This document shows, in pieces, positions 1-64,000 of a DNA stretch of 64,000 nt. The DNA is taken from positions 71,704 through 135,703 of the forward strand of contig CAYJCW010000003.1 in the NCBI GenBank assembly GCA_964368785.1, read 5' to 3'. The translations under genes were made by a program, and so were the position numbers. How positions within the stretch are numbered: the stretch's first letter is position 1; every line of letters begins with the position of its first letter. Source of the stretch: an uncultured Candidatus Saccharibacteria bacterium (lineage in GTDB: Bacteria > Patescibacteriota > Saccharimonadia > Saccharimonadales > Saccharimonadaceae). The notes below the pieces were generated by a model. It searched no databases, was not told the origin of the DNA, and saw only the letters and a program-made list of their open reading frames with translations.

Positions 1-10
1 CGCGAAGTTA

Positions 11-39
11 TTGACATAAGCACGCTTATTTGATAGTAT
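11..39 (+). promoter_or_regulatory. sigma70-type promoter (TTGACA-17-TAGTAT, extended -10 TG)
   Basis: TTGACA at 11-16, TG at 31-32, TAGTAT at 34-39. Confidence 0.75.
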
Positions 40-45
40 TACGGT

Positions 46-97
46 ATAAGCCCTCGCACGGAGCAGGATGTTCCTACCGCGAGGACTTTCTTTTTTG
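46..97 (+). ncRNA. putative small hairpin RNA with U-tail (candidate RNA antitoxin)
   Basis: Starts 6 nt after -10; stems CCTCG/CGAGG, CGG/CCG and AGGA/TCCT, followed by a T-run; no ORF. Confidence 0.55.
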
Positions 98-136
98 TCA
101 TTCATATTTCTGACATCTGAGTAGCTTCATGTAAAC

Positions 137-166
137 AAAAAGCGGCACCATTACTGATGCCGCTTT
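137..166 (-). terminator. intrinsic terminator downstream of the 184-678 gene
   Basis: AAAGCGGCA (139-147) / TGCCGCTTT (158-166) stem with adjacent A/T run. Confidence 0.7.
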
Positions 167-183
167 CTGCTTTTGTCCGATCG

Positions 184-678
184 CTATCCTCCGATTCGTT
201 CTTTGACGTAGTCATGAAGTGATGTCTGTATTTCTTTAAACACAGCTCTTCCGTGACCACTGCCACCGATATGCCATCGCTTGATCTCTCGTATGTCGAA
301 TCCTTTCTCTCCACAATAGGCCTTGCCATCTTTGTAGTTGTAGATCGTTGCTATACCGTGTTCAGTTTCAACAATCCACTGTACATCCATCTTATTCTCA
401 GGCAGACGTGTGAATGGTTTGCCGTACACTGCCACGATATCTTCATAGCGTGCGAGGATGGAGCCGATTCCATGCGTACCGCTTATTACTTTCGCCATGT
501 CAGCATACTTTCGCTCATAGAGCCACTTTTTGTATGTACTGTAGTGCTCCATGATGTCCAAGATTACCTCACGGGAAAGATTGCTACACGCTTCGACTGC
601 TCGCACGTCGAACATATTCGTGACACCGCTGATGCGAACATCTTCGTATGCCTCGAAATCTTCTCGGGTTATGTCCAT
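184..678 (-). CDS. DUF5049-like N-terminal domain fused to an unknown domain, 164 aa
   Basis: SGVTNMFDV resembles the GxTNMFD motif of DUF5049 mobile-element proteins; AAGGAG RBS upstream. Confidence 0.6.
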   Translation of the reverse strand: MDITREDFEAYEDVRISGVTNMFDVRAVEACSNLSREVILDIMEHYSTYKKWLYERKYADMAKVISGTHGIGSILARYEDIVAVYGKPFTRLPENKMDVQWIVETEHGIATIYNYKDGKAYCGEKGFDIREIKRWHIGGSGHGRAVFKEIQTSLHDYVKERIGG

Positions 679-828
679 TGTTTATTACTCCTTTTCTAGA
701 GCATAGATAGCTCTCGTTTGTTAATAGTTCACCAATGCGAAGCGACAAATGTCGTCCGTAGAGGATGAGGCTATACTAATGAGGCTAAGAAGAAATGTGG
801 ATGAAAACGTCAATAATGTTTACAGCCG

Positions 829-859
829 AAAAGACAGCTCCGTATCTGGAGCTGTCTTT
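829..859 (-). terminator. intrinsic terminator after res
   Basis: AAAGACAGCTCC/GGAGCTGTCTTT 12-bp stem with 6-nt loop. Confidence 0.8.
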
Positions 860-883
860 GATTTTAGGCTATCTGCATGTGTA

Positions 884-3800
884 CTAGCTATTTACTGCCG
901 CGAGTAGATCGGCATAAGAACTTACTGCGCTATACTTCACTGTATCATCGCTAATCTTCTCAAAATGCCGCCTGGCACATTCGATCTTGGCTTTTTCGAC
1001 TTCACGAAGCTGCATCTCCATAGTATCGCCCTTTGTCTCCGCCACAAAGTAGATGTGTTTCACAGTACCTTCGCGGAACGTAATTGCCCAGTCGGGGTTA
1101 TATTTGCCCATCGGGGTGTTGATATAGAAGCCGCTTGGTAACTTGACATACAGCTCAACATTCTCAGCAATGTCCATCTCGCCAGCAAGATCACGCTCAA
1201 CACTCGAGTCGTAACGGACTTTATCAAAGAGGTGCTTCTTGGCATCAATCACGTTCCTGCCGTACTCACCGGAGATGGTTGGGTCGACAAAGATCTCCTC
1301 AGCATTCCACTCTTCGTCCAGCTTGTCATAGGTAATATGTTCAATGATCGTACTCGCTTTTTGCTCATCGATAAGTTTAATGGCTTCACGAATAAACTCT
1401 TCGGGGTTCACTCGAAACAGATTAAACACCACAGGCTCGATACGACCTAGGATTGTTGCCACTGTTCGCCTAGTTAGCTTCGTCATTGTGGCAATCTCGC
1501 CCACGAGGTCAAATGTCACGCCTCGTGATGCCACTTCTTCCAGTGTTACTTCACGCCCAAGAAGCTTTTTCATTTCTGGGCTGGTATCTTGTTTGGTAGA
1601 TTTTAGGTAGCCCTCGGTGATGACGACTTTGGTGGTTGCTACTCGTAGCTTCAAGTTCAGCGCCTTTATGCACGATTCTATCAGCTGCGATTCATCGAAC
1701 TGCACAGTATAGTAGGTTTTGGCGTTGATACGACTCCATAGCTCCTTAAACTCACGGCTGGCAAACTTCTCTTGGTCGAGGTTTAGCGTCGCTTTTGCGC
1801 GAGCATCGGACACCATCGGCTTCTTCTTCTTCTTCGGATCATAGACAGATTCTATCAGCAGCAGTGCGTTTTCAGCTTGTGTCGCTAGCTCGGGCGATAC
1901 AGCAGCGAGTACATCACCAATTTTCTCAGCACGAAGCTCTGGCGACCATTCGCTAAAGTCGTCGCTAATCTGGTCACCAGCCACGATACCACTACCGACA
2001 AGTCCAGCATAAATCAACGCAGCCTTGCTGATATCCAGCGCCACTTCTTCGCCAGCGTTATTCGTCCACACCTGCCCATTAAACAAATCTGGCGTAATCG
2101 CTTTCGGGCGATTCTTTATCACCTCGTAGAACTCATCCTGCAACGCCTTGGCAAATTCGTCGTAGCTTTCATTGGCAATCACCGTTAGTGCGTTTACTTC
2201 ATGCACGCCATGCGCGCCCAGCACATCAGCATCCATGCGCTCACCGTCACGATTCACGCTTAGTCGCAGTCCTCGGCCAATCTCTTGGCGCTTCTTGATG
2301 TCACCACTACTCATACGCAGCGTGCATATTTGGAATACATTCGGATTATCCCAACCTTCACGCAGTGCCGAGTGGCTAAAGACAAACCGCACCGGCTCTT
2401 CATGGCTCAGTAGTCGCTCCTTGTTCTTCATGATCAAGTCGTACGCGCCAGCATCAGACGATTCCGATTCGCCACGCTTTACTTCACTGTTTACCGCACG
2501 ACCTTTTTTATCTACCGAAAAGTACCCTGCATGAATACGATGCGCCTCATCACGTTGCAGGAACGTGCGGTATTCTTCGTCTTCACCGAATGGTAGCTGC
2601 TCAAAGAATCGGTCGAGTGCATTAGTATACTCTTCCTCAAACACCTTTGCATAGATGCCTTTTTGGTCATCGCTCTCGTAGTCTTTATACTTCGCCACTT
2701 CGTCGATAAAGAAGAGAGACAGCACCTTGATGCCTTTTTTGTATAGTTCACGTTCTTTTTCGAGGTGGCTCATAATTGTCTCGCGAATTTGAATGCGACG
2801 AATATCGCTCTCACTGGTATCACCAACCACTTCGCCAGGAGCAAGGCGCAAACCACCCGTAAACTCCACGTAGCCATCCCGTGCGTTAATATCGGAAATC
2901 ACGAAGCCATCACGGTACGCCTCGATCTCGCCAGAATGGTCATAGATATTATCGCCATGGGCAAATGTCTTGACTTTCTTGCTTATGCCGCTGCTGGTCG
3001 CAGTATTGTGCTCAAATACCACCGTTGCCGACGGGCTTTTGTTGGGATACACATTGATACGCTGTAGGTATAGGTAGCCGTTGGTTGCTGTTGTGCCGTG
3101 TATCGCGATGCCTTTGACGGTAATCTTTTTGACCAACTGACGCTGGTAGGCGTCGACAGCATCCAGTCGATACACCATGTTGAAGTTTTCTCGGTGCGTC
3201 GCAGAGTAGTTGACGTAAAATAGTGGATTAAACTTGCCGAGGCTGTCGCGCGTTACATTCTTACCACCAGTGACACCAATGACACTTTGTGGCTCGTCCA
3301 CAATCACGATAGGGTTCACAGCAGCAATCACGTCGATAGGGCGACGAGAGCGGAAGCTGTCGAGTTTCATATAGATACGCCGTGCGTCCTTGCCGCTGGC
3401 GTTAAACGCCTGCGTGTTGATAATCATGACGTTAATGCCAGGGTCATCGGCAAATTGCTCCAACTCGTTCAGTCGAGAGGAGTTGTAAACGAAGAATCGA
3501 CACGCCTTGCCGTATTCCTCGCGGAAATGATCGGCAGTCACCTGAAAGGTTTTTGCTACACCTTCGCGAATCGCCACACTCGGGACCACGATAATAAACT
3601 TACTCCAGCCATATCGAGCGTTCATCTCATACATCGTCTTGATATAGGTATAGGTTTTACCTGTACCTGTTTCCATCTCTACCGTAAATACCGGCTTTTC
3701 GACAGTTTGCTTGCTACCGTCGTCCCAGACTACTTTACTCGTCATCGTCTCGAGCCTGCTTGCTACAGGGGCAATGCCGTATTGTTTTTGCACAGCACGT

Positions 3801-4012
3801 AGGTTCTTTAGCAAATCTTCGGGACGCAAATGCACCTCTGGGTTTGCCCAGCCAGTTCGGGTCATGTCTATGGCAGTTGTCTGGTTGCTATTAGCAACAG
3901 CACCTTGATCTACAAGGAACTTGCGCGTCTCATTCGGCTGCCCCATAAACACATCGCACACTGCATTGGTAGCGTCTTCTTGGAACTTTTGATGTTTAAA
4001 ACGCAGTTTCAT
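884..4012 (-). CDS. res: Type III restriction enzyme, Res subunit
   Basis: VEMETGTGKT (motif I), IVDEPQS, SALREGWDNPNVFQIC, QEIGRGLRL; C-terminal YNPDWAI...VAETKG PD-(D/E)xK nuclease. Confidence 0.93.
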   Translation of the reverse strand: MKLRFKHQKFQEDATNAVCDVFMGQPNETRKFLVDQGAVANSNQTTAIDMTRTGWANPEVHLRPEDLLKNLRAVQKQYGIAPVASRLETMTSKVVWDDGSKQTVEKPVFTVEMETGTGKTYTYIKTMYEMNARYGWSKFIIVVPSVAIREGVAKTFQVTADHFREEYGKACRFFVYNSSRLNELEQFADDPGINVMIINTQAFNASGKDARRIYMKLDSFRSRRPIDVIAAVNPIVIVDEPQSVIGVTGGKNVTRDSLGKFNPLFYVNYSATHRENFNMVYRLDAVDAYQRQLVKKITVKGIAIHGTTATNGYLYLQRINVYPNKSPSATVVFEHNTATSSGISKKVKTFAHGDNIYDHSGEIEAYRDGFVISDINARDGYVEFTGGLRLAPGEVVGDTSESDIRRIQIRETIMSHLEKERELYKKGIKVLSLFFIDEVAKYKDYESDDQKGIYAKVFEEEYTNALDRFFEQLPFGEDEEYRTFLQRDEAHRIHAGYFSVDKKGRAVNSEVKRGESESSDAGAYDLIMKNKERLLSHEEPVRFVFSHSALREGWDNPNVFQICTLRMSSGDIKKRQEIGRGLRLSVNRDGERMDADVLGAHGVHEVNALTVIANESYDEFAKALQDEFYEVIKNRPKAITPDLFNGQVWTNNAGEEVALDISKAALIYAGLVGSGIVAGDQISDDFSEWSPELRAEKIGDVLAAVSPELATQAENALLLIESVYDPKKKKKPMVSDARAKATLNLDQEKFASREFKELWSRINAKTYYTVQFDESQLIESCIKALNLKLRVATTKVVITEGYLKSTKQDTSPEMKKLLGREVTLEEVASRGVTFDLVGEIATMTKLTRRTVATILGRIEPVVFNLFRVNPEEFIREAIKLIDEQKASTIIEHITYDKLDEEWNAEEIFVDPTISGEYGRNVIDAKKHLFDKVRYDSSVERDLAGEMDIAENVELYVKLPSGFYINTPMGKYNPDWAITFREGTVKHIYFVAETKGDTMEMQLREVEKAKIECARRHFEKISDDTVKYSAVSSYADLLAAVNS

Positions 4013-4016
4013 CTAG

Positions 4017-5915
4017 CTACACTACCTTCACCTTCGTATCAGGGCTAATGATGCGGAAATGCTCAGCGAGGTTGACCTTGGCTTGACTATCAGGGAATGA
4101 GGCTTCGCGGAATACGGCAGTTAGTGGGCGCATGGCGGCAATTGACTTGATGGTCGCTTCACTAATTTCGGGAGCAAAGCACGCCACGAGTCCCGACACT
4201 TCACCAAAGTAGTCGTATTTGTATACAACCCGGCCATCTAGCTGTACTGTTTCGAGTGGGCGATTGAGTTCAAGCGCAGACTGGGTTAATACGCCGAACA
4301 GGAGGTCGAGATCGCTACGATCTTCACGCACGTTATCTACCAAACTATCGAGCATCGATTGCTGCACGTCGGCAGCTGGGCGATAGACATCTTTGTGGTT
4401 GGTGTCGTCGATACGCAGGGCGCGGAAGCCATAGTCAACTTTGGCATCGGGGTGTTCGCTGGCAATCTTGTCGCCAGCCCGACGGATGCGCTCACGAGAG
4501 ATTTCGGGGATGGTTTTGTAGCCAGCTTTGAATGCTTCTGACTTTTCGTCGGTTTCTTCGGGCAGCTGCACCATGATCCATTTGCGGTTGCCGCCGTCTT
4601 CAACATTGAGTTGCATGACAGCGTGGGCGGTGGTGGCGGAGCCGGAGAAGAAGTCGAGCGTGATATAGTTATCTGTATCGAGCATTCTCATCATCTTAGA
4701 AATCATCTCGACCGGCTTCGGGAAGTCAAAAAGCTCAGAATTACCGAACAAATTCTTGGCTACAGTGCGTGCATTTTGATAATTTAGCTCTTTCTCATCC
4801 CAAACACTTTTAACCTTGGATAGTTTCTGAGTTCCATCAGTACTTTCTAGAGGGTCTATTCTGTATACATCGTATTCTTTCTTGCCATCTCTGGTGATTT
4901 CTTTTGCCACAAGCTCAGTGATTCGAGCGGACGATGTATCTTTACCCCAAGTCCATCGGCTTTCTTCTCCAGTTGGTCGCTTAGGTAGGACTTCAATCGT
5001 ATGGCTTTCGTCTTGCTCGATACTAACAGATAAATCTAATGGATTCACAAAAAATGAGAAATACATGTTCGGCCTATCTGAACGCTTCCAGTCACCGCCT
5101 CGTTTTCTCAACCCAAGCAATCTAGCTTTTCTACCGTCTGCTGTCGTATAATTGAACTCTGATTCGTCCTCTCGAGCAAGTCCGTTTAAGGACATCACAC
5201 CTTCCGCAGTCCTTGTGTAGCATAAAACATATTCGTGAACGCTTGATATGCCATAAGGTTCCTGCGAGCCACGAGGATTACTTATCGGAATAATTTGTCC
5301 TACATAATTAGATTCACTAAATACTTCGTCACATAGCTTCTTGAGATTTGCTTGCTCATCTTCTCCGATACTGATAAATATCACGCCATCTTCACTCAAA
5401 AGGTTCCGCGCTAGCTTGAGCCGTGGGTACATCATGCTTAGCCAGTCGCTGTGGTAGCGGCCGTTGCTTTTTTCGTTCTTTTTGAACTGAATATTGCCGT
5501 CTTCGTCACGGTAGTCGGTGTCGTCGTCGTACTGTTCGGTCGTCGCCTTGAAGTTGTCGTGGTACACAAAGTCTTTGCCGGTGTTGTATGGCGGGTCGAT
5601 GTAAATCATCTTGACCTTGCCGAGGTAGCTTTCTTGCAAAAGCTTGAGTGCGTCGAGGTTGTCGCCTTCGATAAAGAGGTTTTCGGTGGTATCCCAACTT
5701 TTGCTAGCATCGACATCAGGACGGAGGGTTTTGTTGATCGGTGCGCCAGCTTCGATGATGCTTTTGCGTTTGCCGACCCAAGTGAAGTCATACGCCTCAT
5801 CGTGGTCGTCGAGCTTATCTAGCGCCTCACCGAGACTCTCGAAGAATTCACGGCTTCCACGCCAGTCTACTTTGTCTAAATCTACCCGTTCTATGCCACT
5901 GCCGTCGCTCATCAA
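4017..5915 (-). CDS. mod: Type III R-M N6-adenine methyltransferase, Mod subunit
   Basis: FIEGDNLDALKLL, IYIDPPYNTG, DFFSGSATTAHAV; directly upstream of res. Confidence 0.93.
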   Translation of the reverse strand: MMSDGSGIERVDLDKVDWRGSREFFESLGEALDKLDDHDEAYDFTWVGKRKSIIEAGAPINKTLRPDVDASKSWDTTENLFIEGDNLDALKLLQESYLGKVKMIYIDPPYNTGKDFVYHDNFKATTEQYDDDTDYRDEDGNIQFKKNEKSNGRYHSDWLSMMYPRLKLARNLLSEDGVIFISIGEDEQANLKKLCDEVFSESNYVGQIIPISNPRGSQEPYGISSVHEYVLCYTRTAEGVMSLNGLAREDESEFNYTTADGRKARLLGLRKRGGDWKRSDRPNMYFSFFVNPLDLSVSIEQDESHTIEVLPKRPTGEESRWTWGKDTSSARITELVAKEITRDGKKEYDVYRIDPLESTDGTQKLSKVKSVWDEKELNYQNARTVAKNLFGNSELFDFPKPVEMISKMMRMLDTDNYITLDFFSGSATTAHAVMQLNVEDGGNRKWIMVQLPEETDEKSEAFKAGYKTIPEISRERIRRAGDKIASEHPDAKVDYGFRALRIDDTNHKDVYRPAADVQQSMLDSLVDNVREDRSDLDLLFGVLTQSALELNRPLETVQLDGRVVYKYDYFGEVSGLVACFAPEISEATIKSIAAMRPLTAVFREASFPDSQAKVNLAEHFRIISPDTKVKVV

Positions 5916-5975
5916 TTATCCCCTCACTTCTATTCACATTTTATGATGTAATCTGTGGCTATTATACCATGCAGC

Positions 5976-8900
5976 TTACGATTCTTCCTCTGTATACAGT
6001 GCGTTAAAGTTGGCCCAGTACGACTTTTCTGCATTGCTCTGTCGTCCATTTGCGAAAGCCGGAAGCGCATTGAAGATATCCTGCTTAGCTTGTGTATTGC
6101 TCCAGCTTTGCATCCTAGATAGCAGGTCGTCAAAATCCTTACGGTGATGACGATAATTAGGCTGAGCCGTTTGGAATGAATTGACAACAATCTGTATCAT
6201 CTGGGCATCCTGTGTCTCTGTAAGCAAACTAAACAGGAGATAGATATAGTCATTCTTCGGAGTGTCCTGAAATAGTGGGTAATAGTCGTTAATTACCTGG
6301 AAGGCAATACGATGCGCGGATGAGATAGATCGGCCAGGTTCTCTCAGCCACGCCAGTAGCTCAGTTGCTATGCGACGCCTGTCAGTATCTTCTAGGAACT
6401 GTAACTGAACGAGGAAGTTATAGCTAATGTCAGACTGCTCAGGATCGCCACTCATAATAAGAGACTTGATTTGCTCGAGTGCAGTCTTTAATTCTGCCGT
6501 ATCCGACTTAAGTAGTCTTGATGCAATGAAATCAAAGTACTTCGATTTAAATGTATAGCTGTTCGCTCCAGCTTTGTCGAGCAACTTGGCAAGCGTCTCC
6601 TTGCGAGCAGGCACCTTACTGAGAGTAGCTATGAAGTCAATGTCAAAATAATTATTTACTGGCACCCGAGATATCAGGTCATCAATGATAGCCTTCTTCT
6701 CTTCATCTGCGGCATTGTCATAAATATAGCGCAGAACAGTCGCGGACACAGAAAGCTGCGGTAGCACCGTCGGAAGTATAAGCCTGATAAATCGTTCTCT
6801 CGTAGGCTCATTCCAATAGTCAAGCGGTCGCTGAATCTGCGAGAGATCTGTAAAACTTTGGAAATACGACTTTATACTATCACGAACTGCCTGCTTGTCG
6901 GTCTCGTTTACATATTGGCGAATCCAATAGAGTGCTACTATTTGATCTGAGCGCTCCTCCCATTGTGAGGTGTACGGAATGGATTTAATAATATCGTTTG
7001 CTATCTCCGTTAGGGGTGCAGCTGCGCTCTTCATATCATTTGAAAAAGTTTTAGTAAGTGGCGTAATCGCTTCAACTATCTTTATTTTATTGTCACCATA
7101 TCTCGATGATGTAGCAGTATCCTGCTTGAGTAGTTCCGATATTCTGGAAACGATATCGATAACGAGACCGTGGTCTGAAACATATTCTTTGAAGGCTGCC
7201 ATGGTAGCAAGCTTTGTAGCAAGATTGTCAAAGTCAAACGATTTTATATAATCAGTAACCAGCTTCTCGGTAATGAAAGACTCCTGGCTCTTGTTGGTTG
7301 TGAATATCGCAAGCGTCTCTTCGTCCAATCCATACTTAGTCTCAAGGATTGAGCGGATATTCGTCATTTGCTGCTTGTTTAATACCGAGGGATTATCTTT
7401 GAAATTAGCAATAACACCACGCCTCAGAGTTGTAATAGTATTGCCAGTGTCTAGTGCTGAGATATACCGTTCGACAATATTACTCCTAAGCGAGCGATTG
7501 AGGTTTTTATTTGCTAATAGGCTAAATATATGGTCGAGCGTAAAGCCCTCATATTTCTGCCACAGTTCTGTATCGATTGTTTTTGCGACTTCGTTGACGT
7601 ACCGCCTACTGCTGATGTTGATACCGAGGCTGGCAATCACCTCAAGTTGCGTGTTTACGACATTGATTAAGATATTTTCTTGACCCGTATATTTCATCAC
7701 CAAGTCTGTCATAAACTCGACAAGCTTATCATGAGCCTCATTGTTCGCGGCTTCAATAGCCTCCGTGACATTTGCGGCAACGAACGCATTCTTTATATCG
7801 TTCGCGTTACTCAAGCCTCGCGAATCAGCTGGGTCTTTGAAATAAATGAAAGGCTCCGCATCATCAACAGTAATACGGCTTGTCTTCCGCATGAAATTCG
7901 TGAAGTCAGTAGCCCCACCAGTCTCACTGCCACCATTAGTAATATTTTCTGGACTGTGCCACGTCTCTTTGAGAGATTCGTATGCCTTAGGGAACTTCTG
8001 CCGGATGATAAGTACCTTTGCAAGATATGCTATGTTGCTATTTATAATATCCTTTACACCCGTGCCTTGGGTACTGATGACCATGGCTATAAGGTTATTT
8101 ATAAACTGAATTATCTCACGTGGATTTCTGGAAAAGGCAGCATTGATGACAAGAATGACATCTTCGTCATTGAGCTGCTTGCCAATCTCGCCAGTTTCCT
8201 TAAGTAAGGACTTAGTGTATTCCTCAAGGTCAGTATTGATGAAGTCTGGTATCCAGATAATGAGATTAAATATCTTCCTTAGATATTCTGCGGCACCGAA
8301 AGAATCGTCTTGGTCGTGACGCACTCCGTAAAAGTATTTTTCGACCTGAACCTCGATTGCGGTCGGATCACAAGGAACCAAGAATACGATATCACCGCTA
8401 CTACCGCTGTACATAAATGTCTTGATTGTAGAGAGCATGGTTATCGCAACGTCACCCTGTACACGATCTATATTGTCAAAGACAATAACAAGCTTCTTGT
8501 CTACGCGGCTAAGTATGTCGATAAATTTCTGCTCAAACTGCTCGGGGGAGTTTAACCGATCTTCTTGGCTAATCTCGGTTACAAGTTCTATACGTTGCTC
8601 TTGCTTGGCGAAGAAAGACTCGGTCACTATTTTTAGGACACTTTCCAGTATCGGCTTACCGAATGCTCCAAGGAAGGCAATACTCGTCACGATAGTAGTC
8701 AGCTGGAGTATAAACTGCGACGCAACATTATTAGGATAAAAAGTTACTAAAACGGATGCGCCAATAAGCAACAGGACAGTCACTATAAGTGGTAGATACT
8801 TCTTTAGATATGACAGTACCTTTGCTTTAGTTGTGAGTTCAGTGGTAGATTTTTCCTTCTTGGCTACCGACACGGTTTTAGAAGAATACAAGTTAACTAA

Positions 8901-9233
8901 AATGTCATCTGGTAGGTCGTATTTTTGACTTCGTAGATATTCAACAAGTTTGATAAGAAATGTCCGACGCAGCGTGTCTTCCTGGTACTTCCACGCGTCA
9001 AATATAAAAACAGGCATATCGAGATCGGGGTCGTTCTGCACCATTTCGACAACCGTGCTTTTACCCGTACCCCATGCGCCGAACAAACCGATAGTATGAG
9101 GTGATGTGCTATCTTTTAAGATCTTCTTCAAAGCTGGTGCAATCGTAGCGTGGTAGAAGCCCTCATAACTAACCTCGGACTTTTTCCGAGGCTCATCTTT
9201 CAAAAAGATAAACTCAGGTGGTTTCTTTTTCAT
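5976..9233 (-). CDS. KAP-family P-loop NTPase with two TM helices and a long helical C-terminus, 1085 aa
   Basis: TIGLFGAWGTGKS Walker A, FDAWKY, two hydrophobic helices, LVIVFDNIDR Walker B, YLRKIF and NPREI motifs. Confidence 0.85.
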   Translation of the reverse strand: MKKKPPEFIFLKDEPRKKSEVSYEGFYHATIAPALKKILKDSTSPHTIGLFGAWGTGKSTVVEMVQNDPDLDMPVFIFDAWKYQEDTLRRTFLIKLVEYLRSQKYDLPDDILVNLYSSKTVSVAKKEKSTTELTTKAKVLSYLKKYLPLIVTVLLLIGASVLVTFYPNNVASQFILQLTTIVTSIAFLGAFGKPILESVLKIVTESFFAKQEQRIELVTEISQEDRLNSPEQFEQKFIDILSRVDKKLVIVFDNIDRVQGDVAITMLSTIKTFMYSGSSGDIVFLVPCDPTAIEVQVEKYFYGVRHDQDDSFGAAEYLRKIFNLIIWIPDFINTDLEEYTKSLLKETGEIGKQLNDEDVILVINAAFSRNPREIIQFINNLIAMVISTQGTGVKDIINSNIAYLAKVLIIRQKFPKAYESLKETWHSPENITNGGSETGGATDFTNFMRKTSRITVDDAEPFIYFKDPADSRGLSNANDIKNAFVAANVTEAIEAANNEAHDKLVEFMTDLVMKYTGQENILINVVNTQLEVIASLGINISSRRYVNEVAKTIDTELWQKYEGFTLDHIFSLLANKNLNRSLRSNIVERYISALDTGNTITTLRRGVIANFKDNPSVLNKQQMTNIRSILETKYGLDEETLAIFTTNKSQESFITEKLVTDYIKSFDFDNLATKLATMAAFKEYVSDHGLVIDIVSRISELLKQDTATSSRYGDNKIKIVEAITPLTKTFSNDMKSAAAPLTEIANDIIKSIPYTSQWEERSDQIVALYWIRQYVNETDKQAVRDSIKSYFQSFTDLSQIQRPLDYWNEPTRERFIRLILPTVLPQLSVSATVLRYIYDNAADEEKKAIIDDLISRVPVNNYFDIDFIATLSKVPARKETLAKLLDKAGANSYTFKSKYFDFIASRLLKSDTAELKTALEQIKSLIMSGDPEQSDISYNFLVQLQFLEDTDRRRIATELLAWLREPGRSISSAHRIAFQVINDYYPLFQDTPKNDYIYLLFSLLTETQDAQMIQIVVNSFQTAQPNYRHHRKDFDDLLSRMQSWSNTQAKQDIFNALPAFANGRQSNAEKSYWANFNALYTEEES

Positions 9234-9294
9234 AATTTCCCTCGAACCAACCCACCCGTTGATACGCTAAATCTCATTATAGCAAGAAATACAA

Positions 9295-9939
9295 CTATTT
9301 CAGCAGTTTCTCAAGAGTGTACCGCTCTCGTGCCAGCTCCTGTTTTCTCGCCACACTCGGTTCGGCTGCAATCTTCTTATTAATATTTTCGATTTGCTTT
9401 TGAATCTTTTCTCGTTGCTTGGTGTCCTGTACCGCTTCGGCAATCGGTTTGGTAGGGTTAAAAGTTGGGGCGATCTGCTGTAAGAAGCTGACGTAGATAC
9501 CCTTGACAGATCTGCCCGATAGGGTGAGAGCGGGTGTGCTCCACGACGTTTCATAATACTGGATGATTTTACTTTTCTGAGCGTCTTTATAGCTAGGTTC
9601 TTTGTATGATATGGCGTACTTCGTCTCGCGATTCGAACGGACGATGCCGAACAGGATTGGTCGGGGAATAATACTATCGATCGTTTCGAGGACTTTTTTA
9701 CTTAGCTCTCTGCCTTTGAGTGATATTTCAATAACGTCCAGCTCGTCGTATGTGCCGCCCGATATATTCATAGTTCGCGGTGCAATCACCGCACGGAGTG
9801 TGACTTTTTCTATCTCATCGACAAAGAGCTGTCGCAAGCTATAGTCAACCGCACCAACCTTGTAGAACTTCTCCTTAGGGATGCTCACGTTCGTCAAAGC
9901 GGAGTCAGGGAGGTTAACTATGTTCACTATGGTCACCAT
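9295..9939 (-). CDS. DUF4391-family protein
   Basis: Size about 214 aa, IPKEKFY-like N-terminus, coiled-coil C-terminus (IENINKKIAAEPSVARKQEL); typical position between SNF2 helicase and mod. Confidence 0.75.
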   Translation of the reverse strand: MVTIVNIVNLPDSALTNVSIPKEKFYKVGAVDYSLRQLFVDEIEKVTLRAVIAPRTMNISGGTYDELDVIEISLKGRELSKKVLETIDSIIPRPILFGIVRSNRETKYAISYKEPSYKDAQKSKIIQYYETSWSTPALTLSGRSVKGIYVSFLQQIAPTFNPTKPIAEAVQDTKQREKIQKQIENINKKIAAEPSVARKQELARERYTLEKLLK

Positions 9940-11695
9940 ATTTCTCTCGTATTTTTTGACTGATCATTGCTCGTGGAATCTCGTACAGCTTTACGATCTC
10001 ACTCCGTAACCACTTCGTCCGTGCTTCGAGCGACTCAAGATTCCAGGTTTCACAGTTATCGGCAATCCATCTAGTTGTGTAGTTTTCTGCGCCACCGATA
10101 CCATCACGCTTGTTGAGGTTACCAGCAAAGGTAAGATTCTTGTTTGGCGTAGGTGGATAGCCAACAATAGCGATATTGGCAAGTTTGCCATAAAACCGCT
10201 GATTAATTGTTTCCCAGTCTTCGCCTAGCTCTTCCTTCCATGCATCATCAAGCCTAAAGCCGTAAATTGCTTTTGGCATGATGTGAGCAACCTTTTGATG
10301 GAGAGAGCGAGTGTTTCCATCGTGTGCAATATCGAGTTCACATAACAAGACCCTTGCCTTGCTATCGGAAATGTCTTCATTAGTAATAGCAAATTCAATC
10401 CTCTCATCAGTAACATTGCGAGATTTACTTGGGTCGCCCGCACCTTCCATGTACCAGAGATAGGCATCGTAAAAGGAGCTCATCTCGTAGTCTTTGTAGC
10501 ACTTGTATACTGCATTTGCCGTACTGTTAATGAGCTTGAAGCCTCCAGTGCCGCCAATCTCATCACGCCTCTGCTGTTTTCCAACCACCGTTAGTATATT
10601 GCGGAAATCGTTCCTCGTCAGCTCGCCTTGCTTGTAATACTCCAATAGTTGGATAAAGAATGACAGATGTGACACTGCGACACTGTGCGTAGACGATTCG
10701 CTCTTACCTTGCATGTCTTCGTCGAACACGCTCAACATCTTGTGCTTGGTGATATCATCTTTCCATAGTAGATAGATATAGTCGTCTAGAATTGACGTGA
10801 TGTCCGACCATACTGCACGCAACTGGTCTAGTGACTGGTCTGGCGTGACACTGCTGTAATATTCCTTGAACTTCTCGTAGGTATTCTTTTCGTTGATAAC
10901 TTTGTCGTTGTACTTAATGGTGAGGAACACTCGGAAGAACCCGGTGATAAGTTGCGCACCAACACCAACAAATTCGCCACTTCTTGTTAGTGACTTTTCA
11001 ATCTTGAGCCAGTAGTCGTGATACACCATATTGCGTGCTTCTTCGGAATTGAGCATCAGAGCGAAGTTGCGTATCTTATCTCCATCGGTGAGCGGCTCAC
11101 CTGTAGCGTTGATATTCTCGAACACTACTTGTGGATTGTCGTCTTCTGGCGTGAGCAGAATTGATATCATGTCGATACGTTCGAGCACATCAAGATAGGG
11201 GTCGATTTTATCGAGGTTGCTTATCTTACCTACGAAGAAGGTATACATATCAAAGAGCTTCGACTGCTCGTCAACTGGTACAGTTTTACGTCGTAATATT
11301 CTATCAAAGGTCTCTCTGTCAGATGTTGCTCCGCGCAAGATAACCTTTAGCTCGCCATCATCCTCGTTATACAAAAATGTTTTACCTAGCTCTTCAGCAG
11401 TGTACTTCCACGATTTGCGAGAATCGTCGAGTAAGGCATGGTAGCAAGCGGTAATGAATAATAGTGTCGTAGTGAGTCGTTGCTGACCGTCAATTACTAC
11501 ACGATTTATATCGTCCTGAAAGAATACGATGCTGCCGAAGTAATGGCGCTTCGAATTTGATACTGTATCGTGGATACTCTCCCAGAAAGCCAGACCCTGC
11601 ATAGGCTTCCATGCGTACGGTCGCTGAAAGTCTGGAATCTTGAAGAATTGCGACTCTGCGATGAAGCTATGGAGATTGGTCTGCACTGCTCGCAT
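9914..11695 (-). CDS. DUF262 + DUF1524-like protein (GmrSD/SspE-like)
   Basis: IPDFQRPYAW, VIDGQQRLTT, FENINATGEPLT; C-terminal HIMP...ANI region resembles a diverged DUF1524 HNH domain. Confidence 0.85.
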   Translation of the reverse strand: MRAVQTNLHSFIAESQFFKIPDFQRPYAWKPMQGLAFWESIHDTVSNSKRHYFGSIVFFQDDINRVVIDGQQRLTTTLLFITACYHALLDDSRKSWKYTAEELGKTFLYNEDDGELKVILRGATSDRETFDRILRRKTVPVDEQSKLFDMYTFFVGKISNLDKIDPYLDVLERIDMISILLTPEDDNPQVVFENINATGEPLTDGDKIRNFALMLNSEEARNMVYHDYWLKIEKSLTRSGEFVGVGAQLITGFFRVFLTIKYNDKVINEKNTYEKFKEYYSSVTPDQSLDQLRAVWSDITSILDDYIYLLWKDDITKHKMLSVFDEDMQGKSESSTHSVAVSHLSFFIQLLEYYKQGELTRNDFRNILTVVGKQQRRDEIGGTGGFKLINSTANAVYKCYKDYEMSSFYDAYLWYMEGAGDPSKSRNVTDERIEFAITNEDISDSKARVLLCELDIAHDGNTRSLHQKVAHIMPKAIYGFRLDDAWKEELGEDWETINQRFYGKLANIAIVGYPPTPNKNLTFAGNLNKRDGIGGAENYTTRWIADNCETWNLESLEARTKWLRSEIVKLYEIPRAMISQKIREKYGDHSEHS

Positions 11696-11703
11696 AATAG
11701 TTA

Positions 11704-14700
11704 TTAGTCCCTAATCACCAGGAAGTTAATAAGTTCAAAATCATCCAAGCCCGATACATCATTACTAAGCACGGTCGTTTCACCAATTCTGAAAATGCTG
11801 TCGATGTCTTTTTCGTTCTTGACGGTAATAATAGACTGAATAGCATTCGTCAGAAGATCGGTATATCTCGACATATCTTTGCCACTGTTCGTTTCTGCGT
11901 TAAACTTAGCAACCATATCACTATCTGGCGTATCAAAGCCCTTGCCGAGATGACGAAGCTTATTAAGCAGCTCTTTCGACTGCAAGTGATTGACAGCCAC
12001 ACGACCATCGTCAGCGATGTATACCAGGTAGAATGGATGCAAGCGATTCTGTCTATCAATATTTACGCCTTGGTTAACATTCTTGAGCACGAATATCACG
12101 CCAGGTGGCGTATCCTCGCTAGCGCGAGCAACAGCATGAATGCCAAACGGAAGTGCGTCGGCCTCACCGTACTTTCCCAGTAACTCTTGGAGATCAAGAT
12201 GGAACTCGTTCAATCCTAGATCCATTATAGAAACTCCACCGCTCATGTCTTCTAGATCAACCACCTCATTTTGGATCTTTTCAAGTTGACTCTTGCGATA
12301 CTCAAGCTCCGCATTGTCAGCTTCATCAATTGGATTATCGTTACCTGTGGCGGTAAGGTTTACCATACGCATGCGACCCTCGACACGCGCTTTGAGGTTG
12401 ATGTATTCGTCGAGCGAAATATTTGGCCAAAAGTTTGTTAGCTGAATGACATTATTTGTTGAGCCAATACGATCGACACGTCCAAAGCGTTGAATAATTC
12501 GCACGGGATTCCAGTGAATGTCGTAGTTTATAAGATAGTCACAGTCTTGAAGGTTCTGACCCTCCGAGATACAGTCGGTGCCAAAGAGGATGTCTATTTC
12601 GCCAGGGTTTTCATCAAACAGCATATCGCGGCCTTTTGATTTGGGGGAGAATAGCGTCAGTATCGTATTGAAATCTGGCTTGACCGTACGCGTGGTTGGA
12701 ATGGTCATTGCAGGGTTGCGCGTACCGGTCACAACGGCAGAATCAAGACCGAACTCATTCTTAATCTTACTCGCAAGTTCTCCATAGAGGTAATCTGCCG
12801 TATCGGCAAAGGCAGTAAATACGAGTACTTTTTTGTTGTTGCCGTTGAGTGGGTTGTGTATTTTGTCACGAATTATTTCGAGGAGCCGCTGCAGCTTGAG
12901 GTCGTGCTCGTCGGCAATTGGCGTGATCATTGCAAGTAGTTCATTGAGTGTCGCCTTGTCCTCTTCGAGCTTGGCACGCCAGCTTACGAGATCGATATCC
13001 GCGAAATCAATTTTAAGATCTTTGCCGACTGTCCATTCCGCTTCTTCTGGGTCTTCGTCGTACTCGATCGTATTGATATTTGACTGATTTACTGTCGTGC
13101 TCGTTGCGCGCCCCTGCTCGAATCGATCAATATCATCAGTAATACCGTCAATCAGATCATACATACGCTCGGAGGTCTTACGGAAGGCGTATACACTACT
13201 TTCGAGGCGCTTTAGCATATTTGTTATCATCAGGACATTACGACCGGTTTCACGGTTTGCCCAGCTACGACCCTTGGCACTTTCGAGGTCAACATATTTG
13301 CCGAGCTTTGATGGGAATACGTATCGCATCGGAGTGTATACATCCATATTGAGAGAGTCTATGCGATTAAAAATCTCGTCGAAAGTAACGCCCTCGATAT
13401 CAGTCAATTCTGGGCGCTCAGAGATAGGCTTAAGGCGTGTCGGGAATTTACCAACGTCTGATAGCGAATAATAGCGTTCGATATGTTTACGTGAACGTGC
13501 AATCGTTACACTGTCGAGCAGTTCGAAAAAGTCGAAGTGTAGCATGTCGAGAAGTGCCGATGTGGTTCGACTTTCTGGCGGAAGTTCATTCCAAGCCTTG
13601 AATGCGCTGCTCGCATCACGAAAAATCTTTTCAACTGGATTCTCGGTGCCTAGCGATGAATCGAGATGAGTTGAGTCGCCCTCTGCTGCGAGCATTAGCT
13701 GGTTACGTAGATCTGTGAATCTATTGTTGACAGGTGTCGCTGAAAGCATTAATACCTTTGTCTTTACGCCATCACGGATAATGCGATTCATGAGTTTCTG
13801 ATAGCGATTCTCATACTCATCGTCTTCCTTGCGATGAGTACTTAACTCACCGTTACGGAAATTGTGCGACTCGTCGATCACAACTAGGTCATAGTTGCCC
13901 CAGTTGAGGTTTTGTAGATCGATACCATTGCTGTCGCCACGCTCTCGACTCATATCAGTATGAAATAGGACATCATAGCGCAAACGATCTTCTGCTACCG
14001 GATTGTTTTTGTAGTTGCCCTTGAAGGTATTCCAGTTGTCTTTTAGCCGCTTCGGAACAAGTACAAGCACATTCTTGTTACGTGATTCGTAATATTTAAT
14101 TACACCAAGCGCAGAGAATGTCTTACCGAGACCTACGGAGTCAGCGAGAATACAACCATTGTGTTTTTCGAGCTTCGAAATACAACCAATAACGGCATCT
14201 TTTTGGAAGTCGTATAGCTTGCTCCAGATTACAGAATTCTTAAACCCGGTGGCTTCGTTTGGTAGGTAGTCGGCATTGAGGTCTTCAAGAAATTCGCTAA
14301 AGATATTGTACAGCGCAGCAAAATAGATAAGCTCTGGTGAATTCTCTTTGTATGCGGCTGTGATGTTTTCGAGTACTGATTCTGTAACGTCGGCAATCTT
14401 TTCGTCGTCATTCCATACAGACTCGAACGTGTCTATGAAATGTTGCGCCTGCGGTGAATAAACTTTCGTCGTGGTAGAGTATGCGTTGTGGCCTCTATCC
14501 GCTCCTAAGTCGGCCGTGGTGAAATTCATAAGAGGAGAATAGGCAGCGTCTTGTTCGCTGTTTTGTACGGACATAAAAGGCATCATTTGTTCGCCTGATA
14601 CGTTTGACCTAAACTTTACCTTCCGACGAATCCATTCAGCACACTCTTTGGCAATGGCTTGCTGGTTTAGCTCATTGCGAAGTTTTATCTCGAAGTCAGT

Positions 14701-14970
14701 ACCATACAAAGAGCGTTCGGCATTGAGACGTGGGATATAGAACTCCCGAGACTCTCGAGGTGCACGCTCGTTTGTAAATACTTCACCCGTAAACAGAAAA
14801 TTCAATTCGTCGACCTGCTCTAGCTCTCGCTTAAGCAACTGGTAAGCATAGATAGAAAAGCTGGCAGCAGCAATATCTACCTTACTGCCGGCACGAATTG
14901 TCATTTTAAGATCATCAATAACTCTGTTTGAAATATTATCGAAGAAGACTGGGTTGTTAGTTTGGTTCAT
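11704..14970 (-). CDS. SNF2-family helicase with N-terminal PLD-like domain, type III R-M associated
   Basis: LADSVGLGKT, VIDESHNFRN, LSATPVNN, GTDCISEGQNLQDC, QRFGRVDRIGS; N-terminal AASFSIYAY...FRSN. Confidence 0.9.
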   Translation of the reverse strand: MNQTNNPVFFDNISNRVIDDLKMTIRAGSKVDIAAASFSIYAYQLLKRELEQVDELNFLFTGEVFTNERAPRESREFYIPRLNAERSLYGTDFEIKLRNELNQQAIAKECAEWIRRKVKFRSNVSGEQMMPFMSVQNSEQDAAYSPLMNFTTADLGADRGHNAYSTTTKVYSPQAQHFIDTFESVWNDDEKIADVTESVLENITAAYKENSPELIYFAALYNIFSEFLEDLNADYLPNEATGFKNSVIWSKLYDFQKDAVIGCISKLEKHNGCILADSVGLGKTFSALGVIKYYESRNKNVLVLVPKRLKDNWNTFKGNYKNNPVAEDRLRYDVLFHTDMSRERGDSNGIDLQNLNWGNYDLVVIDESHNFRNGELSTHRKEDDEYENRYQKLMNRIIRDGVKTKVLMLSATPVNNRFTDLRNQLMLAAEGDSTHLDSSLGTENPVEKIFRDASSAFKAWNELPPESRTTSALLDMLHFDFFELLDSVTIARSRKHIERYYSLSDVGKFPTRLKPISERPELTDIEGVTFDEIFNRIDSLNMDVYTPMRYVFPSKLGKYVDLESAKGRSWANRETGRNVLMITNMLKRLESSVYAFRKTSERMYDLIDGITDDIDRFEQGRATSTTVNQSNINTIEYDEDPEEAEWTVGKDLKIDFADIDLVSWRAKLEEDKATLNELLAMITPIADEHDLKLQRLLEIIRDKIHNPLNGNNKKVLVFTAFADTADYLYGELASKIKNEFGLDSAVVTGTRNPAMTIPTTRTVKPDFNTILTLFSPKSKGRDMLFDENPGEIDILFGTDCISEGQNLQDCDYLINYDIHWNPVRIIQRFGRVDRIGSTNNVIQLTNFWPNISLDEYINLKARVEGRMRMVNLTATGNDNPIDEADNAELEYRKSQLEKIQNEVVDLEDMSGGVSIMDLGLNEFHLDLQELLGKYGEADALPFGIHAVARASEDTPPGVIFVLKNVNQGVNIDRQNRLHPFYLVYIADDGRVAVNHLQSKELLNKLRHLGKGFDTPDSDMVAKFNAETNSGKDMSRYTDLLTNAIQSIITVKNEKDIDSIFRIGETTVLSNDVSGLDDFELINFLVIRD

Positions 14971-15019
14971 CTGTGCATATTATACCCTGTTTTACAGATA
15001 AAAATAATCCGACGAACAA

Positions 15020-15083
15020 AGAAAAAAAGATTCATGCTTCCTCGCAGGCGAGTGGGGCATGAATCTTCCTGACTTGTATTGTA
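15020..15083 (-). ncRNA. putative small hairpin RNA or terminator with its own extended -10 promoter
   Basis: On the minus strand, TGcTACAAT (-10 at 15078-15083) then AAGATTCATGC/GCATGAATCTT 11-bp stem with inner CTCG/CGAG stem and a T-run. Confidence 0.45.
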
Positions 15084-15091
15084 GCAGATTG

Positions 15092-15508
15092 TTATTTTTC
15101 GTTTACAAACGCCTGTAGCGTTACCATCTCTTTAGTCATTTGGTCAGGCACATTTCGGAGATCAATTTCAATCCATGAGTCCATAACACCGTGTTCTTGG
15201 AGGTCGATCTTCTCGCCGCTAAAACAATCGTCGTCGAACCATAGGAATGGCTGCGAGAAATCAATAGCTTCGGTTTTCTTCAGGCTCCACGTTACCGGTT
15301 TGAACTCCTCAAGCCATGTGCGCAGATCTTGATGAGATGCTCGATTGAGATATTCAATCGCGTGAGTAGGGTCACCATTCATACAATGTGTTGTTAGCCA
15401 GTACACATCAAAGTGTTCGACTGCATACTGTATAAATTCAGCCGCACCAATCGCGAGGTTCTCTTCATTGGCGAGAAGTACGCCATCGATATCTAAATAA
15501 ATGTTCAT
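15092..15508 (-). CDS. HAD-superfamily domain protein (Swiss-Army-Knife RNA-repair-type HAD-like)
   Basis: MNIYLDIDGVL, WLTT, LWFDDD; start placed at ATG 15508, which overlaps the upstream stop. Confidence 0.75.
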   Translation of the reverse strand: MNIYLDIDGVLLANEENLAIGAAEFIQYAVEHFDVYWLTTHCMNGDPTHAIEYLNRASHQDLRTWLEEFKPVTWSLKKTEAIDFSQPFLWFDDDCFSGEKIDLQEHGVMDSWIEIDLRNVPDQMTKEMVTLQAFVNEK

Positions 15509-15774
15509 CAGTCTTTCATAGCCTCCTTTAGCCAATCTCCCTCGTCTTCGATAGGATATAACACCTTCTTACCGTCTCGTCGCCACTGATGTCTGCAATC
15601 GTTGCAGGAGTAATCTGGCTCGCTATCGTCAACCAGACAACCTCCAAGAATAACCCTGCCATCTTCAAGGTCTTTTTCGAGTTTCTTATCAAAAGCAGGC
15701 ATACCCATGAGTACAAGAGCAACGTGCGTTGATTTGCACGTCGGACAACTGAAGGATGAAGCATTACTTGTCAT
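15508..15774 (-). CDS. small Zn-ribbon protein, 88 aa
   Basis: CPTC...GGC...YSCNDC; overlaps both neighbouring genes. Confidence 0.65.
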   Translation of the reverse strand: MTSNASSFSCPTCKSTHVALVLMGMPAFDKKLEKDLEDGRVILGGCLVDDSEPDYSCNDCRHQWRRDGKKVLYPIEDEGDWLKEAMKD

Positions 15775-15931
15775 GGTTGATCGTCGGCAGAATTACGGTT
15801 ATCAGCTCGTCAGTCTCTTGCTGCGACATAGCTTGTTTCTTTGGCGGAGCAGCCTTCTTACTGCGCTTCTTTGCCGCACCGATGAGCACCAGTACTCCAA
15901 TAGTAGCGCCAAAAGCAATAAGCTCGATCAC
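15764..15931 (-). CDS. small single-TM protein, 55 aa (not in the ORF track)
   Basis: GTG start overlaps the DUF2779 stop, GAGGTG RBS; MIELIAFGATIGVLVLIGAAKKRSKKAAPPKKQAMSQQETDELITVILPTINHDK. Confidence 0.65.
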   Translation of the reverse strand: MIELIAFGATIGVLVLIGAAKKRSKKAAPPKKQAMSQQETDELITVILPTINHDK

Positions 15932-17421
15932 GATCGCACCTCAATTAGTTCTTTGAGCTTCTCGTAAATCGCTACCATCGCATACGTATCTAATCCACAA
16001 TACTCTCGCAGGTCAGCGAGTATCTGGTCTTTGTCGGGTCGCGTACCGTCAACAATTACTTCTCGCCACGAACGGCTGGCAGTCGAGCCTTCTTGAATAC
16101 CAAGAGTCTTATAGGACAGCTCAGGGCATAGTAGCGGCAGCACCTTCTTGATTGAATACTTACCCTTGAGCCGTTTATCGAGATACATTCGCTTGCTAAA
16201 TACGTCAGCGAGATCAACCGTACGCTTGTTGAGGTCTTCAAAAAACGGAGCATGCTCTGGATAGAGCTTGGCGTACTCTTTATGGCGTGAGCACTCGAAG
16301 GTCTTATTCCACACGATAATTGAGCCTATACTGCCAATATCTTGCTTCAGGTGGGCGATGACCCCCTCGGCAGGGTTTGTGTTCGTGTCGTGAAGATACT
16401 CGGTATGCGTCAGCGTACCGTCCTCTTGCATGATATGTAGCGAATATTGGAAGACAACCTGTTGGTACGGAAAAGTATGATCAAAAGGCGGAAAGATATG
16501 GTTGATCGACTCGTAATCAAGGAAATAGGCTGGAAACTCAATATCTCCAAGAAATGCCCGAATAGCTTCTTTATCGATAATAATCTCATCAAGCTTCGTC
16601 ACCCGTACTTGGTCTTGCTGATGAGCTTGTAGCTTGGTTGATTCTGGAATGTCGACGATGAGCTTTACTTCGTCATCTTCTAGGCTTCCTATCAGCTTGT
16701 CCGTGCCAGCGCCTTTATTAGAGGCAAGGTCGTAGATGCTATATTCAGGAATATCTGGATGAAGCTTATGGAAGATATCTCGGTATTCGCTCGCAGCACC
16801 AAGCCCAACGTAGCGGAGCGAGTCACTTGGCATTGTATCACTCTCGGCTGTCTTGGCGGCTTCTCGCATCTTCCCAGGGGCATTCAGAACTTCTTTGTTT
16901 ACTTTGTCGGTAACATCAGTAAACATCACGATATCTTCGAGCTTAATGTCACCGCTACGAAGATACTCTTTGTTAGCGTGCAGTACTTGGGCAGTTCGCA
17001 CAGGAAAGCCACTCCACTCGATAACCGTCTTCTGAAACGCAAGGTCGCAGATATGCTCTTTGTCTGGTGACGTAGTAGCTTTAATTTCTGTCAGCGTATA
17101 GGCATCGCCATCACTCGTAATGGCGTCGGCAATACACAGGAAGCCATCATAGAGGAAGGCTGCTTGTAAAATGGTGTCGACACCTTGCTTGAGCAGTGCT
17201 TTCGTTTCGTCCGCCCATTCTTGCATGTCTGCATAGTCGTTACGATCGAGACGTATTGCTTCGGGGAATATATGCTCGGCTAGCTTCTCGAACTCTCGCC
17301 CCTCGTCGATGATAGCCTGTGAGTTTTCGTCAGGTATTGGTAGAAAGTCTGGATCGTGTTTGCGAAGCCAGAGCCATGCTGGGTGTTTGAGGTAGGTTAT
17401 GTAGTCGGTTTTGGAAATCAT
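15928..17421 (-). CDS. DUF2779 domain protein (PD-(D/E)xK-like N-terminus plus RNase H-like domain)
   Basis: CIADAI...EIKAT; AYFLDYES, PYQQVVFQYSLH, YSIKKVLP, YCGLDTYAM. Confidence 0.8.
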   Translation of the reverse strand: MISKTDYITYLKHPAWLWLRKHDPDFLPIPDENSQAIIDEGREFEKLAEHIFPEAIRLDRNDYADMQEWADETKALLKQGVDTILQAAFLYDGFLCIADAITSDGDAYTLTEIKATTSPDKEHICDLAFQKTVIEWSGFPVRTAQVLHANKEYLRSGDIKLEDIVMFTDVTDKVNKEVLNAPGKMREAAKTAESDTMPSDSLRYVGLGAASEYRDIFHKLHPDIPEYSIYDLASNKGAGTDKLIGSLEDDEVKLIVDIPESTKLQAHQQDQVRVTKLDEIIIDKEAIRAFLGDIEFPAYFLDYESINHIFPPFDHTFPYQQVVFQYSLHIMQEDGTLTHTEYLHDTNTNPAEGVIAHLKQDIGSIGSIIVWNKTFECSRHKEYAKLYPEHAPFFEDLNKRTVDLADVFSKRMYLDKRLKGKYSIKKVLPLLCPELSYKTLGIQEGSTASRSWREVIVDGTRPDKDQILADLREYCGLDTYAMVAIYEKLKELIEVRS

Positions 17422-17441
17422 ATTTTACTCCTCAGAATGCC

Positions 17442-19736
17442 CTATCTTTTACTTAATGAAAGAAATACATCATCAATGCGTGAATTCTCATCCGATTTCA
17501 TTTCTCTTTGAGTCTCAAAGTCGTCATCGTCTTTAGAATAGAAGCTTGAGCCATCATAGTCTTCTGGCGGTTCAGCCCATGCATTAAACTCATTATCGAC
17601 GAAACTACTGTTAAGACCATAGCATTCCAATGTATCGTTCATCTCATCTTTAATATCGATATCCTTCTCACCGTCTGTTAACCGCTGTCGCACTTCTTCG
17701 CTAAGGATGTCTTCATAATACTCGTCCTGAGCTATTTTTTCGGCTATGCGATCCAAGACAAACTTTTTGATGCCGTAGCTCCATCCTATCTCAGCCACTG
17801 TTTTCATGTCTTCATAGGTACCGACAGCACCTACAACCGAGTGTACAAAATTATCTGCTACTTCATCTGGTAGGTCGTCGGAATCACAGTACGAATCAAA
17901 GGCATTAAGTGCAGCCGAAACGTCTTGAGTGTGAGGGACAGAAGACTGTAATGTCGCAAGCACAGCCTGAGAGAACTCTTGATTGACCTCCTCTATAGCA
18001 TCCGACACATCAGAGAGCCTCGATATGCTATCAAAAATATCAAAGCTCTCAGGAGTGCCTGAATTACCTAGCCATGGCAGCTGCTGCCAGCTACTAAGGA
18101 CTTTTTCCTTCATCGCTTCAACACCCGATTCATTTAGTACGATAGGAGTATAGCCAGATAACGAAGCACGTAATTCGTAACTGCTACTATCCGCACTGAT
18201 TGCGAATGGATGCGTAAGCTGGTTGAGGTATACGGCACTTCTAATGAGCTTTTCAACCGAGTGGTTGTGTCCACGATAATAGTGAGTGATAAAGTCGTAA
18301 ATAGTAGGGTTTAATACATCTACGATGATCTGATCATCTTTATCTTTTGATGTTTTCAGGAATGTGCTTTCAAGCACATCAATAGATCGACGCAGCTGCG
18401 TTTCGTCGATCGTATCATCAAAAGAAACTACTGCCTTATGTAGATATTCAAAGCGTACATTTCTTCCGATTGACATCATCACCAGCATAATATTGCGAGC
18501 ATTTTCGTCGATCTTATTCATATAGATATCCTCGTATAACATCCAAGGGTTATTGAATAGTTCGATTACCTTATCGCAAAATGATTCTGGCAGGCAATCC
18601 GACCAAAGCTTTTGCTTATTAATCGTTTCAATGAGGCGTGGATTATAGTTCCTATGTCTCACGATACTTCTATATACTTTTTTGTCGACAAAATATTCGA
18701 GGTGATCCTCTGGCATATCCGATACCGCGAGATGATTGTAGAGGATCTTGGCTTTTGTCACCAAGTCATATTCAGATAGATCTACAATATATTTCGCGTC
18801 AAGAAAGCCCTGATCTTTAAATACTTCGGTGCTTTGTTGAGCCTGATGAAGTATATACTCACGCGTCGTCATGATAAGTGCCTTATTTTTTCTTAGACGG
18901 CCTGCGTTTTCAATCAATGTCTTAAATATGCCATCTTCTCTGCGAGATAGCTTATCATCTAGGTAGTTACTACCAAGGAAGTCATCAAACAGGAAAATCT
19001 GCTTCTTGTCAGGGTCACTGCTCATCATCTCTAGGGCGTCGTTGATATCTTGCGGCAAAGCGACCAACTCATTAAAATCGCCCTCACCAAGCAAGTAGTA
19101 GCTCATAACGTCGGCAAGTGTCGTTTTTCCTACTCCAGGTTCGCCAGCAATGACAATAAACCCGTGCTCCTTAAGTGTTAACATAGCCTCATTAAAACTT
19201 GGGGTTGGGGAATAGGTTTCTAGCGTGTCGATAATCTTTTCTTTGATAAGACCACTATAATTAGACACCCTACTTGAAAGTATTGTTTGCAGTACATTGC
19301 TGCTTGCGATCCAGAGCTTATAATGCCTCTTCTCAACACTAGGATGCTTGTGTAATAAACTATTAAGCTGTTTGGGCGTAAGTATATCACTCGATTGTTT
19401 GATGTATGGCGAAAACAGTGTGACTATATCGTCTATCTTATCCTCTGTAAGGTCTAGCGATACTGAGAGGATGTACCTCTCGGGAGCAGGGCTCATCTCG
19501 TCCAGCTTGAGACGCTCTTTAGCTAAATTCGCCATAAGACCTGACACGCTTTTATAGCGCTTACATTGCACAACAATCGTGCGGTCGTTGTCGCATGCCG
19601 AATACCTTAGGTCGATACCACCATCCGCTCCATCCGCGAACGCCTGAAACGATACACTCATTTCTTCTGAAAGTAGATCTTTCGTGAATTCCTCGAACTC
19701 GCCCCATGTCAAAACATTAAAGTTATACTCATTCAT
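17442..19736 (-). CDS. Mrr-like restriction endonuclease fused to an nSTAND3-type NTPase
   Basis: FEEF..DLL, DGGIDL, VQCKRY; IAGEPGVGKTTLA, FDDFLG, TTREYI, NPRLIE. Confidence 0.8.
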   Translation of the reverse strand: MNEYNFNVLTWGEFEEFTKDLLSEEMSVSFQAFADGADGGIDLRYSACDNDRTIVVQCKRYKSVSGLMANLAKERLKLDEMSPAPERYILSVSLDLTEDKIDDIVTLFSPYIKQSSDILTPKQLNSLLHKHPSVEKRHYKLWIASSNVLQTILSSRVSNYSGLIKEKIIDTLETYSPTPSFNEAMLTLKEHGFIVIAGEPGVGKTTLADVMSYYLLGEGDFNELVALPQDINDALEMMSSDPDKKQIFLFDDFLGSNYLDDKLSRREDGIFKTLIENAGRLRKNKALIMTTREYILHQAQQSTEVFKDQGFLDAKYIVDLSEYDLVTKAKILYNHLAVSDMPEDHLEYFVDKKVYRSIVRHRNYNPRLIETINKQKLWSDCLPESFCDKVIELFNNPWMLYEDIYMNKIDENARNIMLVMMSIGRNVRFEYLHKAVVSFDDTIDETQLRRSIDVLESTFLKTSKDKDDQIIVDVLNPTIYDFITHYYRGHNHSVEKLIRSAVYLNQLTHPFAISADSSSYELRASLSGYTPIVLNESGVEAMKEKVLSSWQQLPWLGNSGTPESFDIFDSISRLSDVSDAIEEVNQEFSQAVLATLQSSVPHTQDVSAALNAFDSYCDSDDLPDEVADNFVHSVVGAVGTYEDMKTVAEIGWSYGIKKFVLDRIAEKIAQDEYYEDILSEEVRQRLTDGEKDIDIKDEMNDTLECYGLNSSFVDNEFNAWAEPPEDYDGSSFYSKDDDDFETQREMKSDENSRIDDVFLSLSKR

Positions 19737-19999
19737 TCTAAATCATATCGCGCGTAACGCAGTTATTAATCCCACTTGCTTTTCTTCGCTTATAGGTCAA
19801 TTATACAATGACTGCTAGGGTTTGACACGTAATCATCTCAGGTAAACAGTCGAAAAACACAAGAGGAGGCGATAAGAGGGGTCTTATTACAAAAGGACTC
19901 CTCTTATTCTCGTAATCTACAGAGATGACTGTGGCATCACCCCTGTTAAACTAGGGAGCTTCTACCTCTCAATTAAAATAATCCCAGTGAGTCCAATAT

Positions 20000-20052
20000 C
20001 TTAGGAACTAGTGCCGTAAGGCGTGAAGGTTCAAGTCCTTTCATCCGCACCA
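20000..20052 (+). tRNA. 3' half of tRNA-Leu(TAG), probable att site and not a complete tRNA
   Basis: CTTAGGA anticodon loop, ACTAG, long variable arm, GGTTCAAGTCC T-arm, TCATCCGCACCA end; 5' half absent. Confidence 0.85.
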
Positions 20053-20345
20053 TAAGAGCCCTACTGCAACTCTGGCCCTCTTGCGGCCCCTCGGGCAGCA
20101 GTAGCGCCCCTAAGAACTCATCCAGCAGGCCACCGGCAACGGTGGCCTGCGTTGTTGTTGCCCCTACGCCTCCGTGGCGCTCTGCCTCTGCCACCGCCAG
20201 TTCGCGGGCCAGCCCAGCATCTCCTGTCTCCTCGAGTGCCACCCATCCGCGCTGGGTCGCCAGCAGCTCCCGCATCGGTGTGTTCAGCTCGTCACCAACA
20301 ACTTCCTCGTTCACCACGTAGACATGCCTAAAGATGGCTTGGTTG

Positions 20346-20441
20346 AGTGTAAGTAACTCTCTCTTTTATATACATTTCTATTGAGATAGAAAAATACTTC
20401 TATCTGTAAAAATGTATGTAAAATGTTTGGTTACTTACACT
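20346..20441. repeat. long nested AT-rich inverted repeat
   Basis: AGTGTAAGTAAC/GTTACTTACACT (12 bp), TTTTATATACATTT/AAATGTATGTAAAA, AGATAGAA/TTCTATCT. Confidence 0.7.
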
Positions 20442-20574
20442 GAAATACCTACCCTAAAAAAGAGCTATCAAAAAAAGGCTTAAACCCTAAACTAATAAAC
20501 TAAGCCAAGCAAATGTCGGTAAATCTTAAGGTAGTAAAAGCCTCCCTCACTCATAGGGTTGAAACTTGGTAACA

Positions 20575-20622
20575 AAAGCAAAAGACGTGCTTGATTCAGT
20601 TCAGTATCTTGCACGTCTTTAT
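20575..20622 (-). ncRNA. putative hairpin sRNA, copy 2
   Basis: TGcTATACT (-10 at 20629-20634), 6 nt, then ATAAAGACGTGC...GCACGTCTTTTT. Confidence 0.6.
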
Positions 20623-20640
20623 GGTTCCAGTATAGCAGAA

Positions 20641-20687
20641 ATAAGAAAAGACGCGGTTGATACAGTACAGTAACGTGCGCGTCTTAT
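20641..20687 (-). ncRNA. putative hairpin sRNA, copy 1
   Basis: ATAAGACGCG...CGCGTCTTTTC; 32/40 nt identical to copy 2 with a compensatory pair change; TTGACA at 20720-20725 inside the toxin gene end. Confidence 0.6.
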
Positions 20688-20711
20688 CTATGTATTATGT
20701 TAGTAAAAAGC

Positions 20712-21101
20712 TTACAGTATGTCAATGATTTTTCGGTGCTTTGTGATGACTTTCAGTTGCTTTATGTCGTGTGGACCCGATACGAGATAATGGCGAATTC
20801 GAGCCTCTGCTTTCTTTTGATGTAGTTTAGCTCGGCGCAAGTCTATGACGATATTACGGGATTGCTTGCGAGCGGTGCGCAAATTATTGTCTATTGTTTT
20901 TCTACCGTCTCCTTTTGGACTTTTAATTTCCCATTTTGTACCATTCACGTCTATGTCTGGTGTTTTCTTCCGCTCAGGGCGCAAAAAGATTACGTCAGAC
21001 TTGAAGTAATACGCCAAAAGAACCGCAGCAGACATTTCGTGGTCTTTCGGTGAATCCTCGGGGTCAGTTCTGACGACGACTTCGTATTTTCTTTTTGGCA
21101 T
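20712..21101 (-). CDS. stand-alone CdiA_C-like PD-(D/E)xK nuclease (putative toxin), 129 aa
   Basis: KKTPDIDVNGTKWEIKSP, RKQSRNIVID; TGtTAAAAT 7 nt before the ATG. Confidence 0.7.
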   Translation of the reverse strand: MPKRKYEVVVRTDPEDSPKDHEMSAAVLLAYYFKSDVIFLRPERKKTPDIDVNGTKWEIKSPKGDGRKTIDNNLRTARKQSRNIVIDLRRAKLHQKKAEARIRHYLVSGPHDIKQLKVITKHRKIIDIL

Positions 21102-21191
21102 TAGGTCTATTTTAACATTTTACTTGTCAGTTTACGGACGTAACCGCATTACTTGCATTGGCGAAGCTGCGCTGGAGTTCGGTTCACGTAA

Positions 21192-21353
21192 AAGTTTAAA
21201 ATTGCACCAAGACTGAGCAAATTCAGGGAATCCGCCCAAGCGCTAGACATTGTCACCAAGCACAGTCTATCCAACGAGCAGCTTGACGCAATCGCCAACA
21301 TTATGCAAAAGTATAAAGGAATTAAGATTAACGTAATTGAGGCTCCCGAATGA
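21192..21353 (+). pseudogene. start-less 53-codon gene remnant, possibly a toxin C-terminal tip
   Basis: Open frame KFKIAPR...EQLDAIANIMQKYKGIKINVIEAPE; its TGA overlaps the next ATG. Confidence 0.35.
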
Positions 21354-21829
21354 ACAATGGGCAGACGCGAGAGAACGGCTATGCGGACATTTATGTAAGT
21401 AAATCAAATTCACTTGCCTATTTGTATCGCGTGGAGAAGGCTGGGCCGATTTCTTCAACACACACGTTTCTCCCCCAGGAGGAGGCGGAGACTCTAGGCT
21501 CCTTGGCGGTACGAGCGCTCAGCGCTTCGTTGCTGCTCTCCGAAGGCGGCTCTCCTGCGGGAGTCACGCCTCTGTCGTGGAAAGAACTTCTCGCACGTCT
21601 GGGTCAGTCGCAGAAGACGATTTACGCAAACGTTCCGATTGTCGGGTTTCGTAGCTTCACCGGTGGGTCAATCGATGTCGGCATTGATTTTTATTCCAAT
21701 ACAGGAAAACTGATCGACGCTCAGGATGTCACATTCTCGGCTGAAGAGATTTCTAACGCCGACCTCCCCTCGCTCCTCGATGCAACAATCACCCGGTTTG
21801 TCCACGAGTTTCACCAGCGTCAACCCTAG
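21350..21829 (+). CDS. hypothetical protein, 159 aa (possible orphan immunity protein)
   Basis: Protein-like ORF coupled to the remnant upstream. Confidence 0.55.
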   Translation: MNNGQTRENGYADIYVSKSNSLAYLYRVEKAGPISSTHTFLPQEEAETLGSLAVRALSASLLLSEGGSPAGVTPLSWKELLARLGQSQKTIYANVPIVGFRSFTGGSIDVGIDFYSNTGKLIDAQDVTFSAEEISNADLPSLLDATITRFVHEFHQRQP

Positions 21830-22091
21830 CCCCTCCGCTTCGCCCTACCCAGCCAAAGCCATGACGAGAAAACAGACGGCCAGTGTGGCTGCGATTGGTG
21901 TCATTGTGTACCGTTCCTGTTTGCTGCGACACCGGGCGTTTAGTATCGTTGCCAAGGGCAATGAGCGCTGCAATTGGTACCATGAGCCTTAGTATAACGC
22001 ATGCCGTACCGCAGGGGCAGTGGCGAAAAAGTGCATCGAACGCACCTTCTTCTTGTGTTATCATAAAAGGAATGAGAAAGAGGACGGGGAA

Positions 22092-23699
22092 ATGAACAAA
22101 ATTGCGGTTTATTTAAACGAACATCTGTTAGGCGAGGTAAGTGGCGCAAAAACCCTGCGCAAGCTTTATGCGACTGATGGAAGTATTTTAAGTATTACGC
22201 CAGAAATTGTGGCTCTTCCCCGGGTTACGAATGACATTCGTAAAATTGCTCGTTTTGCGTGGCAATTGGCCGAAAAAGGCCATGCGGTTGGGGTCGTGGT
22301 GCGCGGTGCTGGCTGTAATGCCACGGGGGCTGCAATTGGGAAGGGAATTGTCGTTGATACCGCACAGCACTTACACGGCATACTACAGGTTGCCCCAAAA
22401 GAAAAGCTTGTGCACGTGCAAGCTGGGGCTCGCCTTAAGCTCATTCACGAAACGCTACGATGGCAGGGGCTTACGGTTGCGGGCACCGCTGGTGAGGGCG
22501 GTATGGCTACGGTTGGTGGGGTTATTGCCGACGACGCCCATGGGGAGGGCGGCTCGCTCGCGGATGCCATTGAGCGCCTTGAGGTCGTGCTTGCGAACGG
22601 CGATCTCATTGAAACTGGGCGCATGTCTCGCCGTGAAATGAGTAAGAAACTCGGGCTTCAAACGCTTGAAGGCGAGATTTATCGAAAACTCGAAGGTCTG
22701 ATTGAAGACAACGAGTCCACGATTGCCGAACTTGCGGGTGACCCAACTCGCGATAATACAGGGTTTAAGCGCCTTTCTGAAGTGCGGGGCAAAGATGGCT
22801 CATTCGACCTTACCCCACTGTTTATAGGGAGCCAGGGCACGCTCGGTATTATATCCGAAGTAGTACTAAAGGTCGATTTTTATTCTGCAGCCAGTACCTA
22901 CGCTGCCGTGGCGGTAGACTCAATGCAAACGGCTCGTGACGTGGCAGAACGGCTTGCCGAGCTTGAGCCTTTCGAACTGTTGATATACGACGGCGAACTC
23001 TTTCGCCGTGCCCTAAAATATGGGGCGCATTTTGCTGCACTAGGGGATGTGAGTCAGGTAGGTGCGGTAGTGTTTGTGCAGTTTAACGATATAAGCGACC
23101 GTGCTCAGTCGGCAAAGCTTAAAAAGATGCGTAAGCTTATGGCGAAGGCAACTATTGGCATGGTCGACTCGACTGAACGGCCAGTGGAAGATTTTCACGC
23201 TATTACCATCGTTGCGCGTACTGCCCAGTTTGCAGGTGAAGATGACCAGGCTATGCTGCCTATATTGAATGGCGCTTCGGTACCATCGGGCCGCCAAGAA
23301 GAATTTGAGTCGTTGGTAGCCGGCCTCGCCACAAAGCATCATATCAAACTCCCACTTTCGCTGAATGTATTAGAAGCCACCTATAATGTGTATCCGGCGC
23401 TCAAGCTTTCATCGGTAAGCGATAAGCAAAAACTCTTTAAACTCCTTAATGAATATGCAGCAACGGTTGATAAATGCGGCGGCGCTTTCACAGCCAATGG
23501 CGCTGAAGGTCGCTTAAAGGCTTCGGCTGCATGGTCGGTGCTCGATGATTCCCAGGCAGCCCTTTATGAACAACTTCGGCTCATCTTTGACCCATTTGGC
23601 ACCCTTAACCCTGGGGTTAAGCAAAAGAACGAACTACGTAGCTTGGTTGCGGCACTTCGTACCGATTATGGCGTAGCGAGTGCCCTTTCGGAACTTTAG
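22092..23699 (+). CDS. FAD-binding oxidoreductase (GlcD/D-lactate dehydrogenase-like)
   Basis: VRGAGC, TVGGVIA, IGSQGTLGIISEV, FDPFGTLNPG. Confidence 0.85.
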   Translation: MNKIAVYLNEHLLGEVSGAKTLRKLYATDGSILSITPEIVALPRVTNDIRKIARFAWQLAEKGHAVGVVVRGAGCNATGAAIGKGIVVDTAQHLHGILQVAPKEKLVHVQAGARLKLIHETLRWQGLTVAGTAGEGGMATVGGVIADDAHGEGGSLADAIERLEVVLANGDLIETGRMSRREMSKKLGLQTLEGEIYRKLEGLIEDNESTIAELAGDPTRDNTGFKRLSEVRGKDGSFDLTPLFIGSQGTLGIISEVVLKVDFYSAASTYAAVAVDSMQTARDVAERLAELEPFELLIYDGELFRRALKYGAHFAALGDVSQVGAVVFVQFNDISDRAQSAKLKKMRKLMAKATIGMVDSTERPVEDFHAITIVARTAQFAGEDDQAMLPILNGASVPSGRQEEFESLVAGLATKHHIKLPLSLNVLEATYNVYPALKLSSVSDKQKLFKLLNEYAATVDKCGGAFTANGAEGRLKASAAWSVLDDSQAALYEQLRLIFDPFGTLNPGVKQKNELRSLVAALRTDYGVASALSEL

Positions 23700-23711
23700 G
23701 GGCAGGGGGCA

Positions 23712-24245
23712 ATGGCCACACCAGATACGCGTAATGTTATAGATAAATATCGCAACCAACCGGTCGCTGCTATTGTTGCCGATCTCGATACCAGCCGAAG
23801 CGAGCTTGAAGTGGCCGTTGAAAACCTTGAGCGCGATTTTAATATGGGCACTATTGTGCGCAACGCCAATGCTTTTAATGTGCGTAAAGTACATATTATT
23901 GGGCGTCGGCAATGGAATAAACGTGGTGCGATGAAAACAGATGCGTACCTGCATCTTGAGTATCATGCATCGCCCCAGGCTTTTGCCGCGGCAATGCAGA
24001 AGGCGGGTAAATCTGTGATTGCTATTGATATAGTGAAGGGAGCACACCCGCTTGGAACAATACCCCTTCCTCGAAACGCCGTGCTTGTATTTGGCTCTGA
24101 AGGCCCAGGGCTGAGCCACGAAATGTTAGAGCTTTCTGAACACGTACTCATGATTGAGCAATTCGGCTCAACGCGTTCGGTGAATGTTGGGGTGGCCTCT
24201 GGTATTGCTATGTATGCCTGGATTCAGCAACATCGACTTGCTTGA
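23712..24245 (+). CDS. TrmH/SpoU-family RNA methyltransferase
   Basis: NMGTIVRNANAF, FGSEGPGL, SVNVGVASGI. Confidence 0.9.
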   Translation: MATPDTRNVIDKYRNQPVAAIVADLDTSRSELEVAVENLERDFNMGTIVRNANAFNVRKVHIIGRRQWNKRGAMKTDAYLHLEYHASPQAFAAAMQKAGKSVIAIDIVKGAHPLGTIPLPRNAVLVFGSEGPGLSHEMLELSEHVLMIEQFGSTRSVNVGVASGIAMYAWIQQHRLA

Positions 24246-24274
24246 TGCCTCTGGAGTGTGTAACAATAGGGGTA

Positions 24275-25579
24275 ATGACAACACTATCCTCACAGCCGTA
24301 CAAGGGCACTCGCGATTATTTCCCTGAAGACAAACGTATTCAGAATTATATTTTCTCTGTTTGGCGAGCCGTCGTGGAGCGATTTGGGTATGAGGAATAC
24401 GGGGCGCCTATACTGGAGCCGCTCGAACTCTATGCGGCTAAAAGCGGCCAAGAATTGGTGAATGATCAAACCTACACCTTTACCGATCGCGGGGGCCGTA
24501 CTGTTGCTATTCGCCCCGAAATGACCCCTACCATCAGCCGTATGGTTGCTGCTCGTCGGCAAGAGTTGGCGTATCCGGCGCGCCTTTATTCTATTGCAAA
24601 TTTTATGCGCTACGAGCGCCCGCAGCGGGGTCGTGAGCGGGAGTTTTGGCAACTTAACGTTGATGTTTTTGGCGTGGACGCAGTTGCTGCCGATATTGAG
24701 ATTATTACCATTGCCGATGCAATTCTTAAAGAGTTTGGCGCACAGTTGGGCGATTATATCATTCGCATTAACAACCGTAAGTTCATTCATTTCATGATGG
24801 CCGAATACCTTGGGCTTAGCCCGGATGCTGCCCTTCAGATGGTCAAACTTTTTGATCGTCGTAATAAAATAACTGAGCAAGAATTCGAAGACCAAGTGCA
24901 GGCGATTCTTGGCGAAGCCCGTAAGGCCGACCTTGAGAATGTAAGGCAGATTGTGGCGGCAAAAACAATCGAAGCATTACCAGCTGAGCTGCAAAAAGCG
25001 GCTGCACTCGATGAGATCAAGGCTGTATTCGCCGGGCTCAAGGCAGCTGGCGTTGAGGGGGCAATTTTCGACGCTTCACTGATGCGCGGGCTTGATTACT
25101 ACACGGGCACCGTATTTGAGGTCTTTGATACTCACCCAGATAATAACCGTTCGCTTTTTGGCGGTGGCCGCTACGACGGTTTGGTGGGCCTTTTTGGCGC
25201 TGAACCTATCAGCGCCGTTGGCATGGCTCCGGGCAATACCATGATTGAAAACTTCCTTGCGGTGCGCGGGCTTCTTCCGGAAGATACTTCAAAAACCGAT
25301 ATCTATGTTGTGGCAATTGGTGATGTGCTCGCTGATGCAAATCAAGTAGCGCGAGAGCTCCGCCAAAGCGGGTTGAACGTTGAGGTTGATATAACGGGGC
25401 GAAAACTTGATAAGCAAATTAAAGCGGCGCTCAAGAAAAAGATTCCTTACCTACTTTTTGTAGGTGCCGACGAAGCTGCTGCCGGCGAGTATTCGTTGAA
25501 GCACCTCGAATCGGGCTTTGAAGAGAAGCTGATGCCAAAGGAAATTGTCGAAAAGCTCCTGCTCGAGCGCTCGGCTTAG
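24275..25579 (+). CDS. hisS: histidine--tRNA ligase
   Basis: KGTRDYFP, RPEMTP, YERPQRGREREFWQ, RGLDYYTG, GGGRYD. Confidence 0.97.
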   Translation: MTTLSSQPYKGTRDYFPEDKRIQNYIFSVWRAVVERFGYEEYGAPILEPLELYAAKSGQELVNDQTYTFTDRGGRTVAIRPEMTPTISRMVAARRQELAYPARLYSIANFMRYERPQRGREREFWQLNVDVFGVDAVAADIEIITIADAILKEFGAQLGDYIIRINNRKFIHFMMAEYLGLSPDAALQMVKLFDRRNKITEQEFEDQVQAILGEARKADLENVRQIVAAKTIEALPAELQKAAALDEIKAVFAGLKAAGVEGAIFDASLMRGLDYYTGTVFEVFDTHPDNNRSLFGGGRYDGLVGLFGAEPISAVGMAPGNTMIENFLAVRGLLPEDTSKTDIYVVAIGDVLADANQVARELRQSGLNVEVDITGRKLDKQIKAALKKKIPYLLFVGADEAAAGEYSLKHLESGFEEKLMPKEIVEKLLLERSA

Positions 25580-25616
25580 TTGCGGTTGGCCATCACCTCT
25601 GTTATACTAAGGGGTA

Positions 25617-26921
25617 ATGAAAACGACTGTAAAAAACCTATCCGACACCAAAGTACAATTAACGATTTCCGTCGATGCACCTGCACTTGCTGATGCCGAA
25701 AAAGTTGCCCTTAAAAAGCTCAGCGCTTCTGTTAAGGTTGACGGCTTCCGCAAAGGCAAAGTACCTGCCAGCGTAGCCGCAAAGCACATTAACCCACAGG
25801 CATTACAAGAGCAGCTGCTTGATGATGCTGTAAGTAAAGCCGTCGCTGAAGCGTTTCTTGCCGAAAAAATTCAAGCGCTCGACCGCCCCATGGTCGATAT
25901 TAAAAAGTATGTTCCGAATGAAATGTTAGAATTTACCGCCGAGGTCGAAGTGCTTCCAACAGTCACTCTTGGTGATTATAAAAAACTTGGCAAGAAAGCC
26001 GAAAAAGTTTCTGTTTCCGATAAGGAAGTAAACGAAATCATTGATCGTATGCTCCAAAGTGTTGCTGAAAAGACTGAGGTTGCTCGCGCCGCAAAAGAAG
26101 GTGACGAAACGGTCATCGACTTCGTCGGCAAAAAAGATGGCGTTGCCTTTGACGGTGGTGCGGGGAGTGACTACACGCTTACGCTTGGCTCTGGCCAATT
26201 TATTCCTGGTTTTGAAGAGGGTATTGTCGGCCACAAGGCGGGTGAAACATTCGATCTTGAGCTTGAATTTCCTAAAGACTACCACGCAAAAGATCTTGCT
26301 GGTGCCAAAGTAGTGTTTACAACAACGCTCAAAAAGGTGCTTGAGCCAAAACTCCCTGAACTTAATGATGAATTTGCCGCTAAAATGGGCCCTTACACCA
26401 ATGTTGAAGAGCTTAGGGCGGGTCTTCACGAGGAAATCCTTGCAAACAAAGAACGCGAAGCGGGCGATAAGCTTAAAGATGTTCTTATCGAAGCCCTTAT
26501 CGAAAAGAGCACCGTTCCGGTACCGGAAATTCTCGTATCTGACCAAATGCGCTCTATCGAACAAGACTTCTCGCAAAACCTTATGTACCGCGGCCTTGAC
26601 CTTGCAAGCTACCTAACGGCAAATAGCTTTAAGGATGAAGACGAATGGCGCGAAAAAGAAGTGAAGCCCGCGGCAGTTCGTCGCGTACAGGCAGGTCTTG
26701 CTCTTTCTGAATTAAGCAAGGTTGAAAAGATTACCGCAACTGATGCAGAAATTGATGAGCATGTAGAGGTGCATAAGCGCCAATATGCGAATAGCCCAGA
26801 GGCTTTGAAGCAGTTTGAGACCCCTGAGGTGCGTAACGATATTGCCAACCATTTTATTACCGAAAAAACGATTGAGCGTTTGGTGACGTTGAACGGCGGC
26901 ACGGTTACTCCACACAACTAG
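25617..26921 (+). CDS. tig: trigger factor
   Basis: GFRKGKVP, FDGGAG, FIPGFEE. Confidence 0.97.
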   Translation: MKTTVKNLSDTKVQLTISVDAPALADAEKVALKKLSASVKVDGFRKGKVPASVAAKHINPQALQEQLLDDAVSKAVAEAFLAEKIQALDRPMVDIKKYVPNEMLEFTAEVEVLPTVTLGDYKKLGKKAEKVSVSDKEVNEIIDRMLQSVAEKTEVARAAKEGDETVIDFVGKKDGVAFDGGAGSDYTLTLGSGQFIPGFEEGIVGHKAGETFDLELEFPKDYHAKDLAGAKVVFTTTLKKVLEPKLPELNDEFAAKMGPYTNVEELRAGLHEEILANKEREAGDKLKDVLIEALIEKSTVPVPEILVSDQMRSIEQDFSQNLMYRGLDLASYLTANSFKDEDEWREKEVKPAAVRRVQAGLALSELSKVEKITATDAEIDEHVEVHKRQYANSPEALKQFETPEVRNDIANHFITEKTIERLVTLNGGTVTPHN

Positions 26922-26945
26922 CGCAGCACGAGGCACTAATGCTAA

Positions 26946-26972
26946 TTAGCACTCCCTTGACGCGAGTGCTAA
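26946..26972 (+). promoter_or_regulatory. CIRCE element (HrcA operator) overlapping the clpP promoter
   Basis: Perfect TTAGCACTC-N9-GAGTGCTAA; TTGACG within the spacer; TACAAT at 26981. Confidence 0.92.
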
Positions 26973-27011
26973 TTTTTATATACAATAGAATAAGTAAAAA
27001 GAGGGAGTCCT

Positions 27012-27608
27012 ATGAACGCACCGAAAAATTATCTTGTTCCAACAGTTATAGAAAAATCACACGACGGCGAACGTGCCTTCGATATTTATTCACGACTTCT
27101 TAAAGACCGTATTATTTTCTTGGGCGAAGAAGTGAACCAACACACTGCCAATATTATTATTGCGCAGCTCTTGTACCTTGCCTATGAAGACCCCAAAAAA
27201 GATATTCAGCTATATATTAACAGCCCCGGCGGCAGTGTGTATGATGGGCTTGGTATTTACGATACGATTCAACATATTGCCCCTGACGTTCAGACCATTG
27301 GAATCGGGCTTCAGGCCAGTATGGGTGCCTTCTTGCTTTCAAGCGGCACAAAAGGCAAGCGTTTCGCGCTCCCTAATAGTCGTATTATGATTCACCAGCC
27401 TTCGAGCGGGACTCAGGGGAAGATTAGTGACCAAGAGATTACCCTTCGTGAAGGACTTTTCTTAAAACAGCGGCTTAATGAAATTCTTGCTAAAAATACT
27501 GGGCAAAAATTAAGTAAAGTTGAAAAAGACATGGATCGCGACTTTTGGATGAGCGCCGAGGAAGCGAAGGCGTACGGGATCATTGACGAGGTTATGGGGC
27601 GATTTTAG
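27012..27608 (+). CDS. clpP: ATP-dependent Clp protease proteolytic subunit
   Basis: [28 protein letters not shown]. Confidence 0.97.
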
Positions 27609-27816
27609 CCGCTGCCTCTTGACTATTTGCCCGGAACCCTTCACAATAGGTACCAAGAAGTAGTGTAGCCCTGGTTATTTATGCCTGCGAGAATGCGTAA
27701 ATGTCGCCTAAGTGGATCTGGCAGTCCCGTTTAGGCATCAGAGGTTAAGGGAATCTTCGGCGCCAAAGAAACCCCAAATATCAAACCCCAACTATAAATG
27801 AGAGGTCCATTTATTT

Positions 27817-30800
27817 ATGGCAAGTACTAACGGTACCAACACCAAGCGTGTGTTCTTTACGAGCGACGACAACGCGCTTCCGCTCCCTAACTTAATACAG
27901 CACCAGCGCGACAGCTGGAAAGAATTCGTTGAAACGGGTCTTGGCGAAATTTTTGCCGAATTAAACCCCATCGATGATTACACTGGTCAAAAGCTTGCCC
28001 TTCGTTTTGGCACATATGCATTTCAGGAGCCAAAGCATGCTGAAGTATTCGCAAAAGAAAACAACCTTACCTTTGATGCGCCGCTTCACGCAACGGTTGA
28101 ACTTACCAATAAAGTGACTGGTGAAGTAAAAGAGCAAGAAATCTACCTGGGCGACTACCCATGGATGACTGATCGCGGCACCTTTATTATTAACGGCACC
28201 GAACGTGTGGTTGTTTCACAGCTTATTCGCTCGTCCGGTGTGTTCTTTACTGCTGACCGTGCGGGTGTTCGTAACAACTACGGAGCCAAGCTTATCCCAG
28301 GCCGTGGTGCATGGCTCGAATTCGAAACTGCCTCAAACGGTACCATTTACGTAAAAATCGACCGTCGTCGTAAACTGCCTGTAACAACACTTTTCCGTGC
28401 ACTTGGCTACAACAAAACCAGCGAAATTAAAGACCTCTTCGCTGATGTTGACACCGGTGAAGTAAAGTACCTCGACGCAACCCTTGAAAAGGACCCAGCT
28501 CGCGGTACAAACGAAGCCTTGATTGAGGTCTACCGCCGCCTTCGCCCGGGCGACCTTGCCACTGTTGATAACGCTAAGCAAATGATTGAGCGCATGTTCT
28601 TTGATTTCAAGCGCTTCGACTATTCACGGGTTGGTCGCTACAAGCTTAACCAGCGCCTTGGCCTTGACGTTGCAAACACGGCCGAAAACCGGGTGTTCCA
28701 ACTGAGCGACCTTATTGCGATTGTTAAAGAGATTATTCGTCTTAACAACACCCAAGAAGCCCCAGACGACATCGATGCACTCTCGAACCGCCGCGTGAAG
28801 CTGGTTGGTGAGCTGGTGGCTCGCCAATTCCGCGTTGGCATGCTCCGTATGCAGCGTAATGCAATGGACCGCATGTCAATGTCGGACCTTGAAACCGTTA
28901 CTCCCTCACAACTTATTAATGCGCGCCCTGTTGTTGCTGCGGTTCGTGAATTCTTCGCCAGTTCCCAGCTTTCGCAGCTTATGGACGAGACCAACCCACT
29001 TGCAGAACTTGCACACAAGCGCCGCCTCTCATCAATGGGCCCCGGTGGTCTTTCGCGTGAGCGCGCTGGCTTTGATGTGCGCGACGCCCACCCAACGCAC
29101 TATGGCCGCCTTTGTTCGGTTGAAACGCCTGAAGGTGCAAACATTGGGCTTGTACTTAACCTTGCCGCTTACGCTCGAGTGAACGAGTATGGGTTTATTG
29201 AAACGCCTTATCTTAAGGTTAAAAACGGTAAAGTAAGCGACGAAGTTGTTTACCTTGATGCTTCACAAGAAGCAGTTGAAGTCATTGCCGATGCTGGTGC
29301 CGAACTGAATGAAGACGGTACCTTTAAAGACGAACGGGTTTCGGCGCGCAACGAACTTCTTCCTGAGCAAGTCGATGCCAGCGAAGTTACCTACATGGAC
29401 GCTGCCCATAAGCAGATTCTTGGTTCAACCGCAGCGCTTGTGCCATTTGTTGAAAAGAACCGTGTTGACCGCTCACTCATGGCGTCAAGCATGCAAAAGC
29501 AGGCAGTGCCGTTGCTTCAGCCAGAATCGCCAATTGTTGGTACCGGTATTGAGCACCTCATTGCTGAAAACACCAGCCAATTGGTGGTTGCCGAAGGTGA
29601 TGGTGAAGTTATTCGCGCTGATGGCGACGTGATTGAAGTGAAGTATAAAGAAGGGGTGAAAACGTACGAACCTGTACACTTTGTAAAGTCAAACGACGAC
29701 CGTTCTATTAACCAAAAAGTTCGGGTAACACGCGGCCAAAAAGTAAAGCAGGGCGACATTCTCATTGAAGGCGCTTCTGTTGCCGATGGCGAGATCGCTC
29801 TTGGTAAGGACCTTCTCGTAGCCTTTATGCCATGGTCTGGTTACAACATGGACGACGCAATCGTGCTTTCGCGCCGCCTCGTTTCTGACGACACGCTTAC
29901 GAGTGTGAACATTAAAGATTACACGGTTGAAGTGCGTGAAACCAAGCTTGGTCCAGAAATTGTCACTCGCGATATTCCAAACGTTTCCGAAGAATCACTT
30001 CGCCACCTCGACGAAAACGGCATTGTACAGCTTGGTTCTGAAGTGAAGGCTGGTGATGTACTCGTTGGTAAGATTACACCAAAGGGTGAGCAAGAACTCA
30101 GCTCTGAAGAGCGCCTTCTTCGTGCAATCTTCGGTGAAAAAGCCAAGGACGTTCGTGATACTTCACAACGTATGAACAACGCTGGTGGTGGCAAAGTTGT
30201 AGGGGTAAAGATTTTCAGTCGCGAAAATGGTCACGAGCTTAAGGCTGGTGTGCTGATGCAAATTCAAATCTTCGTTGCACAGCTTCGAAAGATTTCGGTT
30301 GGTGACAAGCTCGCCGGCCGTCACGGTAACAAGGGCGTTGTGGCACGGATTCTCCCTGTAGAAGATATGCCATTCCTTGAAGACGGTACGCCAGTTGATG
30401 TGGTCCTGAACCCGCTCGGTGTGCCAAGCCGTATGAATATTGGCCAGCTCTTTGAGACGCACCTTGGTATGGCTGCGCGCGCGCTTGGCTATAAAGTGGC
30501 AACGCCACCATTTAACGGTGTTCCAGACGCGGTCATCTCTGAAGAGCTTGAAAAAGCCGGTTTCGCCCGTGATGGTAAAAGCCAGCTCTTCGATGGCCGT
30601 ACCGGTGAAGCCTTTGAGGAACGAACCACTGTTGGTGTTATGCACATGCTGAAGCTCCACCACATGGTAAGTGACAAGATTCACGCCCGTTCAACCGGTC
30701 CATACACAATGGTTACCCAGCAGCCACTTGGTGGTAAGGCGCAAAATGGTGGTCAGCGCTTTGGTGAGATGGAGGTTTGGGCCCTTGAAGCATACGGTGC

Positions 30801-31185
30801 AGCCGCAACTCTTCAAGAAATGCTTACTATTAAGTCTGACGATGTTTATGGCCGGGCTAAGGCTTACGAATCGATTATTAAGGACGAACCAATTGTTGGT
30901 CCAAAACTCCCTGAGTCATTTAATGTGCTTGTAAAGGAACTTCAAGGCCTTGGGCTACGGGTTGACCTTATGGACGAGAGCGAAGATGCAATTGTTGATG
31001 CCGAGCATGTCATTGGAAGCGTTATTAATGGCCAACCGGTTGCCGCTTCGGCAATTGGCCTTGATGAAGACGATGATACTCCAACCGTCCTTGATGAAGC
31101 CGATGAACTGGGTGACATTACCGAGGAGGATGGCATGACTATCCAAGATATTGATGAAATTGAAGAAATTAAGGAGGAGGCGTAA
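27817..31185 (+). CDS. rpoB: RNA polymerase beta subunit
   Basis: INGTERVVVSQ, GDKLAGRHGNKGV, GQRFGEMEVWA. Confidence 0.99.
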   Translation: MASTNGTNTKRVFFTSDDNALPLPNLIQHQRDSWKEFVETGLGEIFAELNPIDDYTGQKLALRFGTYAFQEPKHAEVFAKENNLTFDAPLHATVELTNKVTGEVKEQEIYLGDYPWMTDRGTFIINGTERVVVSQLIRSSGVFFTADRAGVRNNYGAKLIPGRGAWLEFETASNGTIYVKIDRRRKLPVTTLFRALGYNKTSEIKDLFADVDTGEVKYLDATLEKDPARGTNEALIEVYRRLRPGDLATVDNAKQMIERMFFDFKRFDYSRVGRYKLNQRLGLDVANTAENRVFQLSDLIAIVKEIIRLNNTQEAPDDIDALSNRRVKLVGELVARQFRVGMLRMQRNAMDRMSMSDLETVTPSQLINARPVVAAVREFFASSQLSQLMDETNPLAELAHKRRLSSMGPGGLSRERAGFDVRDAHPTHYGRLCSVETPEGANIGLVLNLAAYARVNEYGFIETPYLKVKNGKVSDEVVYLDASQEAVEVIADAGAELNEDGTFKDERVSARNELLPEQVDASEVTYMDAAHKQILGSTAALVPFVEKNRVDRSLMASSMQKQAVPLLQPESPIVGTGIEHLIAENTSQLVVAEGDGEVIRADGDVIEVKYKEGVKTYEPVHFVKSNDDRSINQKVRVTRGQKVKQGDILIEGASVADGEIALGKDLLVAFMPWSGYNMDDAIVLSRRLVSDDTLTSVNIKDYTVEVRETKLGPEIVTRDIPNVSEESLRHLDENGIVQLGSEVKAGDVLVGKITPKGEQELSSEERLLRAIFGEKAKDVRDTSQRMNNAGGGKVVGVKIFSRENGHELKAGVLMQIQIFVAQLRKISVGDKLAGRHGNKGVVARILPVEDMPFLEDGTPVDVVLNPLGVPSRMNIGQLFETHLGMAARALGYKVATPPFNGVPDAVISEELEKAGFARDGKSQLFDGRTGEAFEERTTVGVMHMLKLHHMVSDKIHARSTGPYTMVTQQPLGGKAQNGGQRFGEMEVWALEAYGAAATLQEMLTIKSDDVYGRAKAYESIIKDEPIVGPKLPESFNVLVKELQGLGLRVDLMDESEDAIVDAEHVIGSVINGQPVAASAIGLDEDDDTPTVLDEADELGDITEEDGMTIQDIDEIEEIKEEA

Positions 31186-31187
31186 CT

Positions 31188-34100
31188 ATGTCACGTGTCG
31201 TAATTAACAGCAACAATGGCATCGCTGACTTTGACGCTATTCGTCTTAGTGTCGCCAGCCCAGACGATATTCTCAAATGGAGCTACGGTGAAGTCACAAA
31301 GCCTGAAACAATTAACTACCGTACCCAAAAACCTGAGCGCGATGGTCTTTTTTGTGAGCGAATTTTCGGTCCAGTAAAAGACATTAATCCCCACGATTCA
31401 AAGCTCAAGGGTGTTCGTTCGCGTGAAGCAGCTGTCGATAAAAACGGTGACCTTGTTACTAAGGCAATCGTGCGCCGTGAGCGTATGGGGCACATTAGCC
31501 TTGCCGCACCAGTTGCACACATCTGGTTTATGCGCGGTACCCCAAGTGCAATGTCACTTCTCCTTGGCATTACCGTTCGCAACCTTGAGCGTATTGCTTA
31601 CTTTGCGACGTATGTTGTGCTTAAGGTAGACGAAGAAGCTCGTGATAAGTTCCTTGCTGACCTTGAAGCTGAAACTGAAGCTGGCCGTGCAGCAATCAAG
31701 ATTCATTACGAGAAAGAGGCCGAAGCAGAAGGTGCCGACGTAAAAGCACTTGCCGAAGCCCAAACTCGTGAGCTTGAAGATCTTGAAGAAAACTACACTA
31801 CCAAAAAAACCCAACTTGAAAGCCTCAACCACAGTGCGCTTTTGAGCGAGGTAGACTATCGCAACCTTCCTGAGGAATATCAAGACATTGTTGAAGTTGG
31901 CATGGGTGGCCAAGCACTTAAGGCACTCCTTGATGGTATTGACCTTGATGCGCTTATTGCTGAGCTTACTGAAGAAGTTGAAGGTGCGAAGGGCCAGCGC
32001 GAGAAGAAGCTCCTTAAGCGTCTTAAGATGCTTGAGGGAATGCAATCTGCTGGTATTCAGCCAAGTGCGCTCACTCTTACGGTTCTTCCGGTGATCCCTC
32101 CGGACCTTCGCCCGATGGTGCAGCTTACCGGTGGTCGTTTTGCAACCTCCGACCTTAACGACCTTTACCGCCGTGTGATTAACCGTAACAACCGTTTGAA
32201 GAAACTGGTTGAGCTTAACGCGCCTGAGGTGATTCGCCGCAACGAAATGCGTATGCTCCAAGAGGCAGTTGACGCACTCGTTGACAACTCAGCCGCTCGT
32301 GGTGGTCGTGCAGTCAACGCGACTGGTGGCCGTCGCCGCCTCAAGTCAATCTCTGACATGCTTAAGGGTAAGCAGGGTCGTTTCCGCCAGAACCTTCTTG
32401 GTAAGCGTGTTGACTACTCTGGTCGTTCAGTGATTGTGGTTGGTCCTAAGCTTAAGATTAACGAATGTGGTCTGCCGAAGCAAATGGCGCTTGAGCTCTT
32501 CAAGCCATTCGTTATCAGCTGGCTTATTCGTGGCGAGCATGCGCACAACATCCGTTCGGCAACTCGTCTGATTGAAGCTGGCGAGGCGATCGTTTGGGAT
32601 GCGCTTGATGCCGTCATTGAGGGCAAATACGTGCTGCTTAACCGCGCACCGTCACTGCACCGTCTTTCGATTCAGGCCTTTCAACCGCGTCTTGTTGAAG
32701 GTAAGGCTATTCAGCTTCACCCGCTCGTAGCGAACGGCTTCAACGCCGACTACGACGGTGACCAGATGGCCGTTCACCTTCCACTATCACGCCAGGCACA
32801 GCAGGAAGCTCGCGAGCTCATGAGCGCAACAGCTAACCTTCTAAAGCCAGCGGATGGTGCGCCGGTCCTTTCGGTTGCCCAAGACATCGTACTTGGTAAC
32901 TATTACCTCACGTACAATAAGGCAAGCGCACAAACCGATGTGGTAAAACCCTATAGCTCAGTATACGAAGCCGAGATGGCCTATGATAGCGGCATGATAC
33001 AGCTACAGACCCCCATTCGTGTATTTGCAAAGGGTGAGATTCGCAACACTACGCTGGGTCGCGTCTTCTTTAACGAAATTCTTCCAAAAGAATACCCGTA
33101 TGACGACAATCCCCAGAACAGCAAGCAGCTCAAGAAAGTATTGAACGACATATTCCTTAAGTATGGCGCTGAAGTAACCGCAAAGACGGCTGACCGCATG
33201 AAGGGGCTGGCCTTCCGCTTTGCAACTGTTTCTGCTGTATCAACCAGCAAGGATGATTACGTTCACTTTGAAGAGACCGATGAGATGATTGCTGAAGGTG
33301 ACGCGAAAACGACACTTATTAGCGAACAGTATGACCAAGGGCTCATTACCGAAGAAGAGCGATACAACCTTACTATTGCCAACTGGCGTGGAGTAAGTCG
33401 CAACATCGAGGCATTTCTCAAAGAAAAGCTTAAAGACATGGATACGAGCGTATCGGTAATGGTTAACTCTGGTGCCCGTGGTAACATTTCAAACGTCGTG
33501 CTTGCAAGTGCCATGATTGGTATTATGGTCGACGCTGCGAACCATCAGATCGAGCTTCCGATTCGTTCAAGCTACAAAAAGGGTCTCTCAAGCCTTGAAC
33601 AGTTCGTGGCAACACGAGGTTCACGCAAGGGCTTGATTGACACCGCGCTTAAGACGGCCGATTCAGGATACCTTACTCGTCGTCTGGTTGACGTTTCTCA
33701 GGATGTGTTTACTGTTGAAGACGAAGCTGGTGATGATGACGGATTCACTATCTACCGTGCTGAAACCGAGCTTACAATGATCGACTTCGGTAATCGTCTC
33801 TATGGACGCTACGCCGCTGAAGACATTGCGGGTCACGTGAAGAAGAACGAGCTCATTACTCGTGAAATCGCGAACGCAATTGAGGATGACCAAGACATTA
33901 CCGAAGTAAAGATTCAGTCTGTGCTTTCAACTAAGAACCTTCGTGGTGTGCCACGCCGCAGCTACGGGATTGACATGTCGACTAACCAGCTTGTGGCTGA
34001 TGCGCAGCCAGTTGGGGTGATTGCCGCTCAATCTGTTGGTGAACCGGGTACTCAGCTGACACTTAATACCTTCCACAAGGGTGGTGTGCAGGAAGGTGAC

Positions 34101-35042
34101 ATCACCCAGGGTCTCCCTCGTGTAGAAGAGCTCTTTGAAGCTCGTAACCCGAAGGGTCAAGCATACATCACTGAAGTAACGGGTGTCGTAGAAGCTTGGG
34201 AAGATGGCAAGAAGTATGTGGTTCAAGTCACTCCAGAAGCTGGCCATATTGAGCGCATTCCGCTTGAAGGCCGCGTGGCGAATGTCAAGAACGGCGCAAA
34301 CGTTAAGGTGGGTGATGTTCTTGCGAGTGGCGAAAGCGAAAGCAAGCCAATCGTTTCACCATTCGATGGCGTCGTTGAAGTAACCGAAGACCACCTCGTA
34401 CTTGCAGCAAACGCTGGTTCGCCAGTTCGCTACGAAGTTCCTGGTACGATGCAGCTATTGGTAAAGAGCGGTGATGTTGTTGAAGCTGGTGACCGCCTTA
34501 CTAGCGGTTCACTCAACCTCCACGACCTCATGCGCCTTAAGGGTATTGAAGCAACGCAGCGGTACATCATTAACGAAGTGCTCCGTATTTACGCGGCGCA
34601 GGGTCAAGATGTTGCCGACAAGCACCTCGAGATCATCGTTCGCCAAATGTTCAGCCGTGTTCAGGTTGAAGACCCAGGTGACAGTACATTTGTTACTGGC
34701 GACATCGTCTCTCGTGCCGCAGTTGTTGAAGCAAACGACAAGCTCGCTACCGAAGGTAAAGAGCAAATTGCTTACACTCAATTGCTTCTTGGTATCACTA
34801 AGGTGTCGATCTGGTCTGACAGCTGGCTTTCTGCCGCATCATTCCAAGACACGACCCGTGTGCTTATCAATGCAGCCGTCAGTGGTCGCTCAGACACCCT
34901 TCACGGCCTTAAGGAAAACGTGATTATTGGTCGCAAGATTCCTGTAGGAACCGGTGTGCACAGCGCAACTGCACTTGACACACTTGAGGGTGATGGGGAA
35001 GTTGAGGCGGATATCGCTGAAGCTATTGAGCTGGCTGCCTAG
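31188..35042 (+). CDS. rpoC: RNA polymerase beta' subunit
   Basis: [37 protein letters not shown]. Confidence 0.99.
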
Positions 35043-35062
35043 CCGCCAAAATCAAACGCACC

Positions 35063-35094
35063 CACAAGAAGCCCTTATAGCAGGGCTTCTTGTG
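35063..35094 (+). terminator. terminator hairpin after rpoC
   Basis: CACAAGAAGCCCT/AGGGCTTCTTGTG 13-bp inverted repeat. Confidence 0.75.
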
Positions 35095-35108
35095 ATATAG
35101 TGTTAATG

Positions 35109-36122
35109 ATGAACCAACTTAACTATGATGCGCTCACGGCACCATTGACCAAACAAGACCTGCGAAATTATACAGCAAGCAGGGGAGCTGCGGGTGTAGT
35201 CGGTAGGTTTTTTGCAGGGTTTGTCGTTATCGTTGGGGTGGTCGTGCTAATAAGCATGGCAGTAGTAACGATGAATGCTATTCGTCTTGGTGACGCGCCT
35301 GGGCGGGTGGGCTCGTTTGTTGGTATCAGTATTCCCATAGTCATTGCTCTTGTGATTGCCTTCTCGGTGCGGGCAGAAACTCGGCGGCTGGCTCGCTTGT
35401 ACAAATTTTCGCAGATGAACGGTATTACTATGGCCGTGAATACACCCGGTGCGCCGTACGACGGCCTGATATTCAACCAAGGCCATAGTAAACGGGTGCG
35501 GTTGGCACTATCGTTTCCGGGTGATATAGAAGTGGGGAACTACGAATATGTCACCGGGAGCGGAAAAAGCCGCACAACGCATACGTGGGGCTATGTTGCT
35601 GCCAAGCTCCCTCGGCGTTTACCTCATATGGTACTCGATGCTAAGAAAAATAACTTCTTTGGTACCTTTAGTAACCTGCCAGCTGGATTCGGTAAAGATC
35701 AAGTGCTTCATCTGCAGGGTACTTTTAGTGATCATTTTACCCTTTACGCCCCAAAAGAATACGAGCGGGATGCCTTCTATGTGTTCACCCCAGATGTTAT
35801 GGCGGCGCTTGTTGACGCTGGCGGCCGGTATGATATAGAAGTCATTGACGATATGATTTTTCTGTATGCCCATCTCGGTATGAAAATGGATACCGAACAG
35901 CATCTCCGAGATCTTCTGGCAATCACCCAGCGTATAAAAGGTGAGCTTCATGACCAGACCGACTATTATACCGACGAGCGAGTGGGTGATAGGGCACTCA
36001 ATAGCATTGCCACTCCAGGTCGTCGGCTTAAGTCGCGCCTTGCCTGGTCAACGGTTGTGATGCTCATCCTTTTTATGCTCTATGCCGCCTGGATGATTAT
36101 TTCGAATATACTTTCACTGTAA
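35109..36122 (+). CDS. hypothetical membrane protein (three TM helices)
   Basis: Two N-terminal TMs, F...F.LY-type soluble domain, C-terminal TM. Confidence 0.75.
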   Translation: MNQLNYDALTAPLTKQDLRNYTASRGAAGVVGRFFAGFVVIVGVVVLISMAVVTMNAIRLGDAPGRVGSFVGISIPIVIALVIAFSVRAETRRLARLYKFSQMNGITMAVNTPGAPYDGLIFNQGHSKRVRLALSFPGDIEVGNYEYVTGSGKSRTTHTWGYVAAKLPRRLPHMVLDAKKNNFFGTFSNLPAGFGKDQVLHLQGTFSDHFTLYAPKEYERDAFYVFTPDVMAALVDAGGRYDIEVIDDMIFLYAHLGMKMDTEQHLRDLLAITQRIKGELHDQTDYYTDERVGDRALNSIATPGRRLKSRLAWSTVVMLILFMLYAAWMIISNILSL

Positions 36123-36411
36123 TAAACATTACGAAAAAGAACCGATACATCATCACTTAAAAATTCCCCGTAGCTTTACATAACCGCTAAAATTTGCTAT
36201 AATAAAAGGTGAGTTTCCGTTCATTCGTATTTGGTACCGTGTACAAGGCCATTACGCTGAAATGAACACCGTTTTGAAAGGATTGCTGAACCTTTTAAAG
36301 CACCCAGCATATAAAAATTCTTTTAATGTTGGTTTGTGGCCGGTGCAAGCTGTGCCACGCTGTATAACTAGAGGTGTCATCAAACTAAAGTAAGAGGAAG
36401 TTCATTGTTCT

Positions 36412-36825
36412 ATGCCAACAATCAACCAGTTAGTGCGCAAACCGCGCAAAACCGCTGCTCGTAAAAGCAAGTCGCCTGCGCTTGGTCGTATCCACAACGC
36501 ATTAAAAACGCGTTACTACAACCAAGAAGCTCCGCTGAAGCGTGGCGTCGCCATTAAAGTAACCACCAAAACTCCAAAAAAGCCTAACTCAGCGCTCCGT
36601 AAAGTCGCTCGTATCCGTCTTACTAACGGTCACGAAGTATGGGCCTACATTGGCGGTGAAGGTCACAACCTCCAAGAACACGCCGTCGTGCTCGTTCGTG
36701 GCGGCCGTGTGCCCGACCTTCCAGGTGTTCGCTACCACATCGTTCGTGGTGCGCTCGACCTCCAGGGTGTACAAAACCGTAAGCAGGGCCGTTCTAAGTA
36801 CGGTGCGAAGAAAGAAGGGAAGTAG
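36412..36825 (+). CDS. rpsL: 30S ribosomal protein S12
   Basis: [20 protein letters not shown]. Confidence 0.99.
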
Positions 36826-36827
36826 TC

Positions 36828-37307
36828 ATGCCACGTAAGAAAACCGTAAGTCTACAACGTCGCCTTTCACCAGATCGCCGCTACCAAAGCGTTCTTGTGC
36901 AGCGTCTTATTAACAAATCAATGTTGAACGGTAAAAAGCTTGTTGCTGAACGCGCAGTCTACAGTGCCCTTGAAGCCGCCGCTAAAAAGCTCGACAGCGA
37001 AAACCCGCTTGAAGTATTCGAAAAAGCGCTTAAAAACGTTTCGCCAAACTTCGAAGTTAAATCTCGCCGTGTCGGTGGTGCAAACTACCAAATTCCATTC
37101 CCGGTTGCTGGCCACCGCCAATTGCACTACGCCTTTTCATGGCTTGTGCAAAGTGCACGTGCTCGCTCGGGTATGCCTTACGAGCAACGCCTTGCCCTTG
37201 AAATCGTTGATGCTTACAACGAAACTGGTGCAGCCTTCAAGAAGAAGGAAGACACCCACAAGATGGCCGAAGCAAACCGCGCTTTTGCGCACTTCGCCCG
37301 CGGTTAG
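36828..37307 (+). CDS. rpsG: 30S ribosomal protein S7
   Basis: EVKSRRVGGANYQIP, HKMAEANRAFAH. Confidence 0.99.
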   Translation: MPRKKTVSLQRRLSPDRRYQSVLVQRLINKSMLNGKKLVAERAVYSALEAAAKKLDSENPLEVFEKALKNVSPNFEVKSRRVGGANYQIPFPVAGHRQLHYAFSWLVQSARARSGMPYEQRLALEIVDAYNETGAAFKKKEDTHKMAEANRAFAHFARG

Positions 37308-37321
37308 TACGTGTCATTCTG

Positions 37322-37353
37322 TTAAAACAAGCCTCATGGGGGGCTTGTTTTAA
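37322..37353. terminator. bidirectional terminator between rpsG and the convergent fem gene
   Basis: TTAAAACAAGCC/GGCTTGTTTTAA inverted repeat. Confidence 0.8.
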
Positions 37354-37375
37354 TGTATATCGACTGTCGCTCGTT

Positions 37376-38431
37376 TTATTTTTTAAGCATGCGGCGCAGC
37401 ACGTTTTTTGGCGCACGCAGGGCTTTTTGGGCATGATGTTTAGCAGGGTTAACTACCTTTACAAACCCCCCCACGTATTCTTCGACCACCCCGCGGAAGC
37501 CACTTTTGTAGACAAGCAGCGGATTTTTAGTAAAATGCCCGGTTACGCCGTAAAAATTATAACGCTTCACCCCATGAGCAATGGCTCGTTTCATAACATA
37601 GTGCTGCAAAAAATGCCCGCCGTATAGTTGTCGATAGCGTGAATCTGCACCAGAATGAAAATAAGCCAGCTCTTTCGGATGTGATACAAAAATACCCGCC
37701 GAAATAGGAATCTTTTGGTCATAATACATGACTAAAAATTCGACCGCATCACCGTAGGCTGTGAATAGGTGCTCGTAGTAGCTCAGTGGTCGGTTATGGA
37801 CTTCATTACGTTCGTTTGAGCTGTCAATCAGCGCCTTGATAATGGCAAGTTCGTCATACGCGAGCTTTCTAACTGAATATCGCTCAGCCTCAAGCTTACG
37901 GATAGTTTGGCGGGTAGTTTGACGGTACGAGCTCAAGAGCTCGGCCTCTGTGTGGAGCTGAGACAGGTCTTTCACAAACACCCATCGATTTGCTGTGTAG
38001 TCATAGTTGGTAGTAAACCCTTTGTGCTTCCAGCCGGCCTTAGCAAATAGCGCCGGCACTTCTGGGGCGGGGCCGTCGATCACCTGGCCGCTAGCATCAC
38101 GGGTTTGGTAGACACTGTTTGGATAAATTTCAATTGCGGAGCCGCCAATACGCTTCACGTAGTCACTTATGAGGCCCAAGAACTCAGTGGCCAAGGCCTC
38201 GTTTTTAAAATCAAGGAGGGGGCCGAGAGCTATCTCATACCTACCGCGCTTACCGGCCAAGATACAGGCCCCAACGACAGTTGCGTCATCTTTGAGCAGC
38301 AAAGGGTGCGTATCCCATCCAAGTGCTTCTCGAAAAGGAATCATTGCCCCTACTTGGTAAAAGCTTCCAGAGGGGTGGTGAAGCGCATAGGTATCAAAAT
38401 CGTGTGGCGAGACTAAAGAGAGGCGTACCAT
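37376..38431 (-). CDS. FemABX-family peptidoglycan bridge aminoacyltransferase
   Basis: GPLLDF, RYNFYGVTG, YKSGFRGVVEEYVG; start placed at ATG 38431, 6 nt after TATAAT. Confidence 0.85.
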   Translation of the reverse strand: MVRLSLVSPHDFDTYALHHPSGSFYQVGAMIPFREALGWDTHPLLLKDDATVVGACILAGKRGRYEIALGPLLDFKNEALATEFLGLISDYVKRIGGSAIEIYPNSVYQTRDASGQVIDGPAPEVPALFAKAGWKHKGFTTNYDYTANRWVFVKDLSQLHTEAELLSSYRQTTRQTIRKLEAERYSVRKLAYDELAIIKALIDSSNERNEVHNRPLSYYEHLFTAYGDAVEFLVMYYDQKIPISAGIFVSHPKELAYFHSGADSRYRQLYGGHFLQHYVMKRAIAHGVKRYNFYGVTGHFTKNPLLVYKSGFRGVVEEYVGGFVKVVNPAKHHAQKALRAPKNVLRRMLKK

Positions 38432-38473
38432 ACAGCTATTATACCAGCTCGAAGGGTCTGGTATGATGAATAT

Positions 38474-39481
38474 ATGGTATGTCCCGAAGAGCAGTGGTGG
38501 GGACGCGAGCGGCCGTCGCACCCTGAGCTAAGCCAGGTAGCGCCGGAGCAGCTTTTTGCATGGGTGCAAGCCGACATTGCAAAGCACCGTCGGATATATG
38601 GCGCCGACCAAGCTCGTTTTGGCGAGTACGTAAGCCAACGGGCCTACGACCTTGAGCAGTACCTTACCAGTCACTTTGCCGCCCTTCCCGAAGTGAGTAT
38701 TGAAACTTTCGACGCAACACGCACGGTTCAGCTTACTAACCCGGGTATCGGTGTGTATGTGCTACGGGCTGCTCAAATGGCGGCGGAAGAAGCAGAGGGT
38801 GCCCCCTATGCGGGGGTGGCGGTACAAGGCCGGTTGTTTGGATTTTACAAAGGGGCTATGGGTGATTTTCGGATGTATATTGAAGACGCAAGCCGCAACC
38901 AGCAGCAGTTACCGGGCGGGCTGTACACGCCTTTGGTATCTGTAGCAGTAGAGGGGTCACGGATTGAATACGTACTAACGCCCGAGCAAGAGCGGGCAGC
39001 ATTCCAGGCCCGGGTAGATGAGCATATTGCACAGATTGCCGACTATCAGCGCCGCGAACTGGTTCAGGGGTTGTACCACGGGCTTCTTAACCGCCTTGAT
39101 GCATCGTCGCAGCCACCGGCAACGCGACTAAAGAATGTGTCGCATGCTATTGCTAAGATAACGGGTGCAGGCATTGCTGAAGATGAGCCGCTGATGAACG
39201 TTCTTCTTGACATGGTGCATGCCAACCTGGGGCTTGTAGCGCCGCAAACCATTGAGGCAGCTCAGTATCGCCTTCTCATTGGCGCATCGGGGTATAAAGC
39301 AGAAACGGCGGCGCGTTTCGAGGGAGTCACCCCTGCCCTTGGGTTCTTTGGCGATATGCGTCACCGTTCCTTTGGTCTATTGTTTTTCAATGCACAGGAG
39401 CAGGGGATTCAAATCCCAGCCGAGAGTGTGACGCACCTTGCACCCTATCAGCCGCCGGAAAGGGGCGGAAGCTCTAGCTAA
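38474..39481 (+). CDS. hypothetical protein, 335 aa
   Basis: Long ORF; TATGAT 6 nt before the ATG. Confidence 0.7.
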   Translation: MVCPEEQWWGRERPSHPELSQVAPEQLFAWVQADIAKHRRIYGADQARFGEYVSQRAYDLEQYLTSHFAALPEVSIETFDATRTVQLTNPGIGVYVLRAAQMAAEEAEGAPYAGVAVQGRLFGFYKGAMGDFRMYIEDASRNQQQLPGGLYTPLVSVAVEGSRIEYVLTPEQERAAFQARVDEHIAQIADYQRRELVQGLYHGLLNRLDASSQPPATRLKNVSHAIAKITGAGIAEDEPLMNVLLDMVHANLGLVAPQTIEAAQYRLLIGASGYKAETAARFEGVTPALGFFGDMRHRSFGLLFFNAQEQGIQIPAESVTHLAPYQPPERGGSSS

Positions 39482-39591
39482 TAGAGAAGGGGTCTGTTAT
39501 AATAGCTGTAAAGCGCTATTTTTCTATGGCCAAAAATAATTAATAGCTCGGTGCGGCGCGCTCCGAGGTAAAGAAAGAGAGCAAGAGAGAC

Positions 39592-41685
39592 ATGGCTCAA
39601 GCAATCGTCCCGCTTAAGGACTATCGTAATATCGGTATTATCGCCCACATAGACGCGGGTAAAACAACCACAACCGAGGGTATTTTGTACCGTACGGGTA
39701 TTAACCATAAAATTGGTGAAGTCCGTGGTGATGGCGATGGCGCAACCACCGACTGGATGGCGCAAGAAAAAGAGCGCGGTATTACTATTACCTCTGCTGC
39801 CGTTACGTGCTTCTGGAAGGGCTGCAAAATCAACATCATCGACACCCCTGGTCACATCGACTTTACCGCCGAGGTAGAGCGTTCACTTCGCGTGCTTGAC
39901 GGTGCTGTCACTGTGTTTGACGGTAAAATGGGTGTTGAAGCGCAAACTGAGACCGTGTGGCGCCAAGCCAACAAGTACGGCGTGCCTCGTATTTGTTTCA
40001 TTAACAAAATTAACCAAATCGGTGGTGATTTCTACAAGTCTCTCGATAGCATTCACAACCGCCTCTCAAAGCACGCGCTCCCCGTACACCTTCCTATTGG
40101 TTTTGAAAAAGACATCAACGGTCTAGTCGACCTACTTGACATGAAGGCCTACACCTACAACGACTACACCGACAAAGAGCTCCAGGTAGGCGATATCCCA
40201 GCCGATATGCTCGACAAAGCAAAGCATGCCCGCAGCCTTTTGGTTGAGGCAGCGGTTGAAGCTGAAGACGAACTTTTTGAGCGCTTCCTTGAAGAAGGTG
40301 AAGACTCAATCACTCTTGAAGAATTAAAGCGTGCTCTTCGTAAGCGTATTCTTGCCGGTGATTTCTTCCTTGTAACGGGTGGTGATGGCCGTGGGGTGAT
40401 TGTTGAAAAAGTACTCGACCTTGTGGCAGATTTCTTGCCATCTCCGCTTGATATCGAGGCGATACAAGGGACGAACCCAAAAACAGGCGACCTTGTTGAG
40501 CGCAAGCCTGCCGATAGCGAGCCACTTGCAGCGCTGGCCTTCAAAATTGCGACTGACCCATTTGTTGGGCGGCTTATCTTTGTGCGCGTTTACTCAGGTA
40601 AAATTACTGCTGGAAGTTATGTACTAAATACAACCACTGGCGAAAAAGAGCGCATTGGCCGTATCGTTCGTATGCATGCCGACAAACGTGAAGATATCGA
40701 CTTTGTGGGAGCTGGCGACATTGCTGCCGTTGTCGGTCTAAAGAGCACCTTTACAGGCCACACGCTTGCCGACCCAGCACACCCAATTGTGCTTGAATCA
40801 ATCGAATTCCCCGAACCGCCCGTATCGATTGCAGTTGAACCTAAAACCAAGGCCGACCAAGAAAAAATGGGTATTGCACTCCAACGCCTTGCCGAAGAAG
40901 ACCCAACCTTCCGTATTCATACCGATGAAGAAACCGGGCAAACGATTATGTCGGGTATGGGTGAGCTTCACCTCGACATCCTCGTTGACCGCATGAAGCG
41001 CGAATTTAATGTAGAAGCCAACGTAGGTGAGCCTCAGGTTGCCTTCCGTGAAACAATTCGTGGTGTTGCTGAAGCACAAGGTAAGCACGCGAAACAATCG
41101 GGTGGCCGTGGCCAATATGGTGATGTGTGGATTCGCTTTGAACCGACCGAAACCGGTGAAGGCTTTGAATGGGGCGACGAAATTAAAGGTGGTGTCGTAC
41201 CTCAAGAGTATCGTGCACCAGTAATGAAGGGCGTGAAAGATACCCTTGATAGCGGAGTTATTGCCGGGTACCCCATGATTGGCGTAAAAGCAACCCTTTA
41301 CGACGGCTCCTACCACGATGTTGACTCCAGCGAACTTGCCTTTAACCTTGCCGGTGTTCTAGCCGTTAAAGCGGGTATTCCAAAGGCTAAGCCGGTTATT
41401 CTTGAACCAGTCATGAAGGTGGAAGTTTCGACCCCTGAAGACTTCATGGGTGATATCATCGGCGACCTTAACTCTCGTCGTGGCCGTATTGACGCCATGG
41501 AAGATATCCCTGGGGGTGCAAAGCTTGTTCGGGCCTACGTTCCACTTGCGAGTTTGTTCGGGTACACCAACGACATTCGCTCAATGAGCCAGGGCCGTGC
41601 AGCTTCAACCATGGAACTTGCTCAGTACGAAGAAGTACCACCAAACGTTGCGCAGGAAATCATTGCCAAGCGTACGAACAAGTAG
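39592..41685 (+). CDS. fusA: elongation factor G
   Basis: [29 protein letters not shown]. Confidence 0.99.
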
Positions 41686-41771
41686 TGCCTGCCTTATCTT
41701 TCTTTTCCTGAGGGGCGGTTATTTCGCCTCGGCACCGTGCTATACTTAAAGCAGGTAACAAAGGAGAATAT

Positions 41772-42734
41772 ATGAGGCTAAAGCAAACACGTACCACTGC
41801 TCTTGCGAGTGTATTACTCGTTGCTGGTCTTGTGTTTGGCACGGTGATAACGACGCCAAGCGCAGACGCTGCTCGGGTACGGATACAAGGCGCTGGGCAA
41901 GCGGCCAACGCAAATGATATAAAAGTCATCGATGCTTTTACTGATAGCTACGAGCAGTTTATTGACGGTGTCGCTCAAGCAAGCGCGACAACCGGCCCTT
42001 CAAATGCCTATACAGTGCTGACCGCCAATAACGACACGTTGCAGGCACATTCGTTTAAAGAGCTAAATGATGCCTATAAAACGGCAACTGACGCAGTCAA
42101 ACAAGAGGCGCGGGCCATTGTAAGCCTTGCTGGTGAAGTTAATGCCGATTCGGCTGCGCAAATTACCAACAAGAGCACCACCGTTGCACGGCTTAATGAT
42201 GCGATGGATGTCTATAATACTCGACTTACGGCCATGACATCGGCCGTTGAAAAGTATAACCAAGATAAGAAAACCCAAACCGAAAACAGCAACCGCATTA
42301 CCGGTATTGTCGTTGGTGCTATTATAGGTGTGATCGTACTTCTTGTTGTTATAGGCCTTGTGGTCGGGGGTAAAAAACGAAAAACAGCTGCTACAACACT
42401 GTTTAACGGCGATCCGTCGGTGGCTGCTATTGATGCGTCGTATCGAAAGGCTGTTTCGTCACTTTACAATGGCTTGCTTCGCTATGAAAAAGATATGAAG
42501 CAGCCAGAAAACAAAACCTTGCTTGAGCTTGATGTTAAGTCGAGCTATGACCCTTATATTGCCGCCGCAACCCATGAGTCGCTCGGCAAGTATCGGGCGG
42601 TTGCGAGCGAGTATGCTGCCCTCATTGCTTACGCGAACGGCCGGCGCGAGGATGCACTTCGCCATCTTGACCAAGCCGCGGCCTACCTTGGTCATCGTCA
42701 GTTCTACACTGAAACAGCTCGTTCAATCCAGTAA
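41772..42734 (+). CDS. hypothetical secreted or membrane-anchored helical protein
   Basis: Signal peptide, coiled-coil ectodomain, TM (IVVGAIIGVIVLLVVIGLVV); AAGGAG RBS. Confidence 0.75.
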   Translation: MRLKQTRTTALASVLLVAGLVFGTVITTPSADAARVRIQGAGQAANANDIKVIDAFTDSYEQFIDGVAQASATTGPSNAYTVLTANNDTLQAHSFKELNDAYKTATDAVKQEARAIVSLAGEVNADSAAQITNKSTTVARLNDAMDVYNTRLTAMTSAVEKYNQDKKTQTENSNRITGIVVGAIIGVIVLLVVIGLVVGGKKRKTAATTLFNGDPSVAAIDASYRKAVSSLYNGLLRYEKDMKQPENKTLLELDVKSSYDPYIAAATHESLGKYRAVASEYAALIAYANGRREDALRHLDQAAAYLGHRQFYTETARSIQ

Positions 42735-42783
42735 AATGATTTTAGTATAGGACAACTTAAGAATTGCTCCGTATCATAAGAGT

Positions 42784-43425
42784 ATGGAGCAATTTTTATA
42801 CGAACGACCACGCGAAAAACTACAACATCGGGGTGCTAGTTTTTTAACTGTGCCAGAGTTGCTGCAAATTGTTATTGGCTCGGGGACGGCCAAAGTTTCA
42901 GGGGCGCGTCTTGCAAAGCGGGCTGCAAAAATGCTTGACTCCCAGCCGCCCATGTATGCAAACCTTCGGGCAATAGAGGGGTTGGGCCATGCTAAAGCTT
43001 GCCAAATTCTCGCCGCGCTCGAGCTTGGGGCGCGGTATGCCAAAGCTGCTTCCATGCCTGTTCGGTCTTCTGCCACCCCCGCTTCGGCACTCGTGGCTGC
43101 GGCTCGCAGCGGTGCCCCGCAGGGCATTGTCGCTTGTTTTTATGATGGGTCCGCTGCAATCATTGAAACAGTCCGCTATCAGGGCGGCTCATCGGCACAT
43201 CTTGCACACGCCCAGAAAAGCATTCTCAACGATGCATTTAGGGTGTCGGCACATGCTGTCGAGCTCGCAGTAAAAGAGGCCAAGGGGGCGTTGTACCCGA
43301 GCCATCAGCTCCTTGCCTTTACTCGGGCGCTTGCAACGGTGTTTGGCTACTTCCAGGTTAAACTCATCGATGTTTGGGGCGTCACCAAAACCGAAAGCCG
43401 CTCTTACCGCAAGGAGCTTCCCTAA
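42784..43425 (+). CDS. RadC/UPF0758-like protein with degenerate JAB domain
   Basis: RPREKL...ELLQIVIGSG, HhH GLGHAKA..I.AALELG; no HNHPSG motif. Confidence 0.75.
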   Translation: MEQFLYERPREKLQHRGASFLTVPELLQIVIGSGTAKVSGARLAKRAAKMLDSQPPMYANLRAIEGLGHAKACQILAALELGARYAKAASMPVRSSATPASALVAAARSGAPQGIVACFYDGSAAIIETVRYQGGSSAHLAHAQKSILNDAFRVSAHAVELAVKEAKGALYPSHQLLAFTRALATVFGYFQVKLIDVWGVTKTESRSYRKELP

Positions 43426-44078
43426 TGGAAGGCAGCGGTTTACATACGCCACCGTTTGGCGTGCGCCGCGTGCTCCATTGGTACGAAAAAGCGCATATCG
43501 ATTACGCAGTACAGTATATGCATCTTTACGTTGCCTATAACGCGTGGTACAAAGAGGCGACGGGTGAGGTAAGCGACAGGGAAGCGATTAATAAGCTCAA
43601 GCGCCGTTATGTACTGTGGGCCGATTATTGCGATGGCAAAACCCTGCAAAGCCTTCGCCCCTACATGAAGCGCCTCGCCGAAGCAACCCAGCGGCACCCC
43701 GCCAAACGGGGGCTTAATACTCACTGGAATGGGGAACTTGCCAACGATGAAGACTGGCGTTCACTTATTGAATACTGGTATACCATCCGCTGCCTCATTG
43801 TTCATGGCGAAGAGGTACAAGAAGACGATGCATTTTATGCGTATGAAACACTATCCCTTTTCATGGGCGAGCTGATTGCAAGAATGCGGGCCTGCATGGA
43901 ACGCTTTGACCCACGGGATGTACGGCAACTGTCGCAACTAGCCGAAGAAGACGACCGACGGTCAGCCAGGTTTGTGAACCTGCAACGAAAACTCTACCTT
44001 GCCTATGTAGCCAGCCCTGATGTGTGGCAGGTCGATATGCAACCTGTAGCTGACGAAAAAGGGGAGTGTTCATTATAG
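43425..44078 (+). CDS. putative HEPN-domain protein
   Basis: LYVAYNAWY and IRCLIVHG (Rx4H); the ATG overlaps the upstream TAA. Confidence 0.65.
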   Translation: MEGSGLHTPPFGVRRVLHWYEKAHIDYAVQYMHLYVAYNAWYKEATGEVSDREAINKLKRRYVLWADYCDGKTLQSLRPYMKRLAEATQRHPAKRGLNTHWNGELANDEDWRSLIEYWYTIRCLIVHGEEVQEDDAFYAYETLSLFMGELIARMRACMERFDPRDVRQLSQLAEEDDRRSARFVNLQRKLYLAYVASPDVWQVDMQPVADEKGECSL

Positions 44079-44213
44079 GCATATCAAATTACTACCATAT
44101 GCCTGTAATCTGTTTACAGCAAAGAGAAAACGAGCTATAATAAATGCATACGTCGTGGAGTCTTATTATTAGGCTTGCACACGAAATATAATTTAAAGGA
44201 GAACTAACACAAC

Positions 44214-45395
44214 ATGGCAGATTTCGACCGAAGCAAGCCACACGTAAACGTTGGTACCATGGGTCACGTTGACCACGGTAAAACCAGCCTTACTGCTGCA
44301 ATTACGCACGTACTTGCAAAGCGCCTACCAAGCGACGTCAACAAAGCTCGTAACTACGACGAAATTGACAATGCACCAGAAGAAAAAGCACGTGGTATTA
44401 CCATTGCTTCGTCTCACCAAGAATACGAATCAGAAAAGCGTCACTACGCTCACGTTGACATGCCAGGCCACGCTGACTACGTTAAGAACATGATTACCGG
44501 TGCTGCACAGGTAGATGGTGCCGTTCTTGTGGTTGCTGCAACCGATGGTCCTCTTCCACAAACTCGCGAGCACGTGCTTCTTGCTAAGCAAGTCGGTGTG
44601 CCTAAGATTGTGGTATTCCTTAACAAAATGGATATCGCTGATCCAGAACTCGTTGAACTTGTTGAAATGGACATCCGTGAACTTCTTGCGAAGAACGGCT
44701 TCGACGAAGACGCTCCTATCATCAAGGGCTCTGCTACCAAGGCACTCGAAGGCGACGAAAAGTACGAAGACGCGGTTATGGAACTCGTTCACGCTATGGA
44801 CGAATACATTCCAGAGCCACCACGGGAAATGGACAAGCCATTCCTTATGCCTATCGAGGATGTGTTCTCAATTAAGGGCCGTGGTACCGTTGCGACTGGT
44901 CGTATCGAACAGGGTGTTGTTAACCTAAACGACGAAGTTGAAATTGTTGGCCTTAAAGACACTCAAAAATCAGTGGTTACAGGTATCGAAGCTTTCAAGA
45001 AAAACCTCGACAAGGGTCAAGCGGGCGACAACGCTGGTCTTCTCCTTCGTGGTATTGAACGTGAGCAAATCGAACGTGGTCAAGTACTTGCTAAGCCAGG
45101 TTCAATTACTCCGCACACTGAGTTTGAAGCTGAAGTGTACATCCTTAAGAAGGAAGAAGGCGGTCGCCACACTCCATTCTCTAAGGGTTACAAGCCACAG
45201 TTCTACTTCCGTACAACTGACGTTACCGGTGAAGTTGAGCTTCCTGCAGACAAGGAACTCGTTATTCCTGGTGACACCCTTACCTTCAAGGTAAACCTCC
45301 TCGCACCTATTGCTATGGAGCAGGGCCTTAACTTCGCTATCCGCGAAGGTGGTAAAACTGTTGGTGCTGGTGTTGTTACGAAGATTGTTAAGTAA
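44214..45395 (+). CDS. tuf: elongation factor Tu
   Basis: [24 protein letters not shown]. Confidence 0.99.
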
Positions 45396-45412
45396 GTAAC
45401 CCGCACACACTT

Positions 45413-45440
45413 AAAACGCCCCGTTTTTGGGGCGTTTTTT
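45413..45440 (+). terminator. terminator after tuf
   Basis: AAAACGCCCC/GGGGCGTTTT plus T-run. Confidence 0.8.
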
Positions 45441-45454
45441 GTATACTAAGAAGA

Positions 45455-46258
45455 ATGAAGAAGACGGCAACAAAGAGGAGCCACAAAAAGACACTATGCT
45501 ACGGGATATTTATTGGGGCAATACTTCTTTATCTTGGTATTGGTGCGTCGCTTTATGTACGCAAACTGCAAGAAGTAAGCCAAGCTGCTGCTACGGCGAA
45601 TAGCCATAGTGCGGAGGCGAAAGCGCTGGTGGAGCAGCGGCAAAAAGCGCAGGCAGTTGCCGAACAGAAAGCGAAAGAAGCGGCAGAAAAGAAAGCGCGC
45701 CATAGTGATCCGGCATCTATTCTTGTGCTTGTTAATAAAAAACACCCCCTTACACCTATGAATTTCGCACCTGCCGATTTAGTAACGGTAAACGGTGCAT
45801 TATTAAGCGCCAAGGCAGCCACCCACTATAGCCAAATGCAGGCCGCCGCTGCCGCCGAAGGCCAGCCGTTTCAGGTGACGAGTAGCTACCGTTCTTACGA
45901 GGGCCAGGTGATGACGTACAATCATCGGGTAGGCCAAAGTGGGCAGTCTGTTGCCGATACCTATAGTGCCCGCCCGGGGTTCAGCGAGCACCAAACCGGG
46001 TTCGTTATTGACGTTGCCGCTGGTGGGTGTGTGCTTGATTGTTTTGGGTCGACTACCCAGTATCAATGGTTCAAGCAAAACGCCCCAAACTACGGGTTCA
46101 TACAGCGGTATTGGGCGGGCAGCGAGGCGATAACTGGCTACAAAGCAGAGGAGTGGCACTATCGTTACGTGGGAGTGGAAGTTGCCCAAGACATGCAGCA
46201 AAAGGGCATCAAAACCCTTGAAGAGTACTGGGGGTTTGAAGGCGGCGACTACCAATAA
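45455..46258 (+). CDS. membrane-anchored M15B D-alanyl-D-alanine carboxypeptidase (VanY-like)
   Basis: N-terminal TM, SYRSY..Q, SARPGFSEHQTG, EEWHYRY. Confidence 0.9.
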   Translation: MKKTATKRSHKKTLCYGIFIGAILLYLGIGASLYVRKLQEVSQAAATANSHSAEAKALVEQRQKAQAVAEQKAKEAAEKKARHSDPASILVLVNKKHPLTPMNFAPADLVTVNGALLSAKAATHYSQMQAAAAAEGQPFQVTSSYRSYEGQVMTYNHRVGQSGQSVADTYSARPGFSEHQTGFVIDVAAGGCVLDCFGSTTQYQWFKQNAPNYGFIQRYWAGSEAITGYKAEEWHYRYVGVEVAQDMQQKGIKTLEEYWGFEGGDYQ

Positions 46259-46421
46259 GCTTGTAAAAACGCCCCAATAGTGCTATAATAAAAAGGTACT
46301 ATATTTTAAGTATCAAGATAATTCGGCCAGAGGTGAGTGTCCATAGTAACAGCAACACCGTTCGAGCAGAAGTGACTTGGTCGCCCGCTTGGCGATAAAA
46401 GCAAGAAAGGTTTCTCCTCTT

Positions 46422-46745
46422 ATGGCAGAAGCAAAGCAAGAAGGCCTTCGTATTCGAATTCGCCTTAAGGCCTACGACCACAAGGTCATTGACCAATCAG
46501 CAAAACAAATTATCGATACGGCAATTCGCACGGGTGCAGCCATTGCCGGCCCAGTACCCTTGCCAACACGCCGGAGTACATTTACCGTTGTCAAGTCACC
46601 ACACGTGTACAAAAAAGGTGGTGAAGCATTTGAGATGCGCGTTCATAAGCGCCTCATCGATATTACCAACGCAACGCCAAAAACCATCGATAGCCTTCAA
46701 AACCTCAGCCTTCCCGCTGGTGTTGATGCTGAAATCCGCATGTAG
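46422..46745 (+). CDS. rpsJ: 30S ribosomal protein S10
   Basis: [27 protein letters not shown]. Confidence 0.98.
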
Positions 46746-46811
46746 GCAGTAGGGTAGGGAGAGGGTCGGCCGCCCGCCGCCTTTTCGTACCGCGCGCCTC
46801 TTGGCAGAACC

Positions 46812-46846
46812 AAAAGCCCCTGTGCAATTATGCAAGGGGCTTTTTC
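46812..46846. terminator. terminator after rpsJ
   Basis: AAAAGCCCC/GGGGCTTTT. Confidence 0.7.
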
Positions 46847-46866
46847 GTTAACAAACGCGCAGGTGC

Positions 46867-47250
46867 CTAGTTAGCTTCAATCAAGGCTTGTTGCGCGTCA
46901 AGAATGGCAACTACTTCGTACTGTAGTTTAAGAATCCATAGCTGCACGAAAATGATAACAGCAACCAACAGAATCCAATAAATGGTTTGCTCGGTAATAC
47001 GGAAGCTCGTGAAGGGCCGTGGGTTGCGGTCAAGATGAAATGAACGTACCGCTGCCTGCTTCTTGGCGGGAGCCTTGCGCGCCATTCCTGCGGGTTTTGT
47101 ACTTGCTTTCCGCGTGCTGGTTGTTTTAGTAGCGACAGTCCGAGAGGCGCCTTTTACCGCTGCTTTTGAGGCAGTCTTTTTTATCGGAGCTTTTGCGCCC
47201 GGTTTTTTTGCAGTTGTTTTTGTGGCTGAAGCCTTCTTTGTTGTCGCCAT
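46867..47250 (-). CDS. Lys/Ala-rich (histone H1-like) N-terminus plus C-terminal TM protein
   Basis: ATTKKASATKTTAKK repeats; IYWILLVAVIIFVQLWIL helix. Confidence 0.75.
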   Translation of the reverse strand: MATTKKASATKTTAKKPGAKAPIKKTASKAAVKGASRTVATKTTSTRKASTKPAGMARKAPAKKQAAVRSFHLDRNPRPFTSFRITEQTIYWILLVAVIIFVQLWILKLQYEVVAILDAQQALIEAN

Positions 47251-47534
47251 AGATACCCTTTTCAAGCTAATTTTAAAAATTTCTTACTTTATAGTATGCC
47301 GAATGACGCTCATAAACACAAGTGGTTTCAAGGAGCGGCTTTAAGGCAAAGAAGGCGAGGCTCAGCCTCGACGTGCCAAATACCTCTCTATTTGCTTGAC
47401 GAGCAGCGCAATTTATGCTAACCTTAAAGAGGTAACTTTACTAGAAATAACAGACGATTCTTGGTGAATTGGCAAGTCCAGCAGGCTGAAAAGCCGACGG
47501 ATACTACCAGCCACCAAGAATTTTAAGTGGGAGA

Positions 47535-48158
47535 ATGAAGAGCATGAAAGCACTTCTCGGTACCAAAATTGGTATGACCCAAATCATCAGTGAGGATGGC
47601 AAAACAGTTCCTGTGACGCTTATTCAAGCTGGGCCTGTAACAGTGACTCAGGTAAAAACCGTCGAAACCGACGGTTACAACGCTGTTCAAGTGGGCTTCG
47701 ATGAGGGTAAGAACCTGAGCAAGGCCGTGGCTGGACACCTTAAGGCAGCCAATGTAACTCCGAAGCATATTCGCGAGTTCCGCACAGAAGACGTGTCAGA
47801 AGCACTGACCGTCGGAACCACAATCGATGTAACCGCTTTCGAGCTTGGTGACGTAGTGAACGCTACGGGCATCAGCAAGGGTAAGGGGTTTGCAGGTAAT
47901 ATTAAACGCCACAACTTCAACCGACATAAAAAGACTCACGGTGGCAAAGGTAATACTCGCCGCCCTGGTTCAATCGGTTCGATGTACCCTCAGAAGGTCT
48001 TCAAGGGTAAGCGCATGGCGGGCCGTATGGGCCACGAACAAGTTACAGTAAAGAACTTGGTAGTGAGCTACATCGATGTTGAGAACAATCTCATCGGCCT
48101 TAAGGGCGCTGTTCCTGGTCCCAAGAAGGGTCTCATTGTTATCGGAGGGAAAGCATAA
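47535..48158 (+). CDS. rplC: 50S ribosomal protein L3
   Basis: [21 protein letters not shown]. Confidence 0.98.
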
Positions 48159-48778
48159 TGGCTGAAGCAACAAAAACTCCAGCAAAGGCCGCAACACTTC
48201 CGAAAGAAGTCTTTGCAGTAGACGTGAAGAGTCACGACCTACTCAAGCTTGCATACGATGCCTATCTTGCAAACGCTCGTTTGAGCAGTGCAACGACCAA
48301 AACTCGCGGTGAAGTGAGTGGTGGTGGTAAGAAGCCATGGAAGCAAAAAGGTACTGGTCGTGCACGATTTGGTTCATCTCGTAACCCAATCTGGCGTGGC
48401 GGTGGTATCGTGTTTGGCCCCCGTGGCAACGAAAACTACAAGAAGAAACTTCCAGTAGCGGCAAAGCGCCAAGCACTTCGCCAGGCACTGACGCTTGCAA
48501 ATGAAGCAAAAAAGGTGCATATCCTTGACGTAAAAACGACAGGTAAAACTGCCGAAGTAGCGAAATTCCTTGCCGACAATAAGTTTACTCGTAAGGCACT
48601 GATTGTTGTTGAAGCAAAAACACCCGAACTCCTTCGTGCTACCAACAACCTCGAAAATGTCCTGCTTGTAAGCACAAAGTACCTGACGGTCTACCACATT
48701 CTTAATGCAGACCACATCGTCCTTTCTGCGGCATCGCTCCCAACGCTTAAAAGCTGGCTTGTAAAGGAGGAGGTGTAA
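48158..48778 (+). CDS. rplD: 50S ribosomal protein L4
   Basis: [20 protein letters not shown]. Confidence 0.98.
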
Positions 48779-48779
48779 C

Positions 48780-49124
48780 ATGGCTAAGAATCTTTCAACC
48801 ATTCTCGTTACTCCAGTAACGACTGAAAAGGCCTATGGCCTCAGTCAAAACAACATTTACGTATTTAACGTACCGGTTCAGGCAAACAAAAACGAAATCG
48901 CAGCTGCTATTAAAAGCCAATACGATGTCGAAATTGCCGCTATCAAGACACTTGTGCAATCGGGTAAGGCTGTTCGTTTTAGCCGTGGTAAAAACCGCTA
49001 CCCAGGTACAACCACTCGCCGTGATAGTAAAAAGGCGTACGTTACCCTCGCTGCAGGCAGCTCACTGGCTATTTTTGAACAGCCAGCTGAAGAAGCACCA
49101 AAGGCGAAGGAGGAGAAGAAGTAA
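48780..49124 (+). CDS. rplW: 50S ribosomal protein L23
   Basis: PVTTEKA, KKAYVTL; operon position. Confidence 0.95.
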   Translation: MAKNLSTILVTPVTTEKAYGLSQNNIYVFNVPVQANKNEIAAAIKSQYDVEIAAIKTLVQSGKAVRFSRGKNRYPGTTTRRDSKKAYVTLAAGSSLAIFEQPAEEAPKAKEEKK

Positions 49125-49963
49125 TGGCGATTAAGCAGTACAACCCAACAACGCCTGCTCGTCGTGGTATGACCTCTCAGGATTTGAGCGACATTACCAC
49201 TCGTAAGCCCCTTAAGAGCCTTACCAAGAGCAAAAAGCAAAACGCTGGCCGTAACAATGCTGGCCGCATTACCGTCCGTCACCGCGGCGGTGGAGTAAAG
49301 CGCCACTACCGTTTGATGAACCATAACCTGCCAGCGGGCATGGTGGTTACCGTTGAGCACATCGAGTACGACCCTAACCGTTCAGCTCGTATCGCTCGTG
49401 TGAAAGACCAAAACGGTCTTTACCACTACATCCTTGCAGATACTTCAATGACTGTAGGCAAGGTAATTAAAAGCGGTGCTGATGCTCCTATCGAGCAATC
49501 AAACCGCATGCCACTTGAAAACATTCCAGTGGGTACTCAAATTTACGCAATTGAACTTCACCCAGGTAAGGGCGCGCAAATTGTTCGTTCTGCTGGTACA
49601 AAAGCTCAGTTGATGGCTAAAGAAGGTGACTACGCGCTTGTACGTCTTCCTTCTGGCGAAGTCCGCAAGTTCCGTCTTGAGGCTACCGCTGCTATCGGTG
49701 TTGTCGGTAACGTTCAGCATCAAAATATTAAGATTGGTTCAGCAGGTCGCAAGCGACGCAAGGGTATTCGCCCAACCGTACGTGGTGTCGTTATGAACGC
49801 CGCAGATCACCCTCACGGTGGTGGTGACGGTGGTCGTCACGGTGCTGGTAAGGCGCCTCGCACACCTTGGGGTCAACTCACCCTTGGGTACCGCACCCGC
49901 CGCCGTAAGGACGTTGCTGGCCTGATTGTAAGGACGCGCCACGACGCGAAGAGGAAGAAGTAG
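49124..49963 (+). CDS. rplB: 50S ribosomal protein L2
   Basis: [20 protein letters not shown]. Confidence 0.98.
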
Positions 49964-49967
49964 TATC

Positions 49968-50231
49968 ATGAGTCGATCACTTAAAAAAGGTCCATTTATT
50001 GACTTCAAGCTCGCGAAGAAAGTAGCGGCCTTGGGTCTCGAAGACCGAACAGTAATTAAAACCTGGGCTCGTGCCAGTACGATTACCCCAGAAATGGTGG
50101 GTCGTACAATTGCCGTGCATAACGGTAAGGTGCACGTACCGGTGCTTATCTCGGAAAACATGGTTGGCCACAAGCTCGGTGAGTTTAGCCCAACACGTAA
50201 GTTCCGTAAGCACGGAGGAAAGGCTAAGTAG
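49968..50231 (+). CDS. rpsS: 30S ribosomal protein S19
   Basis: [21 protein letters not shown]. Confidence 0.98.
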
Positions 50232-50232
50232 T

Positions 50233-50685
50233 ATGGCAGAAGTATCAAAGGTACGCTCATACGCAAAAGGCGTTGACCAAGCCCCCCGTAAGGTTGGGCT
50301 GGTTGCAAGCTTGGTGCGTGGCCGTTCAGTAGCTGATGCTATTGTTATCCTTACTCACACCCCAAAGCGCGCAGCATTGCCGGTACGTAAGGCAATCGAA
50401 AGCGCACAGGCAAATGCAGTCAATAACCATGGGTTTGACGGTAAAACTCTTGTTATTGAAACGCTCTCAGTTACCGTCGGTACTCGCTTGAAGCGATTTA
50501 ACCCTGCAAGCCGAGGCCGAGCATTGCCGTACCAAAAGAAGACGTCGAACATCTTGGTAGAGGTAACGGGCGAGTTGAAACCAAAGAAGGCTCCAGTGAA
50601 GGCTGCCGAGGCGAAGGCTGAGGCACCTGTAAAGGCTGCTAAAAAGCCTACTGCGAAGCCAGCGAAGAAAGAGGAGAAGAAATAA
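50233..50685 (+). CDS. rplV: 50S ribosomal protein L22 with a K/A-rich tail
   Basis: APRKVGLVA, AIESAQANA, PASRGRA. Confidence 0.96.
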   Translation: MAEVSKVRSYAKGVDQAPRKVGLVASLVRGRSVADAIVILTHTPKRAALPVRKAIESAQANAVNNHGFDGKTLVIETLSVTVGTRLKRFNPASRGRALPYQKKTSNILVEVTGELKPKKAPVKAAEAKAEAPVKAAKKPTAKPAKKEEKK

Positions 50686-51317
50686 TGGGACAGAAGGTTA
50701 ATCCAACTAGTTTCCGTCTTCAAGTTCACAAGAACTGGGACTCACGCTGGTTTGCCCACAAAAAAGACTTTTCTCGCCTGCTCATTGAAGATATTAAAAT
50801 TCGTGAGTTGGTTGAAAAGCGTTTCGAAAGTCGGCCAACGATTGCTCGTATCGAGATCGAACGCTCCGCCAACCTTGTGACGATTACGATCCATACTGCC
50901 AAGGCGGGTGTCGTGATTGGTCGTGGTGGCGCGGGCGTTACCGAACTCAAGGCTCAGATTGAAAAGATTGCGTCGCTTCCGGTTCGTATTAACATCGAAG
51001 AAGTAAAGCGCCCCGACCTTTCGGCTAAGCTTGTTGCTGAAAATATTGCACACCAACTTGAGCGCCGCTCGAACTTCCGGCGTGCGACTAAGATGGCCGC
51101 TCAGAACGTTATGACTGCTGGGGCTAAGGGTGTTCGTATCCAAGTTGCTGGGCGTCTTAATAATGCCGAAATGGCTCGCCGCGAAAAGGTAAGTGAGGGT
51201 TCAGTACCTCTCCATACCCTTCGTGCCGATGTTGATTTTCACACTGCGCGTGCCGCACTGCCTGGTGCTGGAATCGTTGGGGTGAAGGTCTGGATTTACA
51301 AGGGTGAAAGGGGCTAA
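50685..51317 (+). CDS. rpsC: 30S ribosomal protein S3
   Basis: [23 protein letters not shown]. Confidence 0.98.
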
Positions 51318-51322
51318 TCGAT

Positions 51323-51736
51323 ATGTTGTTACCACGAAAAACCAAGTATCGAAAAGTTCGCAAGGGCACCAATGAGGGCAACGCTACCCGCGGTAATTAC
51401 ATCGCTTTTGGTGACTACGCGTTGCAATCACAGTCAAACAACGATATTACCTCACGCCAAATTGAGTCCGCTCGTCAGGCGATGACTCGTTACATTAAGC
51501 GTGGTGGTAAAATCTGGATTCGCATCTTCCCGCACACTCCACGTACTCGTAAGCCGCAGGATGTGAAGATGGGAAGCGGTAAGGGTAATCCAGAATTCTT
51601 CGTTGCTAAGGTGAAGGCGGGCACTGTGCTTTTCGAAATGAAGGGCGTGCCAGAAGAAATTGCTCGCGAAGCTATGCGTCTTGCATCACACAAACTTCCA
51701 GTGAAAACTAAATTCATCGTGAAGGAGCAAGCATAA
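51323..51736 (+). CDS. rplP: 50S ribosomal protein L16
   Basis: [16 protein letters not shown]. Confidence 0.98.
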
Positions 51737-51975
51737 TGGCTGACGCGAAGAAAACCACGAAAAAAGCGACCGTAAAGGCTGCTGAGGTGAAGACCCTCGA
51801 TCAACTTCAAGAAGAGTTGGCGCAACTTCGCAACGACTACCGTGAATCACAGCGGAGCCACCAAATGGGCGAACTTGTGAACCCGCGCGTCCTTACCGTA
51901 CAGCGTAAAGCAATTGCTCGCGCCTTGACTGCGATTTCAGTCGCATCTAAGGAAGCCGTAAAGGAGGAAAACTAA
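51736..51975 (+). CDS. rpmC: 50S ribosomal protein L29
   Basis: NPRVL..RKAIARALT; operon position. Confidence 0.9.
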   Translation: MADAKKTTKKATVKAAEVKTLDQLQEELAQLRNDYRESQRSHQMGELVNPRVLTVQRKAIARALTAISVASKEAVKEEN

Positions 51976-51976
51976 T

Positions 51977-52285
51977 ATGGCAAAGACATTGACCGGTATT
52001 GTCACCTCTGATAAGGCTGACAAGACAATCGTGATTACGGTAACCAGCCGTGAAACACACCCTATTTATGGTAAGCAGTACTCTGTAAACCGTAAGTACA
52101 TTGCTCACGACGAGCAAAACGAGGCCCACGAAGGCGACCGGGTAACGATTAAAGAAGTTCGTCCTATTTCAAAGCACAAGTCGTTTACGCTTCAAAGCAT
52201 TGACGAACGTTCACACGGAAGCATTGAGCTAAAGAGTGACGGAGAAGAAGCACTTGCAGCGAAGGCTGAAAGCGAGGCAAAGTAA
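51977..52285 (+). CDS. rpsQ: 30S ribosomal protein S17
   Basis: [22 protein letters not shown]. Confidence 0.96.
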
Positions 52286-52286
52286 T

Positions 52287-52655
52287 ATGATTCAGCAAGA
52301 AACTCGCCTTAAAGTGACCGACAACAGCGGTGCAAAGGAAATCCTTTGTATCCGCGTACTCGGGGGTACAGGCCGTCGCTATGCTGCGGTTGGTGACATC
52401 ATTGTTGCCACCGTAAAAGACGCCAACCCAACCGGAAATGTGAAGAAGAAGTCAGTCGTAAAAGCTGTCGTGGTTCGCACCAAGAACCAAATTAAGCGTA
52501 AGGATGGCAGTACCATTGCCTTCGACGATAATGCGGCAGTGATTATTAACGACGATAAAACCCCTAAGGGTACTCGTGTGTTTGGCCCTGTGCCACGTGA
52601 ACTTCGTGACCTTGGCTACGCCAAAATTATTAGCTTAGCGCCGGAGGTACTCTAA
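52287..52655 (+). CDS. rplN: 50S ribosomal protein L14
   Basis: [31 protein letters not shown]. Confidence 0.98.
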
Positions 52656-52656
52656 T

Positions 52657-52986
52657 ATGCCTGCAATGAAGCGTATTAAAAAAGGTGACACCGTAAAGAT
52701 TATCAGTGGTGCCGATAAGGGTACGACTGCAAAGGTGCTGGCGGTACTTACCACCAAGGGCGCCGTGCTTCTTGAAGGCATCGGCCAAAAACACCGGCAT
52801 GTTAAGCCAAGCCAACTTAACCCTCGTGGTGGCTCAAAGGACATTCACGTTCCAGTGCCACTGTCCAAGGTTGCATTGGTGGTAGATGAAAAATCTGGCA
52901 AAACTAGCCGTGTTGGGTATGTAAAAAATGATGACGGCAGCGTTATTCGTGTGGCGCGCGCACTCAAGAATAAGGAGATTAAATAA
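52657..52986 (+). CDS. rplX: 50S ribosomal protein L24
   Basis: IKKGDTVKIISGADKG. Confidence 0.96.
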   Translation: MPAMKRIKKGDTVKIISGADKGTTAKVLAVLTTKGAVLLEGIGQKHRHVKPSQLNPRGGSKDIHVPVPLSKVALVVDEKSGKTSRVGYVKNDDGSVIRVARALKNKEIK

Positions 52987-52988
52987 CT

Positions 52989-53108
52989 ATGGACAGCATG
53001 ATATTGTTAGTTATTCTTTTAGGAGTGACAATTGTTACCACGGTTGTCGTCGCGATTTCTGTCTCAATGAGCAAGAAATCTAAGAAAGATGATAAGGAGA
53101 ATAAGTAG
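52989..53108 (+). CDS. 39-aa single-TM peptide inside the spc operon (not in the ORF track)
   Basis: MDSMILLVILLGVTIVTTVVVAISVSMSKKSKKDDKENK; AAGGAG upstream; fills the whole rplX-rplE gap. Confidence 0.7.
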   Translation: MDSMILLVILLGVTIVTTVVVAISVSMSKKSKKDDKENK

Positions 53109-53109
53109 T

Positions 53110-53703
53110 ATGGCGAAACCAGCCACTCATACCGCTCCTCGCCTGAAAGCCTTGTATAGCGACACGTTCGCCAAGGAACTTCAAGCCGAACTCGGTCTCG
53201 AAAACATCAACCAGGTTCCAAAGCTTGAAAAAATTATTGTCAGTGCAGGAATTGGTAAAAATAAAGATGACAAGCAGCACTATGAAGTAGTGCGCAATAC
53301 CATCACTAAAGTAACCGGCCAGTCACCCGTTGACCGTATGGCTCGTAAGTCAATTGCTGGCTTTAAGATTCGTGCCGGCATGAACCGAGTAGGTATTAAT
53401 GTCACCCTTCGGGGTGCTCGCATGTACGAGTTTCTTGACCGCCTTGTCAACGTGAGCCTTCCCCGTGTTCGTGACTTCCACGGCATTAGCAATAAGGCTT
53501 TCGACAAGGGCGGTAACTACAACCTTGGTATCGTTGAGCAATCGATTTTCCCAGAGCTCACTTTTGAAGAAACGCAGCGTGCACACGGCCTTCAAATTAC
53601 CTTCGTTATTAAGAACGGAAGTAAAGAAGCAAGCAAGGCCCTGCTTGTGAAATTCGGTATGCCGTTTGAAAAGGAAAGCAAGAAAGAAGGAGGCGCACGC
53701 TAA
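53110..53703 (+). CDS. rplE: 50S ribosomal protein L5
   Basis: [16 protein letters not shown]. Confidence 0.98.
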
Positions 53704-53972
53704 TGCCTAAAGTATCTGCAATTGCTCGCGACGAAAAGCGTAAGAAGATGATTCAAAAATACGCTGCTAAGCGGGCTGAACTAAAAGAACTTGGCGACCT
53801 TGATGGCCTTCAAAAGCTACCTCGGAATAGCTCGCCGACTCGCTGGAAGAACCGCGACGCGCTTCATGGCCGCCCTCATGGGTACATGCGCCGCTTTGGT
53901 TTGAGCCGTATTAACTTTCGAGAAAAAGCATCGAAGGGTGAAATCCCCGGTGTAACTAAGAGTAGCTGGTAG
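53703..53972 (+). CDS. rpsN: 30S ribosomal protein S14, zinc-independent C- form
   Basis: [23 protein letters not shown]; no Cys. Confidence 0.96.
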
Positions 53973-53991
53973 AGAAAGGAGAGAACGAACT

Positions 53992-54393
53992 ATGTCACTA
54001 CAAACTACTGACCCAATCGCCGACCTCCTGACTCGTATTCGTAACGCAGTTATGGTTGGTAAGAACGAAATCACTGTTCCTTCAAGCAAGCTTAAGGTGG
54101 TGGTAGCTGAAGAACTCAAAAAGGCTGGCTACGTTGACGCCGTGAAGGTAGAAAGCGCAAAGCCTCGCGATATTTTGGTGGTTACCATTAACAAGCCAGG
54201 GGAGAGCTCAACAATAAACGAAATCAAGCGCCTTTCAAAGCCTGGACGCCGTGTGTATGTTAGTGCAAACGATATCCCTCGGGTAAAAAGCGGCCGCGGT
54301 ATCGTCTTGGTGAGCACCTCTAAGGGCGTTGTGACCGGCCAAGAGGCTGTTAAGCAGCGGCTTGGCGGTGAACTTCTTTTGAGCGTTTATTAG
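53992..54393 (+). CDS. rpsH: 30S ribosomal protein S8
   Basis: DPIADLLTRIRNA, SKPGRRVY, GGELL. Confidence 0.98.
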   Translation: MSLQTTDPIADLLTRIRNAVMVGKNEITVPSSKLKVVVAEELKKAGYVDAVKVESAKPRDILVVTINKPGESSTINEIKRLSKPGRRVYVSANDIPRVKSGRGIVLVSTSKGVVTGQEAVKQRLGGELLLSVY

Positions 54394-54409
54394 AGTAGCT
54401 GCTTTATAC

Positions 54410-54441
54410 AAAAAAGAACCTCGGTCTGCGGGGTTCTTTTT
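54410..54441. terminator. bidirectional terminator after rpsH
   Basis: AAAAAGAACC/GGTTCTTTTT. Confidence 0.8.
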
Positions 54442-54442
54442 A

Positions 54443-56887
54443 TTATTGTTTCCCCGCCTCTTTTTGCTGCGTATACCCACATCCATACCAAAAGTTGCTA
54501 CACCCATAAAATTCACCATTCGTACCACTGCGCATAATAAGGTATCCGCTATGGCAGGCTGGACAACGTGTCTGGCTCTCCTTGTTTTCGGGCTCAAGCG
54601 GGTCTAGGTTGAGTTCATCGACAAATGGTGATGGATTGTGCTCTGTGCAAATAATCGTCGTCGAAAGTTTTGCCCGGGTAAGCGCTACGTAAAAAAGACG
54701 GCGCTCTTCTGCGTTTGGGTACTCGTCTTTATGAGCAAGCAATAGGTGAAGGACAGGATCATCTTCTCGCATGGCTGGTATGCCCCTTGTACCACCGTTG
54801 CCGTTAAGGATAAACGCATAATCACAGGTTAACCCTTTCGAGGCATGCATGGTCATGAACTCGAGCGTCAGGCGAAAGCCGGTTCGTGTATCGGTCCATT
54901 CAACCATCGTGCCCATTTCATTAAGGGCACGGAATTGCAGACGAGGGTCTTGGTAGCCAAGAAGACGCTGAATATCATGCTTATAGCGGCCAATGAGAAA
55001 AATTGTCCTATGTCGTAGACCGTCTGTTCCTACAGTATCAATAAGTCGCTGGAGTTCCTCGCCAAGCGCGGTCGCATCATTATCCAAACCTGCCGTGCGG
55101 TTAACGGCTAATTTTGTCGTGGCAGGAAGTGTACTGTAGGGATTTTTTTGCACCTGCGAAGAGTTCTTCGTAATAAATGTGGTTGTCGCGCCAAGGAGCG
55201 GATTGTTAAAGCGGTGCGTTTGCTCAATAACGCTATGGCGAGTTGTGCGGGCGAATCGTTTCTCAAAATCGTTCAGCAATGTTAAATCGCTCCCGGCAAA
55301 GCGGAAAATAGATTGCCAGTCATCACCAACGGCAAATAATTTTGAGCGAGGGTTGCGGTCGAGAAGTGCTCTTAGGAGCCGGTATCGCGCGCCGGAAAGA
55401 TCTTGTACTTCATCAACCAAGATATAGTCATACTCCATTACGCCGGCTGGAAGCAACGGAAGCGTCTGCGCTGCGGTAACGATCATATCCGAAAAGTCGA
55501 TTGCATCAGCTTCTTGAAGTGAGGTCTCGTATAGTTCATAGATTTCTTCAAACAAAGCAAGAAAAGCATTCGTTCTGGCGCGCTGATAAACGTTTGGCAG
55601 TTCATGAAGACGCTTTCGAATGGTGGCTAGGCTAAATTCACTGGTTTTTAATAATCCAAGAAAAGAAATGAGGAGTGTATTAAATGCTGCCACCTCTGTG
55701 CTGTATGATTGATGAATAAGGGCGGCAATTTCTGACTCTTGTCGACGAATAATATGCACACCTTGAGCCTTCAGGCGTTTTTCGAGATTTTGAAGAACGG
55801 TTCCCTCTTGAAATTCATAACTAAACGTTTCAATAAGGCGCGTGCCGCCCTGACTATGATACTCGCGGTTCCATTTCATTTTACGGCGATAGTATTTGTA
55901 GTCTATATCAGGACGCGTTTTTCCTTGACGATTAATACCCTGATGCTCAAGATAGACAGGTTCTTTATATTGAGTAATAGTGAAATCGGGTTTGTAATTA
56001 CTATTTCCCGGAAAAGGCTTTTCATATTCGTAAGGAATAGAATTAATAAATAAGAAATTTGCAATAATTTGCTCTTCTTTTGAACGCACCCTCTCGCCGT
56101 GGTAGGTTTGCTTGTCTTGAGAGTAAGTACTTTTGTTCATCGACACGGGTTTTAGCGTATGAGTTTGAAAGACCCGGTTTCTTTGGACAAGCTCCTCAAG
56201 GGTCTTTACTTCAATGGGCGGTGTAGGCATCGAGAAGTAATTGAGAATATAGTCATTATAACGCCGCGCAAATGTCTCGCTATTTTCTATGCGGTCTTTA
56301 ATAATCTCGGTAAGCATAGCTTGCTGTTGAGTTTGGCTGACAACTTTGGCTTTCTTACCTAAAATGGTATTTCCAAGCGCGTGAAAAGTCTTGCCATCGA
56401 CAGCAATACCTAGCCTCTTAAGCCGCTCGGCAAGTTCATCAGCGCTTGCTTTGGTGAACGAAATAGTTAAAATACGCGCTGGGTTAATATGGAGTTCCTC
56501 CACAAGGTATTGGCACTTGGCAAGCAGGCTCAGTGTTTTACCACTCCCGGCTGCTGCCATAACGAGCTGCGCATCTTCAGTGGCTACGACGGCTTCGATC
56601 TGTTGGGCATCAAGGGGGCGCCCCTCTATAATAAAAGGCCGTTGCTGGGCAGCGGCAATTACCTTTTGGTTATGAGTCTGGCGCGTAGATTCGCTCCCAA
56701 GACGGTATGCCGCTCGCCTCGCCGCAGCGGTTGCTATAAACGAAAGGGGATGATGAAAAAATGCGCGTAAAGAGTGCGCTGCGGTGGGCTGAGGCGAGCG
56801 TGCCTCGGCAAGTTCTGAGAAACTAATAAATCGCTCGGTAGCATAAAGCTTTTGGAGTGCATCGGTGGGAGGGGGTGTAAGGGGCAT
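54443..56887 (-). CDS. UvrD/helicase IV-like SF1 helicase with nuclease-like insert and C-terminal topoisomerase-type Zn ribbon
   Basis: AAAGSGKT, ILVDEVQD, VGDDWQSIFRF, HASKGL, EERRLFYVALTRAK; YEYE...YKPDF...EHQG insert; CPAC...CSNF..C. Confidence 0.88.
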   Translation of the reverse strand: MPLTPPPTDALQKLYATERFISFSELAEARSPQPTAAHSLRAFFHHPLSFIATAAARRAAYRLGSESTRQTHNQKVIAAAQQRPFIIEGRPLDAQQIEAVVATEDAQLVMAAAGSGKTLSLLAKCQYLVEELHINPARILTISFTKASADELAERLKRLGIAVDGKTFHALGNTILGKKAKVVSQTQQQAMLTEIIKDRIENSETFARRYNDYILNYFSMPTPPIEVKTLEELVQRNRVFQTHTLKPVSMNKSTYSQDKQTYHGERVRSKEEQIIANFLFINSIPYEYEKPFPGNSNYKPDFTITQYKEPVYLEHQGINRQGKTRPDIDYKYYRRKMKWNREYHSQGGTRLIETFSYEFQEGTVLQNLEKRLKAQGVHIIRRQESEIAALIHQSYSTEVAAFNTLLISFLGLLKTSEFSLATIRKRLHELPNVYQRARTNAFLALFEEIYELYETSLQEADAIDFSDMIVTAAQTLPLLPAGVMEYDYILVDEVQDLSGARYRLLRALLDRNPRSKLFAVGDDWQSIFRFAGSDLTLLNDFEKRFARTTRHSVIEQTHRFNNPLLGATTTFITKNSSQVQKNPYSTLPATTKLAVNRTAGLDNDATALGEELQRLIDTVGTDGLRHRTIFLIGRYKHDIQRLLGYQDPRLQFRALNEMGTMVEWTDTRTGFRLTLEFMTMHASKGLTCDYAFILNGNGGTRGIPAMREDDPVLHLLLAHKDEYPNAEERRLFYVALTRAKLSTTIICTEHNPSPFVDELNLDPLEPENKESQTRCPACHSGYLIMRSGTNGEFYGCSNFWYGCGYTQQKEAGKQ

Positions 56888-56896
56888 GCGGTGTCT

Positions 56897-57388
56897 CTAA
56901 AAGGTCAAGCTATCTATTTCTTGCTGAATGGAGTGAAGCTCGTGCTCCATGGCCTGACTGCGCTGTTGCTCTTGCTGGTCGACCTCGTGTTGAAACTGCC
57001 CAAGCTGTTCGTCAAGCTGCCGAATTGTATTGGGGTCTTGTGCGTTTTGCCGTTGGCGCTCAAGGTCGCGCCGTTTTGTTCGCATATCGGCTTCAAAATG
57101 TGCTTTATCGTTCTGGAAGGTGTTCCGCACGCTTGCCTGCTTTGCGTGAAGGCGGTCAATGTACGTGTGCGTATCTTGAATTTGCTGTTTGAGTGCCGCG
57201 ATATCTCGTTCGAGCTGTGCTTTATGGTCTTTCTCGCGGCCTAGGTACCCACCAACGGCGGCGCCAAGAAGAGGGTTTTTAGTAAGCGCTGCTCCGATGC
57301 CCGCTCCGGTAAGCTTATTACCGACCGACTCAAGTTCCCGTTCTTTTTCGTGTAAACGGTCTTCTAGCTTTTGGATACTTTCTCTCAT
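56897..57388 (-). CDS. glycine-zipper plus coiled-coil protein
   Basis: GAGIGAA...GAAVGGYLG; Q/E-rich heptads; GGAGG RBS. Confidence 0.75.
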   Translation of the reverse strand: MRESIQKLEDRLHEKERELESVGNKLTGAGIGAALTKNPLLGAAVGGYLGREKDHKAQLERDIAALKQQIQDTHTYIDRLHAKQASVRNTFQNDKAHFEADMRTKRRDLERQRQNAQDPNTIRQLDEQLGQFQHEVDQQEQQRSQAMEHELHSIQQEIDSLTF

Positions 57389-57430
57389 GGCCCTCCTTTG
57401 TTTCTAGTATACCGTAAAGTGAGCACTATG

Positions 57431-57994
57431 CTATGTCGGACTCTTTTTTACGGCGTTAGCAAGTGTATCACCGATTGCATTGCCATATATTGAGGCAGGA
57501 ATATGGTTGCTCATAGTGCCAATAACGCTGAGCCTACCAAGCTGGTGCGATGCACTCATGAAGTGGGACCCATAACGAAAGGCAACTTCATAGGCCTTGC
57601 TAAGCGGCGTACGCTTTTCGGGGAGTGCGGTGTACATAATGCGTGCCAAAGCGTGGGTCCACAGGTAATAGGTGTCACCAGCGGCATCCTGGTAAGGCAC
57701 GGTATCGCTGGTAGATTTTGCGGCAGTGAGCGACGCCTGCCATTCACGCATAAGAGTGAGTGCCGTATCTTCTGACATGTGCGGTAGGCCATCAATGGCA
57801 GGGGAATCTCTCCATCGGGCAAAATGCCTGCTGGCAATAAATAAGTTCCACACTGCAGAAGGTATAGTCGGGGCGTGTTCAAGAGCAAGTCGCAGTTGTT
57901 CTGATGGCGTAACGGGCCCGTGCTTTGCTTGGTCGATAATTGCTTCGTGTAGGCTATCAACAACTTCGTAAGGGGTAGACATTGCCGTGGCCAA
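57431..57994 (-). CDS. hypothetical protein, start uncertain
   Basis: 187-aa ORF; the frame stays open well upstream without ATG/GTG/TTG. Confidence 0.55.
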   Translation of the reverse strand: MATAMSTPYEVVDSLHEAIIDQAKHGPVTPSEQLRLALEHAPTIPSAVWNLFIASRHFARWRDSPAIDGLPHMSEDTALTLMREWQASLTAAKSTSDTVPYQDAAGDTYYLWTHALARIMYTALPEKRTPLSKAYEVAFRYGSHFMSASHQLGRLSVIGTMSNHIPASIYGNAIGDTLANAVKKSPT

Positions 57995-58285
57995 GCCGTT
58001 ACGGTCACTAAATTGAAAGAGAACGTTTGCAAACCAGCTTTGCTGTTTGGTGGTAAGGGGGTCTGTTGAGGAAAGGGGAAGGAAGCTCTCAAGGTGTTGG
58101 CTTATCGTTTGAAGTGTGTCATCGAGCGGCGGGTGTGCGGGCTGCTTGACTGTTTCGTCCCAGTCGGCACGAACTGTTCGGTAGAGGGGTCGAAAAGGAG
58201 GAAGAGCAAAGGAAGCGGCGGTTATTCCGATATGTGCAAGCGGTAATTCGGCTGGCCGACAAGGGGGGTGGTATACTGGGCTAAT

Positions 58286-59302
58286 ATGGCTACACGCAAC
58301 CGGATACGCAGAAGAGACATGGCCGCAATCGGCAGCATACTTGCTGCGCTGCTGCTCTTGGCGGTGATTATGCTAAGTATGCATATGGGTGCCCTGCGGT
58401 CTCGAATAGCCCAGCTCGAGCTCAAGTTGAGCGCCACTGAAAAGCAGGTGATGCTTCAACGCAACGCTTTTTGTTCCGACGCCTACACCTATCGGGCGGG
58501 GAATATGACGACCCGCCATACTATTGACGTTGACGGCCAGCTGCGGAACTACATTGTACATACACCACTCCATTATGACCCGAGCGTTCGGTATCCGGTG
58601 ATATTGAGTTTTGATGGCATCGACGGCAGCGGTAGCCAAATGGAGGAATATTCTGGTCTTAATAGCTTGCCGGCGCTTGTCGTGTACCCCGACTCGTTGC
58701 CAGGAATCCAAGGTTTTACTGCCTGGCAAGGAGCGCCTTACTCATTGCAAGGCGATTATGATATTCAGTTCGTGCGTCAACTCCTCGACACTCTCCCGTC
58801 GCAGTACTGTGCTGATAGCGCAAACATCTTTGCTGTGGGGATGTCTAACGGTGGGGGCTTTGCTGTTCTTGCGGGGTGCGCGCTTTCTGGGCAGATTAAG
58901 GCTATTGCGAGTGTCTCTGGCGCCTATTACACTCCATGCCAAAATACAAAGCGGCAGCCATCGCTCCTTCTTATACATGGTATGCGTGATCAGCAGGTTC
59001 CCTTTGAAGGCTCAACCCGCAAACGGTTGCCAAAGGTGCTTTATTGGGCCGAGCAGCAGGCAAAGGCACGTCATTGCCGAGCGGCCACAAAAGTGGCAAA
59101 AGATGCAAGCGACACAAAAGATGCTGCCACACGGCGTTACGTGTGGTATGGTTGCGTGAACGACTCAACTGTACGCCTGATTGTATTCCGCGACCAAGAG
59201 CACGGTTGGCTCATGAAGCCTCAAAAGTTCAGAAGTGCATCCGAGAAGCCGCAGAGCGTGACCAGATATATTTGGGAATTTTTTCAGGGGGAGGCAGGGT
59301 GA
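58286..59302 (+). CDS. membrane-anchored alpha/beta hydrolase (PHB depolymerase/LpqC-like esterase)
   Basis: N-terminal TM, VVYPD, D..F, GMSNGG nucleophile elbow, IHGMRD, EHGW. Confidence 0.85.
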   Translation: MATRNRIRRRDMAAIGSILAALLLLAVIMLSMHMGALRSRIAQLELKLSATEKQVMLQRNAFCSDAYTYRAGNMTTRHTIDVDGQLRNYIVHTPLHYDPSVRYPVILSFDGIDGSGSQMEEYSGLNSLPALVVYPDSLPGIQGFTAWQGAPYSLQGDYDIQFVRQLLDTLPSQYCADSANIFAVGMSNGGGFAVLAGCALSGQIKAIASVSGAYYTPCQNTKRQPSLLLIHGMRDQQVPFEGSTRKRLPKVLYWAEQQAKARHCRAATKVAKDASDTKDAATRRYVWYGCVNDSTVRLIVFRDQEHGWLMKPQKFRSASEKPQSVTRYIWEFFQGEAG

Positions 59303-59496
59303 TGCGCGGGCGGAATTGCTTTTTCCAGATAAATCTGCTAAACTAAGTAAGATAACAAATTGCGAGTGAAATCAGGGAGATTTTGCGAGGTATTGTCTAT
59401 CCTAAAGCCAGTGCAAGGCACTGTTGCCCAAGGCAGATGATACAAAGCCTTAGAAACAAAAATCCCTATCTTGCTTGCCATAACGAAAGGTAAGAC

Positions 59497-60030
59497 ATGA
59501 GTCGAATCGGAAAACTACCTATTGACGTACCAGCTGGTGTGACAATTACGGTCGGCGAGAGTGAAATTACTGTCGAGGGTGCCAAAGGCAAGCTCGTTGT
59601 ACCTCACCTCAGCGACGTAACCGTCACTGTTGACGCGGGTGTGGCAACGGTAACACGTAAAGATGACGAGCGTATCGCCAAGGCCCAACATGGCCTTCAG
59701 CGTGCGCTTCTTAACAACGCCGTTGTTGGCGTTACCCAGGGCTACGAAAAGAAGCTCGAAGTAAACGGAGTCGGGTTCCGCGTAGAAGGCGGCGGCCAAG
59801 AAATTAAGTTGGCTCTCGGGTTCTCGCACCCTGTTACGTACAAGGCAGGCGAGGGTGTGCAACTTGAAGTAAATAAAATGGAAATCACTGTAAAGGGTAT
59901 CGACAAGCAACTTGTTGGCCAAACCGCAGCCGAAATCCGCGCTCTCAAGAAGCCTGAGCCGTACAAGGGCAAGGGTATTAAATACGCTGATGAAGTTATT
60001 CTTCGTAAAGCAGGAAAGGCAGGGAAGTAA
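59497..60030 (+). CDS. rplF: 50S ribosomal protein L6
   Basis: MSRIGKLPI, LGFSHP, PEPYKGKGI. Confidence 0.98.
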   Translation: MSRIGKLPIDVPAGVTITVGESEITVEGAKGKLVVPHLSDVTVTVDAGVATVTRKDDERIAKAQHGLQRALLNNAVVGVTQGYEKKLEVNGVGFRVEGGGQEIKLALGFSHPVTYKAGEGVQLEVNKMEITVKGIDKQLVGQTAAEIRALKKPEPYKGKGIKYADEVILRKAGKAGK

Positions 60031-60032
60031 TC

Positions 60033-60386
60033 ATGGCAAGTCTTGACAAGAAGATTCTTAACCGTAGCCTTCGTGCTGCACGGGTACGCGCTAAGGTAAG
60101 TGGCACCGCCGAGCGTCCACGCCTTACCGTCACCATTAGTAACAAGCATATTACTGCACAACTCATTGATGATGTGAAGCAACACACTATCGTCGCTGCA
60201 ACTACCGTTGGCATTAAGCAAGCCGGTACAATGACCGAGCAAGCTGCGGCTATTGGTATGGAAATTGCTAAGAAGGCGAAAAAAGCAAAAATCACCTCAA
60301 TCGTGTTCGACCGTAACGGTCGCCAGTACGCACAACGTCTTGCAGCCCTCGCCGATGCTGCTCGTAAGGAAGGACTAGAGTTTTAA
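60033..60386 (+). CDS. rplR: 50S ribosomal protein L18
   Basis: RPRLTV..SNKHITAQ, FDRNG, ARKEGLEF. Confidence 0.97.
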   Translation: MASLDKKILNRSLRAARVRAKVSGTAERPRLTVTISNKHITAQLIDDVKQHTIVAATTVGIKQAGTMTEQAAAIGMEIAKKAKKAKITSIVFDRNGRQYAQRLAALADAARKEGLEF

Positions 60387-60388
60387 TC

Positions 60389-60967
60389 ATGGCAGAAGTA
60401 CAACGAAACAACGCTCGTGGCGGAAACAATCGTGGCCGCCGCGACCAAGCTCCCGAGGAGCCAAAACAATTTGAAGAACTCGTTATCAACATTGACCGCG
60501 TGTCACGTGTGGTAAAAGGTGGGCGCCGTTTCCGTTTCAAGGCACTCGTGGTTGTGGGTGACCGCAAAAACCGCGTTGGTGTTGGTGTTGCAAAGGGTGC
60601 CGATGTACAGGTGGCTGTACAAAAAGCAACTGATGTAGCAAAGAAAAACCTTATCACCATTCCGATTGTTAACGAAACCATTCCTCATGAAAACGAAGTG
60701 AAGTTCTCTGGTGCACAAGTGCTCCTTAAGCCAGCTGCCCCAGGTACCGGTATCATTGCCGGTGGTGTAGTTCGTTCAATCATTGGGGTAACCGGTATCC
60801 GCAACTTGCTTTCAAAGTCACTTAACTCTACCAATAAGGTAAATATCGCGTACGCTACTATTGAAGCGCTTCGCGGCCTTGTACCAAAAGAAGAGTGGCT
60901 GAACGCTTCACCTCGCAAAACAGCTAAGACCGTAGCGAAGAAAGCGGATGCGAAGGAGGCCAAATAA
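60389..60967 (+). CDS. rpsE: 30S ribosomal protein S5
   Basis: RVSRVVKGGRRFRF, PAAPGTGIIAGG. Confidence 0.98.
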   Translation: MAEVQRNNARGGNNRGRRDQAPEEPKQFEELVINIDRVSRVVKGGRRFRFKALVVVGDRKNRVGVGVAKGADVQVAVQKATDVAKKNLITIPIVNETIPHENEVKFSGAQVLLKPAAPGTGIIAGGVVRSIIGVTGIRNLLSKSLNSTNKVNIAYATIEALRGLVPKEEWLNASPRKTAKTVAKKADAKEAK

Positions 60968-61449
60968 TGACTAAGTACAACGAACTCCTTGCTGGAGCAA
61001 ACAAAGACAAGAAGCGTGTTGGCCGTGGTATTTCAGCGGGCGGTGGTAAGACTGCGGGCCGTGGTACCAAGGGCCAAAATGCACGTACGGGTAAAAAGCT
61101 TCGCGCAACCTTCCAGGGTGGCCAGCGCACACTTGTGCGGGCAGTGCCTAAGGCGCGCGGTTTCAAGAGCCTCCGCACTCCAGCGCAGGTTGTCTACCTC
61201 GATACGCTTAACAGCTTTGAAGGAAAGGCGGTTGATAACGAAGCGCTCTTTCAGCAGGGGTACATCTCAACTCCCTTCCACACGGTAAAGGTTATTACTC
61301 GTGGTGAACTTTCTAAGGCGCTTACTGTAAAAGTTGCTGGTGCAAGTAAATCTTCGCAGGAAGCTATCGTGAAGGCTGGTGGTACCTTTGAAAAGACTGC
61401 CGTGCCTCTAAAGAAGAGTACGAAGGCTGCGGAAGCGGCTGATAAGTAG
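60967..61449 (+). CDS. rplO: 50S ribosomal protein L15 (no rpmD gene before it)
   Basis: RVGRGISAGGGKTAGRGTKGQ, FQGGQ. Confidence 0.97.
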   Translation: MTKYNELLAGANKDKKRVGRGISAGGGKTAGRGTKGQNARTGKKLRATFQGGQRTLVRAVPKARGFKSLRTPAQVVYLDTLNSFEGKAVDNEALFQQGYISTPFHTVKVITRGELSKALTVKVAGASKSSQEAIVKAGGTFEKTAVPLKKSTKAAEAADK

Positions 61450-61456
61450 AGCTTTC

Positions 61457-61497
61457 TTAAATTTGAAGAGCCCCAAGGTGGGGCTCTTCAAATTTAA
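61457..61497. terminator. perfect 18-bp inverted repeat after rplO
   Basis: TTAAATTTGAAGAGCCCC-AAGGT-GGGGCTCTTCAAATTTAA. Confidence 0.8.
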
Positions 61498-61515
61498 TGA
61501 ATCAGAGGGCGATAA

Positions 61516-61544
61516 TTGACAGTATTTAGCGCCTGTGCTACAAT
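61516..61544 (+). promoter_or_regulatory. near-consensus promoter (TTGACA-17-TACAAT, extended -10) firing into the 3' end of the NYN gene
   Basis: TTGACA at 61516-21, TG at 61536-37, TACAAT at 61539-44. Confidence 0.85.
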
Positions 61545-61550
61545 GAAGGC

Positions 61551-61605
61551 ATAAAGACGAAGGCGATCCGAACGGTTAATTACCTAAGGAGGACCTTCTT
61601 TTTTT
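61551..61605 (+). ncRNA. putative sRNA antisense to the NYN gene 3' end
   Basis: Starts ATAAAGACG; GAAGG/CCTTC closing stem followed by T7; no ORF. Confidence 0.6.
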
Positions 61606-62118
61606 GTGTTCAATTTTCTTCTTCACGCTAGAATTATTAAGGTAATCAAAGTATTTTGGTTCCAGGGTTCTGTAAAGTGAAGATGCATACCTCTTATTCG
61701 GGAAAAGAATTTTTTCAAACCGTCTCTCGCTAATCAGGAATTTTACCAGCGATTTATAATCGCCATCACCAGAAACAAGCACAACCTTGTCGAAAGCCTC
61801 TTTGAGATAAAGACGCTTCATTGCATTAAAGATGATGTCAGAGTCGACATTGCCTTTTTTGGTTCCAAGCATTGCACTATTATGCTCACGGAATATAAGT
61901 ATGAAGCCGGCCTTATGAATCGATTCGTATAGCCGGTCATATTCTTCGCCGGATTGGACGTACCCTAGGTAGTAGTAAGCATCTATAACGTGATACTTTT
62001 CTAATAAGTAACGCCGAAATCGTGTTAGGTCAATACTCCATTTAGGGCTACTTTTTGCAGTGCCCATATACAGATTTTGACCATCAATGTATGCGATATT
62101 CTTTACGTTTTCTGGCAT
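61576..62118 (-). CDS. NYN-domain (LabA/DUF88, PIN-like) putative RNase
   Basis: AYIDGQNL, KKGNVDSDI, LVSGDGDY. Confidence 0.9.
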   Translation of the reverse strand: MPENVKNIAYIDGQNLYMGTAKSSPKWSIDLTRFRRYLLEKYHVIDAYYYLGYVQSGEEYDRLYESIHKAGFILIFREHNSAMLGTKKGNVDSDIIFNAMKRLYLKEAFDKVVLVSGDGDYKSLVKFLISERRFEKILFPNKRYASSLYRTLEPKYFDYLNNSSVKKKIEHKKRRSSLGN

Positions 62119-62283
62119 AATAACCTCTAGCTCTATTATATCAGCTTATTCTCAGCATCGTGGTAAAATAAAAAGAAGCAATGCATCTACCCTGACGAGG
62201 TGAAATAGTGTACTATAGAAGAAGAACTTGAGAGTAATCTAATTTCGGGGTAATCTGGAAACCAAAAGGAAGTCTAGCGTCTG

Positions 62284-63696
62284 ATGAACTGGAAAACAAT
62301 CTTCAAATCATTCAAAAATAAGGATATGCAACGGCGCCTGCTTATTGTGCTAGGCTTAATTGTCGTGTACCGTTTGCTGGCGCATGTGCCCATCCCAATG
62401 GCTGAACCAACCCAGTTACGCGAAGTGCTGAATAGCTTGGTGACCGGCAGCGATTTTGGCGGCTTCTTGAACCTTCTTTCGGGGGGTGCGTTGGCGAGCT
62501 TCTCAATTGTATTGGTCGGGCTCACGCCGTTTATTACCGCCTCAATTATTTCCCAGCTGCTTACAAAAGCGATTCCTCGCCTTGAAGAGCTTCACAAAGA
62601 CGGCGAAACGGGTCGTCGTAAAATTAACCAGTGGACTCGTGTTATGACCATTCCGTTGGCAATCGTCCAGTCGATTGCCTTCATCTTCATTCTTCGCCAA
62701 ACCGTACTAGCGGGGAATACTACGGTACTCGCCGACCCAACAGCTATGGAGTGGACCGTTGCCATCACCGCCATGTCGGCCGGTGCGGTGCTGCTTATGT
62801 GGCTCGGTGAGCTTATGACCGAGCAGGGGGTGGGTAATGGTATTAGCCTGCTCATCTTTGCGGGTATTATTAGCCAGCTGCCGTCAATGGTTTCGTCAAT
62901 TGTGCCGGTGCTTTTTGATACATCAGCGGGCGGGTTGGCTGTATTTAACTGGTTTACAATTCCTGTTAATCCGGCTGTTTTTTGGCCGCTGCTTGCAATC
63001 TTGCTGGTGTCGCTCGTTCTATTGTACTTTTTGGTGAAGGTGAACGAAGCGCAGCGTATTATTACTATTAACTATGCTAAGCGGGTGCACGGTAATAGTA
63101 GCTACGGGGGGGTAAAAAGTATTCTACCGGTAAAACTCATCGCTGCAGGGGTGATTCCCGTAATTTTTGCGGTGGCGTTTCTATCGCTTCCCGCCTTTGT
63201 AGGGCAGGTGCTAAAAGCAACCGGCAATCCGGCCTATCTCGAGCTTGCGAATAACCTGATTGTTTGGTTCCAGGCACCAAACCCAGGGGCCTTTACCGGT
63301 ACAGAGCTTCAGGCCTTTATTTACCCAGCCGCCTATTTCCTCTTGGTTATTTTCTTTACCTACTTTTACACGGGCATTGTATTTAACGCCAGCGAAATTG
63401 CCGAAAATCTTCAAAAGCAAGGTGGCTTTATTGAAGGGGTTCGCCCAGGCAAAACCACTGAAAAATACCTGTCTCGAACGGTAAATCGCTTAATCCTTTT
63501 TGGTTCACTAGTGCTTGGTTTTATCGCCATTACTCCATTTATTGCCGAGTACTTGCTCTTCAATATTTCGGGCATTTCGGGGCTTAACTTGGCTATTGGT
63601 GGTACGGGGCTGCTTATTGTAGTAACGGTTGGCCTTGAGGCGCTGCGCCAAATTAATTCGCGTGCCCTTATGGTTACTTACGACGATTACAAGTAA
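62284..63696 (+). CDS. secY: preprotein translocase subunit SecY
   Basis: GLTPFITASII, GVGNGISLLIF, AGVIPVIFA, GFIEGVRPG. Confidence 0.98.
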   Translation: MNWKTIFKSFKNKDMQRRLLIVLGLIVVYRLLAHVPIPMAEPTQLREVLNSLVTGSDFGGFLNLLSGGALASFSIVLVGLTPFITASIISQLLTKAIPRLEELHKDGETGRRKINQWTRVMTIPLAIVQSIAFIFILRQTVLAGNTTVLADPTAMEWTVAITAMSAGAVLLMWLGELMTEQGVGNGISLLIFAGIISQLPSMVSSIVPVLFDTSAGGLAVFNWFTIPVNPAVFWPLLAILLVSLVLLYFLVKVNEAQRIITINYAKRVHGNSSYGGVKSILPVKLIAAGVIPVIFAVAFLSLPAFVGQVLKATGNPAYLELANNLIVWFQAPNPGAFTGTELQAFIYPAAYFLLVIFFTYFYTGIVFNASEIAENLQKQGGFIEGVRPGKTTEKYLSRTVNRLILFGSLVLGFIAITPFIAEYLLFNISGISGLNLAIGGTGLLIVVTVGLEALRQINSRALMVTYDDYK

Positions 63697-63745
63697 AAGG
63701 CTTTACTGTTTATTTCGTTTGGTGTATAATAAACTACTGTAACTT

Positions 63746-63976
63746 ATGGCCAGTACTAAAGAGGTAATCAAGATGAAGGGCAAGGTAGTGGAAGCACTGC
63801 CTAATACCCAATTTAAGGTTGAGCTCGAGAATGGCTTAAGCATCATCGCGCACATAAGCGGAAAAATGCGTAAAAACTATATCCGTTTAGTGCCTGGTGA
63901 TATGGTGGACGTTGAGATGACCCCTTACGACCTTACGAAGGGACGAATCACCTACCGCCACAAAGACCAATTTTAA
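63746..63976 (+). CDS. infA: translation initiation factor IF-1
   Basis: [23 protein letters not shown]-like [10 protein letters not shown]. Confidence 0.98.
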
Positions 63977-64000
63977 CTGGAGGAATTCTTGAGCTCATGA

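Follow-up and report, generated by a model that had tools for sequence, protein, structure and literature searches.

A predicted convergent hairpin RNA at the 3' end of an NYN-domain gene: a pair that looks previously undescribed and widespread in Patescibacteria

Among the type I toxin-antitoxin (TA) systems, txpA/ratA and bsrG/SR4 of B. subtilis and par RNA I/RNA II of pAD1 consist of converging toxin and small RNA genes which overlap at their 3' ends, the RNA having a strong promoter of its own; they lack a protein antitoxin, lie on mobile or accessory DNA and, in the case of par, share a terminator hairpin (PMC4147584). The toxins of these systems are hydrophobic peptides of less than 60 aa. 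In SymE/SymR and RalR/RalA, which also belong to type I, a small RNA controls an enzymatic toxin that targets nucleic acids (PMC4147584), and the RNA acts at the 5' end or ribosome binding site or in trans. The type III systems ToxIN, CptIN, TenpIN and AbiQ-antiQ combine an RNase-type protein of ToxN/Kid-like fold with a small structured RNA, again without a protein antitoxin, and encode the RNA upstream on the same strand as a repeat array, separated from the toxin by a terminator. Phage-encoded pseudo-ToxI lets phages escape ToxIN. VapBC and other type II modules with a PIN-like nuclease fold are small, mobile and often multi-copy, and their antitoxin is a protein encoded upstream in the operon.

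The locus described here lies in a 64-kb stretch of DNA (the window), where the gene of an NYN-domain protein and a predicted small RNA (sRNA) opposing it are flanked by rplO (60967-61449) and secY (62284-63696) in the ORF list. The features of the unit and its border are:

61457-61497: perfect inverted repeat of 19 bp with a 3-nt loop, directly 3' of the rplO stop codon
61516-61544, plus strand: predicted sRNA promoter with -35 TTGACA (61516-21), 17-nt spacer, TG (61536-37) and -10 TACAAT (61539-44)
61551-61605, plus strand: predicted 55-nt sRNA, an interrupted hairpin followed by U7
61576-62118, minus strand: NYN ORF of 180 aa, PF01936, LabA/DUF88-like, by translation and HMM
61576-61605: overlap of the NYN 3' end and the sRNA, the last 9 codons and the stop (KKRRSSLGN*) being antisense to the RNA's 3'-terminal 30 nt
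62124-62143, minus strand: putative NYN expression signals, TGnTATAAT at 62143-62135 and a GAGG Shine-Dalgarno sequence at about 62124-62128, 5 nt before the ATG

This arrangement is best explained as a two-gene accessory module of ~0.75 kb, NYN plus convergent sRNA, which was inserted between rplO and secY. The G+C content of NYN is low (0.37-0.41 versus about 0.5 in the flanks), and the ORFs of the window include no other credible one between rplO and secY, in agreement with the first-pass annotation of this DNA, which had found no protein antitoxin adjacent to NYN. The same annotation had described a near-perfect promoter pointing at the 3' end of the gene; the site matches the consensus at 11 of 12 positions, carries an extended -10 element (TTGACA-17-(TGn)TACAAT) and is the sole such site within 60900-62700. 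Its reading of the RNA's 3' part as antisense to the KKRRSSLGN* codons was likewise confirmed. The inverted repeat that it had placed next to rplO is present, with one base pair more than the 18 bp claimed. Folded from either strand, this repeat has energies of -33.2 and -30.3 kcal/mol (z about -6.5 to -6.6), and it likely serves as the rplO terminator on the plus strand and possibly as a terminator of NYN read-through on the minus strand. It is restricted to this window, lies outside the conserved module and is not kept when the loci L202 and L229 are aligned with it.

Folding of 61551-61605 returned the stem and U7 element of the first-pass annotation, with an MFE of -14.2 kcal/mol. After the 5' leader AUAAAGAC the stem P1 is formed by GAAGG (61559-63) and CCUUC (61594-98), followed by a 3x3 internal loop and the pairing UCC/GGA. 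The blocks CCGAACGG (61568-75) and CCUAAGG (61583-89), which are invariant among relatives, form a GAAC/UAA internal loop, and the apex GGU/ACC is capped by the loop UAAUU (61577-81); the NYN stop codon TAA (61578-61576) falls in this apical loop. The U7 tract occupies 61599-605. Taken singly the fold is weak (z = -1.7), and a generic terminator scan missed the hairpin because of its long apical part. The single-sequence statistics are modest; it is conservation that lifts the element beyond chance. A kink-turn as well as mimicry of a tRNA anticodon arm or T-arm were considered by eye for the apical part and rejected, since the consensus features misfit. Rfam 15 gave no match in the whole 64-kb window at gathering thresholds. 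At E up to 10 no family covered the sRNA hairpin within 61440-61700; a chance match to DLEU2_4 (61576-61643, E = 1.4) touches the 3' part of the sRNA, and other weak matches fall on the rplO inverted repeat.

A covariance model (CM) was built from 64 maximally diverse copies of the RNA, the window's own copy included. It finds a single significant match in the window (61550-61606, 63.7 bits, E about 3e-15). Across the 64 copies 14 nt are invariant (CCRAACGG...CCUAAGG) and about 10 further nt are near-invariant; the 5' leader is conserved and the promoter stands at a fixed distance. In 178 distinct copies the -10 logo reads T88% A94% n A60% A65% T93% at this fixed distance to the RNA, the extended TG is found at 59/65% and the -35 region retains TTG.., while an A located 7 nt after the -10 is kept in 98%, from which we place the putative sRNA start at A61551. 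A run of at least four T follows the stem in 181 of 192 copies. Mean promoter scores were 9.8/12 for the sRNA and 8.2/12 upstream of NYN (155-nt windows) against a background of 7.2/12. Instead of a conserved promoter or leader, the regions preceding NYN show just a faint AT-rich signal, the start codons being ambiguous and the regions not alignable, and the TGnTATAAT and GAGG signals of the window are not kept among homologues. The check proposed by the first-pass annotation, namely whether NYN homologues of the CPR conserve the element, came out strongly in its favour: promoter, predicted start, hairpin and U-tract are all retained in many lineages of Patescibacteria.

Third codon positions of NYN are saturated, with a pairwise identity of 0.41 and conservation of at least 95% at no more than 3 of the 161 sites, and three loci share a 70-nt stretch of 100% identity with coding sequences that differ throughout. 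Of 167 NYN ORFs, 43 end within the RNA in frame 2, 11 in frame 0 and 47 in frame 1, and 66 have their stop codon before the hairpin. Evidently, the tail DNA is read in any frame or in none, which places the constraint at the level of the RNA and not of the peptide. Since homologues read the same DNA in three frames or place it after their stop codon, a conserved protein tail was discarded; judged from these alignments, KKRRSSLGN arises as a by-product of the overlapping RNA gene. The first-pass annotation had pointed out that the tail and the RNA are encoded by the same DNA; this overlap is real, but incidental. For annotation this means that NYN C-terminal tails such as …GSLGN, …KKRAP and …GGLR would be read-through into the RNA gene and not motifs. 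Furthermore, the lower stem covaries, with double changes in 10 of 12 pairs; 82 double-change cells were counted versus 35 ± 5 in shuffles, and 87% of the cells are paired versus at most 67% in slid controls. In the stem core G.U pairs outnumber A.C pairs by 42 to 12, favouring the sRNA-sense strand. The apical loop opens with a YUNR-type motif in 179 of 192 copies. YUNR loops are typical of the kissing loops of antisense RNAs, and their presence is an argument for RNA-RNA recognition.

Applied to NYN homologues, the CM located the RNA in all 79 assessable loci (species-representative genomes, mostly Patescibacteria MAGs), on the strand opposite to NYN and next to its 3' end, with the same position and orientation relative to NYN throughout. 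At L153 it accompanies an NYN of only 35% identity, a more distant paralogue at L230 (33% identity) is without it, and none of the sampled loci holds an NYN of this subfamily without the RNA. In the reverse direction, most of 120 metagenome loci that were found by the RNA motif alone have an adjoining convergent NYN. The motif matched 124 times in metagenomes; 94 of these matches are accompanied by a convergent NYN at -10 to +66 nt, 4 represent additional copies or arrays next to such a pair and 6 lie at contig ends; about 20 RNA copies occur without NYN. The RNA persists beside an NYN remnant at L089, and in a clade of eight contigs it is found without NYN at one syntenic site. Hairpin arrays were observed at L196 (three) and L153 (two), the window and nearly all other loci having a single unit. 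Such an asymmetry is that of TA pairs, where the toxin is never alone, the antitoxin may be an orphan and the context is mobile or variable. As far as sequence comparison can tell, a functional unit of NYN and a cis-encoded RNA is well supported by linkage and conservation. The first-pass annotation had proposed an NYN toxin controlled by a cis-encoded RNA; the unit itself stands, and the interpretation as a whole is partly supported.

The NYN product is assigned to PF01936 with E = 1.9e-16 and 61.3 bits (cut-off 24.2) over residues 10-144. In 29 homologues D92, D94, D118 and D120 never vary and D12 is conserved in at least 90%, a set which is consistent with the PIN-like active site of the NYN family. 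Sequence and fold searches both led to a single PDB relative, VPA0982 (PDB 2qip; Foldseek E = 1.8e-6, TM 0.61-0.67), which has the same LabA-DUF88 domain and only about 20% identity to this CPR subfamily. NCBIfam gave no match to the protein and PADLOC weak partial matches only, to HEC-09 (E = 4e-6) and to an NYN model (E = 0.004). Homologues are 60-80% identical across phyla, which is unusually high conservation for a toxin. Because bacterial PF01936 proteins are largely uncharacterised, 2qip being without an assigned function, a toxin role is what we infer for this one. No RNA partner of the PF01936 family is recorded in the resources searched, and a literature search linking NYN to Patescibacteria or CPR, to type III TA and to abortive infection gave no account of such a pair.

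The surroundings of the module vary from locus to locus, and besides the window only L124 is located near secY. Neighbours include SocA_Panacea, a type IIG R-M system, GmrSD, Replic_Relax, IS1595 and an RHH TA pair, and a conserved neighbour gene or protein partner was not found in the contexts examined. Some contigs carry two modules in tandem, and L182 and L204 have several copies per contig. The distribution is patchy and accessory-like, unlike that of a gene with a single copy per genome at a constant position. Homing to a conserved insertion site was rejected, as were bounding repeats, since the contexts differ and similarity ends with the -35 of the sRNA on one side and the start of NYN on the other; neither a transposase nor terminal repeats were found bounding the unit. 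At L153 and L089 we also observed two solitary PemK/MazF-like toxins, each with a convergent consensus promoter directed at its 3' end and an RNA of unrelated sequence; these cases suggest a generic antisense theme.

Full-length CM matches of 37-49 bits are present in at least 6 distinct IMG/VR contigs, where one copy immediately follows a large terminase gene and another immediately precedes a portal gene, and one viral contig holds the whole NYN and RNA module. A pattern scan of the viral sequences with a fixed 7-nt spacer gave no matches, as the stem length varies; variable-gap and core patterns matched. The viral copies are whole hairpins with compensatory stems of their own, and solitary, tandem and viral copies all retain the motif though their lower stems differ. 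For most viral copies, the ORFs up to 2.5 kb away include no integrase; L226 has recombinase-like ORFs.

In analogy to txpA/ratA, bsrG/SR4 and par, the genes converge and overlap at the 3' end, the RNA has its own strong promoter, a protein antitoxin is missing, the unit is accessory and, as in par, a terminator-like hairpin is shared; the predicted sRNA is complementary to the final 30 nt of the NYN coding sequence and to the putative 3' UTR. Unlike the small, usually hydrophobic type I peptides, NYN is a soluble predicted enzyme of 180 aa, and unlike cis-antisense RNAs the ~55-nt RNA has an invariant structured motif conserved across phyla; it also occurs solitary, in arrays and in viral contigs. 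Control of an enzymatic toxin by a small RNA would be shared with SymE/SymR and RalR/RalA, whose RNAs are not structurally conserved across phyla and whose toxins are unrelated to NYN. The pairing of an RNase-type protein with a structured RNA is reminiscent of type III, as are the conservation of RNA sequence and structure, which is consistent with recognition by a protein, the occasional tandem arrays and the viral copies, which recall pseudo-ToxI. In contrast to type III, the fold is NYN/PIN-like and outside the ToxN, AbiQ, CptN and TenpN families, and the RNA is single, downstream and convergent under its own promoter instead of forming an upstream array on the same strand, with 2-3 hairpins in a row only at L153 and L196. 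With VapBC the unit has the PIN-like fold and the small, mobile, at times multi-copy format in common, but it has no protein partner.

A plausible though tentative reading of these sequences is that of an RNA-antitoxin/NYN-toxin module, abortive-infection-like, under mixed type III-like and type I-like control. NYN would be a harmful or effector RNase of the PIN-like NYN fold, restrained by an sRNA that would be made in excess from its near-consensus sigma-70 promoter and end at its own hairpin and U-tract terminator. The protein would recognise the apical motif CC-RAAC-GG ... CC-UAA-GG, a UAA/GAN-like internal loop with a YUNR-type loop cap, together with the conserved 5' leader; that the invariant motif is recognised by NYN itself appears most likely. 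Bound as inhibitor or pseudo-substrate, the sRNA would sequester NYN in a type III-like manner, and its obligate full complementarity to the NYN mRNA at the 3' end would contribute a type I-like layer, through formation of a duplex, decay of the RNase III type and convergent transcription. Once the supply of sRNA stops, by phage transcription shut-off or loss of the element, NYN would be freed and RNA degraded, and phages may respond with RNA copies of their own. Transcription, toxicity, the binder of the motif and the trigger are all what we infer. The toxin/antitoxin idea fits the asymmetry by which NYN is never alone, the mobile and defence contexts and the viral copies. Against binding by NYN speaks an architecture of type I and not of type III (single, convergent, downstream, with a shared terminator-like hairpin), and the decoy role of the viral copies is tentative, coming from few contigs, which may or may not belong to CPR phages. 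A wider claim, namely a new Patescibacteria-specific, widespread class of RNA-protein TA or abortive-infection systems in which the UAA/GAN-type loop of the 55-nt hairpin would inhibit the NYN RNase and phages would use decoys, seems somewhat doubtful. In its boldest version the sRNA may mimic the natural target of NYN; the invariant blocks AACGG and CCUAAGG are adjacent, as AACGG-U-CCUAAGG, in 23S rRNA on the 3' side of helix 69.

The sRNA could instead be a pure type I-like antisense RNA which only base-pairs with the 3' end of the NYN mRNA and is never contacted by the protein, YUNR kissing being followed by a duplex and RNase III cleavage or loss of a protective 3' hairpin, or transcriptional interference taking place. 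Convergent 3' overlap and a hairpin used in common, features known from txpA/ratA, bsrG/SR4 and par RNA I/RNA II (PMC4147584), argue in this direction, together with the YUNR start of the loops, an overlap guaranteed by geometry and the solitary PemK-like toxins with analogous convergent promoters and RNAs of unrelated sequence. Pairing in cis, however, needs no set sequence, yet the 14 apical nt and the 5' leader are invariant or nearly so despite saturated synonymous sites, and the motif outlasts divergence of the lower stems in solitary, tandem and viral copies. Moreover, a second sRNA target on the NYN mRNA was not found and the duplex energy is no better than shuffled. We regard antisense action alone as unlikely.

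Quite unlikely in our view is a non-toxic ribonucleoprotein or regulatory pair, in which NYN would act in processing or turnover, without a role in addiction or defence, and the RNA, or the complementary 3' hairpin of the mRNA, would be its substrate, cofactor or autoregulatory element. Strict linkage and an unusually well conserved protein would suit such a pair, as would the position inside a housekeeping operon in this window and a family that is functionally uncharacterised. It accounts poorly for variable contexts with mobile and defence neighbours, low G+C, several copies on some contigs, decay of NYN where the RNA stays, modules in viral contigs and a patchy, accessory-like distribution. 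A DNA-level element (recombination or attachment site, end of a mobile element) or a mere bidirectional terminator adjoining NYN is highly improbable. The hairpin with its flanking A- and T-tracts does resemble a bidirectional terminator, and phages carry copies of it; phages are also known to carry att-site copies lying in small-RNA genes. Neither explains a consensus promoter at fixed distance with a conserved +1 A, compensatory changes that keep the pairing or the excess of G.U over A.C on one strand, and a terminator has no need of invariant unpaired nucleotides. The viral copies, being whole hairpins with their own compensatory stems and mostly without a nearby integrase ORF, and the missing transposase or terminal repeats speak against it as well.

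The NYN and RNA pair looks like a previously undescribed one that is widespread in Patescibacteria (CPR) and also present in viral contigs. If the RNA-antitoxin/NYN-toxin reading is true, it would add a new RNA family and, with NYN, a new toxin fold to the RNA-antitoxin systems and would provide a function for a very large uncharacterised PF01936 branch, for which the protein search gave about 4,000 cluster representatives and species-representative genomes contain 346 stretches. As the unit is tiny (~0.75 kb) and self-contained, the hypothesis can be tested directly in heterologous hosts. Patescibacteria are ultra-small, mostly uncultured episymbionts, and to our knowledge their defence and addiction systems and their small RNAs are almost unknown. 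The sRNA would be among the first conserved sRNAs described for them, and its viral copies would make a candidate case of a phage/host arms race via RNA mimics.

A spc-type ribosomal-protein operon on the + strand of the window (rplF, rplR, rpsE, rplO, then secY and infA) carries the NYN gene between rplO and secY, with a G+C content of 0.37-0.41 versus about 0.5 in the flanks. A small RNA (sRNA) is predicted on the opposite strand, converging on the 3' end of this gene. The operon is interrupted twice; at the second break, 5 kb of inserted DNA separate rpsH from rplF.

Features of the locus and of the second operon break (window positions)
60967-61449, +: rplO, ribosomal-protein operon
61457-61497, no strand: perfect 19-bp inverted repeat directly 3' of rplO
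61516-61544, +: sRNA promoter TTGACA-17-TACAAT with TG-extended -10, 11/12 consensus, aimed at the NYN 3' end
61551-61605, +: predicted sRNA (by folding), interrupted hairpin then U7, beginning 7 nt past the -10
61576-62118, -: NYN ORF, the sole ORF between rplO and secY, 180 aa, PF01936 E = 1.9e-16
62284-63696, +: secY, after the NYN insertion, infA next
53992-54393, strand not given: rpsH, preceding the second break (rplF begins at 59497)
54443-56887, -: UvrD-like helicase with Top1-type zinc ribbon, within the insertion of about 5 kb
56897-57388 and 57431-57994, -: two unknown ORFs, same insertion
58268-59302, +: esterase/S9-like hydrolase, same insertion

Re-reading the sequence confirmed the promoter, the hairpin with U7 and the 30-nt overlap described in the first-pass annotation: the final 30 nt of the sRNA are the reverse complement of the NYN codons KKRRSSLGN*. 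The inverted repeat reported after rplO is present as well, with 19 rather than 18 bp, and this hairpin probably separates secY-infA from the rplO transcript. The sRNA promoter shares its direction with secY (61551-62283, +), and if the sRNA terminator leaks, a transcript antisense to the entire NYN gene would result, running onward into secY-infA. By eye only, a candidate separate secY promoter, CTGACG-17-TATAGA, lies at about 62192-62220. In isolation the sRNA fold is unremarkable (z = -1.7); the case for the sRNA therefore rests on comparison.

A protein search returned about 4,000 NYN relatives at E up to 1e-3, the best 120 of which are 65-82% identical to the window protein and stem, where a source is named, from Saccharimonadales, Patescibacteria and Limnocylindria, the last label being likely due to mis-binning. 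Scanning genomes with NYN gave 80 loci, mostly from Patescibacteria MAGs labeled Saccharibacteria, Kaiser-, Nomura-, Wolfe-, Azam- and Berkelbacteria, Paceibacterota and similar; many of the loci are MAG contigs whose taxonomy labels are uncertain. Here conservation is far higher at and past the NYN stop codon than within the gene itself, where third-codon positions average 0.41 in pairwise identity and only 3 of 161 reach 95% conservation. Opposite NYN, the promoter reads TTGACA, 16-18 nt, (TG)n TAnAAT, and 6 nt further the RNA begins, with the consensus AUYAMGACGA-[stem]-CCRAACGG-YUAAYUR-CCUAAGG-[stem]-U-tract and 14 invariant positions among 64 maximally diverse copies. Three loci with coding sequences that diverge along their whole length are 100% identical over about 70 nt between the A-tract and the RNA 5' end, and their similarity stops at the sRNA -35. 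The proposed check on NYN homologues thus came out positive in genome and metagenome loci, both for the convergent promoter and for the 3'-end nucleotide sequence.

The lower stem of the RNA (8 pairs) covaries, with double changes in 10 of 12 outer pairs. Compensatory cells numbered 82 versus 35 +/- 5 in column shuffles, and 87% of the stem cells were paired versus at most 67% with partners slid, the second pair count being based on a covariance-model alignment that is itself fitted to the model; RNAalifold gave the same helices independently. The CC:GG and GG:CC pairs flanking the internal loop RAAC/UAA never vary and consequently neither prove nor disprove pairing; the loop resembles the recurrent UAA/GAN motif. 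G.U pairs outnumber A.C in the stem core (42 vs 12) and a run of at least four T follows the stem in 181/192 copies, which, together with the promoter, assigns the functional transcript, as judged from sequence, to the strand opposite NYN. Across 178 distinct copies the distance to the -10 hexamer (T88 A94 n A60 A65 T93) is constant, TG (59/65%) precedes the hexamer, and an A (61551 in the window) is 98% conserved at the predicted transcription start. Consensus matches average 9.8/12 for the sRNA promoters, 8.2/12 for the best site within 155 nt upstream of NYN and 7.2/12 for random 63-nt windows. That the hairpin is a DNA-level element or a mere terminator is, in our estimate, very improbable.

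The stop codon of NYN takes different positions in the 167 genes adjoining the motif. It lies in the apical loop in frame 2 in 43 genes (tails …GSLGN/S*), four nucleotides further in frame 0 in 11 (…GGLR*) and ahead of the hairpin in 66; in another 47 it is read in frame 1 (…KKRAP*), where TAG is the complement of the CUA in CCUAAGG. The hairpin DNA is therefore read in all three frames or in none, so that selection at the NYN 3' end acts on nucleic acid and not on peptide, and a conserved peptide tail was rejected. The claim that tail and sRNA share the same DNA holds for the overlap; the tail itself is a by-product of the RNA gene, read in varying frame, and its Lys/Arg-rich versions are simply the translated complement of the terminator U-tract.

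The covariance model R1 of the RNA detected it at the NYN 3' end, encoded opposite the gene, in 79/79 assessable genome loci, the 80th being cut by a contig end, and found exactly one significant copy in the window (61550-61606, 63.7 bits). In L153 it also detected the RNA beside a 35%-identical NYN, whereas a paralogue in L230 with 33% identity has no copy next to it. This second paralogue (L230:587-1198, 203 aa) lies between two glycosyltransferase genes that overlap in L229, the insertion being a strain polymorphism. Conversely, searching metagenomes by the RNA motif alone gave at least 124 matches, whose proportions are those of a sample. Among the 124 listed, a convergent NYN ends within -10 to +66 nt of 94, 4 are second copies or arrays beside an NYN-RNA pair, 6 lie at contig ends, 1 is due to chance and the remainder are genuine solitary copies. 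Eight related contigs (L107, L125, L128, L131, L141, L183, L189, L200) carry the RNA without NYN at one syntenic site, with promoter and motif intact and the 3' arm or U-tract eroded in some. In L089 (514-700) an intact RNA adjoins what is left of NYN, a recognisable piece of its 3' end (tblastn E = 7e-5). Furthermore, three tandem hairpins precede one terminator in L196 (367-543), two units share one promoter in L153 (4828-4933; second motif divergent, CUGCGG / CCAAAGG), and L182 and L204 each hold two modules side by side. In the sampled loci NYN of this subfamily never occurs without the RNA and the RNA sometimes occurs alone, the same asymmetry as in toxin-antitoxin (TA) pairs.

Besides the window, only L124 has the module near secY. 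Its neighbors elsewhere include, in L202, a protein with a SocA_Panacea antitoxin domain, a type IIG restriction-modification enzyme and a Ymh-type protein; in L204, GmrSD; in L205, a Replic_Relax protein together with an IS1595 transposase; and in L229, an RHH-type TA pair. The unit is thus accessory and mobile; locus comparison revealed no bounding repeats or mobility gene belonging to it. The motif is also present in IMG/VR contigs, with at least six distinct sequences scoring 37-49 bits over the full-length model and carrying their own compensatory stems. Copies 5 nt past a large-terminase gene (L166:8762-8820) and just upstream of a portal gene (L081:444-502) are co-oriented with the phage genes and have no canonical promoter; L214/L220 and L225 have one, L211 and L216 hold further copies, and viral contig L227 carries a complete module adjoining a NUDIX-like ORF.

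Taken together, the sRNA gene is very probably real and tied to NYN in function, and a TA or abortive-infection role of any kind is moderately probable. NYN homologues show little or no variation at residues D12, D92, D94, D118 and D120, as would fit an active PIN-like NYN nuclease. With a pLDDT of 77.5, the AlphaFold model matches only 2qip, an uncharacterised LabA-like protein, and NYN is therefore termed a toxin only putatively; a non-toxic RNP or an autoregulatory NYN/RNA pair we consider improbable. A weak tblastn resemblance to NYN at 13456-13698 (-) (24.7% identity, E = 0.027) may be another NYN/PIN-like domain or noise.

The convergent, 3'-overlapping arrangement with a shared hairpin and a strong RNA promoter is that of the Gram-positive type I systems txpA/ratA, bsrG/SR4 and par (PMC4147584), and together with the YUNR-type start of 179/192 apical loops it speaks for control by antisense pairing only. 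However, NYN is not a small peptide as in type I in the strict sense, and cis-antisense needs no particular sequence. It therefore leaves unexplained the invariant internal-loop motif and the 5' leader, conserved where synonymous sites are saturated, as well as the motif kept in solitary, tandem and viral copies whose stems drift; we regard antisense-only control as rather unlikely. The motif and leader fit a protein-binding RNA, and NYN is its only constant partner, which favors a type III-like reading, although type III modules differ in toxin fold, RNA position and RNA orientation. NYN would then recognise the sRNA as a structured antitoxin, the antisense overlap would add a further level of control, and the module would work like a hybrid of types I and III. 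Direct recognition by NYN is put forward tentatively, at slightly below even chances.

As a post-hoc observation, AACGG and CCUAAGG (61568-61589) stand adjacent as AACGG-U-CCUAAGG in E. coli 23S rRNA, where they form the 3' strand of helix 69 and run into the junction behind it; the resemblance may be due to chance or hint that the sRNA mimics an rRNA target of NYN. The hairpin matched no Rfam family when E values up to 10 were allowed, and neither the databases Rfam, PADLOC and NCBIfam nor the searchable literature yielded a description of the pair or of this RNA. L153 (4115-4975) and L089 (940-1419) each have a solitary toxin gene resembling PemK/MazF (PF02452, E about 1e-12) with no upstream antitoxin ORF and with a consensus promoter facing its 3' end. 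The L153 promoter, TTGACA-17-TATAGT, would drive a hairpin RNA of another kind, about 70 nt long, which ends in U8 right next to the stop codon; gene and RNA together lie between hsdS and hsdR. In L089, 35 nt separate TTGACA-18-TATATA from the stop codon. On comparative grounds we rate the RNA as a putative new family within RNA-antitoxin modules. More generally, RNase-toxin genes in these genomes may share the feature of a convergent sRNA at the 3' end.
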